Positions 1 to 64,000 of a stretch of DNA of 64,000 nucleotides are shown here, piece after piece. The notes under the pieces were generated by a model. The model had not been told where the DNA came from and did no database searches. It worked only from the letters and a program-made list of their open reading frames with translations. How positions within the stretch are numbered: the stretch's first letter is position 1; every line of letters starts with the position of its first letter. The DNA comes from Eledone cirrhosa (Eukaryota), in assembly GCA_964016885.1 (NCBI GenBank), contig OZ024743.1, forward strand, positions 806,001 through 870,000. Reading direction: 5' to 3'. Position numbers and translations under genes: made by a program.

Positions 1-909
1 CTTCAGTTCAAAGGAGGAAAAAACAAACGAGAGAAAATATATTTTCGGCATATATGATTCAAAGAGGGTAGCATAGTGTATTTATGTTATTATTAGTTTG
101 CTTTATCTAACACTTTGCTAAAAAGCTAAACATTTATAATTTATTACTAATTCAGCTCCTCATAGAGAGATCTAGTTATCAATTAACCAAAGGCCCGGAA
201 AGGGAGCCTCATATACGAATTTACTTATTTTTTCTTTTATTTTGAAAGGCCTCCAAAATCCACCCTTGGTTTTAAACATAATACTAATCATCTCTTCTCT
301 AGTACTGTTGTAAATTATCTAAGGTTCTATAGTAAAGTAAATTCATCAAAAAGCCCGAAAATATCAATTTAACATGTCTGTTAAAGCTATCGGCAAACAG
401 TAGCAATATGAATCTTTTCATATTACCCACTCTACCACCCAAGTATCGAGTACTCTAGTGGGTTATGGTCCACCTGGTATCTTACCACATCCTCTCTGAT
501 GTGTGTGTGTGTGTGTGTGTGTGTGCCTACACAACTGCATGTAACTACACAAATAACACTTAACGCGTACGCGCGCACTCACACATATTCACACATATAC
601 TTATATGTATAGACTCCTTTACTACGAAGCGTGCAGTTCCTGTTTAAAGATATTTTTATTTACTCAACTCGACAATTTACACTAAATTACCCACTGAAAG
701 ACAGACCACTCGACAAGCATCCACCAATAATTTACGTTAATTTGTAGCGGAATAGAGTGTTAAATTGAGATTGTCGACTGGAGAAGAACCCAAAAGAAAA
801 AGAATAACAATTCCAGCAGGGGGAAGCTAGACAGATCACGCCACTTTCTCTCATAGAGCGATGATGTCATGACTTCCTTGCAGTCGATGTTTTGACATGT
901 GTGAAAATA

Positions 910-913
<4 letters not shown>

Positions 914-983
<70 letters not shown>

Positions 984-1166
984 ATATAATATATATAATA
1001 TATATATATGTGTGTGTCGGAGGAGGGTATGTGTGTATATTTATATATATACATGTGATGCGCATATGTGTATGCATATATATATATATATATATATATG
1101 AATGTATGTATGTATATATATACACATATATATATATACGCACGTATATATATATATACATATGTA

Positions 1167-1206
<40 letters not shown>

Positions 1207-1242
1207 TGTATATATGAGTTATATATATATATATGTGTGTGG

Positions 1243-1292
<50 letters not shown>
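914..1292. repeat. Representative compound (TA)n microsatellite; dozens of similar (TA)n/(CA)n/(GA)n/(TATG)n tracts across the window
   Basis: Directly visible; large tracts also at 16500-16861, 19850-20123, 20898-21680 and 53050-53197. Confidence 0.99.
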
Positions 1293-1294
<2 letters not shown>

Positions 1295-1737
1295 GTGAGC
1301 TTACGCCAACACTCTCACCACTTGTGCATTTTATACAATTTGTACACTTATTCACTCATACACTCAAACTCAAGTAATTCATATATATTATCAAAATAGA
1401 AAAAGATATCGTAGTTACATTTCAACCCCAATTGTCAGTGCATGCATACCTAGAAACATACATTCAAATACATACTTACATACATATATACATACTTACA
1501 TTCAAACATACATACGTACATACATTTCATACTTGCATGTATATTATGCATACGCACATGAATCGCCGTATAGCACTCATATATACATATTCATATAAAG
1601 GTATACACACAAACATAGACACACACACAAGCAAAAATAATGTTCTCGAAGAGAGTGCTTTAGGTACCAATAAGTGGAATATAACCCGACACAGCTTCGT
1701 TGAAAAGTGAACGTTTTTGCTAATTACCGATGCCTGT

Positions 1738-1770
<33 letters not shown>

Positions 1771-1878
1771 AATATGTATACATACATAGTGTCCCAAAAA
1801 ATGTATACATGCTTCAACAGCATTCTAATCAATGTGTGTATTTTGGGGATTCCGTGTATGTACATATATATATGTGTA

Positions 1879-2034
<156 letters not shown>

Positions 2035-2392
2035 ATATATGATATATGATATACTTATGTATGGAGAAAAGGTGAGATTATGACAGATAAAATATAAATT
2101 GAAGTGGGAAATATGAAACAGCGGGAAAGAGAGAGAAAACCTTAGACACACAGACAGGGACACAGATGCATGTATAAATAGACGAGGACATATAGATAGA
2201 TCAACAAGAAGTACATTTATCTTGCTTTGCTTCAAAATCAAATTCAGAAATTAGAAAGGGGGCTGTAGATGTTGAATAGATCTGCTAGATAAGCTAATTA
2301 ATATTCAGTGGTTTACAGACAACTTTCTCTTCAACGTATCGCCAGAGCTGTCATATTTTTTGCACAACGCATCATTACTCCAATTATATATG

Positions 2393-2425
<33 letters not shown>

Positions 2426-3168
2426 GTGTGTGTGTACACATCTCGTTACATGTATATATTTATAAATATTGTTATACTTGGGGAGAGTCATATTGTCGTA
2501 ATAATATTGCCAGAATTAATAACAGAACACACTCAGTGTTGGTTGGTTTTCGCTTCTGTATCTTTTATATCAGTTAATTTATTCGGTCCTCAATGTTTAC
2601 CATTGACTGACCAACGGTCAAAAATACACATATAATTTAGATATGCAGATATGTATAGTCTAACAAAGTTCTTTCGTTGCACATAGAAGAGTCAGGCCCC
2701 CTACGGCTGAGTTCCGGCCATTTCGACAGCTAGATCTAAACTAACCCAGCAATCTGGGATAGTCCACTCTACTACCCTAAGTATCGAGTACTCTGGTGCG
2801 CTATGGTCCCCCTCGTTCCTTACCACACTTCCTTCGTTATATATATATATATATATATGTGTGTGTTAGATATTAGTTTAACAATGATAATAATAACGAA
2901 GGCAAGTTATTTTACATGTTCATTTCATTGTTTTACGATAGTTTCGGAGGGTTGATCATATTGATATATTAACTGATATATAGAACTGTTATAGAACTGT
3001 ATACTATCAGACATAATATATAGGTTCGATCAAACTGTCTTCTGAAGCAACTCTGCCTCTGTATCAGCGAAACGCGGAACCTATCTCTGGATCTCACTTA
3101 ATTACCTGTTACGGATTACATTGGGTTCTAACTACAGTATAGACCCTACCCCAAAAGGTAAAGCACAC

Positions 3169-3258
<90 letters not shown>

Positions 3259-3502
3259 TAAGGGAAAACAGTGAAATTGAAAATGCAGCTGGAGTCTTTT
3301 TATGAATATTTATTTGTTACCTTTACCGGTTTCACACTTCTTAAGGTTTTTCAAAAGTAGAATTGAGATGGAGGGTTTAGGAAACAAATATATATTCGTA
3401 AAAAGATTCCTGTTGCATTTTCGATTTCATTTTTTTTTCGTTATACTTTCACTCTTGTAGGACATCTTTTTATTTTTCATTTAAAAAAAAAATCATTTTC
3501 TT

Positions 3503-3566
<64 letters not shown>

Positions 3567-3803
3567 ATCCCGATGAGTAAAAATACCCCCACCCCCTAAT
3601 GACTTCATGGCTCATAGGCGACACTGCTTCCTTCTATTATCTTTATTTAGCCAGTGGATGACACGAAACATCTCCGCGACCAACAAATTATGGGTGACAT
3701 TTGCGGTGGTATGTACGCGGGATTTGAACGATTCGTAATTTCGACATGTTCGGTACCCTCCAAACAATGGTTACCAATCAGAGTATATGTTAACATATAT
3801 ATG

Positions 3804-3876
<73 letters not shown>

Positions 3877-3893
3877 TAAAATATGTATATTAA

Positions 3894-3938
<45 letters not shown>

Positions 3939-4700
3939 TTTGAGTTTATGTTGGTTGTATACCAACACCTCAGTATGCAGGCTGGAGCACTCGACGAAGT
4001 GCGCAGGTTGGTTTGGTTACTCCGGAGTAGTGTAAAATAAAGTTAAATAAAAGTCAAATGATTAAAATTTAGCTTCGTTTATTACTGCTATATATATTTC
4101 AGTGACAGCCATCTTTGGCTGTGACCTCTTCAGGCAGTTTGAATTAGTATGGTATAGACAAGTACATATGTTGTTTAGGTGTATGATATTGTCAATACTC
4201 TGATATGCCCAGTTCCTTGTTGGGTTGTTAATTCACTGGGGAACTGGAGTCATATGAATTCAAACAAACGAATTTTCGTGTCACAGGTCCCCTTCTCCTC
4301 TCATTGGTCAGTTATTAGAACATTCCTCATTCTAAGTGTTGTTATTGTTGGAGTTAGCTTAAAAATTGATAAAATGGTAGAAGGGACAAGGTGTTAAAGG
4401 AACAAAATAACAAAAAAAGTGTCAAACTTCCCATTGTTCAGTTCTGAGAGCATTCCTCAGTCAGAAGTCTATAGAATTCTTTCTGGGGTGAGGCTCCCTG
4501 TAGTGTTTTTGCCTGCTATTGTTCAGTACATTTGACCTCCACCATTATTTTGGTACTGTTGTTGTTGTAGTGGTCAGCTTATATCTTGCTGCTGCTAACA
4601 ATTTAGAAATATTCAGTTTGTGTTTTTTCTTCATCCCTCCCGCCACCATCGTAGTGGTGGTGGTGGTGGGTGGTGGTGGTGGTGGTGGGGTGGGGGGGGG
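3567..4700 (-). repeat. ~1.13 kb inverted duplication of 5956-7211
   Basis: Near-identical reverse complement; mirrored ORFs 3654/6797 and 4179/6273 in the track. Confidence 0.95.
4084..4138 (-). ncRNA. Type I hammerhead ribozyme (inverted copy of 6532-6586)
   Basis: Reverse complement of the 6532 motif. Confidence 0.85.
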
Positions 4701-6730
4701 GCAATACAAACACTCAGCAGAACCATGTGAAAGGAGGGAAGGGGGGACCCAGAGCCCACCCAAGAAACACAAACAGACCCAAGGACCCCCCACCGAGCAT
4801 GGGGGAAGACCAACATGTAACACAAATGAGAACCCTAATCTAGGCACGCAGAGGCCGACCACCCTCTGCAACTGCAGAAACCCCGAATCATGCCCCCTTG
4901 GTAATGAATGTCTCAAGAAGAACTTAGTGTACGGTTTTAGGGTTAAAACCCCCAACTCCGAACACCTCTACATAGGAGCCACATCAACGAGCTTTAAGGG
5001 CCGCTGGTACAACCATCGCCATTCATTCAAGAAGGAGGCCAAAAGGAAAAGCACAGCTCTCTCCGACCTGATCTGGAAGCTTAAGCTGGATAGGACCCCA
5101 TACTCTCTGGCCTGGTACATAATCAGGAAAGTACCACCCGATAAAGGGGGATCTTGCATATGCAAACTATGCCCGAACGAGACCCTCGAGATACTAAGAG
5201 GAGGAAGCGGCCTGATAAACCTCAGAACCGACTTCTTCGGGACATGCAGACACCTTAGAGCCGGGACCTTTCTCAAAATATATGGACAGTAGCAACACAA
5301 GAAGATGTGAACTCCCCTCAAGCTATAGGGACTTCTACAGAACATGAAAACACCTCTCGGCCAGACTTCCCTCAAGCTATATGGGCAATAACAACACCCT
5401 AGGTTGTGAACTCCCCTCAAGCCACAGGGGACAACCCAGGCGGAGCAGACACCATGATAGCCTAGAGATAGAATCGGACATAGCCATAATAATTTGGCCA
5501 ACATCTATAACACAAACACTTTTAATTTACCAGATTTCTGACTTTCAAGTTCCAATCTTAAATCTTGATTTCTCTTTATTAATTTGTTATTTGTTTTCTG
5601 CCCTCTTCACTGTATCACCTTATATTTATTTTAAGTTGAGATAGATTATAACACAAACACATTGAATATCTCATCTTAACATCTTGTATCATACCAATCT
5701 ATCCAACATATTCTGACCTTGAGATTGGTTATAGCACACACACACACACTTTATCCTACATTATTTCTCACTTCTCCATATACATTATCATTACTTTTTC
5801 ACCAATCTCTCATTTACTCTTTATTCTTTATTCTCTATTTATTTATTTATTTTCAAATTACACAAATTATATTAATTATTTTATTTTATTATATTATTTA
5901 TTTACTTTCTGTTTTCTTCATTTATTGCCTTATATTTCTTCATATACATGAAAGAACCCCCCCCCCCACACACCACCACCACCACCACCCACCACCACCA
6001 CCACCACCACCACCACTACGATGGTGGCGGGAGGGATGAAGAAAAAACACAAACTGGATACTTCTAAATTGTTAGCAGCATCAAGATATAAGCTGACCAC
6101 TACAACAACAACAGTACCAAAATAATGGTGGAGGTCAAATGTACTGAACAATAGCAGGCAAAAACACTACAGGGAGCCTCACCCCAGAAAGAATTCTATA
6201 GACTTCTGACTGAGGAATGCTCTCAGAACTGAACAATGGGAAGTTTGACACTTTTTTTGTTATTTTGTTCCTTTAACACCTTGTCCCTTCTACCATTTTA
6301 TCAATTTTTAAGCTAACTCCAACAATAACAACACTTAGAATGAGGAATGTTCTAATAACTGACCAATGAGAGGAGAAGGGGACCTGTGACACGAAAATTC
6401 GTTTGTTTGAATTCATATGACTCCAGTTCCCCAGTGAATTAACAACCCAACAAAGAACTGGGCATATCAGAGTATTGACAATATCATACACCTAAATAAC
6501 ATATGTACTTGTCTATACCATACTAATTCAAACTGCCTGAAGAGGTCACAGCCAAAGATGGCTGTCACTGAAATATATATAGCAGTAATAAACGAAGCTA
6601 AATTTTAATCATTTGACTTTTATTTAACTTTATTTTACACTACTCCGGAGTAACCAAACCAACCTGCGCACTTCGTCGAGTGCTCCAGCCTGCATACTGA
6701 GGTGTTGGTATACAACCAACATAAACTCAA
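4700..6730 (+). mobile_element. 5'-truncated Penelope-like retroelement: GIY-YIG endonuclease C-terminus plus 3' UTR/pseudo-LTR
   Basis: ORF 4519-5292 contains CNCRNPESCPLGNECLKKNLVY..HLYIGAT..RWYNH..CKLC..LIN..CRH (Cys-rich linker plus GIY-YIG). Followed by 3' region with HHR at 6532 and ends at (TA)n. ORF N-terminus before ~4700 is an artefact of the inverted arm. Confidence 0.85.
6532..6586 (+). ncRNA. Type I hammerhead ribozyme
   Basis: actgc-CTGAAGA-ggtcacagcca(aaga)tggctgtcact-GAAA-tatata-TA-gcagt; stems I and II pair, palindromic stem III. Confidence 0.85.
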
Positions 6731-6731
6731 A

Positions 6732-6782
<51 letters not shown>

Positions 6783-6799
6783 TTAATATACATATTTTA

Positions 6800-6970
<171 letters not shown>

Positions 6971-7818
6971 CATATATATGTTAACATATACTCTGATTGG
7001 TAACCATTGTTTGGAGGGTACCGAACATGTCGAAATTACGAATCGTTCAAATCCCGCGTACATACCACCGCAAATGTCACCCATAATTTGTTGGTCGCGG
7101 AGATGTTTCGTGTCATCCACTGGCTAAATAAAGATAATAGAAGGAAGCAGTGTCGCCTATGAGCCATGAAGTCATGGGGGGGGGGGGGGGGGTATTTTTA
7201 CTCATCGGGATCCCTAGCGTGAGAATTGTGAAACTAAATAGGCCGTTCGATCGAGCGGACTGTAGGTATAAAATACCCTATGGATAATTGCCAATCGAGC
7301 TTCATCTACGAGAGAGCGTGAAGTTTTCAGGATCTTGATCGTCATTCACCGCGATAGTCTAAGGCTGGAGATCGATGTTACAACCTTATTCAAGTCAAAC
7401 GAGATCCGGTTAGTTGTGTTTAGCTCCTGAAACTTCTTGTAGCATCGAGGGGGAAGGTTAACCATCAGTAATGGTGCCATCAATCCAGGTATTCCATCAT
7501 GCGCCCTGCCTGTTTGAGGCAAGAAAGCTGGAGAACATTTCCTACATTTCTTCCGCGAGGCAAATGTGTTGTATTGTTCGATATCTGCAATGTGAAGGAC
7601 AGAGGAGTGGTCGCATGTGATAGAGCCCCAAGCATTATTAAAGCTGAGACGGGTGATATGGTTGGGAGGAAGCTTAACATTATATTTCAAGAAAATATCT
7701 CGGGTTTGAAAAACACAGGGATACTTATAAAGCACAGTATATGTTGAATATATGTTGAATATATATATATATAGTAAGAGAAAACAAAGAGCGCTTATAA
7801 CAGCAATCAATTTTTATT

Positions 7819-7865
7819 CGCTGATAGTGTTTCATCCATACCATGGGGCAGAACTCATCAGAGCG
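7819..7865 (-). ncRNA. Minimal type I hammerhead ribozyme
   Basis: Minus strand: cgct-CTGATGA-gttctgccccatggtatggat-GAAA-cacta-TC-agcg, then AATAAA and (TA)n. Stem III is weak. Confidence 0.65.
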
Positions 7866-8684
7866 TTGAAAACAAAAATACAATAATGAAGATAAGCTCT
7901 ACCGACCTACATCATAAGAACAATAGATATATGGTACAGGATCATAGGATATTAGTGACAATGGAGAAGATACATAATAAGGTTGTTAGTCAGAGTAAGG
8001 AAAAATAAGGAAAAATAAGGAAAAATAAGGAAAAATAAAATAAACTGAGGTAATCACACAAGAGATTGAAGCATATGGAGGAATCAGTCAAGGCAATAAA
8101 GAAAAAAGAAAAAAGAAAGAATACTAACAAATAATTAAAAAATAAATTAAAAAATCAAAAATCAAAATAGAAATAGAAATAATAAAAAATAAAAAATAAA
8201 AAATAATAATAATAATAATAAAATAATAATTAATTAAACAATAGCTAAAAAAAAAAAAAATTAAAAATAATTAAAAAATAATTAAAAAAATTAAAAAGAT
8301 ATTAAAAAATATATATATTAAAAATATATATATATTAAAAAATATATTTAAAAAATATATATTAAAAATATATATATTAAAAAGATAATAATAATAAAAA
8401 ATAATAAAAAAAAAAATAAAAAATAAATAATTAAAAAAATAATTAAAAAAAATATAATTCAAAAAATAATAATAAATAAATAAAAAAGTAAAATTAAAAT
8501 TAAAAAAATTAAAAATTCGAAATTAAAAACTAATTTAAAAATCATAAAAAAATATATATGTAACAAAATAATTAACAAGAGAGAGGGGAAGGTGTAGATG
8601 CATATGAGGGCACACAAACGCAAGGAGATTATATATATATTAATTCAAATATTAACAAAATAGATGTTCTTGTGATCAATTAAA

Positions 8685-8747
8685 TTTTATTATACATATT
8701 TCAGAGGTACTGAATCAAGTTCAACAAAACATCCTCATCAGATAAAA
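8685..8747 (-). ncRNA. Type I hammerhead ribozyme
   Basis: ttttat-CTGATGA-gg..ctct-GAAA-tatgta-TA-ataaaa; inverted partner of 10172-10235. Confidence 0.7.
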
Positions 8748-9680
8748 TAAAATGATACATGACATAACCTGACACTTTAGATGGTTAAGATTTAATCAAG
8801 GTAGTGATTAACTTATGAGAAAACTCAATATTTATACCCTAATATTGAGAACATGCGAAAACGTAATAGAATCAATAGAGAGAGTGTGAGTAAGAAAAAC
8901 ATTGCCTTAATGTAACAGTTATAGAGTTTTTAAAATTTGAAATACTACTATAGTTCGGTATATCTCTATATATAGCTTGTACAAATATATTTATATTGTA
9001 TAATAACATAATCATAATTAGAGTTCGGTCTTCTCTAGAAGGTAGAACTCATATAATGACTTAATAATATATATGAACAAATAATAAATTATAGTCTTGA
9101 TATTATGATCAATACACATATATATATATATATATAGCTCAAAACTCTGACTCCTTTAGGTTTAATTATAAGACCTGCTAATACTTTAGGCACTTAAACT
9201 ATTTAACAATAAATTCATTAATAGTCATAACTGTAAATATCTCATAAATTATATTATAGAAAATGTTGTCAGTGTTATAAATAATTTTGTTAAAGATTAC
9301 CTTTGTGATAATATTGAACATTATATTTTTTTTTCTTTCGCGGGCCTCGTAAATCCTTTAAATTTGTTTTCATAAAACTTTGAATTTTAGAAATTTAACA
9401 CAATTATATTATAAAATTAATACAAATAACCATCAACTTTTAAAACCTAAAATTTTTATTCTTTACCCTAAAATAACATAAATTAAATATTTTGAAATTT
9501 AACCGCCAAAGCTATATATGTTTATGTGTGTCTAAAGAAAATTTGAGCATAAATTACTCCCCTTTGTCTCTCCCTCTCTTTAATTATCTGTCAGTTGTCT
9601 TCTCAAGCTAAATACTAAATAAATTATAACTCCAAATACGTCTTCCTCTATAGTTCTATAGTAGTATTTCAAATTTTAAA

Positions 9681-9976
9681 CAAATAAGGATCTCTATGGC
9701 AATATACCACCTATCAGCAGGTCAATACGTGGACAGAGACTCAGATTTGCTGGCCACTGTTGGCGCAGCAAGGAAGAAATAGCAGGTGATGTGTTGTTAT
9801 GGAGTCCATCTCATGGAGCAAGAAACGCTGGTCGTCCCAAGAAGACATACGTCAAGCAACTTGAGGACGATACTGGATGCGCTGCGGAAGAACTGGCAAA
9901 CGCTATGAGAGATAGAGATGGATCGAGGAAACGTGTCGTAGAAAGCCGAGTAAGCTCGACCTGATGATGATGATGA
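9681..9976 (+). mobile_element. 5'-truncated RTE-clade LINE 3' end with (GAT)n tail and TSD
   Basis: Open frame NKDLYGNIPPIS..RLRFAGHCWRSKEE..LLWSPSHG..GRPKKTYVKQL..MRDRDG; tail ctgatgatgatgatg; flanked by atttcaaattt on both sides. Confidence 0.85.
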
Positions 9977-10171
9977 TTTCAAATTTAAAAAACTCTATAA
10001 CTGTTACATTAAGGCAATGTTTTTCTTACTCACACTCTCTCTATTGATTCTATTACGTTTTCGCATGTTCTTAATATTAGGGTATACATATTGAGTTTTC
10101 TCATAAGTTAATCACTACCTTGATTAAATCTTAACCATCTAACATGTCAGGGTATGTCATGTATCATTTTA

Positions 10172-10235
10172 TTTTATCTGATGAGGACGTACTGTTGAAC
10201 CTGATTCAAGTACCTCTGAAATATGTATAATAAAA
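10172..10235 (+). ncRNA. Type I hammerhead ribozyme
   Basis: ttttat-CTGATGA-ggacgtac..gtacctct-GAAA-tatgta-TA-ataaaa. Confidence 0.75.
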
Positions 10236-10376
10236 TTTAATTGATCACAAGAATATCTATTTTATTAATATTTGAATTAATATTAATAACTCTGGAAAAT
10301 ATCTTACTGTAGAGTGCTTCCAATCTACTGTAAAACTCATTCTTTGATGACTCATTGAATCTTGTTTAACTTATTA

Positions 10377-10412
<36 letters not shown>

Positions 10413-12539
10413 ATGTGTGTGTGTATGTATATGTGTATGTACTTGTGTAGTACAGTTTTAAACGATAAATATACACACATTTTATATATAAAAATGCAAT
10501 CCTGTCAAACTTACGGTTAATTACTCAAATATGACATATATGCTAATTATGTATGTATATATGTATGTATATATCCATCTATCTATCTATCTATGGTTGT
10601 ATGTATGTAGGTAAATAAGGGCGTATGTGAATGTAGCTGTATCATAGAACAGTTAATAGCATTGGTCACGTGATTATTGTTTACTTAGTAAGAAAGAATA
10701 TTTGGTTCAACCTAGTTAGTTTCATATCACCTCTACGCAACACACCCGTCTCTCCTCTTATTACCTTTAATATGTTTTATCTCCCTAGACCCAGCACTAG
10801 CCACCTACCCAATCTTTCCTCCCCAGAGCGTCAACCCACTGGAACTCCCACCCAACTCGCATGTTTTCTACAGGCGTCAACTTACAGATGTTCAAACTGA
10901 GCATCAACCATATCAATCTCACCAGTCATGGAAGACTGCATAGGTCATAGGCATTGACCCTGACTAATCCATAGAACACACACATATAGACATCTATATT
11001 TAAATATATAAATGTTATATATATATATGTATATACATATGTGTGTGTGTATGTGCTCGCGTGTGCATTCATTAATATATATACATGCACACAAACTCAC
11101 ACACACGCGTGCACTCATACATACACTCACACGCGCGCACGCACACATTCAAATATATATATATTCACACACACCATAGTTCATTTCTTATAGGTAACTT
11201 GATCTTACAACACACCTCAATTTTGACAAGATCTTTCTGGAAAACAATTTTAAAAGCCTTAATTTTTAAGATTGGTATTTTCAGATCCTTATGAAATCCC
11301 TTTATTTTCCATTATACATACTTAACCTTTTCATTGACATATATCTGACTAAAATACACCCAATATGTGTATCAATTAAGTCATAAATAATCGTACATTT
11401 AGCCTGGTGTCGTACAACCTTGATCATATTTTTAATCTATTAGTATATTGCACTGCAATATGTTATAACCATGTTTGGAAACTGTGACATTGTTTCCACA
11501 TCTAGTGTTTACAGTATATGTTTGAAACTCAAAAATTCTGTTCTCATTTTCCAATCGTATTTTCTATTTAATTTTGTTCTATTTTGCACGGATAATCGAT
11601 TCATATTTTCAGAAATCAGACTTGGTAAAATCAAAAGTTTAGTTTGATTAATTGGATTCCAGAAGAAAAACACAAAGCATGGCAGAGCATGTCAAAAAGA
11701 TCCACAACAAGATTGACAATATGTCTTTCTTGAAATAAGCTTATAAATACCATCTGATATATTTGAAACTACTATGGTCATTCCTCGCAATGTTGGATGA
11801 TATAGTATCGTGCACAATGGAGTTTAGTGCACATGGAGTTAGAAACATACACAAGCACCATTTCGATCCTGTTAAATATTCAAGATGTGACAGCTAGAGA
11901 AAGAATGGGGTGGGTGAACAATTACTGGGATAGCAATTTCCCTATCGAACACGCAAGTTAAAGTGGATCTTGGCGCTATTAGAGTAAAGAATGCAGAGAA
12001 CCTGAACAACAACCGGCACTTATAGAAATCTGCTAAACCTAACTCCAAGCCTGATTTCTTTACCCATAGATAACAGCATGTTGTGTTAAGAACTACTCAA
12101 GATCTGGAATCATAGTGACGACAACGAAAACAAAACCACCAAACCTTGTTTACACTGAAGTTTTCAAGTGTTAATATTTCCTTCCTAACTTTTATATTGA
12201 CTGGAGCTGCATTCGTATGAGTTTATATACACAAACATATGTTTTAATACTTACTTATATGTTAACCTATATTATTGCATTTTTAATCATACGCCACTCT
12301 CAACAAAATTAACTGCAGTTAAGCAAAGCCAGTGCTAGACCACTGACTAACACACACACACACGCATGCACATGCACATACACACATATGCATAACACAG
12401 AGAGATATACATACACACACGCACACACACACACACACAGAGACACATACACACAGACACAGACAGACAGACACACACACACACAGAGACAGACACACGC
12501 ACAGACAGACAGACACACACACACACATATATATACTTT

Positions 12540-15000
12540 TTTTCTTCTTCGCCCATTTATTCTGGAGAGGGTCGAGGGGGCAGAATCCGCAAACGCACCT
12601 TCTAGCTGGTCCTATCAGTGGCAACCGTCACTAACTGATCCGAATGGATCTTCAAGTGAGACCAGCTAAGTTCGTGCATGTTATCCAATCATCTTGCTCG
12701 GGGTCTGCCCCTGGGTCTCCTGCCAATTGGTTTTGTCCGTAAAATCTGTCCAGCGATTCTTTTCTGTGACGTTCTAATCACACGTCCATAGTATCGTCCA
12801 TAGTATCGGATCTGCGACCTCTCAATTCGGAAAAGTAGCAGCTCTACCTGGAGTGACTCTTTGATCTCCGAGGTACGCACTCTATCGAGTAAAGTTACAC
12901 CGGAGATCCATCGGAGGAACCTCATTTAGGTCGCTTGTATTTACGATCTTATTTTTTCGGTCATTACCCAAGATCCTTGATCATAGTTAAAGGTTGACAA
13001 AAATACCGAATTTACCTCCCTTTTTCTGATTACTGAATGCTGAAGCTGGCTCATTACTGGACCAGCTCCTGCAATACTTCCACTTAATTCAGTCTCCTGC
13101 CTTCCATCACTTGTAAACACAGCCCCGAGATACTTGAACTCCGCCACCTAATTCAGTGGAACTCCATTCACATGTAGAGTGAACCGCGCAGGCTTCCTCC
13201 AAAGGACGAATATTTCCGCTTTTCGCAGCACTGATTTTCATTTCAGCCATGCAACACTCTGCATCGAACCTATCGAGTGCAAGTCGGAGATCACTTGTCG
13301 AATTAAGTAACATCTCGTCTCCAAATTCCAGCCGACTGATTTATACTTGCCAGTCAGGATTCAACTTCCAGCCCGGCTGCGCGTGTCAATCCTGTTGATG
13401 AGGATACTAAACAGGAGAGGCGCCAGTTGGCACACTTGGCGGACTCCAACTCACATATTGAATGGTTGAAATTTAACACCATTTATCCGAACACAAATAT
13501 TTGGGCATTCGTATAAACACAAATACTCGGGGATTCGTAGAAACACAAATACTCTGGTATTCATATAAAGACATCAGGGCAACAAGAAGGTGACAATCGG
13601 TCCCATACTCCTGCACAACCTTCCACTGCATCCGGGATGAAAATTACACTGTTTATCTCTAGCTTGGTGTCGACAATTTCCATACATCTCTTTGTCAGAC
13701 ACTTACCATAAACTTTCCCGGGTAGGCTTAACAAGGAGATCCTTCTGTAATTGGAACAATGTCTTTTGCCTCCCTTATTTAAAATCGGGATTATCACTCC
13801 CGATTGTTATTGCTTAGGAGCCTTTCCAGAGATCTAGTCCACACGTCACACAAGAATCAGCCAGAAAATACCCTCTCTATTTAAGGTTTTTAACATGTTG
13901 GACTGGAGTTCATCTTCACCAGTTGCTATGCCACGTTTGCGCTCTTTACCTGTTTTTGTAACCTCAGCCTCCGAGAGATTATTCACCGCTCCCAGATGCA
14001 CCTCGTATATATCAGCGGATGCCATTGTAATCGGGTTTAGATCAGCAAAGTATTCTCTCCATCTCGCGAGGATGCACCTCCCTAAGAAGAGGAGACCCCG
14101 AGAAGCGTTTATTGGAACAGGTGTGGAGGACGACTTCTGATTTCGAAGTCGGCAGATGGTCTGCCAGAACACTTTATTTGCTGATATTGTTTGCTGCATA
14201 AATTTTCACCACTCACAGAGAACTATCTTTCAGCCTGAGCTTCAAGAAGCAAATCTCCCTCCAAATGGGTTACAGTGCATATCACAGTTTGAAAGCTGAG
14301 GGCTTGTGAAAATCCCCAAGCCACCTGTGCAGTTATTTCTGGCGCCACACCTGGATAGTGGAGTTTCCACTCTATCCAAATCTATAGTGTCAGAGCCACT
14401 GTTGAGAAAACATTGTTGAGAAAACCCCGACTATAACTAGCACGTAGCATCTAGCCTCCTCTACTAAATCCTGCTCCTTTCCTCTAAGAGTTATGATGTT
14501 CCAGGTTCCAATTGTCAAGGTTTGTTCCATTCTGAGCTCTGTTTGGGTGTCTCAGGATTCCCAGGACAAGTGGCAGACACATCACCTGTTTTTGTGGCCT
14601 GAAATGGAGACTACAATATATTTTTCGAACAAGCACCTCTACTTAAGAACTGAACGCGTCATTTGTGAACCCACGCGAAAACGATGTTGTATGGTTCTTT
14701 TACGTTTCTCTTACCATATTGCAGGGGGTTTTAATCGCGTTAGTCACCAATCTAGTACATTCTCAAACTCGCGAAGACTACGCTTTTGTAGAGGTTGCCT
14801 TCATTGACCTGGCCATAGTTACATCACTAAGTCGTGAGAGTTTTCTTGGGAGCTGCATGTGCCACCCATTGCTCCTTCTCCCCTAGTTGTTTACCGCTGT
14901 TGGTCCTGCGAGGTTCCTCGTCCGGCAGCTGCCCGCTTATATCGCAACTAACGATGATATCTGCTAACTGCGACCCGTTCTGTAGCAGAACAGCTCTGTC
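12540..15000 (-). mobile_element. Degenerate RTE-clade (Expander/Rex3-like) LINE with RT remnants
   Basis: Fragmented frames IIPILNKGGKRHCSNYRRISLLSLPGKVY, FKYLG, MRFLRWISGVTLLDRVR..RPRGRPRAR; (GAA)n/A tail near 12540. Confidence 0.9.
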
Positions 15001-15054
15001 GAGAAATATATATATATTTATATACATATTTATATATATGTATATGTAAATATG

Positions 15055-15110
<56 letters not shown>

Positions 15111-15795
15111 TAATTTAGGAGGTGAGTTTTATTGTAGTACAATAAAGCAATGCAGATAATGGATATGTTGATTTGAAACTGCACTATTCACAAGTGTTTT
15201 TTAACCTTCATATCATGTCTCCCTATTTTATCTGATGAAAACGCAAATGTCATCGCATGATGATATTTGTTTTTGAAATGCACATAATAAAATACATGGA
15301 ACTCTTTTAACCATCTTTTGATCTTATATATTATATATATATATATATATATGAAAACAGGGAGATAGACACGAGGAAGGAAAATATATTTTTTTCCTTT
15401 TTTTGTTTCTCTCTCTTTATTTTCTGGGTTAGAAAATGATTAAAACGAAAGGTTTTACTTTGTGTGAAGTGTTAAGGTATTAGTTGATTTATTTATTATT
15501 TAACAATGGCATTTATTTATCTATTTATATATTTAATTATTGTCTATTACCGGTTTCAGAATTTATATGCATTATCAAATGATAATGAAATGTATTAGTG
15601 TCGTGTCACACATGTTAAACAGAAGGTGCAGAAAGAATAATGTTATTTACAAACAAGGTTTAAGAAGTGAAAAGAAAAAAGAAAAAGAAAAAAAACGTGT
15701 ATAATGTGGAACGTAAAAAGTCAATCTGGAAGAAAAAAAATATATATATATGTATATATATGTATATATAATGTATATATATGTATATATATATA

Positions 15796-16610
<815 letters not shown>

Positions 16611-16611
16611 G

Positions 16612-16680
<69 letters not shown>

Positions 16681-16714
16681 ATACATATGTATGTATTATA
16701 TATGAATATCTATG

Positions 16715-16761
<47 letters not shown>

Positions 16762-16798
16762 GTATCTACATATATATGTATATATAAATATGTATATA

Positions 16799-16867
<69 letters not shown>

Positions 16868-16878
16868 TCCATTTTAAA

Positions 16879-19212
16879 ATGGAAAGGCACCAATTGGATA
16901 TGTCGTTAAAAAACATACCTATTCAGGAAAAAAGGGAATATATTCTAGGTATGATACGAAGGACCAATGATTTTATTCGACGAATCAGATGGAAAACATT
17001 CCATTTTAACAAAAGCCGTATAAACCAAACATCGGATCTTAACAAGGATAAATTTGGATTTAAATCTTACAAGAACCCACCCTCAAACCCACTTTTAGAT
17101 GCATTTGAACAAGACCTAATGGATATGATCATGGAGATCAAATTTACAAAACGGAAGAACAATAAACTACAGAATGACATCACGGCACTGCTCAATAATC
17201 TAAAAAACGCCAATGGAATTATTGTTAGAGCAGACAAAACATCAAACGTATATACCATGGATGTGGACACTTACAATAACTTCATCCGTAAGGAATTGCA
17301 TAAAAAATACAGGAAAACTAATGAAGCTACACTTAAAAACATCAACAACTCGGCATGTGATATTGTTAAAAAATCTTTGTATTGACGATAGAACGCAACC
17401 CTTAACACCAGCTATACCATCCTTCAACCTGAAGGACCACAAGGTAAACTTCGATACTAACCCTAATATTAGACTTATATGCCCCTCTAAATCTGATATA
17501 GGCAAAATTAGCAAATATATACTAGACAGAATTATCCCCCAAGTTAAGGTTAAAGTAGAGATTAAACTATGGGGTAATACTCATGATGCAATAAGATGGT
17601 TTAATAACATTACTGATAAGAAAAAAATCAAAATTTATTCAGTTTGATATTGATGAATATTATTCCTCAATTTCACCTGATACTCTACATGAAGCTCTTT
17701 CGTTCGCTAAGGATAATTCCGACCTTACGGATGCTGAAATTAAAATTATTATAGAAGCGAGGAAAACTATAGTTAAATTCGATGATAGATACTGGGTTCG
17801 CAAAGATAGACCTTCTAATTTTGATATCACTATGGGTTCTAATGATTCGGCGGAAGTAACAGATCTTGTGGGAATTTATATCACCCACAGATTACAAGGA
17901 AAATTCAAGGATCTCCACGGTGGAATCTACCATGACGATGCGCTCCTATTAGTTAAGCATATGAATAACCAGAATTTAGAAAGGATGCGTAAAAATATCA
18001 GAAAGCTTTTTAAGGAACTAGGATTAAATATTACATTTGAATATAACCTCAAAGAGGTCAATTTCCTTGATGTTACTTTCAATCTCAATACAGATACGAT
18101 TAAACCGTTCCATAAACTAAATGAGAACCTTAAATATGTAAATACGAGTTCTAACCATCCACTCTCTATAATTAAATCCATCCCTAGAAATGTTTCTCTT
18201 AGAATCTCCCGCCTGTCGTCCAACCAACAAACCTTCAAAGAACATGCCGAATATTATGATGATGCACTTAGGAAAGCCGGTCACCTAGATAATATAGAGT
18301 ATATAGTCGAAGATCACCAACGCACCCAAAATAAATCCCATAGGAGTAGAAATAGCACAGAATCACCACCATACATACACTACCGCAATAGACACAATAA
18401 TATTCGCACACCACCAAACAGAAGGCGATGTAAGGAGTATATTTGGTACAACCTGGTCTATAACAACTCTATTAAAACCAATCTACCCTCAAAATTCTTT
18501 CGATTAGTTAAAAAACACTTTCCAACATCACATAAATATAATAAAATCTTAAACCATAACACTATTCGACTTTCATATTCAACCGCCCCTAATATTGAAC
18601 AACATATAAAAAAGCTTAACGCAAAACGGTTGTATAAACGCCTTCCAACACATAACAATACACGTAAAACATTAGCTATAACATCACAAAACAACAAACA
18701 ACATCCTGTCCTACATAAGCAACCTCATCAACCCATCCATGGCAATACAACAACGCAAAATTATAATTGCAACTGTGTCCAACCAGGAATGTGTCCGTTG
18801 AACAATCAGTGTCTTGAACGCAACATCGTATACAAATGTACTATCGAATCGGATAGACAGAAGTGGTACTATGTAGGATCTACAGCCACCTCCTTCAAAT
18901 CACGCCTTTATAGACATCGTTACTCGATAAAACATGAAAACCAGCGTTATGTAACAACACTCGCAGACAAGGCTTGGCAGCTGCGTGAAAATAACCAACA
19001 ATTTCACCTAAAATGGGATATAATAGCGCTGCCCCCCCCCCCCCCCCCCCCCATATTCCCATGGACAGGAATTTTGTAAATTATGTAATGTAGAATTATT
19101 TTGTATTATGAAATCCAAAAACATTTTATTAAATAACAGAATAGAGCGATCGTTATACTGTAACCATCGCTTAAAATCTACATGTTCATATTATAAATAC
19201 TACCAGGATTGA
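16879..19212 (+). pseudogene. PLE polyprotein: reverse transcriptase + Cys linker + GIY-YIG endonuclease (3 frameshifts)
   Basis: Motifs IIVRADKTSN, LKDHKVNF..RLICPSKSDIGKISK, QFDIDEYYSSI, ITMGSNDSAEVTDLVG, GGIYHDD, NFLDVT, CNCVQPGMCPLNNQCL..IVY, YYVGST, FCKLC..LLN..CNH. Frameshifts near 17380, 17630 (A run) and 19040 (C run). Confidence 0.92.
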
Positions 19213-19684
19213 ACGCCTGTCTCTATCCCGTTTGATTGTCAAAATAGATATTAACATTCTTTATTAGTCTTAATTCTATCAACTCTTCTATTATTTACCT
19301 TTTAATACAAACTGCTATACATAAAATGAGATTTCTGATTTCTTGATTCAATTCCCTAATGCATATACCAGCTGGCTACTAGCATTGATGTTATTTAGTA
19401 GCAATCGAAATCTCCCCCTTCCGCAATTGACACTTTATAATTAATACTACTGCACCAAATGACCAGCCCTGTCCACTGTCCAGTTGGTCAAGTAGAGATT
19501 AAAATTGGCACTCCCAAAATTCTTATTTAGATTTACTCATGGTATTCTCATTAGAAACCCATTATATACTTGTTTAGCAGTAAATTAATTTACCATCTGT
19601 CATATACTATCGCCTCTGTTTCTTCCCCTACTACTAATATAAATACTTCAATTTTTCTGATTTTATCCAATTTATCCAAAATCT

Positions 19685-19800
19685 CTGAAGAAGTGACAAC
19701 TGATTATACATTTGCTATCGAATACTTGCTAACATTATATGATTACGCAAGCAGCGATACATAGGTATTCAGTCTATTACAGAAACATACGTCAATACCT
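19685..19800 (+). ncRNA. Degenerate hammerhead with extended stem II in PLE 3' UTR
   Basis: CTGAAGA..gtga/actga..tcagt/ttac..GAAAC-atac-GTC; stem I does not pair well. Resembles 20728-20844. Confidence 0.4.
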
Positions 19801-19846
19801 AATAAATTCCTTTTTTAAAAAAAGCACTTTCATTTTATATTCATCC

Positions 19847-20095
<249 letters not shown>

Positions 20096-20123
20096 TCCGT
20101 TTATATACATATATATATATATA

Positions 20124-20323
20124 TACGTTATTCCGGGTTGAATCGGAGGTAACCACAGTAAGTAAGGTACTCAATACATTGCAGAGTATAAAGGTTTTAA
20201 TATAGATGAGATTCTACAGGACTAGAACTGTTTCATTCTTTAGAAATCATCAGGAATCAGAGATTCCTGATGATTTCTAAAGAATGAAACAGTTCTAGTC
20301 CTGTAGAATCTCATCTATATTAA

Positions 20324-20326
<3 letters not shown>
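20124..20326. mobile_element. Short HHR element with back-to-back inverted hammerheads (palindrome 20194-20326)
   Basis: attc-CTGATGA-tttctaaagaat-GAAAcag(ttctagtc)ctgTA-gaat at 20263-20309 (+) and its reverse complement at 20211-20257; (TA)n on both sides. Confidence 0.85.
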
Positions 20327-20361
<35 letters not shown>

Positions 20362-20727
20362 CTGTCTTATATGTTTATACACTAGATATTGCTTTCTATA
20401 ATAATAGTACTAAACACTGTTTTTCTGGACCCCTTTAGAAATAATCTGCTACTATAATAGCCCTAATAACTTGTCTGTGACACTGTACCACTTTGACCCC
20501 TCTAACTAAATTTTGTCCGAACAACACCACTAGAAGAATCTACTTCCCAGCCAACCTTAGCACGCCTCATTAAGCTAACTGCTGCCAAAACATTCTCTCT
20601 TCACAATCTCTACTAGTCTGACTAAGACTCCCTCCACCTTATTCACTTCCCTCTTCCCCTTCTCTTCCTACCTCCTTCTTTATCTTTTATCTAGTGTATG
20701 AAATATTTTCATATCATTCTAATACAA

Positions 20728-20844
20728 AGGTCTGATGACATGGTGTGTTGGCTTACAGTGTACTTTCGGTTTTTGATAATATTTGTGTATTATTCAAGTA
20801 GCGAAGTATAGGTAACTCATACACTATAGAAACAATTGTTACCT
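20728..20844 (+). ncRNA. Type I hammerhead with long stem II
   Basis: aggt-CTGATGA-catggtgtg..tacactata-GAAAC-aatt-GTT-acct, then AATAAA; at the end of a ~520 bp unit (20358-20880). Confidence 0.7.
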
Positions 20845-20958
20845 AATAAATTCTATATACCCGCATTTCCATTTCGTAAATTTTTTCTCTCTCTCTCTAT
20901 ATATATATAATATATGTATGTATATACATATGTATGTATATATATATGAATATCTATG

Positions 20959-20991
<33 letters not shown>

Positions 20992-21006
20992 GTATACATA
21001 TATATG

Positions 21007-21082
<76 letters not shown>

Positions 21083-21144
21083 CATATATACATATTTATA
21101 TATACATATATATGTAGATACATATATATATATGTACATATATG

Positions 21145-21208
<64 letters not shown>

Positions 21209-21326
21209 CATATATACATATTTATATATACATATATATGTAGATACATATATATATATATACATATATATATATACATATATATATATATACATAGATA
21301 TTCATATATAATACATACATATGTAT

Positions 21327-21365
<39 letters not shown>

Positions 21366-21367
21366 CA

Positions 21368-21431
<64 letters not shown>

Positions 21432-21492
21432 AAATTATACATATATATATATATATACATAGATATTCATATATATATACATACATATGTAT

Positions 21493-21534
<42 letters not shown>

Positions 21535-21546
21535 AAATATATGTAT

Positions 21547-21628
<82 letters not shown>

Positions 21629-22035
21629 AAATATATGTATATACACACACATATATATATAAATATATATATATATATATGTAAAAGTTCTATTTAAATT
21701 GTTGGGATACAACTAGCAAATATTTTTATAACTGATATAAAGCACTCAACAAATATTTGGAGTAAAAATACGATATTAACAAATGGAAACTATATTTATA
21801 AAACCATATTTATTTCATTATACATATTTCAATGACACCAAGTTAAATTATGGAGTGCTTTCAGCAGATAGAGTATAATATAGATCAGTATTATAAATAA
21901 ATATTGACATACTCTTAAAAATGCAACCATTACTGTTGGAAGCTCCCAGATAGTGGAGTTGTAGCTTTAATTATATTATTTTTTAAATAAGCCGTTGGGC
22001 TACGGAGAAAGAGAAAGATAAATAAGGAGAGAGAG

Positions 22036-22116
<81 letters not shown>

Positions 22117-22809
22117 GAGAGAGATATAGACCAAAATAACAGAGAGAGAAAGATATAGAGAGATAGAGGAGACAGAGAGAAGGGGAGAGAACGAAAAACT
22201 CTAAGTCATATCTTGTTGAGTTAACTTAACAATTGAGATGAAATGAATAAATAAAATTAGAAATGTTAATAATCATGAATGGAATATACATATATAATAT
22301 GAGAAATGAACCATTGTTTAAATATGATTAGATGTTTAGTTAATCATTTAAAAATTGAGATCAATATATTAAAAATGGGGATCTATATATTAAGCAATCC
22401 ATATATTAGTAGAGAACTACATATCATATAACATGTATACACACGCAAAAATACATATAAATATATATACACACTTATAAAATACATATACATATCTAAC
22501 TTCGTATATAATATATACAAACAAAACATAAAGGATTCTTTAATTTAATTTAAGATATAGGAATCTTATAGAATGTTATAATTGTTAAGATATTAAATGA
22601 AATTTTATATTATACACACTTTATGTTATTAAACAGAATTTGTTTATATAAGTTTTATAAGATTACCTGTTATGTAGTTATGGCTGTTATTATATGTCTA
22701 TCTGTCACGAATCTTAGGATAATCACTATACATAAGTGCAATCAAATTGTATGGATATACACGCATATGTATATACACAATTCCCACATATATATATATA
22801 TATATATAT

Positions 22810-23004
22810 AAAAGACGTAAAATAAGAAAATACTTTTTAAAAAATTTTAAAAAATTTTTTTACTTACTTACTTAAATTTTCACTCCAACTAATTAGTTTC
22901 TGCAATGGGATAAAGACAGTTACATAATCCAACTGTCGAGAATTCATTGCGTCATCAGGGAGTCTATTCTCAGTTCTAGTCCTGTAGAATCTCATCTATA
23001 TTAA

Positions 23005-23070
<66 letters not shown>

Positions 23071-24171
23071 CTGTCTTATATGTTTATACACTAGATATTG
23101 CTTTCTATAATAATAGTACTAAACACTGTTTTTCTGGACCCCTTTAGAAATAACCTGCTACTATAATAGCCCTAATAACTTGTCTGTGACACTGTACCAC
23201 TTTGACCCCTCTAACTAAATTTTGTCCGAACAACACCACTAGAAGAATCTACTTCCCAGCCAACCTTAGCACGCCTCATTAAGCTAACTGCTGCCAAAAC
23301 ATTCTCTCTTTTACTTACTTACTTAAATTTTCACACAGCTGAGAATAGACTCCCTGATGACGCAATGAATTCACGACAGTTAGATTACGTAACTGTCTTT
23401 ATCCCATTGCAGAAACTAATTAGTTGGAGTGAAAATTTAAGTAAGTAAAAAAATTTTTAAAAATTTTTTAAAAAGTATTTTCTTATTTTACGTCTTTTAT
23501 ATTATTGTTCTGCACCCTCCTGCATTGAACCACCTAGGTACTATGACATAACCTGTGTATTTGCTGGCATGGACGTGCATCTGTGCGCCTATGTTAGTTG
23601 ATATATTAAATTATCTATATTTATCTCCAAATCACTGATTTGTCGAGCAAACCTGCCAAAACCACTTCAAAATTTTTTTTTTGGGGGGGGGGCTGTTAGT
23701 AGGCGTCAGTCATCTTACCATCCCATTCCTTCTAACTGGCCTCTATGTCACGTGATTGATTCTTTAGAATCGGCCATTTGACTGGAAGCAGTGAGAATTT
23801 CAGTACATAGAATCCAGTCCTCGCCTAGCTGTTCTTTCTACCGAATTATTATTTTTATATGAGCCGCCAGTGTCCGCGCATTGCCTGGGGGCTCAGCTGA
23901 GAATAGACTCCCTGATGACGCAATGAATTCTCGACAGTTGGATTATGTAACTGTCTTTATCCCATTGCAGAAACTAATTAGTTGGAGTGAAAATGTAAGT
24001 AAGTAAAAAAATTTTTAAAAATTTTTTATAAAGTATTTTCTTATTTTACGTCTTTTATATTATTGTTCTGCACCCTCCTGCATTGAACCACCTAGGTACT
24101 ATGACATAACCTGTGTATTTGCTGGCATGGACGTGCATCTGTGCGCCTATGTTAGTTGATATATTAAATTA

Positions 24172-24178
<7 letters not shown>
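22810..24178 (+). mobile_element. Retrozyme-like non-coding HHR element: 558-bp unit with 285-bp direct repeats plus inverted 5' copy
   Basis: 23336-23620 repeated at 23894-24178; HHRs at 23349-23430 and 23907-23988 (+) and 22882-22963 (-): actcc-CTGATGA-cgcaatg..cattgca-GAAAC-taatta-GTT-ggagt. Confidence 0.85.
22972..23310 (+). repeat. Direct copy of 20291-20600
   Basis: Near-identical sequence including the internal (TA)n. Confidence 0.9.
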
Positions 24179-24262
<84 letters not shown>

Positions 24263-24861
24263 CCTCAACCAATAGGTAGATACGCATCACGTATACATAT
24301 ACATACAGACAGACATACATTCATAAAAACGCATAAAACATATGTACATGTATGTCAATACACACATATACATATATACTCACATATAGAGAGAGGTATA
24401 TATAAATACAGTACATAGTGTAATTGAGTACATAAAATACAAAAGAATTATATTACAATTTGGAAATATAATTATAAGCAATATAACTTTAAAAACAATA
24501 CAATTTAAAAATATTATAGAATATTTTAAGTTATAATTTCAAAATAATAGTATGTTTAATAGATTTGGTATAGAAATTTATTTTACGTATATTTAACTTA
24601 AAATTTTGAAAGGATAAACTTTCGAAAATAGGAGAAGCTATCAGAACAATAAAAAAACAATAAAAAATAAGAAATAAGAAATATTTTCTCCTTTCAAGAG
24701 CTCTCAATATATTTCTCTAGAATAGTTTATTATATTTATATCTATTTATATTTAGGAAGAAAAGTTATTTTTACTTGAGTGTATAATCCGTCAAAAAAAG
24801 ATGAAGGAATCTAATGATTTATCGACAGGTTCAATATATTAATAAAATTAATTAATTATAT

Positions 24862-26250
24862 ACTACATTTTAAATTTATATTTATATTTAAACGTTGAGT
24901 TTAATCTATGTCTGCAGCAACTGAATAAATTATTTCTTAAGTTCAGGGAATTTTTGATCTTTAATATAAAGAATATTTCCTCTATACAAAGATCGCAATT
25001 TTCTGAAGAGGAGTTAAAAGGAGTAGCTTATGAAATAATATTCCAAATCAACGAATATTCAACGTTCTTTAGTTTTAGGTCCCATAATAAGCTAGATAGA
25101 GAAGTTGAAGATTTTTTTGTTTGGATCTATAAAAGAATTTTTATGATTATTGAAGCGGGATTTAAACTCTGTGGAAGTGGATCCCACATAATTAAATGAA
25201 TTTAAATTAGTTTTTACATTACAATTATATACAACATTTTTAGCTAAGCAATTGTTATTTAACGGACAGTTAGATTTATTTCTACAGTTACATTTATCAA
25301 ATTGGATATTGCTTGGGTTATTATTGGTATTTTGGTTAGGTTTTAAATTTCTATTATTAATTCTATTAATATTTTGCACTAAATTTTTGGTGGAAGAATA
25401 AGTTAATTTTATAGTATGTCTATTAAAAATTGAGTAATATCTATGTGTTCTAGGGAAGCATTTGTCAAGAGCTTTAAAAAATAGTTTAGCAATAGGGGTT
25501 TTAATATTTAATGAGAAACGAGGAGCGAACCATAATATGTTCCTAGTTCTATTTCTTTTTCGGCTTTCGGAGTTAATGTAAGGTTTTCTATTATAGTTGT
25601 TAAAACTGTTACCATAGTTAAAATTGTTACGATTATGGTTAGTTGTTATATTATTATTATTATCGATGTATTTCATTTTATTTCTATACCCAGCTCTATC
25701 TAACGCTTCGTTGTAATAATGTGCTTTTTCATCAAATATAATCTTATTCGCTGAAATTCTCGAAATTCGTTCTTGTACAGAGTTCACTATAGTATTTTTA
25801 ACGGATCTGGTGTGATTAGAGTTAAAATTGACGTAATTTAGGTTCTCATTTAGTTTGTGAAATGGATAATGAAGACATGTGTTAAGATTTAGTGTTACAT
25901 CTAAAAAATTAACTATTTTATGGTTATTCTCTATTTCTACTTTTAGATTAAGGTAAATAAAAAATTGTATAATTTGTTTTCTTTTTCTATTTAGTTCACA
26001 GTTATTATTTTCTATAAGTAAAAGCATGTCGTCACGATATAAACCTCCGGTTATCTCAGGTATTTTTCTATGTGGAGAATTAATTATAATAAGGCCCACA
26101 AGATCCGTTACCTGAGCGGAATCGGATGATCCCATAGTTATGTCGAAATTATTAAATTCTATTAATGTTTTCCGTGCCGATAATATAATGCGCATTTCAT
26201 TGCTAGTTAGGTATGTATGTTTAAATGCGTAAGTTAGTGCCTTATTCAGT
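24862..26250 (-). pseudogene. PLE RT C-terminal half + GIY-YIG endonuclease
   Basis: FDITMGSSDSAQVTDLVG, GGLYRDD, NFLDVTLNL, CNCRNKSNCPLNNNCLAKNVVY, YVGSTSTEFKSRFNNH; frameshift near 25115, then CDLC..CCRH. Confidence 0.9.
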
Positions 26251-26401
26251 AGATTTCTTTCTCTTTTTCCGTAACCCAACGGCTTATTTTAAAAATGATA
26301 TAATTAAAGCTACAACTCCACTATCCGGGACCTTCCAACAGTAATGGTTGCACTTTTTAAGGGTATGTCAATATTTATTCATAAAACTGATTTATATTAT
26401 A

Positions 26402-26462
26402 TTTTATCTGATGAAAGCACACCATAATTTAACTTGGAGTCCTTGAAATATGTATAATGAAA
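26402..26462 (+). ncRNA. Type I hammerhead ribozyme (inverted pLTR); mutated partner at 21813-21873 (-)
   Basis: ttttat-CTGATGA-aagcac..gtcctt-GAAA-tatgta-TA-atgaaa; the partner core reads CTGCTGA. Confidence 0.7.
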
Positions 26463-26505
26463 TAAATATGGTTTTATAAATATAGTTTCCATTTGTTAAT
26501 ATCGT

Positions 26506-26538
<33 letters not shown>

Positions 26539-27179
26539 GACGAGAGTTTATCTTTTCAATGGAAGGCCGCAAGGACTGTCCATTTATTTTTGAGACTCGA
26601 AACCGATTCGGTAAAGGTAACCATAGTGAGTACAGTGAATCTTTTAAAATTTATTTTGAAACTTTTTCTTATTTGCTAAACCTTGATTATATATGTTCTG
26701 GCTCGTTAATTTATTAACCTGCCATTGAACCACATTGGCATATGGTTGGACAATACATGTGTCCCTAGACGCTTTTTGCGTGTAGGGATATATACTTTAT
26801 TATTATTATTATCCTCTTGGTCGAGATAAAATTTGGTCGTTCTGACTGCTGCTATTTATAGTGGTAGTAGACTGACCTCCCTTCCCCTGCGTCTATCTTT
26901 ACACACGGCGCTGGACAGAATTGCTTCCACATCATTCATTCTCATCTCGGGAACAATTTTGAATAGCGCCAGTTCGTAATTTGAACTCGGGAATTTTATG
27001 TTCTCCGAGTGAAAAGACCCTTCTGACGAGAGTTTATCTTTTCAATGGAAGGCCGCAAGGACTGTCCATTTATTTTTGAGACTCGAAACCGATTCGGTAA
27101 AGGTAACCATAGTGAGTACAGTGAATCTTTTAAAATTTATTTTGAAACTTTTTCTTATTTGCTAAACCTTGATTATATA
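26539..27179 (+). mobile_element. Retrozyme-like element: 486-bp unit with ~155-bp direct terminal repeats and HHR
   Basis: 26539-26693 matches 27025-27179; HHR 27019-27103 cctt-CTGACGA-gagttt..agactc-GAAAccg(att)cggTA-aagg; (TA)n on both sides. Confidence 0.85.
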
Positions 27180-27581
27180 TATATGTATATGTATATTTGT
27201 ATGTATGTGTTTTTTTGTCTGTGTCTGTGTGTTTATAAGATAAGGGGAGATGGTTAGAGAGGGAGGGAGAGTAAGAGAGAGCGAGGTTGATGCATCAGAG
27301 AAAGCCAACACTTTAATTTCCTCTCTATGAATTTACACTTGAAAACATGATAACGCCTGTACTTAAAACAACAATAAAATAAAATAACAAAATATAATTT
27401 AAAGAGATGCAAAAACAAACATAAAATAAAATGGAAGGAACTGACTCACAATGTAGCGGTTATGTTTATACATTGTTTACATTTAGAAATAAAAGAGAGA
27501 AAGTAAGAGAGAGAAAAAGAGGGAGGGAGAGAGTGAGAGAGAGACAGACAGACAGACAGACTGACGGACAGATAGAGAGAG

Positions 27582-27647
<66 letters not shown>

Positions 27648-27814
27648 GCTGAACGTTAGGAAGAAAGGATGTGGAATATATACACATACACATATGTCAG
27701 TATGAGTGTTTGTCTATATTCGAGAGTGTGTATATAAACATATATTTATGTATTTATACGTGTGTATATGTATTTATAAAAAAAAAATATATATATATAT
27801 ATATATACACACAG

Positions 27815-27847
<33 letters not shown>

Positions 27848-28217
27848 GTGAGAGTGTGTGTGAGGAAGGGAAAAACACTTATGTCATTCATTGCTTTAGC
27901 GTTGATTTCACACTAAGATAAGTAGTTGTTCTGTGATTCGTATGAGTGTTTCCTCATTCATTCTCTAACAACACAATCATAACTGTCTATAGATGTAATC
28001 ATACACACACGCACCAACACACACTCACCGACATATAATAATAAATGCTTATGTACAGAGATCCATCCATACATTTACACCCTGATAAGTAAACACACAC
28101 ACATATACATATATATAGATACACAGATGCACACAAACAAACAACGATATACACATACACATACGCACATACATGCATAGTTGCATAGTTGCACGCTCTC
28201 ATAAATACTGTTTGGTA

Positions 28218-28612
28218 TTATATATATATATATATGATGGCTTCCCCCTCGTAATCGAGTATGACCATTGCACGATATACCATTATTAATAATTATTAAT
28301 TAATTCAATCGTGCAATGCCTGTGCGGGAAGATATTTTTTAAAGTGAGGAAAGACTGTGCACTGATCCAATCCTACTCTCTGAGCGACAGTATCTATAAC
28401 CCTAAAATAAGAAAAGATCAACATCATCGATAACTACTGAGCCGCAACTTTATATCGGAGTTATCCCAGTTTCCTGAGTTGCCTTCTCCTAGAAGAATGC
28501 CCTGACAAAAGCTAGGGGTCCTTCACTCCCAGTGGGTTAACCGCGCGGTACATATATTTACACACTTTCGGATGACCGTCGACTCTTATGTGTTCTTTCG
28601 CCCTTTGTCAGG
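28218..28612 (-). mobile_element. Non-autonomous RTE-related repeat; similar segment at 56775-57360
   Basis: Shared ccttctcctagaa..tgcc(c/t)tgacaa..gcta..ggggtc..ctccc motif; RTE association is from recall only. Confidence 0.4.
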
Positions 28613-28635
28613 TATATATATATATATATATACAC

Positions 28636-28667
<32 letters not shown>

Positions 28668-28734
28668 GTATGGATATATATATATATATTAGAAAGTGAG
28701 GTTTTTTTTTTTATCAAAATGAAAAATAACCGAG

Positions 28735-28897
28735 GTGTCCTACACGAGTGAAAGTATAAAGAAAAAAAGATGAAATCGAAAATGCAACTGGAGTCTTATT
28801 TAAAAAATATATATATATTTATTTGGTCCCTTTACCGGTTTCGCAGTTCTTCTGCTTTTTAAAAGTAGAGTTGAGATGGAGGGTCTGTGGTTTTTCT

Positions 28898-28900
<3 letters not shown>
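28735..28900 (-). mobile_element. Short HHR-variant repeat family (other copies 3262-3470, 55093-55215, 61508-61830)
   Basis: Shared gaaatcgaaaatgcaactggagtc..taccggtttcgcagttcttctgctttt..aaaagtagagttgagatgg. Confidence 0.8.
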
Positions 28901-28928
<28 letters not shown>

Positions 28929-29414
28929 GTATGTGTATATATATATATACAATCAATATCACATACACACACACACACACAAAACAAATGCCCGACAGAC
29001 TTCTCTTCATATAACACTAAGACCTTAATGAAGCCCCGCACTCTACCAATTTCTCCCCTTCGACAGACACTATCACACATATGCCACCCCCTACCCTCCA
29101 CCCTGGTACCCCCAGCCTTGACCTATACCCCTCTATTATTTCCTTTCCTAATTTTCCCTTACAACTCTTTCCTGCATCTGTTCTCCCGCTATCCGAACTT
29201 TCCTGAAGAAGGACTTCTTTCCGAAACGTGATGTGTGAACCTAATATAACTGTAAACATCGCCTCCTATGTTTTGATTGTTTCGTTTATCAATTATATAT
29301 ATATAGTGGTGCTATAAAGTTAGACATGGCCTGTGCCAATACTGGCCGAAACCTATCAACGTTATATATATATTAAAAATATTCTTTGCTTAAACTTTAA
29401 TCTGTTATTTTAAT

Positions 29415-29486
<72 letters not shown>

Positions 29487-29487
29487 T

Positions 29488-29900
29488 CGGTATGCCCGGC
29501 GGACTAACTCACTCGATATGCAAATTAGGCTGCTCAGCCGTTAATATGCATAAGGAAAGTATATACTTTCAAACGTTCAATCAACTGACAGGAAGGTATA
29601 CAGTGCTGATGACAGCTAATAAGATAGAAACTAGTTCATCGTTACTTTGTCAGTGTTGATCAAAATAGCAACGATGGTTGCCGAACACTGTACGGCTAAT
29701 AATTCGGGCTGTTTGTTTACAAACAAACCGAGCATTATAATAACTGTTCGGTAAACCCATACGTGCATATATATATGTGCATGTATGTATATACATACTA
29801 CTGTACATCTGTATACATATATGTATGTACGTATACATACTTATATATAAGTATCAGCCGTACTAAGAGTGAGAAACGAAATTTCATTTTTTCCATTTAT
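29488..29900 (+). mobile_element. ~410 bp HHR-containing repeat; inverted copy at 35315-35703
   Basis: Reverse-complement similarity; HHR-like 29600-29642 with imperfect stems. Confidence 0.8.
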
Positions 29901-29971
29901 ATATATATATTAATATATATATAATCCTTATCGAGCCCTCTTCGGATTTTAGTCTTCACATTTATTATTTT

Positions 29972-30014
<43 letters not shown>

Positions 30015-30017
<3 letters not shown>

Positions 30018-30187
30018 GTTATTCCGGGTTGAGTCGGAGGTAACCACGGTAAGTAAGGTACTCAATACATTGCAGAGTATAAAAGTTTTAATATAGATGA
30101 GATTCTACAGGACTAGAACTGTTCCATTCTTTACAAATTACCAGGAATCTCTGGTGATTTCTAAAGAATGAAACAGTTCTAGTCCTG
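30015..30187. mobile_element. Degenerate copy of the back-to-back HHR element
   Basis: Matches 20124-20303 with mutated cores (CTGGTGA / CTGGTAA). Confidence 0.8.
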
Positions 30188-32323
30188 AAAGTGAAAGAGA
30201 TATATTCATACACATAAGTGAGCATAACGGCGAAATAAGATATTTTGAAACAGATCATCAGTGAGGGAATTTCAAAATTACCTAATCTCACTCAATAGAG
30301 GGTTGAACGTGGCTAAACGCACATTGTGTCAATACATGAATTTAGCACCCGCAACGACATGAAGGGTTCTCGTCCACTAGAAATAGCAGTCCAACATCTC
30401 CACATATTAAACATAAACACATGCATACGCATCCACTAGCACACAAAGACATGTATACATACGCAAATACGCAAATGCTAGAAAGCAAATACATAATTGT
30501 TTGAACCCCCATATACATATATATATTCTCGAGCACACACCCAGGTACCCATACATGTGCATATCTACACAAACATAGATACTTGAATACGTAGACAGTA
30601 AAGACATAAGATATGATCAGACGAACACAGTTAAATAGAAATAAAAGGAAACACACACAGACCACTCAGATGAGCGAGTGTTTTACATGGTCACTTGACT
30701 TGCAAGAAATATCAGTCGAATTACATGTGTGTATCATAAAAAAGATCACATTGTGATTCTGGGCTAACAACCGTGCATTGGACGGTGATTGCCCAAATAC
30801 CTTTGAATATATATCTCTTAGATCGGAGCTAACCAAACAAAATCAACAATACGAAACACATAGTAGAGTAATGTGCTGGAAAACAACACTCTCATACACT
30901 CATAGGAACATAAACACAGAGAGATATCACCAATTACCACAGAGAGCAACACAAGCATACAGATTAATACACATATTCACACACTGTATTAAAAATACAT
31001 ATGCATGCATAAACAGATTACATCTAATGTAGTTGTGAGGACTGAACTGGAAGTAAATTCAATTTTTAATAAATTATTTCACATTTAGTTTTTGGCTTAT
31101 CAGTAGCTATGGCTTATTAGTTAGACAATACAATTGTCGAGCAGGCATTATTGTTAGTCTATGAATTATGCAAGAGTTGGTATTAATCCGCAGAGAGAAT
31201 TTAGGTGATAATTGAAATGCCGCCTCTTTGAATTATATCTACAGTACATTCGAGGTTACTCTGCAACGGCTTCCATGTTCACAATATCGCTAAAAGCCAT
31301 TAGAAGCTATTGTAGAAAAAAATATATTCAGTTTAGTTCGTATTGGAATCGAACCTGAGACCTTATGGTTGTGATGAAAACTTGTTAACCATTCATCTAA
31401 GCTGTGCAGAAATACGCCCAAATATCTATTCTCACAGATCTACAAGCAATACACACATACTTATACATACACATACACACACATAAATACGCACACGCTA
31501 TAATGAAAACAAAACAGAAACCTTAAATCATATCGGCCTACAAACATAAATATAATATGACAAACGGATATATTAGTGATAAATCTCATTTTACTCACTT
31601 TTATACAGAAATTCACACACTTACATGCAATTTCTATTTGCCTCAGTCATTTCCCCACCCACTTTTGCAGTTTCTTTCATTTTCATGCTCGGCTACAGAG
31701 GCTCTCCCCTTCAGTTTATTTATCTGTACATATCAGTCGTAAACTTTCCTTCTCTCTTTTACTTGTCTCTCTTAAGACACAAACAATCTCTAAAATGCAA
31801 TCATTTGTTTTCTCTGTTACCGTGTCACCTCAAGATACAGATCCTAAGTCAAGAACACACTACCAAACTTAACCTCACAATCCGCACACTATGCACACCT
31901 GCCTAAGCCTTCATATGTAGAAATATATATGTATGTATATATAAGTTAAATACATGAGAAAAATGTACCATCAAACAACAGATTAGAATATTACATGTAA
32001 TATATATATTTTTGTTGTCTTCATTACATTACTTGAGTAGTGAGGTACGCTAAATTCCCTATATATATATATATATGTGTATAAATATATATATGTATAT
32101 ATATATATATATTCACACAGACACACACACACATATATATATATGTGTGTGTGTGTGTATGTGTATGTGTGTGTGTGTGAATATATATATATATATATAC
32201 ACAGAGATATTGGGGTCTATTCTGCATGAAGAACTCGATGTAATCCATATGTTGAAAATGTTGTAGGTTAAGATAAATCTCGGAAAACAATAAAACATTA
32301 AAAGGAAAACAGAGTCATGATAT

Positions 32324-32818
32324 AAGTTAAAACAATGAAATAAAAAATCAAGTCATTAGAGATATACTTCACTGCTTTACGATCGTTTCTAGATGATGAT
32401 AACCCATTGTAGCTATACTTCGTTATTGATCTATGTAAGGTTAGTTACAAAATATCTGATAAAGAGAATATTTACTTACATGCATATCACCAGCTGTTTT
32501 CAAAAGCAATAATAATTTTATTCAAAATTAGTAGTATCTTAGTATCTTGTCCTTATTGATTGGTTAGTTCTTCAACTACCTCCAAATAAGGACAAGATAC
32601 TAACATACTACTAATTTTGAATAAAATTAGTATTGCTTTTGAAAACAGCTGGTGATATGCATGTAAGTAAATATTATCTTTATCTGATATTTTGTAACTA
32701 ACCTTACATAGATCAATAACTAAGTATAGCTACAATATATTATCATCACCTAGAAACGATCGTAAAGCAGTGAAGTATATCTCTAATGACTTGATTTTTT
32801 ATTTCATTGTTTTAACTT
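32324..32818. repeat. ~235-bp arm palindrome with 24-nt spacer
   Basis: 32324-32558 is the reverse complement of 32583-32818; contains GAAAC-gatc-GTA but no clean HHR core. Confidence 0.9.
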
Positions 32819-33100
32819 TTAACTGGGAATGTATAGATACGCTGTATCTATATATACCTTTGTCATATGTGAGTTCTCTAGTATTCTGAGAATTTGATCA
32901 GAGGTAAACACTGTATTTAATGTCGAATGACACAACTTCAAGTAATTAGCGGCCTTTAGACTCACTTGATCAATGAAACAATTGTTAATACTTGAAATAA
33001 AGCGCCTTGTTGTACAGCCGACCATGGTATTCTTTAATTTTTCACTATTATTACTCCAAGTATAACCTGCATAGGAATTCTCGCGAACTCGCTGTATAAC
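32819..33100 (-). pseudogene. Degenerate GIY-YIG-like endonuclease remnant (probable PLE)
   Basis: GYTW..MVGCTTRRF..AANYLKLCH..ILRILE..YIPS resembles Y(I/V)GxTxR..H..IL..P.LN. Confidence 0.45.
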
Positions 33101-33206
33101 TATGGATACTTCTTGTTGAGTCAAACAAAGCCGTACGTTAAAATATCCACAATACAGAGTTCTCACAACCTCTAACTGGATTACCTATAACGATAACTTG
33201 TTATCC

Positions 33207-33239
<33 letters not shown>

Positions 33240-34597
33240 CATAATATACATGTTACATTATTATAATCTGTTGTTTGGTGATACAGTATATATATATATT
33301 TATATATACATACATATGCATGTATATGTACCAGACAGTAATAAGTATTGGCGTCGCTGTCGTTGAATAAGGCCTTTGACAAAAAGAAAAAAATTCATGT
33401 AATCTTAAGAGAGCTCATTCAGATTAATATAGATACGGAAACACATTCTTTTGTAATCACAGGAACTTAAAAAATCACAGACAAATGCTCGTTCACAGAC
33501 AGACGAAACCTCACTAAAACATACACAAACACTCATATTTAAAAAAAAAAAAAACCCTTAGCACACGCTCAGAGACCCAATGAATAGAGACAAAAATATC
33601 ATTTATTTCAATAAGCTTCTCATACTTCAGCACCATATATACATTGCCGATATGTTATGTTTATTGCAGAGATGAGACAGGAAAAAGGAGCAGTTAAGAA
33701 ATATAAGTAGAACATTGTGAAAGAAGTACTAGTTATTTGTAGACATTGTATCTGTGTCATGTAACTATGGCGGTTATGACGAATGACGGAAAGCATCATG
33801 GGTGTGTATTGTTGAAAGTATCTATTTCTTTATGTGTGGTACATACGCAGACACACACACATACGCACATACACATGCACACACACATACACACACATAT
33901 ACACAGGCAAACACATTGACATATTTGTCAGAGATGTTGGATAATTAGATTAAGTGTTTTATAGTATTTCCTTCACACCGATTTCAAAACTCGCCGAGAG
34001 AAAGTTTGCTTTCATAGTTTCGGTTTCAATAAATAACTTATCAGTTCAGAGTGGTGGATTTGTGAACTTGTTAGAGCGTGGGAGATGTTTTGTGATAGGC
34101 AGTGGCGGACTGGGTCTAAAAATATTGGTTGCCAGAAGATAAAGGGGACCCACCTACATATAGAATGCTATCATTTAATTTTTATAATGAATAAATAATA
34201 TTTTCGAAAAATTCATCAGTGGAAACAAAACAGTGCAATCAAATTTTTGCGGAAAAATATCTTACCTTCTCCAAGAAAAAATATTACGTATTTTGCGAAA
34301 TCCAGAGACTTTCAATAGTGATGTTTGGTCTTTCGCACTCACTCAATATATATATATTTATATATATATGTGTGTGTGTGTGTGTATCTATCTATCTCTC
34401 TATAGATACATCATCTTTACCACTAATTGATTTGACAGATATCTTTAACCTATTCATACCAAATATTATTTGGTCTGTACTCCGTGTGTAAGTATGTACA
34501 CACATATATATAAATATATAAATAAATATATAAATATATTATAAATATAAGCTATCGCTGTATTTTGACTAAAGAAATTAAAGATATTATTAAGCCA

Positions 34598-34782
34598 GGA
34601 TTGGCAGTATCGGTAGAGAGTCGGACGCCATGCTTTGACGCTTAGAGTTACGGCCCTTGCATTCTGAGTTCAAATCCCGCTGAAGTTAACTTTGCCTTTC
34701 ATCCTTACGGGGTCGATAAAATAAAGTACCAGTAATACACTGGGTATTTGCTGGCCTTGTGCCAAAAGTAGAAACAATTATT
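34598..34782 (+). mobile_element. tRNA-derived SINE (Nin-like central domain, octopus-type)
   Basis: A box TGGCAGTATCGG, B box GAGTTCAAATCC, core GCCTTTCATCCTTACGGGGTCGATAAAATAAAGTACCAG, tail gtgccaaaagtagaaacaattatt. Confidence 0.85.
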
Positions 34783-35049
34783 AAACCTGATAGTGGGGTT
34801 AAGAAAAACAGATGAGTATTACACCAATATATATATATATATATATATGTTTGCATGAATGAATACACTAAGCTTTAGATTTAGTAGAATGTACAACCAC
34901 TGATTCCAGCTATTTGCACTATCGTATATTATGGTTTCTAGTAATTCCCTGGAGAATTGGTTGACCAAATGCTTTGTTTAATTGTTTCATTTTTTTTTTT
35001 TTAATGTTATTCTTTCTCTTAGATTTCAGGTATTTTTGAAAGCAAAGCA

Positions 35050-35173
35050 TTGGCCCCTAAAATACTACAGTGGGCCCTGCAATGCTACTGTGGGCTCTTG
35101 CAATGCTACCGTGGGCCCCCTGGAGCCCACTTGCCATTGGGCAACCTGGCAACCTGGCCTATGCGCCACTGGT
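35050..35173 (-). mobile_element. Possible hAT-type MITE terminus with 21-bp GC-rich subterminal repeats
   Basis: Minus strand begins CAGTGGCGCATAGG; tandem gtgggccctgcaatgctac repeats. Only one end seen. Confidence 0.35.
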
Positions 35174-35587
35174 AATAGGTGTTCTTACTCTTTTCGTGGA
35201 TAAATGCATATAAAACCAACAAAGGTGTTGAGGTTTCATCCTGTAGTGTAGCGAAAATAATATATATATATATTAGATAGTGAAAAAAACTTTGTATCTT
35301 ATATATATATTTATAAAAATGGAAAAAATGAAACGAAATTTCATTTCTCACTCTTAGTACGGCAGTTACTTAAATGTAAGTATGTATGTATACGTACATA
35401 CATATATGTATACAGACGTACAGTAGTATGTATATATATACATACATGTACACATATATATACATGTACGTATCGGTTTACCGAACATTTAATATAATGT
35501 TCGGTTTGTTTGTAAACAAACAGCCCGAATTAAGCCGTACGGTGTTTAGCAACCATCGTTGCCCTTTTGTTCAACACTGACAAAGGA

Positions 35588-35630
35588 ACGATGTACTAGT
35601 TTCAAGCTTATTAGCTATCGTCAGCATCGT
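35588..35630 (-). ncRNA. Minimal type I hammerhead ribozyme
   Basis: acgatg-CTGACGA-tagct(aata)agctt-GAAAC-ta-GTA-catcgt; 6-bp stem I, palindromic ACTAGT stem III. Confidence 0.85.
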
Positions 35631-35702
35631 CTACCTTCCTGCCAGATAATTGAACGTCTGAAAGTATATACTTTCCTTATGCATATTAACGGCTGAGCAG
35701 CC

Positions 35703-35741
<39 letters not shown>

Positions 35742-36212
35742 TTCTGTTACTGGTTTGAGTCAATGTGTGGCTATACCGAGTAATTGAAGCTTTGAGAATC
35801 CATGCGCCCTCAAATGATAGTCATGATAGACAATAGACAATTGTCTACTGCCATACTACTTACGTATACTAGAGCTTTTTAGTTAAATTTTGGAGATATG
35901 AATAATGTGGACGCTCATCGAGGACAATCTCATTGTTATTCTGTGGTAGACTCAATCTCTCTTGCACTTAGCACTTGAAATACTTTTATTGATTTATCAG
36001 TGTTTCCGATCGATGAATAAAACAATCTCTCCTTCACACCAAGCGAAGAGAGACAGAAAAATGTCATGGATGCTGCCCTTTCTCTTCTGATTAGGTAACT
36101 AGAAAATATATAAAAATATAGACCTCCCAGCCTCTAAAGACCCAAACGGGGAGTACCAAGAACAAAAGTGTTTTAAAACGTGGAGAAATGAGGCAAAATG
36201 AGCAGATTTTAC

Positions 36213-36390
36213 ATAATTGTTTCTAGGTTTGGCACAAGGCCAGCAAATACTCAGTGCATTACTAGTACTTTATTTTATCGACCCCGTAAGGATGAAAGGC
36301 AAAGTTAACCTCGGCGGGATTTGAACTCAGAATGGCAAGGACCGTAACTCTATGCGTCAAAGCATGGCGTCCGACCCTCTACCGATACTG
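36213..36390 (-). mobile_element. SINE copy
   Basis: Reverse complement of the 34598 consensus. Confidence 0.85.
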
Positions 36391-37169
36391 TTACATAACG
36401 AAAGCTATACATATTTTGACAAGAGAAGACATCTCTCACTCACCCCAAACTGGGTAGGAGATCTGCACGTTGGACGAGAAGATTTGACCGGTCTGAAAAT
36501 ATGATTTCTATGATATGAATATTTATTTTCTGTCAGAAGACATTTTCGATCAACTGCATGAGGTATATATATATCTGATATATTTAAACAATCATGAGTT
36601 TCCCCCGAGATTTAATTTGGTGATTGCTTTCGTTTCTTGTTACATTGATGTTGGCAATGATGTGCCTTCGATGCTATTTTTGCTGCTGTTTTATCATCGG
36701 GTATTTAACCTGTTTCTAGTTGGCCAATCATATTTGTTGCGCAATTATGTTATATTTTTAGAAATTTAAAAAACCACCACCAACAACAAGACACACGAAA
36801 CTTCAAATTTATTTCTAAATATGGCTGTCTGGTGTGAAATATCAAAGGCTTTTGTCCCAATTCTTCGATGTAGTTACTGACACAATTCCATTGCATCGGG
36901 AATGTGATGCAGTCTCAATTACGTGGTCTCTCTATTATGTATGTGTATTTATGTGCCTATATGTATGTATGTATGTGTATATATATATATATAGATATAT
37001 ATATTCATATACCTATATACGTAATACGTAATCACATAAACACACACACACATATATATATATATATAGATGTGTGGGTAAGTATAAAAATACATACGCG
37101 CTTATACATGAATATACACAACTTTACATTTCTGATGCTGCATATTTCTACATATTTCTACATATTTCT

Positions 37170-37224
<55 letters not shown>

Positions 37225-37908
37225 CAGAAGTAACACACATAGATTTAATAATCTACAATTAATACGTGTTACTTTTTTAGCGGTTTGCTTAGGGGTTGTT
37301 GTTGATGTTGTGGTGTCTGGGAACATGTATGAATACCACATGTCGAATGTAGGCTGTGCGGTAAATTAAATAGCTAGAACATCATATGGGGTAAATATTG
37401 CGCAATGTTGTACACATAAATACGCATACACAATAAAAAACATACACACTTTCAAGCCACACCAACGCTACTACCGCCACAACTATCATATCACACCACT
37501 ATCTCGACTAGATACACTTCTGTGCATCGAAACAGGAATAATATGTATTAGTATCACATGTATTCTATTTATCTCGCTCTCCCTCTATGTTATTTGTCCC
37601 TTGGGTAATGATAAAGCTATATACGCATACACAGACGCAGAGAAATAGGCACATATATATATAGAAATATATATATATGTATACATATATATATACATAT
37701 ATATACATATATATATATATACATACATATATATATATATGTATACATATATATATATAATCATATATATATATACATATATAAACATGTATATATTTAT
37801 ATACATATATATATATACACACATCTATATGTACATATATATATACATATATATATTTTTTTTTTGTGTCTGTATACATATATATATATATATATATATA
37901 TGTATATG

Positions 37909-37972
<64 letters not shown>

Positions 37973-38537
37973 AGTGTGTATATGTATTCTATATATAAAT
38001 ACATATATTTACACATGCATACGTCAAACACACACAGATACACACACCCATAGTCACCATAAACATGCACATAAACAATTAAGAAATAATATATCAAAGG
38101 GTAATTTTTTTTCGAGCGGATGAGTGTAAAATGAAGATGGATGTAGGGACGTGACATGGCATAGACGAAGCCACAGGCAAAATCTCCTGTTGTTACCAAC
38201 AGAGACAAATTACGTAAGAATGGCACCAGAAATTTAGACAAGAGGCACCAATCTTCCTGGGTATTGTAACTTGATAAAAATCTCAAAACCATTATCTGCC
38301 TGAAGGTGGTACAAATTATATTTAAACGAAGAAAATGAGCAACATATATAGATCTCTTCACATACAAACATATATCCGGACACACACACCCATATATATA
38401 TATATATGCATGTATATATATATGTGTGTGTGTGTGTGTGTATTCGTATATATGTTTGTATGTGAAGAGATCTATATATGTTTCCCATTATAAAAATTAT
38501 ATAAATATATGTGAATATACAGAAACACACACGTGCA

Positions 38538-38598
<61 letters not shown>

Positions 38599-38630
38599 AT
38601 ATGATGGTGCATATACATATATATATATAC

Positions 38631-38715
<85 letters not shown>

Positions 38716-38829
38716 TATACATATATGCGTATTTATGTGTTTGTGTACGTGTCTGTGCGAGCGTCTCTGTGGGTGGGTTGTTAACTATACATTCATAGAC
38801 TAGTTTATATTTTCGAAATTTCGTTGTTG

Positions 38830-39700
38830 TATATTTTGGGTCAGTGAAGTCATTTCAGAAATTGTGTTGAATCTCGAGTGATTACATCATGGAAACCTAC
38901 TTTAATTATTTACCAGTAGTGCTGCCTGAAGCCACGATTGGATGTAGAAAGATAAGATGCTGCTCGGATGCTTATTGGAGCATGTCACTACCAAAATCAA
39001 TTACATCTTGTCTTCGTGGATAAAGAGAAAGTAGGTAGTATCAAGCTCTGGGAACTACTGGAAAAGTACGAGTTGAAGCCCCAACTCCTTGAACGCCAAG
39101 ACTATTTAATTAAACTCCTACAGTGCTGAGCGAACGCAAGGTGAACAGCTCAACTTGCTCCAAGTAATATATATCCAGTGTGCGAAAAGACTGTTTCCTC
39201 TATTGTTCATCGTCTATATTGATAAAATTAGCAAAGGACACCAACTTAGATCCAATCGCATGAAACGAACAATTATTTGCTGGCAAACGAAATATACTGA
39301 ATGACAAGGAACAGTCCCATAAAATATAGGCGGGCTGAAAAGCAGCTGCAAATAATATGGCAGTAAGAAAACCGTGATGTCCACAGTGCGTACTCCAGAA
39401 AAGCTTGATATTAACATCAACTGACAGTAGCTGAAGTAATCCATAAATTTCACTAACTTCGACAGCAACTAAGCTGAGGATGCAAACTGGAGACTAGGGC
39501 CCACAAGGCGAATTTGGTCATTTGTCACTTACAAACTATCATAAAGAACCCAAGCATACCTCTGTATATCTAAAACAGACTGATCCTCCAAATATTTGTT
39601 TCTTGTGCCTGAACTATACTCTGAGTGGAATCTTGGACGATAAACACACAACCTATGTGATTACATGTCTCCAATGATCAATTGGCAAAACTACAGAACT
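38830..39700 (+). mobile_element. Highly degenerate RTE-like LINE RT remnant
   Basis: Remnant VFVDKEK..LWELLEKYELKPQLL and downstream decayed RT-like frames. Confidence 0.5.
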
Positions 39701-39717
39701 AGAAAAGACGAAATTAG

Positions 39718-40665
39718 AAACCTCAGTGGGATTTGAACTCAGAACGTAACGGACAGTAACTCTATGCTGTGCTAGGAAGCATGTTGCCCGACGCTCTACT
39801 GATACTGCCATTCCCTTGCCCTATTTATTTAATAATTGTTTCTACTTTTGGCACAAGGCCAGCAATTTTTCAAGTGTATTACTGGTACTTTATGTTATCG
39901 ACCCCGTAAGGATGAAAGGCAAAGTTAACCTAGGTGGGATTATTTAATAATAATTGTTTCTAATTTTGGCACAAGACCAGCAGATACCCAGTACATTACT
40001 GGTACTTTATTTTATCGACTCCGTAAGGATGAAAGGCAAAGTTAACCTCGACGGGATTTGAACTCAGACCGTATGATTCAGTCCTTCAAATTTTCAGTTC
40101 GTAATTCTTCTTTATGACAAACAATTTCAGTGATTCTTTCACTATTTCAATATTCATACTAATGTAGCCAGGTTATTTCGAAAAGTAATCTCCGCTCACC
40201 AACTCGAGAGTGAAATGCATATGAAGATTATATAGAAAATATTTCTCACGCTACTTAATTCAATAATTGTTTCTACTTTAGTCACAAGGCCAGCAATTAC
40301 CCAGTGCATTACTGGTACTTTATTTTATCGACCCCGTAAGGATGAAAGGCAAAGTCAACCTCGGTGGGTTTTGAACTCAGATCGTAAAGGGACGTAACTA
40401 TGCTGGAAAGCATGGCGTCCGACCCTCTACCGATACTGCCAATCCACCGCTACTTAATTCAATAATTGTTTCTACTTTAGGCACAAGGCCAGCAATTACC
40501 CAGTACATTACTGGTACTTTATTTTATCGACCCCGTAAGGATGAAAGGCAAAGTAAACCTCGGCGGGATTTGAACTCAGATCGTAAAGGGACGTAACTAT
40601 GCTGGAAAGCATGGCGTCCGACCCTCTACCGATACTGCCAATCCACCGCTACTTAATTCAATAAT
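39718..40665 (-). mobile_element. Cluster of 5 SINE copies, including a 199-bp head-to-tail dimer (40249-40665)
   Basis: Repeated cgaccccgtaaggatgaaaggcaaagt core. Confidence 0.9.
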
Positions 40666-42037
40666 GTAATACAATAACATCATCTTATTTTGAACTCCTG
40701 TGGTTAATAAGAAAACAATATTCTTTCTCTAATGAAGCCGATTATTTTTTTTTTTAAACGTTCGACACATCATTCCTTTGGTATCTTCTTCATATGCTGA
40801 TGTTAAAGGAAATACACTTTTGCTTTTATGCAATAGTAGGCATAACATTTATAAAGGTTTGCTGGACGAGAAAATTAAGAGATTTTTTTCTTTTTTTTTA
40901 GCAATATGATGTACGATATTACAAAGTACCGATATTCAGTTCTAATTAAATAAATAAATAAATAAATAAGGGTATCGGATCGAAAGACTTTGTAACATGC
41001 TGTACGATTTAATTTACAGTATCTTGTTTATGTGTTGAAATTCTACCTGATTAACATTACTTTCAGCTTTGCATGGTCCATAAATTAAGTAGCAACAACA
41101 CACCATGCTCATTAAACTCCACTATACATTCTCACCTCATGAAAATAGTTTTCTTCCTTGGTTACATGATTTAATTTGATTGCAAGATGCAGTACTTCAA
41201 ATTCATATAGACATAAAATCTGCAGAGCTCCACCAGATAGATCATTCTTGTGATGTACATTCAACACATTGCTTTGTTTAACATCACCGCCTGGCATTGG
41301 CTACAATTAATAGATTGCATTCTGTGACAAACAGAACAAACTCTCCGTCGTAGGTGTTCTTCCACCCCATCAGTCTTAAAATCCCTCGAATTGATCATAA
41401 GCTTTTCCTTTCTTTTGTTTTAAGACATAACAAAAATATGTCACATGAAATATCATTTAAAAGGCTTTCAAACCTTTTTATTTAATGACGAGAAAATATG
41501 TAATCCACTTAGGCGAAGGTTCGAAATATAATTTATTATCTTTCTATATATTTTCTGTTTATTTACATGCATGCGTGCTTCTGTGTATATGTGTGTGAGC
41601 GTAGAGCAATGTCAATGACACCAAATAAACCAGACTTTTCCATTCAGTTTCAATACACATTTACCTCCATGATACGAGGTTGGGATACCTCCATCAACAA
41701 CAACTCTAGAATAGACTCAACGACCGTCATTGTTATCAACTTTATTATCATCATCTAAGTTGATTATCACGATCATCCTCACCAATCGGTGTGAAATACG
41801 GAAGTATATTCCTCATATGTCACTCCTTTTCAAACTAAACCCCGCCTGTAATATAGTTCTTCTTGTTTTACTTCTTTACACAAAGCTTCTCTATTATCTC
41901 TGGCCCTGTCACTGTCTACCTCTTTTTCTGTTCCTTGCTACCTTTACACTTATAACCTGTCCGTGTCCTATGATGCGAGATGGTGAGTTCGTTAAATTAC
42001 TTTTTTTTCTATTTCGCTAACGTTATTATTTATGGTA

Positions 42038-42195
42038 TGGCAGTATCGATAGAGGGTCGGACGCCATTACGGCCCTTTATGATCTGAGTTCAAATGCTTA
42101 ACTTTGCCTTTCATCCTTACGAGGTCGATAAAATAAAGTACCAGTAATACACTGGGATAATTGCAGGCCTTGTGCCAAAAGTAGAAACAGTTATT
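42038..42195 (+). mobile_element. SINE copy
   Basis: Matches the SINE consensus with internal deletions. Confidence 0.8.
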
Positions 42196-42916
42196 ATTTA
42201 TATGTTTTTTGTATCTTTCTGAGATCTCTAGATGGACATTTATTTTAGGTACTTGCTCACATTGAAACTTAACCTTCGCTCAAACATTCTACCTCATTCT
42301 TCACTACTTTGTCTGTCCTCATATAACAAAATTCCCACACACTTCACTTCAAGCGATCTATGTGAGGCGTAAAACCTGAACGATGACTAATATAGCAAAT
42401 AAAATATAAAGGTAAAGAATCAGTTGGGAGTTCTTGTTTGACAGCGTGGAAGTTATGTTAAGTAAATCAACATATACAAAAAGAAATTATTTTTTGTTCA
42501 CGAAAATATGTATTGAAACTGTACCATTAAATGAAATGAAATATGAGTGTGCGATAATATTCAGGCTTTGGTGAAATAACAGATGAGAAGAATCGAGAAG
42601 AAAATGATAGACTCAGAATATTCATGATTGCCTGAGAAAAATACATAACAAGGGAAAATTATTTTCTGTTGGCCACAATAGAATTCAGCTTTTATTGAAA
42701 GAAAGAATATGTTAGCAGCAAGGGACCATTCACCCAATGTGCCGAATCAATCTAATCACAAAGAATGTTTGGTTTTGTTTCACATAGCAAAATCAACAAA
42801 TATGTTGTATATACGAGGTTCACTCAAGAGGTTTTGAGATTTTTATCAGAGAAACATTTATTTAACCCAGACCAACACAAAACTCTAGTCCCCCTCAAAG
42901 TAGGACCCTCCAACGA

Positions 42917-43100
42917 AAGATAGCTTAAGGTGAAAATATCCACGAATAAACTGTACGATAAAAGCGCATAAATTACGAACGAAGGTCGCGAGTATTAAAA
43001 CTTTTCAGATACTTTGTCTGCTATTAATTCCCAGCTGACTATATCACAATCTTCTGAACTAGCTAGCTTTATGGCATACTGCAACCTATATTATATATTA
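42917..43100 (+). repeat. ~185-bp direct repeat, second copy at 45234-45413
   Basis: aaagatagcttaag..actgcaacctatattatatatta present twice. Confidence 0.85.
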
Positions 43101-43139
43101 TTTTTTTTAAATTTATAATATATGTAAGATATATGTATA

Positions 43140-43518
43140 TATCTTCATCCAGCGTCTTGAAATCACTCACGGAGGAGGAACCACTCACTGGACTCCTTCC
43201 ACCGACTTCTGTCCCTTGCCAGTCTTGGCCATGAGGGTCCCAGGTGGTTGGTGAGGTTGTCTTGCCATCTTGTCTTTGGACGTCCTTTTCATCTTGTCTA
43301 TTTTCTTGGTGTCCACTCTGTCACTCTGATCATCCATCTGTTGTCACTGAGTCACGAGATGTGGCCAGCCCATCTGTATTTGTTCGTCTTGATGGTTGTG
43401 ATGTCTCTGACTCCAGTTTGTTGTCAGATCAGCGTGACACCCAACATGATGCGCTGCATCTTTCGCTGGATGACACTGAGAATGTTCTTCGTGGTGTTAT
43501 TCAGCACCCAGGTCTCTG
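43140..43518 (-). mobile_element. RTE-clade LINE 3' fragment
   Basis: ETWVLNNTTKNILSVIQRKMQRIMLGV, RWAGHIS, WTP..KGRPKTRWQD. Confidence 0.8.
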
Positions 43519-43532
43519 TATATATATATATA

Positions 43533-43630
<98 letters not shown>

Positions 43631-43724
43631 TGTTTCCAAGATTAAATAAGTATGTCATATATAATATCCAGTCCACAAAATTCGGAGTGTTGGAAGAACT
43701 CGCATTATATAGAAAGAACTTTCT

Positions 43725-43840
43725 AAGTTCAAATCCCGCCAAGGTTAACTTTGCCTTTCATCCTTACGGGGTCGATAAAATAAAGTACCAGTAATGCACT
43801 GGATAATTGCTGGCCTTGTGCCTAACGTAGAAACAATTAT
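43725..43840 (+). mobile_element. 5'-truncated SINE copy
   Basis: B box, core and tail present. Confidence 0.85.
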
Positions 43841-46666
43841 ATAGAAAGAACAAATGATAGAGGTTACTGTTGTAGTAAAGAAATATGAGAATACATGTTG
43901 AACGGGTTTAAACTGAAGTTTGTTTTACAAATGAAGGATTGAAAATTAGGACTGGTTCAAAATCATTGTGGGTGTTTAATGACAATGTGTCTCTGCTTCT
44001 AATAAGAAAAAACCCATAAATATCTGCTTCTATTTACTACACGCCACTTATTAACGTTTTATTTAATGGGCAGTTTCAACAGTTTTTGAACAGTGTTAGA
44101 CGCCTAAGAGAAAGGATACGTATTCAACCGGGAATTAAAACTCAGAATAAACGTAGACAATATTGATTGAGTTATGAATAAGCACAAGATTATTTATTTA
44201 AAGGTGGGTGGTAAGTTTGAAACCGAAGTCAACTTCAAGAGCAAATGAAAAAATATTCTTGTAAAAATATGTTCAAATGTGAAATAGAAACTCAAATAAA
44301 TCAAGAAAAAAATCAAGAAAAAATTGACTTTGAATAATTATTGAATAATAGGGAAAACATTTCAAAGTAAACACACCATAGTCAATTTATTCAGCTCTAT
44401 ATCTTAGTGGTATAAATTTTACCTACGACAAATGAATCAAAGGTAAACACCGTTTCGCCATCGAAGTAAAGTCCGAAAATACATTGTCGATGTGCTCACT
44501 CTACTATTTCTGAAAGCCAGCCAACTATAATTTTTAAATATCTTTAGAGTAGTTTGCAAAAAATATATTTGAAAACATGTTCACGAAGTCTATGTCGATA
44601 TAGATTCTCTGTTTTACGTGAACAGGGATGCAGTCGATTATATCCATTCCAGTACCTCAGTGGAAGGAAGTTGACCTTGGCACAATTTAAAATCAGAATA
44701 TAAAAAATTTAACCATAAAGCATTTTGTCTACCACTATTTTGATTGCGCTAACTCATTAATAAGTAAAGAATAAAGTCGATAAATCACCATTTAGTTGTG
44801 GAAGGAACTTGGATTTTCCTTGACTGTGGCAGCCCTATGAATCAAAATTAACGTCGGCGCTTATTCGCAAACTTATTCGAAAGCTTTTTATAAAATAAAA
44901 ACAACTGATTGAGTTATGATATGACCTTAAAACAAATTTCTATATTGGCAGAAATATTTGGCTACCATCTCCAGCGAGACGAGCAGCCCGGAGAAGATTC
45001 CCTTTTTGACTCATAAATTGTCATAATTATTATTTTTCTTCTGTTTAACTTTGAATTATGCTATTACAAATAATAATCTGTTTAATGTATTAGGGTATGC
45101 CTTAATACATTAGCTTTCATGGATCTGTTAATCTGCGTGTAATATTATATCCTACGTAGTGTTCTGTAATCTTTGCTCGCAAATACGTAAAAAGAAATGG
45201 CGTCTGTGCGTAGGCTCCTGTTTTAACGTGATGAAAGATAGCTTAAGCTGAAAATATCTACGATTAAACTGCACAATAAAAGCGTATAAATTACGAAGGT
45301 CGCGAGTACTAAAACTTTTCAGATACTTTGTCTGCTATTAATTCCCAGCTGACTATGTCACAATCCTCTGAACTAGATAGCTTTATGGTATACTGCAACC
45401 TATATTATATATTAGTTTCGTAATTTATCTAGCCTTTTGATACTACTGAACGAGTAAATTGATGTTCAATAATTGCACGGATTTAGCGAAGTGTCTTACA
45501 TAATATTTATTTTTAAGCTTGGTACAAGACCACACATTTAAGTTAAGGCATAATCGACCAACTTATTTGAATAGTAATTATTTTATTTACCAAGTAATGA
45601 TAACAAGGAAAGGCACGCTTGGCGATATAGTTTAGTTAAAGGTGTATATTCAATATTTTATGGCATTAGAGCTGAAGATGTAGTGATTCTGCTCTCCACG
45701 CCTTTCGCATAAGTATATTATTGATTTCTAAGCTACATATTCTGAGGTGGGTGTACGGAATATATAATAAATTATATCGACACAGAACTTAAATTGTATT
45801 TACCGTATCAAGTCTCGAAAAACTAAGATGTAAGAATCAATATTGGTTCGAATTAAACTTACAGCGTAAAGGGACGTAGCTGAACACATCAAGGGACTTT
45901 GTACGTCAGTTTACTAACCCTGCCATCGAACACATTTGCATAATTACAATTTAAATATCTAGCATATCTAGACGGTTAAATAAAAATTGTACCGCATGAC
46001 CTTATAAAATTAGCATCCAAATATACCTGAATAACAGTTGCTGTCTAAAAAGGAGGGTGGGCTCATTAATTAATGTAGTGTTTCATTGCAGTAAAAAGAC
46101 GGAATAGTCATGGCTGGAATGCTTTCCATCATAGATCAAATGGAAACAAGAATAAGATCAAGAATAAAAACCGTGTATCTTGGAACTTCTTATATCGTTT
46201 GCAGTTATTTAGTAAAAATTAATGTTTCTAGTAATGGACCACAATAGCGCGGGATTTTAGATGAAGGGCTAGCACCCAATATGTTTCAAATATATCACGT
46301 TATTCCTAAAAAATAACATTAACTTAAGTTGAAAATTCTACACATTATGCAGGCAGTATATTCTGGGGGTGTCAGACAATGCTGTTTCAAGATTCGTTAA
46401 TCTTTCATCAGTGACACTCACTTAGAACATACTAGTATGGAATAGTCTATAGGCTATGTAGTATTTAGCGTGATGATCATTTGTTGGAGATGCTCATTTG
46501 TATATAACAAATAGAAAACATCGGTAGGAAGTGGACCTTTAGATATAATGCAAGCATGGTGGGTTATATTTAATTAGCGTTAGCACTCGGCTTTTAAGCA
46601 CAATATATTTGTATACACCTCTATCTTACTTAAACGCTGTCTTATAGAAATATATATATATATACA

Positions 46667-46752
<86 letters not shown>

Positions 46753-46781
46753 TCTGTTTGTTTGTCTGTAGTTATATATAT

Positions 46782-46829
<48 letters not shown>

Positions 46830-46984
46830 ACACATCACCGAATTCTTTCGCTAATATAAGGGTTCCCTCCCTTGCTGAATACCATGTGCGTCATTCGGCT
46901 TCGGGGCCCTTCTATACTGTGGAACTAAAGACTCGTTGATAAAGCTTTCCTTGTTCCTCTCTTCTCTATAAGCTTTATATATCT

Positions 46985-47300
46985 TTTATAGGGCTAATAG
47001 TGTTCAGATTAAGGAATTGCAGAAACCCAAGAAGCTAGATTTAACATCATTCTAGCGTGTCCGGGTAAGTTTTACATTCATTTAATTTATTAATTTATTG
47101 ATATTTTATTTGAGTGACCCGAATCTTCGTGGTCGTTTATTTTCGGCTGCATGGGTGATTTTAGGCATGACCTCTATGTGTTGGTATTTTAACGATAGTT
47201 ATAGCTCTGATTTTTCCAAATTATTGAGCCCTCTGCCACATATATCGGATATTGTTTATCGTGATTTCGTGGGCTGAAATTCCGATTCTCGATTATTCTA
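46985..47300 (+). repeat. Unclassified ~315-bp interspersed repeat, second copy at 57910-58223
   Basis: Shared cagaaacccaagaagctagatttaaca..gatagttatagctctga..attattgagccctctgcc; both end at (TA)n. Confidence 0.8.
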
Positions 47301-47311
47301 CTATATATATA

Positions 47312-47672
47312 CATGTTGGTGAGCATGTCCAGCTAACCTCAGTCTCCTCTGTGTCACTTTTGAGCTGACGTTTGGGATGCTCCCATACAGCTCTGAGTTT
47401 TTCATCCTCGGTGTATACTGATTAATGTTCAGAGGCATCCTCAGCATTCTCGTGTAGCACCCATCCACCATCTGAGTGAGTCTCTTGGTCAGTGTCCAAG
47501 TCTCAGACCCATACAGCAGCACAGACTCCACTACAGCAATGAAGAGGCGGATTTTCAGGTCTCTACGAAGGTTCGACTTCCACACCGATCTCAAGCTGTG
47601 ACACGCCGCCCAGGCCTTGCTCTTCCTCCCAACCACATCATCTTCCGTAATCCCAATCTTTGCTCCCAAATA
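47312..47672 (-). mobile_element. RTE-clade LINE fragment
   Basis: KIRLFIAVVESVLLYGSETWTLTK..DGCYTRMLR..RRLRLAGH. Confidence 0.9.
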
Positions 47673-47673
47673 T

Positions 47674-47737
<64 letters not shown>

Positions 47738-47742
<5 letters not shown>

Positions 47743-49280
47743 CATAAATATTTACACATACTCCAATTAAACAAAGTCACAGGTAGATATGTGTTTTGGC
47801 AACTTTTCACGATGTGGCTCAATGGAGAATTAATAAATTAAATAATCAGAGCAAAATACTATAGAGTAAAGCATGTCCAGAGAATTATTTGATAATATAT
47901 ATACACCATCTCTCCTCCCAATCAGCATAATTAACCACACAAAAAATCAATTAGGCCAGGCTGTAAGAATAAAAGGCATCTATGAAGAAACAGTAAATAA
48001 ATACTCCAATGCGGCGTCTTCGCGTATAACAGCCATAGAATATTTACCCAACATTTCAACAGTACGTGGGAATTAATTAAATATACGGTCAACCATACAT
48101 AATTAGGTAAAAATTAATGTTAGAAATGCTTATATACATACCAGAATTAAATCATTAAATCTCGACTTAAGGGTTTCGCTCACCTTTGAGATACCTTATT
48201 AAGGATAATACTCGAGTTTTAGAGCTCTTCAGGGGACAAACTCGCTACGACATATTATTTTCCGAAGTGGTCCCCGCCAAACACGAATAAGGTATCTCAA
48301 AAGTGAGCGAAACCCTTGGGTCGGGATTTAGTGATTTAACCCTCGTACGTATATAAGCATTTCTAACATTAATTTTTACCTAATTATGCATGGTTGACCG
48401 TATATTTAATTAATTTCCACGTGCTGTTGAAATATTTATTGGCGTATTTATTTACTGTTTCTTCATGGATGCCTTTTATTCTTATAGCCTAGTCTAATTG
48501 ATTTTTTGTGTGGTTAATTATGCTGATTGGGAGTAGAGTTGATGTATATATATTATCAAATAATTCTCTGGACATACTTTACTCTATATTATTTTGCTCT
48601 GATTATTTAATTTATTAATTCTCCATTGAGCCACATCGTGAAAAGTTGCCAAAACACATATATACCTGTGACTTTGTTTAATTGGTGTATGTGTAAATAT
48701 TTATATTTAATAATCTCCCATAAGGTTGAGATAAAATTTGGGCGATATTGGGCTGCGCTTTCTAGCAACCAACCCACTCGCCGTAAGCAACCAATCACAC
48801 CCTTCCTGACTTGACCACTGCCACGTCACAGTTCTCAAACATTTTGAATTCGTGTTTGGCGGGGGCCACTTTGGAAAATAATATGTCGTAGCGAGTTTGT
48901 CCCCTGAAGAGCTCTAAAACTCGAGTATTATCCTTAATAAGGTATCTCAAAAGTGAGCGAAACCCTTGGGTCAGGATTTAGTGATTTAATCCTGGTATGT
49001 ATATAAGCATTTCTAACATTAATGTTTACCTAATTATGTATGGTTGACCGTATATTTAATTAATTTCCACGTACTGTTGAAATGTTGGGTAAATATTCTA
49101 TGGCTGTTATACGCGAAGACGCCGCATTGGAGTATTTATTTACTGTTTCTTCATAGATGCCTTTTAGTCTTACAGCCTGGCCTAATTGATTTTTTGTGTG
49201 GTTAATTATGCTGATTGGGGGTAGAGATGGTGTATATATATTATCAAATAATTCTCTGGACATGCTTTACTCTATAGTAT
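47738..49280 (+). mobile_element. Retrozyme-like HHR element: ~1.5 tandem units (650-bp spacing) plus inverted 5' copy
   Basis: Sequence from 48286 is repeated from 48936; 47738-48285 is an inverted copy; HHR 48900-48976 tccc-CTGAAGA-gctc..gagc-GAAAccc(tt)ggGTC-agga and 48160-48236 (-). Confidence 0.85.
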
Positions 49281-50017
49281 ATATATATATAGGGTGAAAG
49301 CAGCGATTCTTTGCTTAAACTTTAATCTGTTATTTTAATAAATATTTGCTCTACGGATCTTATATATTTGATATATATTTATCCTTATCGAGCCTTCTTT
49401 GGATTTTAGTCTTCAAATTTATTATTATTACTATATATATATATATATCATTGTTTCTCCTTTGCCACCACAGTATCTCTCTGTGTTAACTTTACCGTCA
49501 TGCGATATGTATCTCTATACCCCCTCTATATATGTTAGTGCACATACCTCCGCCCTTATTCTCAATTCTTTCAACACCACCCACTACACCCTACATATCT
49601 TTCATTAGGTGATTATTCATTATAACCGATTCATTTAGGAAGAGCAAAGCGTTATTCAATCAGAACGGTAGATTAAAAGTTTTAGTACGTTGATAGCGTG
49701 TTTGCTTATATAAATATGAAGCAGTGAAGGATAACTGTTAGTTATATAAATATTAATATGAAAACATGAAAACAAAACATGTCAAAGAATGACTAAGTTC
49801 CATATACACATGATTTCCATGTAAACAACTGCCTTCCTCTCGTTCTCCCTTAAAATAACTATTAAAAAATGCATAACAAAGAGAACGGAGAAATATCAAC
49901 TTTGATTCATAATTTCGGTTGGTTCTGCTATCATACTGGAAGGCGCCAGCTATGTTATTATATTGAAAAATTGGGTGGCGTGGCAGATATGGTATACTGG
50001 CGAGGTAAATAGATTGT

Positions 50018-50067
<50 letters not shown>

Positions 50068-51010
50068 CATACATGTTAGAAAATATATATAAAAGCCCTT
50101 CCAGAAGATATATAAGATATTTATGTCGTGTCTATGTAGTAGGTAGTACCTGTGCAATTTGAGTTGAGCCTGTGTAGTTTTTGACGAATGAGGTTCCAGT
50201 TGTTCGCTTAATGGAACATCTTGCTGAATACATATTTATGTCTGGGCTAAATATTCAGCAGAAGCCTTTAAACGTAATCTTCTAGCAGATTTAAAATGAA
50301 ACACTCTATTGTAAAGCTGGTGCATTTCCGCATAGTTTTCTCGTAGGCAATCTCACTAACAAAGGTGGATTGACCCGGAAAATAATGGAATACATGTGTA
50401 GATGGGATTCAGGTCATCATGAATAGGATCCTACACGTGAAAATAATTCAATATATTTTGGTTACTATAAGATACACCATTGAGCATAGGCCATCATGGC
50501 TATGTATTACAAAATAACAACAAGAACAACTTTTGACTGAAAGTAATATCAGCTTTACTCTAGAAATTAATTATTGTACATGAGGTCCATTTACTTCTTA
50601 TCATTCTAATTTAAAATGGCAGGTTTTGTTTCATGAAAAGTTGTACAATCCTTTCGGAAGTTTCTTTCTCTTTTTATCGAAAAGCAGTCATTACATTTTG
50701 ATTTAAAAATAAAGCGCCTGTGTTCATAGATAAGCTTCACTTAGGCGAGTCTCGCCCTACGGAGATTCACAGGGATGTTATCTTTAAATATCATTGACTA
50801 GCAGGAAATATTCACCACATCAGAATTTAACAGTAATCCAAAGTCTTAACCTACATTCTAGACGTAAGCAAGACACTGTGCCAGATCAACGTACAACGAC
50901 GCACGAAGGTACACAAGCATTTACACACACATGTATGCATATACACAGACACACACATATATATATATATGGTTATATATATATGTGTGGGGGGAGGGGG
51001 GTTCGTATGT

Positions 51011-51051
<41 letters not shown>

Positions 51052-51054
51052 AAC

Positions 51055-51611
51055 TAGAATTGGTTGAGGACCTCCTGTATTGGGAACACAGAGGATGATG
51101 TAGTTGAAAGGAAGAGCAAAGCCTGGGCGGCGTGCCACAGTTTGAGATCGGTGTGGAAGTCAGAACTTCGTAAAGACGTGAAGCTCCGCCTCTTCGTTTC
51201 TGTAGTGGAGTCTGTGCTACTGTATGGGTCTGAGACTGGGACACTGACCAAGAAACTCACTAAGATGGTGGATGGTTGCTACACAAGGATGCTGGGGATA
51301 GCTCTGAACATTAATCCATCTGAACTGAGGATGAATAACTCAGAGCTGTACGGGAGCCTCCCAAAGGTCAGCACGAAAGTAATACAGAAGAGATTGGGGT
51401 TGGCTGGACAAACTCACCGACATTCAGAGTTGACACTGCACTCCTGTGGGAGCCCCTGCACGGACACGCTAGAAGAGGGAGACCGAGGTTTACATATATT
51501 GATGCCCTAAGGACAGACACAGGTCTCTTGGATACGCAGAACATGGCAGCGATGATGAGGGACAGAGACCGCTGGAGAAAACTCGTCCATGGATCTCGAG
51601 AATGTTACCCG

Positions 51612-51613
<2 letters not shown>
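51055..51613 (+). mobile_element. RTE-clade LINE 3' fragment (same family as 47312-47672)
   Basis: KLRLFVSVVESVLLYGSETGTLTK..; then MAAMMRDRDRWRKLV. Confidence 0.9.
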
Positions 51614-51699
<86 letters not shown>

Positions 51700-51707
51700 A
51701 TATATAT

Positions 51708-51905
51708 AAGTTTTAATATAGATGAGATACTACAGGACTAGAACTGTTTCATTCTTTAGAAATCATCAGAGATTCCTGATGATTTCTAAAGAATGAAACA
51801 GTTCTAGTCCTGTAGAATCTCATCTATATTAAAACTTTTATACTCTGCTATGTATTTAGTACCTTACTTACTGTGGTTACCTCCGATTCAACCCGGAATA
51901 ACGTA
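51708..51905 (+). mobile_element. Back-to-back HHR element, third copy
   Basis: Intact HHR 51772-51818 (+) preceded by an inverted copy; (TA)n on both sides. Confidence 0.85.
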
Positions 51906-52151
51906 CCTATATATATATATACATGCAAGAACAAAACATCAATAGTCATGTACAAGTAAATGCTTTTTCTTTTGGTGTAAGGATTATAGAAAATAAAGGT
52001 TTGACAGTTAAATCTTTGTACAGAGGCTAGGATGGGTTAGTAGGTTGAGGTCAGCTGGTAAAAATAAATTTTCCAAAAGAACATTAAGAGTATGAACAGG
52101 AAACGCAACAACAAGAAACAATAATGACAGCAGAAGCAACCTGATAATAAT

Positions 52152-52335
52152 TGTTTCTACTTTAGGCAGAAGGCCAGCAATTACCCAGTACATTACTGGT
52201 ACTTTATTTTATCGACCCCGTAAGGATGAAAGGCAAAGTTAACCTCGGCGGCATTTGAACTCAGTAAAGGGACGTAACTATACTAGAAAACATGGCGTCT
52301 AACCCTCTACTGATACTGCCAATTCACCGCCCTAC
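52152..52335 (-). mobile_element. Full-length SINE with 18-bp TSD
   Basis: aagcaacctgataataat at 52134 and 52336. Confidence 0.9.
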
Positions 52336-52543
52336 AAGCAACCTGATAATAATGACAGTTAAGTTATGCACAGAAATGTTCTTTGTTATATGCTTGTGGC
52401 ATGTTTATATATACCAGTAATACTGGCGAATCGAGAGTAGTACTCAATAGTTCAGTGTTGGTTAATAGTGTACTAACACTGATTCAGTGGCCCGTGGAAA
52501 CTTCAGGGTAAAAAAAACTCCTCAGCGATTACAAATTATATCA

Positions 52544-52636
<93 letters not shown>

Positions 52637-52689
52637 TTCTCTCTTTATATATATATATATAGAGTATATATATGTATGTATATATAATT

Positions 52690-52722
<33 letters not shown>

Positions 52723-53041
52723 TTATGCGTGTGTGCGTATGTATGTAGGTATGTATGTATGTACTTTTGTATGTGTCTATTTACGTATATGTATCTATGT
52801 ATATATGTATATATAATTTATATAAATATATATTTGTGTGTGTGTGTGTTTATGCGTGTGTGCGTATGTATGTAGGTATGTATGTATGTGCTTTTGTATG
52901 TGTCTATTTACGTATATGTATGTATGTATATATAATTTATATATATATATATATGTGTGTGTGTTTATGCGTGTGTGCGTATGCATGTAGGTATGTATGT
53001 ATGTACTTTTGTATGTGTCTATTTATGTATATGTATGTACG

Positions 53042-53075
<34 letters not shown>

Positions 53076-53121
53076 TGTATGTATGTATGTATGTATGTAT
53101 GTATGTATGTATGTATGTATG

Positions 53122-53155
<34 letters not shown>

Positions 53156-53961
53156 TGTATGTATGTATGTATGTATGTATGTATGTATGTATGTATGTTC
53201 TTCTCGTTTCATAATTACACAAATTTTTGCCAACAGAGAGAGAGAGTCGATTTCTCACATAGACACAATACTCTTTCAGTGGAATTTACACAACATCAAC
53301 TTGGTAGATATGTATGCATGTCTGCATGCATGCACGTGTGCATGCATGTGTAGATATGGATGTTATTGTATGTGTGGATGTGTATGTTTTGAGTTGTACG
53401 TGTGCTTATTATCTGCACATGTGTATATGCAGTTATTATGTATGTATGCATGCGTGTACGTACGCATGTATGTACGTATTCACTCACACGCACACATACA
53501 CAAATATATATATATATATGTGTGTGTGTGAATTGGCTGTCATTAGACCGCCAGATAGAATGGCATGTGCTTTATAATTTGGCTGTTTATGCTCGAAACC
53601 CAAACCGACGAGGGAGATTTTACCTTTCATCCTTCAATTACTAGTCAATTACTGAGTGAAATAATTTCTTTTTCTCTCCGCCCCCTATCGTTCAAGTACA
53701 TCTAGACAGAAGGAATTCCTCTAATGTTTTCATGTTACTTTATTTCACATTGTGTAACGGTCTTCTAAAAGACCACACCTATTATAGAAGCGAACTTTCT
53801 GAAATCGGCCTATCTGTTGTCTTATGCAATAATTCAAAACCTAAATTCATTAATTTAAATTTCAAATAAATTCAATATATGAATCTTCAAACTTATATTT
53901 TCCTCATGTCTGCTACATATGCTGCTCATTGTACAGGTCTGTGTCCTCCATGAGTCTGCTA

Positions 53962-54126
53962 ATAATTATTTCTACTTTTGGCAGTGTATTACTGGTGCTT
54001 TATTTTATCGACTCCGTAAGAATGAAAAGCAAAGTTATCCTCGGCAGGATTTGAACTCAGATCATAAAGGGTGGTAACTCTATGCTGCAAAGCATGGCGT
54101 CCGATCCTCTATCGATAATGCCAATC
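53962..54126 (-). mobile_element. SINE copy
   Basis: Matches the SINE consensus. Confidence 0.8.
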
Positions 54127-54539
54127 TGTAGCCAAGTTGAGGGGCAGTTCACACTTTTTCACTCCTACACATCCCAGTTAAGAATCCGTGTAATCTTTGG
54201 CTATGGAGTCCAGGTGAAACAATATCCAATCCAACTTCTCACAATACTTCGATCAAGCGAGCATTCCGTAAAATGAAAAAGTAAGAAATAGTTAAGGCAT
54301 GAACATCATTCCATAAACTGATTAAACAGGTAAAGAAAGCAAATGACGGTCACATTGAACTGAAATAATTATAAACACTCCAAAATAAATTGGCATAAAC
54401 ATACAATTTGCAGTGTTTGAATTTTCCTAGATATACTAACTGCAATAAAGATATCTAAACGGTCCCAATTTACCTGTTACATCCTGTATATATAGCAATC
54501 GAATGCCAATGTATTAATAATAATTAATAATATATATAT

Positions 54540-55068
54540 TTCTTCATTGGCCACAAGGGCACAAATATAAAGGACAATAAAAAAAGAACTGGGACAGCGA
54601 GGATGTACATAAAACCTGTAAAAAAATTAAACCTGACAAAATAAATAAATAACAACCGAATGTTTCCATAGAGGTGAGTACCACCCAGTGGTAATTAAGA
54701 GACACTGAAGATCAGAAACCACCTTGACCGCCATGCCAATACGATGAAGGTGCCCTTCTCTTCTCTGACATCTGCAGTCTGCAGGTGCATGCTCAGACTA
54801 GGCCCATTCAGTCGGGTTATTCGCGCCACCTTTTAACAAATGTGTTGAGAGGCACAGTTCCCACTCCACCCTCACCGTCCTTTAGAAGTGGAACTTGAAA
54901 AATTTATTGATGGTCTTCAGTCCTTTCAATCACGTCCATCACACAACCGCTTTTGATACAGCCACGGAACAGAGGAAAACAGCCTGTCGTTCATGGCCAA
55001 AAGAAGATGGTGGGGCAATATTCACGATGAAGTTAGCCGATAGTCGGATCCATCCAACACGAAAGAAT
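54540..55068 (-). mobile_element. Possible L1/Tx1-type LINE 3' remnant
   Basis: Decayed frame ..FLCSVAVSKAVV*WT..FFKFHF*RTVRVE.. resembles a Tx1 ORF2 C-terminus. Confidence 0.4.
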
Positions 55069-55104
55069 AATATATATATATATATATATATACATCTCAA
55101 CTCA

Positions 55105-55142
55105 CCTTTTGAAAAGCAGAAGAACTGCGAAACCGGTAAAGG
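55105..55142 (+). ncRNA. Minimal hammerhead with U3-A8 core variant
   Basis: cctt-TTGAAAA-gcag(aagaa)ctgc-GAAAC-cg-GTA-aagg. Confidence 0.65.
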
Positions 55143-55211
55143 AACCAAATAAATATATATATTTAAAAAAAAAATAAGACTTCAGTTGCATTTTCGATTT
55201 CATCCCTTTTT

Positions 55212-55285
<74 letters not shown>

Positions 55286-55584
55286 TTACATACATACTCT
55301 GCATGTAATAACTGCATGTACACATGTACAGATACAAAGCATATACACATGCACACATACAATGACATCCATTCATATGCGAATATGCATACATATCTGC
55401 CTAGTTGATTTTCTTTAAATTCAAATGGGGGAGAGCCTTGTTAGACACCGACTCTCCCTATTGGTAAAATTTTATAAAATTATAAAACCCGAAGAACATA
55501 CATTATATATGTGTATGCATGCCTTTGTATTTCTCTCTCTCACTCTCTCTTCTCTCTCTCTATATATATATCTTACTCTTTCAT

Positions 55585-55680
<96 letters not shown>

Positions 55681-55856
55681 GAGGTCACAGAATGTGTGAC
55701 GAAAGAACTTTGACAATATATGAACAATCGTCTGGTTGTGGAACCAACCAACCAACCGGAAATTTATAAATTCCTAAATTTATAAATTTAATTTATAATA
55801 AATTGAAGTGAAAACATTTGGTGCGTGTGTTTCTTATTGGCAACATGACCCTACCA

Positions 55857-55924
55857 AAGTATAACAATATCGGTTTCAACACACGTTTACAGATAAAGAA
55901 TCTTGCTAAACAAATTCAGAAACG

Positions 55925-55972
<48 letters not shown>

Positions 55973-56040
55973 CGTTTCTGAATTTGTTTAGCAAGATTCT
56001 TTATCTGTAAACGTGTGTTGAAACCGATATTGTTATACTT
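55857..56040. repeat. ~72-bp perfect inverted repeat centred on (TA)n
   Basis: aagtataacaatatcgg..cagaaacgaa-(AT)n-ttcgtttctg..ccgatattgttatactt. Confidence 0.95.
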
Positions 56041-56729
56041 ACGCCGCAGCTCCATTATTATCATATTTACACATATATTTTTTCCATGCTGCCATTCCTG
56101 TTTCGTTTGTATCTTTACCCCTTCTAGCAGTCTCTCTCTCTCTGTTAGCCTCCTCCTCAACTTTCACTCACTCATTCTCTGTCACTACCTCTCCTCCTCC
56201 TCTTTCCTCCTCCTCCTTCAAGTTTGACCTGTGTGTAATTCTTTTCTCGCGCGGTCTTGACCGAGCTGGTATGGAATTTTTTTCTCTCTCTCTTTCGTCT
56301 GCGACTTCACAAAACTTGCGTTTACCGAATTCGTAGACCAGACCCCTTTATCATCTTCTTCTTCTTCTTCTTCTTCTTCTTCTTCTTCTTCTTCTTCTTC
56401 TTCCTCTTCTCTCCGTTTTCTCTCTCTCTTTTTTCCCCCCCGTCAAACTTGGGCGAAATTCTTTCCTTGCTCACATTTCAACCAGGTTTGATGGTCTTTT
56501 GTCTCTTGTTCACGATTTCACAGAGTTTATATTCATAGAGATCTGGGACTTGTCTATTTCTACTCACTTTCCGTTGCTAAAACTTGTTTGTTGTTACTCT
56601 GGCGTCCCCCTTTATTTACGTGTCCCAACGACTTTTTTTAGCCGTTGTTCGCACCAACCCGAGGCATATGGCCCTTAAAGCGATGAAATGCCCAGGACGG
56701 TTGGAGGGTCACTGATGAAGGACTCACTT

Positions 56730-56775
<46 letters not shown>

Positions 56776-57741
56776 CAGATGCTATATCAGAATTTTCCTT
56801 CTCCTAGAATTCTGCCTTGACAACGGCTAAGGGGTCATCTCTCCCGGTGATTTTGGATGGCCATTGACTCTTAAGAGCTCCTTTGCTCTTTGACAGGTTT
56901 TGGTTTTAGTCCTGCAGGATGTCCAAAGTAACCCTCCTCACAAAGAAACCTTGGTGGGGTTGTCAGTTTAGTCGCCAACGACCCGACCATGAGACAGGTT
57001 GTACTGGGATACATGTTACCAGTAGCACCATATGGTATCCAATGATGTTGACTTGTTCTTCTTTTTGGTAAATATCATCTTGGTTAAGAGAGTGGGACTG
57101 GCTTTGTGCAGTGCCTTTGCTCACTATAAAAGCTTCACGGCACAGGCATTACTTTATATCTGGAGATCTCTCTGCACTTGTCATCACAGGGTACAATGGG
57201 CCTAGGACTATGTGTCAGTAATTGTCACAAGTGTAGTGTTTGTACCAGAGATTTCAAGTCGCTGGCTGGACTAAAAAGTCACACTCGTTCGGCACATCAG
57301 TAGGGGTTCTTCTACATGGATATAAAGTAGTGGCCGTACTCGAAAACGAGTTGGCAGCCACCATATATATATATATATATATATACATAAGTGTGTCTGT
57401 GTCTAGCTTTGTGTAGAGGTGAATGATCGATCAAGTATGCAATAATCTGAACGATCGTCGTTTCAGATGTTATTATGAAATATCAGCTGAAGCATATGTA
57501 AAGAGCTGACACCCATGTGTATATTATATTGTCTCACAGGCTGCTTTATGGCTTGGTGATGTACGTTAGTCTCATACATCTCCGGCACACTATTTTAACA
57601 GTCATATATATAGAGAATAAAAATAAGAGAAAACATTTTAAATACGTAAACAAACAAAACAAATAATAACATATCACCAGATAACCAACAACATTCAACA
57701 AAAGCAAGGCAAACAGACTGCATACACACACACACACACAT

Positions 57742-57840
<99 letters not shown>

Positions 57841-58217
57841 TATATACATAGTTATAAATATAAATACATTCAATTAAATATATAAATACTGTATATTTAT
57901 ATGTGAGCTGATAGAGTACAGTCTAAGGATTTACAGAAACCCAAGAAGCTAGATTTAACACCTTTCTAGTGGGTCCGGGTATGATTTTACATTCATTTAA
58001 ATTATTGATGTATTGTTTTATTGATATTTTTTATCTGTTTGTCCCGAATCTTCTATTATCGATTTTTTATCGTATGGTTGATTGTAGACTTGTTCTATAT
58101 GTGACGGTATTTTAACGATAGTTATAGCTCTGATTCATCTGAATTATTGAGCCCTCTGCCGCTCATTTCGAATTTTGTTTATCGTGAACTCGTGCGCCGA
58201 TTTTTCGATACTCGATC

Positions 58218-58302
<85 letters not shown>

Positions 58303-58607
58303 TAAATACAATATGTAGGAGAGAGAAAGCGAGAGAAAGACGAAGAGAGCTGGAGAGAGAGACAGGCAGAGACTAAAAAGTCTGTCATAGCTACACCGTT
58401 GGTAAATATTACTTGGCACATGGCTTTTTATCTCAGTTACGCTGCCAAACTTTCATAGACAAAACCACTCTAGGCTTATCTAAATTTCTTTCAACGGACA
58501 GATATTCATTCAAGCGTACACGCACACACATACAACAGACAGACACACACAACACCAACACACGCACGCACACATACACACATATGTGTGTATTTTTATA
58601 TATATAT

Positions 58608-58686
<79 letters not shown>

Positions 58687-59140
58687 GAGAGAGAAAGAGA
58701 GAGAGAGAGGGAGCGAGAGAGAGAGAGGGAGAGAGATGGAGAGGGACAGAGAGACTGACAGAGCGAGAAAATATTCTAGAATATAACGTATATTAGATGA
58801 ATTAAGGTATATTTTAATCAAGATATAACTGCAGTTTCCGAATTAGAAGTCTCATCGTGAATAGAAGAAATATAAAGACCACTCCCAGAAAAACTTATGA
58901 GGCTACTTTTATTCATTTAGGAGATTGTTGTTTATTACATAGTTATATATAGCTCGTAAGATATATAATATAGCTGAAATCATCACTAATTTGCACAACG
59001 GCCAAGCGTTTGATACCACAAATATTTAAATAATAAATATTTATCCAACAGCGCAGCATGTATTTAAAGATTGATGGTACATCTTGATGCAGATATATTT
59101 ACATATGCATATATGCATTTATGCATATATATATATGTAT

Positions 59141-59174
<34 letters not shown>

Positions 59175-59959
59175 CTATCTATATATATATGTATACATTT
59201 ATTTATGTATGCATATATGTATGTATATATGTGTGTATGCTTGTATGTATATAAGTGCTTCATACTGATCTATATAGATTATAACATGCTCTAGACTTCA
59301 GCTCTGAGATAAGGAAATGAAACTTATACAGGTGTTGTTTGGAATCTTCAAAATAAATATGTATACAAACTATAATAGTTTATAGCAGAAATTTTACTGT
59401 TAACACAACTACTACTACATATGACCAATAATGATTTAATTATAATTGTTTCCACTTTAGGCACATAGCCAGCAATTTAAAGGGCAGGGTAAAAAGTCGA
59501 CCGCAGGATTTGAACTCGGCTGTATTTGAACTCAGAACATATAGGGCCATAACTCTCTGTCGCGAAACATGGTGTCCGTCCCTGGTCGAAGATATTTAAT
59601 CGGGGAAAAGAAATACACAACCGCGTAGTTTGGAGCCTCTACATAAGGGAGAATATCTATATAAGGCACACTATTTTGCCTCCCTTTTAACAAGAGCGGG
59701 ATTTCACCCTTGTGGTTCCTGAGCACTTCAGGTTTAGTTGAAATCTTATATAATAACAAGCACTTTAAGGCCATTTTATTTCCTAAAGTTTGATCGTCTG
59801 GACCCCCATTACAAGGTTATAGGCTTTGCCATATTGGTTGCATCCCCCTTCAACAACATTTTAGCTTGCATTTCCTCCTTTATCATCCTATTTGTGTTTT
59901 TTGTTTGTTCGTTTTTTTTTGTTCTTTTTTGTCTTCTTTTTTCTAACTTCCTCTACATA

Positions 59960-60310
59960 TGTTTACATCACTCATTTCACCGACTTACTTCCATCCTTCC
60001 TAAACATATGTCGCAATCATCTTCTTCCATTTCTCATCGCAACACTCATCTCCAGCTCCATTCCCATCATGCTTGGCAATTCACTGTTTATTTTCCTTTC
60101 TGTGAACAATACTCCACTCATCCACCGAACCATTCTTATTTCTGCTCTTTCACTCATTCTCTGCTGCTTCACGATCTGGGTCATCAACATATATCGCCCA
60201 TGTCTCCCTTGCATAAGTCATGGCACTTCTCACACATGTAACAACACATTTCCTTTCAGTTTCTATGACACTCCTTAACTCATTAATACACCACTCAAAC
60301 CCAAGAACGT
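59960..60310 (-). mobile_element. RTE-clade LINE fragment
   Basis: CVRSAMTYARETWAI..RAEIRMVRWMSGV. Confidence 0.8.
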
Positions 60311-60706
60311 CTTTTCTAAAAAAGTATTTGATCAAAATTCAACAGTAAAGATACACATATATTTCTGTGATGTACTTTATGATATATGAATGATAGTAAA
60401 TAATTTACTTATATCTTGCTAGCCAGTAAACACCGAGAAATGGTTTGCTCCTGTTTTATAGGGCATAGGGTGAGAGAGAAAAAGAGATAAAAGAGGATAA
60501 AAGCGAGTAAGATAAAATAGCAGAGACTGTATAGAAGGGAAAATATTTCGTATTGCTTTGAATTTCTTTAAATACATCTATTGACTACCATGTCATGCGT
60601 CGATTCAGGGAGATAGGGAGGGTCATGTGTACATACACACACAAGCATAAGACTACATACTCTGACGAGTACATATATAAGTATATGTACATATATAAAT
60701 AAATAA

Positions 60707-60763
<57 letters not shown>

Positions 60764-60784
60764 ATACAACCAACACATACTCAA

Positions 60785-60833
<49 letters not shown>

Positions 60834-60844
60834 CGATAAATGTC

Positions 60845-60913
60845 AGATGCTGTTGTGACCCCAGGTAGACCAGCAGTACCATTGGTAGGGGTCGAAACTG
60901 CCAAAGTCTATCT
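60845..60913 (+). ncRNA. Degenerate hammerhead (core mutated)
   Basis: agatg-CTGTTGT-gacccc..ggggtc-GAAAC-tgccaaa-GTC-tatct; stems intact, core has two changes. Confidence 0.55.
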
Positions 60914-60978
60914 CAACGCCCGAAGACCCTGTTCTGTATCTTTTGTTTGTATTTGTATTAAAAGAAAATAAACTGTTC

Positions 60979-61032
<54 letters not shown>

Positions 61033-61249
61033 GTTATCTATAACGAAGATATAGGAAATATATTCGCTATAATCCCGATTGCTCACATTACTCACTCACT
61101 GAGATATGGTTTGAGCCTATAAGCGATCAAACCTATCTCAGTGTGTTAACAAAATGTATCTAAACTATAATAAAGTAAGGGGTGCCGGACTGCGTCCAGA
61201 ATATATTTGTTCATCCCGTTTGTAAAATAAGTTGGATTACTTTGAATAA

Positions 61250-61392
61250 ATAATTGTTTCTACTTTTTGCACAAGGCCAGCAATTACCCAGTGGATTACT
61301 GGTACTTTATTCTCGGCGGGATTTGGACTCAGAATGGCAAGAGCCGTAACTCTATGCGTCAAAGCATGGCGTCCGACCCTCTACCGATACTG

Positions 61393-61440
<48 letters not shown>

Positions 61441-61833
61441 CAGTATCGGTAGAGGATCGGACGCCATGCTTTGACGCATAGAGTTACGGCTATATATATA
61501 TATACACACAGCAGAAGAACTGCGAAACCGGTAAAGGAACCAAATAATTTTATAGATTTTTTAAAAATAAGACTCCAGTTATATTTTCGATTTGATCTTT
61601 TTTTCCTTTATACTTACACTCGTGCAGGACACCTGCAGGACACCTGCAGGACACCTGCAGGACACCTGTACGAGTGTAAGTATAAAGAAAAAAAAGATGA
61701 AATCGAAAATGCAACTGGAGTCTTATTTTAAAAAATACATATAAGATTGTTTGGTTCCTTTACCGATTTCGCAGTTCTTCTGCTTTTCAAAAGTAGAGTT
61801 GAGATGGAGGGTCTGTGGTTTTTCTCACATATA

Positions 61834-61932
<99 letters not shown>

Positions 61933-61947
61933 TGCCAATCCACCGCC
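61250..61947 (-). mobile_element. SINE (TSD ctttgaataaataatt) interrupted by an HHR-variant element insertion at 61395-61928
   Basis: SINE body 61250-61394 resumes at 61929-61947; atactgcc duplicated on both sides of the insert. Confidence 0.85.
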
Positions 61948-62440
61948 CTTTGAATAAATAATTAATGAATATTACATAATTTATCTACTAAATCTCGTTA
62001 TTCTTGATTAAATATAAATAATATTGTTGGTTATTTTAAGAGTCACTTCTTTAAAATTTTCAAATGTCAACACTTCCGGTTAGCGATCGCTTAAGTAAAC
62101 ATTCATATATTTCCGTCAATAATTTTCTCCTAATGTAGTTTATATATAATATCGTCTTTTTTTAATGTATCATGGATTAGGTTACTGATTACATAAGACA
62201 ATGTAACGCAGTTTTCGTTCAATTTATGTGTATATTGTCAATTACGATTTTATTTGATGTATCATATCTACATGCATATATACTTGCGTATAATATCAAT
62301 ATGCACACTACACATGCTAGCAGAAAAACCACCCGACGGGTGGTTTTTCTGCTAGTATTTGTACTAGGGCATTCGCGTATATATTTTTCCAATTTCTACA
62401 TACAAAATTACAATGCAAAACTTTTTTCATTAACAAGTAA

Positions 62441-63330
62441 GTGGGCGGTGGATTGGCAATATGCTTTGACGTATAGAGTTACGGCCCTTGCCCGTCTGAG
62501 TTCAAATCCCGCCGAGGTTAACTTTGCCTTTCATCCTTACGGGGTCGATAAAATAAAGTACCAGTAATGCACTGGTTAATTGCTGGCCTTGTGCCAAAAG
62601 TAGAAACAATTATCAAGTTAAGTGTTTTGAGCATAATATAACAAAGTTTCTTACATAAAATTATGATGGAAACGTTTTTCAATAGATTTAAAGTTAAAAG
62701 AAAGTGTTTATCTTTTATTAAAAGTGGTAATAGCATTTCAAATTTTTTTTTTTTTTCTATTATGACGTGGTGTTTTATATACATTCTGATGATAGTTAAA
62801 TTTTAAAATTCAAAAGTTAAAATAAACATATATACCCGCATGTTGCGAACTCGTGTTGCTAGCATAGGAATTAGGACATAAGCGACATCAATTACATTGT
62901 GAAAAACATAATTTTATCTCTTCAAACGCTTCTACCATTTATTGGCACAAGGCCAACAATTTGGTGAAGAGGGAAAATCGATTAAATCGACCCCTGCGCA
63001 TTACTGGGTTGAAAAGCAAAGCTAAAATCGGTGAGATTTGAATTTGGAACGTATAGGGACGTAACCCTATACGACTAAGCATGCTTTCTGATACTCTACC
63101 GATACCTGCAGTTCATTACTGCAGTTCATTGTTTCTACTTTAGCCACAAGACCAGCAATTTGAAGGGGAAGAGAATGTCGATTAAATCGATCCCAGTGCA
63201 TTATTGGATCTTTATTTTATCGATACCGTAAGCATGAAAGGCAAAACTAACTTGGGCGGGATTTGAACTTAGAGCGTAAAAGGCCGTAATTCTAGGCCAC
63301 TAAACTTGTCCGACGCTCTATCCACTGCCT
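62441..63330. mobile_element. Three SINE copies (62441-62612 +; 62925-63110 and 63125-63330 -)
   Basis: Match the SINE consensus; the minus-strand pair is more diverged. Confidence 0.8.
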
Positions 63331-64000
63331 AATTACTACATAATAATGATAAAGGGAATTTCTCACATATGATTTCTAATATTTCTACAGAAGCCCACAT
63401 CATTTTCTAATATGCTAGATCAATAGATTTCACCGTTCCTGCCTGAAACTTGTGATGTAAATACCCTACGTCAAAATAATATAAGATTTTATACATGTTC
63501 GTTCAAGCTACTAGGAATAGCAGCTAAATATCTCATAAATCATACTTTAAAGCGTGGAAAATGAGAAGGTGATATTTCATAAAACAATCTGGGATTTACT
63601 ACACCTGGTGAGAAGGTATAATTTTTTTCATCTGTGCTCGATCAATAATATTCTGATGCAATCTATAGAAATTTATTTTATAATTTAATAGAATTTCTGA
63701 CAATAAATCAATTCCCAATTGTATAAATGGTACTGAAAATATTGGAGGAAATATAAAAGAAAAAGAAAAAAGAAAAAAGAAAAAAGAAAAAAGAAAAAAG
63801 AAAAAAGAAAAAAGAAAAAAGAAAAAAGAAAAAAGAAAAAAGAATAAAATCGAAACCGAGCAACGAACAGATGGAGGAAGGGGTAAAGAAGGGCAGATCT
63901 GACTGTATAGAAAAGTAGGAGGAAGGGGTAAAGAAGGGCAGATCTGACTGTATAGAAAAGTAGGAGAAAGAACTATAAACAACAATACCAACAATAACTG

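Follow-up and report, generated by a model that had tools for sequence, protein, structure and literature searches.

New (TA)n arrays and a target palindrome at a rare composite insertion of Penelope-like sequence into a SINE of Eledone cirrhosa

Introduction

EN+ Penelope-like elements (Neptune and Nematis) encode a reverse transcriptase (RT) with a DKG motif, followed by a Cx4Cx2C linker and, at the C-terminus, by a GIY-YIG domain (PMC8557442). Their copies have a pseudo-LTR with a hammerhead motif, two fixed 3′ ends, inverted 5′-truncated partners and terminal (TA)n (PMC8557442, PMC3846280), and their target duplications measure 8-10 bp (PMC3846280). The association between Penelope and (TA)n has been read in print as a choice of target, with the duplications said to be hidden by the arrays (PMC8557442). 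For PAc, a Poseidon element of the green anole, two internal start sites define the tail, both strands are used and AT-rich DNA is preferentially cut; the RNA is AC-rich after the outer start site, and the start sites are reported to be non-homologous to the cut DNA (PMC11167929). Similar structures can also arise by other routes: yeast breaks form fold-back inversions and inverted pairs of captured sequence without any retroelement (PMC11724301), breaks that occur at TA repeats are mended through microhomology joining (PMC13645644), and the poly(A) tracts of L1 and Alu are born with the insertion and lengthen by slippage (PMC3812793).

The locus described here lies in a 64,000-nucleotide stretch of the Eledone cirrhosa genome (the window). 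Its source family shares with EN+ Penelope the order of protein motifs, the pseudo-LTR with a hammerhead motif, the two fixed 3′ ends, the inverted truncated copies and the terminal (TA)n, and the duplication at the locus, 5-8 bp, is near the published range. However, published inversions are head-to-head and their (TA)n is read as target (PMC8557442, PMC3846280), whereas here the pieces meet tail to tail and the tail is gone, the target had a single TA, and target DNA was copied in inverted orientation; the tail of the family is 62 nt long, compared to the 30-40 bp published. The family resembles PAc in its internal start sites, use of both strands, AT-rich preference and AC-rich RNA after the outer start site (seen here in copy L035), but in half of the TA-bounded end types seen here the start site carries alternating T/A bases over 3-8 nt. 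With fold-back and microhomology repair the locus shares an inverted break-adjacent copy, an inverted pair from one donor and TA microhomology at a join (PMC11724301, PMC13645644). Local fold-backs in yeast are mostly 5-34 bp, compared to 53 here (PMC11724301), and the repair studies deal with breaks rather than with retroelement insertions that have a target duplication and TA new to the site. Unlike the L1 and Alu tracts, the repeat here is a dinucleotide, occurs at several joins and is not a templated poly(A) tail. No report of TA addition by a Penelope RT, or of inverted target copies at Penelope insertions, was found in the main texts of the mainly open-access literature searched.

Results

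A composite insertion splits a SINE

The features of the locus are listed below in window positions; the arms are numbered on a 281-nt family reference cut from genomic copy L036.

61240..61255, unstranded: left copy of the SINE target-site duplication (16/16 against 61948-61963; empty host-repeat paralogues in public contigs).
61256..61394, minus strand: 3′ portion of the host SINE, with A/B-box-like motifs and a private 35-bp deletion (BLAST to many window copies).
61387..61394, plus strand: left copy of the 5-8 bp insertion duplication (sequence; empty paralogues).
61395..61438, unstranded: (TA)22, centre of the target palindrome, missing from empty paralogues (sequence; paralogue scan).
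61439..61491, plus strand: inverted copy of the 53 bp of SINE directly upstream (61342-61394), 52/53 (sequence comparison).
61491..61509, unstranded: (TA)7 and CACAC linker (sequence).
61510..61634, plus strand: left arm, part of the Penelope-like 3′ repeat in sense orientation, reference 117-241, starting inside the hammerhead motif (90.5% identity).
61624..61667, plus strand: four tandem 11-bp units at the fold point, based on the family AGG-ACA-CCT micro-hairpin (genome-unique).
61670..61830, minus strand: right arm, Penelope-like 3′ repeat, reference 71-230, ending at the usual family 5′ hot spot (94.4% identity).
61757..61796, minus strand: predicted minimal hammerhead-type motif, U3-A8 core, helix III palindrome with one base changed (descriptor match).
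61829..61931, unstranded: (AT)5 G (TA)46, linked by a 3-nt TAT/ATA match to the SINE (sequence).
61929..61947, minus strand: right copy of the 5-8 bp insertion duplication and SINE 5′ end (sequence).
61948..61963, unstranded: right copy of the SINE target-site duplication (16/16 against the left copy; public contigs).

The whole SINE, which appears to be tRNA-derived and whose 3′ portion is 97.9% identical to its closest copy over 94 bp, occupies the minus strand at 61256-61947 and is split after 61394. The element palindrome within it (61510-61784) is 275 bp long, with arms that are 87% complementary and 45 further right-arm bases beyond. Only the right join has a 3-nt TA match, the other joins having 0-2 nt. 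Sequence inspection, repeat comparison and BLAST located every part that an earlier note on this DNA had described, including the tandem 11-bp repeats between the two element pieces (four units) and the inverted target copy. The DNA around the SINE (61948-62300 and 61200-61255) is a high-copy repeat, so that the locus is nested three deep, and a small palindrome with 27-bp arms lies just downstream, at 62310-62363.

The target site was free of TA

Public contigs of the high-copy host repeat run through the SINE insertion point without the SINE, with loose ends at 61948 in 4/4 runs, and the 16-bp repeat is thus a true target duplication, of 15-16 bp given that the contigs mostly differ at the last base. 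The SINE does therefore have its own target duplication, as the earlier note had read it. The note had also reported a duplication at the split, and ATACTGCC is indeed present at 61387-61394 and 61929-61936; its last 5 bp are certain, while the other three (ATA) are ambiguous because they can belong to the array.

We scanned 209 sequences (1.57 Mb, with 4882 TA arrays and 2434 testable flanks) for empty sites. All 12 empty SINE paralogues found join both flanks at offset -5, without an array. This bears out the statements that other SINE copies have no (TA)n at the split and that the TA arrived with the insertion at this locus: the TA runs and the target palindrome are new at this site. We also sought a locus-specific bridge in the public contigs of four of eight candidate runs, three of the four from one sample, and found none, the flanks being high-copy repeats; neither a filled nor an empty allele of the locus was found in the contigs of those runs.

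The lack of a locus-specific bridge in these contigs, and a perfect 70/70 TA-centred palindrome 5.5 kb away, would fit a chimera, of reads or of the assembly, formed at a long TA run that is self-complementary. However, a chimera would yield identical copies, whereas the arms here are only 87% alike and the target copy has a mismatch, and both SINE halves and both duplications have been kept. With diverged arms, a mismatched target copy and two intact duplications, we consider a chimera scarcely credible.

The insert derives from an EN+ Penelope-like family

Hundreds of copies in the genome match the arms (738 candidates, 40 of them scored). L036 (2700-7720) and L035 are near full-length, frame-broken Neptune-like Penelope copies, with RT motifs in broken frames and the same 3′ sequence at their end. 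The Pfam GIY-YIG model matched a piece of copy L034 at 22.9 bits (cut-off 22.6) and the best Atlas match was an RT-domain cluster at 0.97, while the Pfam RT family gave no match on five other fragments; a C-x4-C-x2-C motif lies between RT and endonuclease in the translations of L034 and L036. Judged by these motifs, the source family is an EN+ Penelope-like element, with a predicted RT upstream of GIY-YIG in one open reading frame. 'Neptune-like' is used here as a label from motif order only, the linker motif (defined as CX2-5CxxC in PMC8557442) being common to Neptune and Nematis.

The copies also have the anatomy of such elements. L035 is a partial tandem, with the repeat before the open reading frame and again at the 3′ end, and so displays the join between pseudo-LTR and ORF. 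Family copies have two fixed 3′ ends, at reference 219 and 281, 62 nt apart, and 18 of them have a head-to-head inverted partner. A pseudo-LTR, a tail between fixed ends and head-to-head partners together amount to an EN+ Penelope-like anatomy, of which the first two are typical (PMC8557442). The 5′ ends gather at a hot spot, reference 68-76 (window 61826-61832), in 10 of 20 unselected copies (L284-L288, L292-L294, L296 and L297). This hot spot, some 70 nt upstream of where the hammerhead is predicted to cut, is also the usual head-to-head fold point; it may mark a start of transcription, a stop of the RT or a site of splicing. Since the arms belong to a longer RT/GIY-YIG element, a MITE or DNA transposon in a TA site was ruled out.

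The family carries a predicted hammerhead-type motif. A minimal U3-A8 descriptor, a variant described in PMC4209133, had 85 matches, 48 of them in this family, compared to none in reversed sequence. The minimal type I core is present in the sequence (3-8 pair, G-C opening of helix II, GAAA, palindromic helix III and a UH site), and helix II covariation is seen in related families. Helix I has just 3-4 bp, conservation of the motif does not exceed that of the flanking sequence (0.022 vs. 0.018 and 0.026), and Rfam had no hammerhead at gathering threshold or at E<=10; its miRNA hits reflect the hairpins. The earlier identification of the insert as Penelope-like with a hammerhead (HHR) motif is thus upheld by the RT and GIY-YIG domains of longer copies and by the descriptor match. 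It applies in full to the right arm, which has the whole motif, while the left piece starts inside it and lacks the 5′ core. A sister family (L257, L246, L256) has a U3-A8 core with GCAA instead of GAAA. Other families with hammerhead-type cores (C3-G8) lie at window 20100-20330, 51700-51900, 29200 and 29600; two of these are fold-back palindromes adjoining (TA)n.

The element pieces form a tail-to-tail palindrome from a single molecule

The two arms meet tail to tail, each reading in sense going inward, away from its TA run, and the last 40 nt of the reference (242-281), part of the normal 3′ tail, are missing from both. Given this orientation and the missing tail, neither of the two junctions represents an ordinary start of first-strand cDNA synthesis. 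The locus thus has the short target-site duplication of a canonical Penelope insertion, here 5-8 bp, and neither its antisense cDNA junction at a fixed 3′ end nor its head-to-head inversion. The TA runs here are not the usual 3′ end of the element, the orientation of the arms having been overlooked in the earlier note.

The fold is located at the AGG-ACA-CCT of the family. The 11-bp tandem is confined to this locus genome-wide (three overlapping matches, all here), and an exact pattern search of the genome found no second fold at the same hairpin in unchanged sequence; with tandem and fold each single in the genome, a mobile palindromic subfamily was ruled out. Two variants are common to both arms in 95 columns, one of them present at 11 other places and the other here only, while 18 head-to-head family pairs have 23 shared vs. 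86 unshared variants in 1865 columns. Such shared rare variants indicate that both arms descend from one molecule. The top-strand loop is in sense orientation and the right arm is the longer one, which would be consistent with a hairpin that had already formed when it was copied from the right target end.

A different reading is that host break repair built the complex parts of the locus, either because a copy of the element, genomic or cDNA, was captured at a break in the SINE, or because an ordinary short insertion was followed by a break at the inserted TA run, which fold-back and microhomology joining then repaired; the TA would come from the flanks of the donor or from iterative repair synthesis. 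The TA-centred 53-bp copy is what such repair is expected to leave, a microhomology-primed inverted templated copy beside the break, and fold-back and TA-break repair are already known (PMC11724301, PMC13645644). The ages of the parts are also compatible with it: the target copy, with 1/53 divergence, nominally postdates the element palindrome (1.9% vs. 6-9%), whose arms differ at 6/95 positions outside the internal AT run, as in other family palindromes (86/1865). The difference is not significant (6/95 vs. 1/53, p 0.42; 11/119 vs. 1/53, p 0.11), and both a single event and a two-step history therefore stand. Against host repair, the duplication is clean, 5-8 bp with no target loss, and is consistent with a nuclease having made a staggered cut; the right arm ends at the family 5′ hot spot; and the orientation of the loop would not fit fold-back of a broken right end. 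Nor was a donor found: none of the best 40 scored of 1014 candidates matched the left arm at more than 93%. We regard host repair, which the observations on element-free sites below would favour, as a somewhat unlikely origin of the complex parts.

(TA)n at family ends and in the interior of other SINEs

(TA)n/(UA)n flanks nearly every copy of the family. TA adjoins 84 of 87 fixed 3′ ends (77 classified by script and 7 by eye), two of the others running into CA and one into the ORF, and it was present at 20/20 ends chosen irrespective of TA (the first 20 of 99, with two duplicates). Beyond the array, the 77 classified ends have simple repeats (28), TA-bounded repeat ends (18), unique DNA (24) or TA-free repeat interiors (7); in all, 46/77 lie in microsatellite clusters or beside other TA-bounded repeats. 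A non-microsatellite duplication of more than 4 bp outside the arrays was seen in none of 44 other insertions with a defined 5′ end, a few of whose boundaries are mis-called. These two results favour insertion into existing arrays as the usual case.

The alternative is that the telomerase-related RT of the element is itself the source of the (TA)n, either through reiteration of a short UA run in its RNA or through slippage on the primer end, in which case arrays beside Penelope copies would be largely products rather than targets. Several observations are consistent with this. A single insert contains three TA runs, and the TA match at their joins, except for the right one, is 0-2 nt; the end of the target copy scores 1 in the start-site test. 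At the pseudo-LTR/ORF join of L035, the template continues as a short broken UA run and then becomes AC-rich, so that the element itself encodes no long array. Half of the TA-bounded end types for which an inverted partner reveals the continuation of the template (20/40) continue with at least 3 alternating T/A bases at the start site, compared to 8.9% in the null, the runs at internal start sites being 3-8 nt long (random loci L037-L133 and the window). Lastly, one SINE anchor has (TA)6 within 30 nt at no fewer than 39 places (100 of 148 overlapping matches listed), against 3 for (CA)6 and 2 for (TG)6, although TA tracts outnumber CA/TG tracts only about twofold (496 vs. 228). However, annealing to a (TA)n primer already in place would account for these UA runs equally well, and the 44 insertions without duplication and the 46/77 clustered ends also count against RT addition. 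The one Penelope protein that has been purified is reported to cut AT-rich DNA and to start at non-homologous internal sites, the main text making no mention of repeat addition (PMC11167929). We regard addition of the arrays by the RT as unlikely, and it is likewise improbable that a Neptune-type RT reiterates a UA run and lays (TA)n on any free 3′ end in the manner of telomerase, the ends then snapping back and copying the target.

Other SINE interiors joined to (TA)n are informative in this respect. A second SINE anchor has TA at no fewer than 28 places, 10 of them at the GGCAG/TAT join that forms the right junction here. Among 62 SINE-(TA)n junctions (from 67 listed, leaving out this locus, three internal deletions and one duplicate), 32 are lone truncated copies, 10 follow a tandem copy, 10 have TA on both sides, 4 follow an inverted copy and 6 seem to retain the rest of the SINE. 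The apparent rest proved to be a separate copy at L219, L233, L238 and L245, and at L253 a 5′-truncated copy 1.6 kb on, with no duplication. Not one of the 62 represents a complete insertion of an element; where SINEs break at TA, the other half is usually lost, as would be expected from host repair. Four loci join a family 3′ end to a SINE interior via a short TA run, and none of them has the other SINE half within 1.5 kb. Likewise, a SINE-interruption scan of 1.03 Mb had no TA-bounded insert with both SINE halves in its 19 rows, though it missed this locus too because the 5′ half is too short. In two intact SINEs (L214 647-659 and L217 5349-5360), a pure (TA)6 patch of 13-15 bp has replaced a few bases without any element sequence, so that the element is not needed in the product, again consistent with host repair.

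TA is thus laid at TA-free sites in this genome, and this locus is the sole complete element case found: no second complete event was seen in 1.57 Mb, at the 62 SINE-TA junctions or at the four SINE-TA-element junctions. The general claim of the earlier note, that these elements produce arrays as a rule, is not supported, given the absence of duplications outside arrays (0/44), the clustered ends (46/77) and the absence of complete insertions (0/62).

Some SINE copies have a Penelope-like anatomy, a full copy with a 5′ piece that is either head-to-head (L223, L233, L251, L206, L247) or in tandem (L196, L218, L224, L231, L232, L235) and ends in (TA)n. SINE RNA may sometimes be copied by the Penelope enzyme.

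Inverted flank copies are found at TA tracts

Tract-centred inverted copies of a flank occur at 13/954 TA tracts and at 0/477 control tracts (0/342 CA/TG and 0/135 GA/TC; p 0.007 pooled, p 0.028 for the random set only). The script rows numbered 15/496 TA for the random loci and window and 7/458 for targeted loci, of which 7 and 2 low-complexity rows, respectively, were dropped by eye. Under strict criteria 2/231 TA tracts remain, both in this window. The mirror control is noisy (14/496 TA, 11/228 CA/TG) because of low-complexity flanks. In two further cases, L015 (~55 bp) and L294 (~14 bp), an inverted copy of one flank lies beyond a family unit. The enrichment at TA tracts only, together with these cases, supports the earlier proposal of snap-back at a self-complementary TA end. 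However, L187, L225 and L269 have TA-centred inverted copies of non-element flanks, as host repair would produce, and snap-back is thus a property of TA ends rather than proof of Penelope action. Short-range inverted repeats in general occur about once per 6 kb (164 rows in 1.03 Mb). The perfect inverted flank copy at window 55857-56040, around (TA)22, is either very recent or an assembly error.

Discussion

We propose, with about even confidence for and against, that the locus arose when a hairpin that had primed itself was inserted in one aberrant Penelope integration; TA seeds would have been copied into every join and have grown longer afterwards. A right arm that ends at the family hot spot, arms that come from one molecule and a TA-free site all support a single Penelope integration.

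In this scheme, a staggered cut would leave 5-8 nt 3′ overhangs, giving rise to the duplication. A sense template running from the 5′ hot spot to AGG-ACA-CCT would prime itself, giving a tail-to-tail hairpin without the 3′ tail, the geometry that is seen at the locus; such an inversion is the predicted product of self-priming on a sense template (PMC3846280). A private change made a 4-bp palindrome at which synthesis could have re-aligned three more times, yielding the 11-bp tandem. The right target end, which ends in TAT, would then have been joined via a TA run to the hairpin, which would have been copied round to position 117. The left end, which has no TA match, would have acquired a TA run, folded back on itself and been extended by a copy of 53 nt of its own strand, which is the product observed, after which both products would have been joined through (TA)7(CA). 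The seeds would most likely have come from the (TA)n/(UA)n template that flanks family copies, with slippage lengthening them later. Because slippage of dinucleotide tracts begins at 4-5 units (PMC3812793), the insert need have brought no more than seeds.

The evidence against this integration scheme is that there is a single locus only, with no second complete event. As neither junction is a canonical first-strand start, the sequence does not reveal the action of the Penelope enzyme. The composite is real and rare, and the idea that the family produces arrays rather than occupying them is not borne out as a rule.

The locus nevertheless provides a known target without an array, at which three arrays and a target palindrome came with the insert, and this opens the choice between target and product to direct testing, both in vitro and by comparison of orthologues. 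It is also a natural example of the predicted tail-to-tail product of self-priming, and it bears on the abundance in this genome of short-range inverted repeats. If the RT did add the arrays, the textbook '(TA)n insertion preference' would in part be a product, and these elements would be the main makers of the TA microsatellites and local palindromes of the genome. As it stands, the insertion is likely to have created microsatellites and palindromes at this locus, while most of its relatives appear to sit in existing TA runs.
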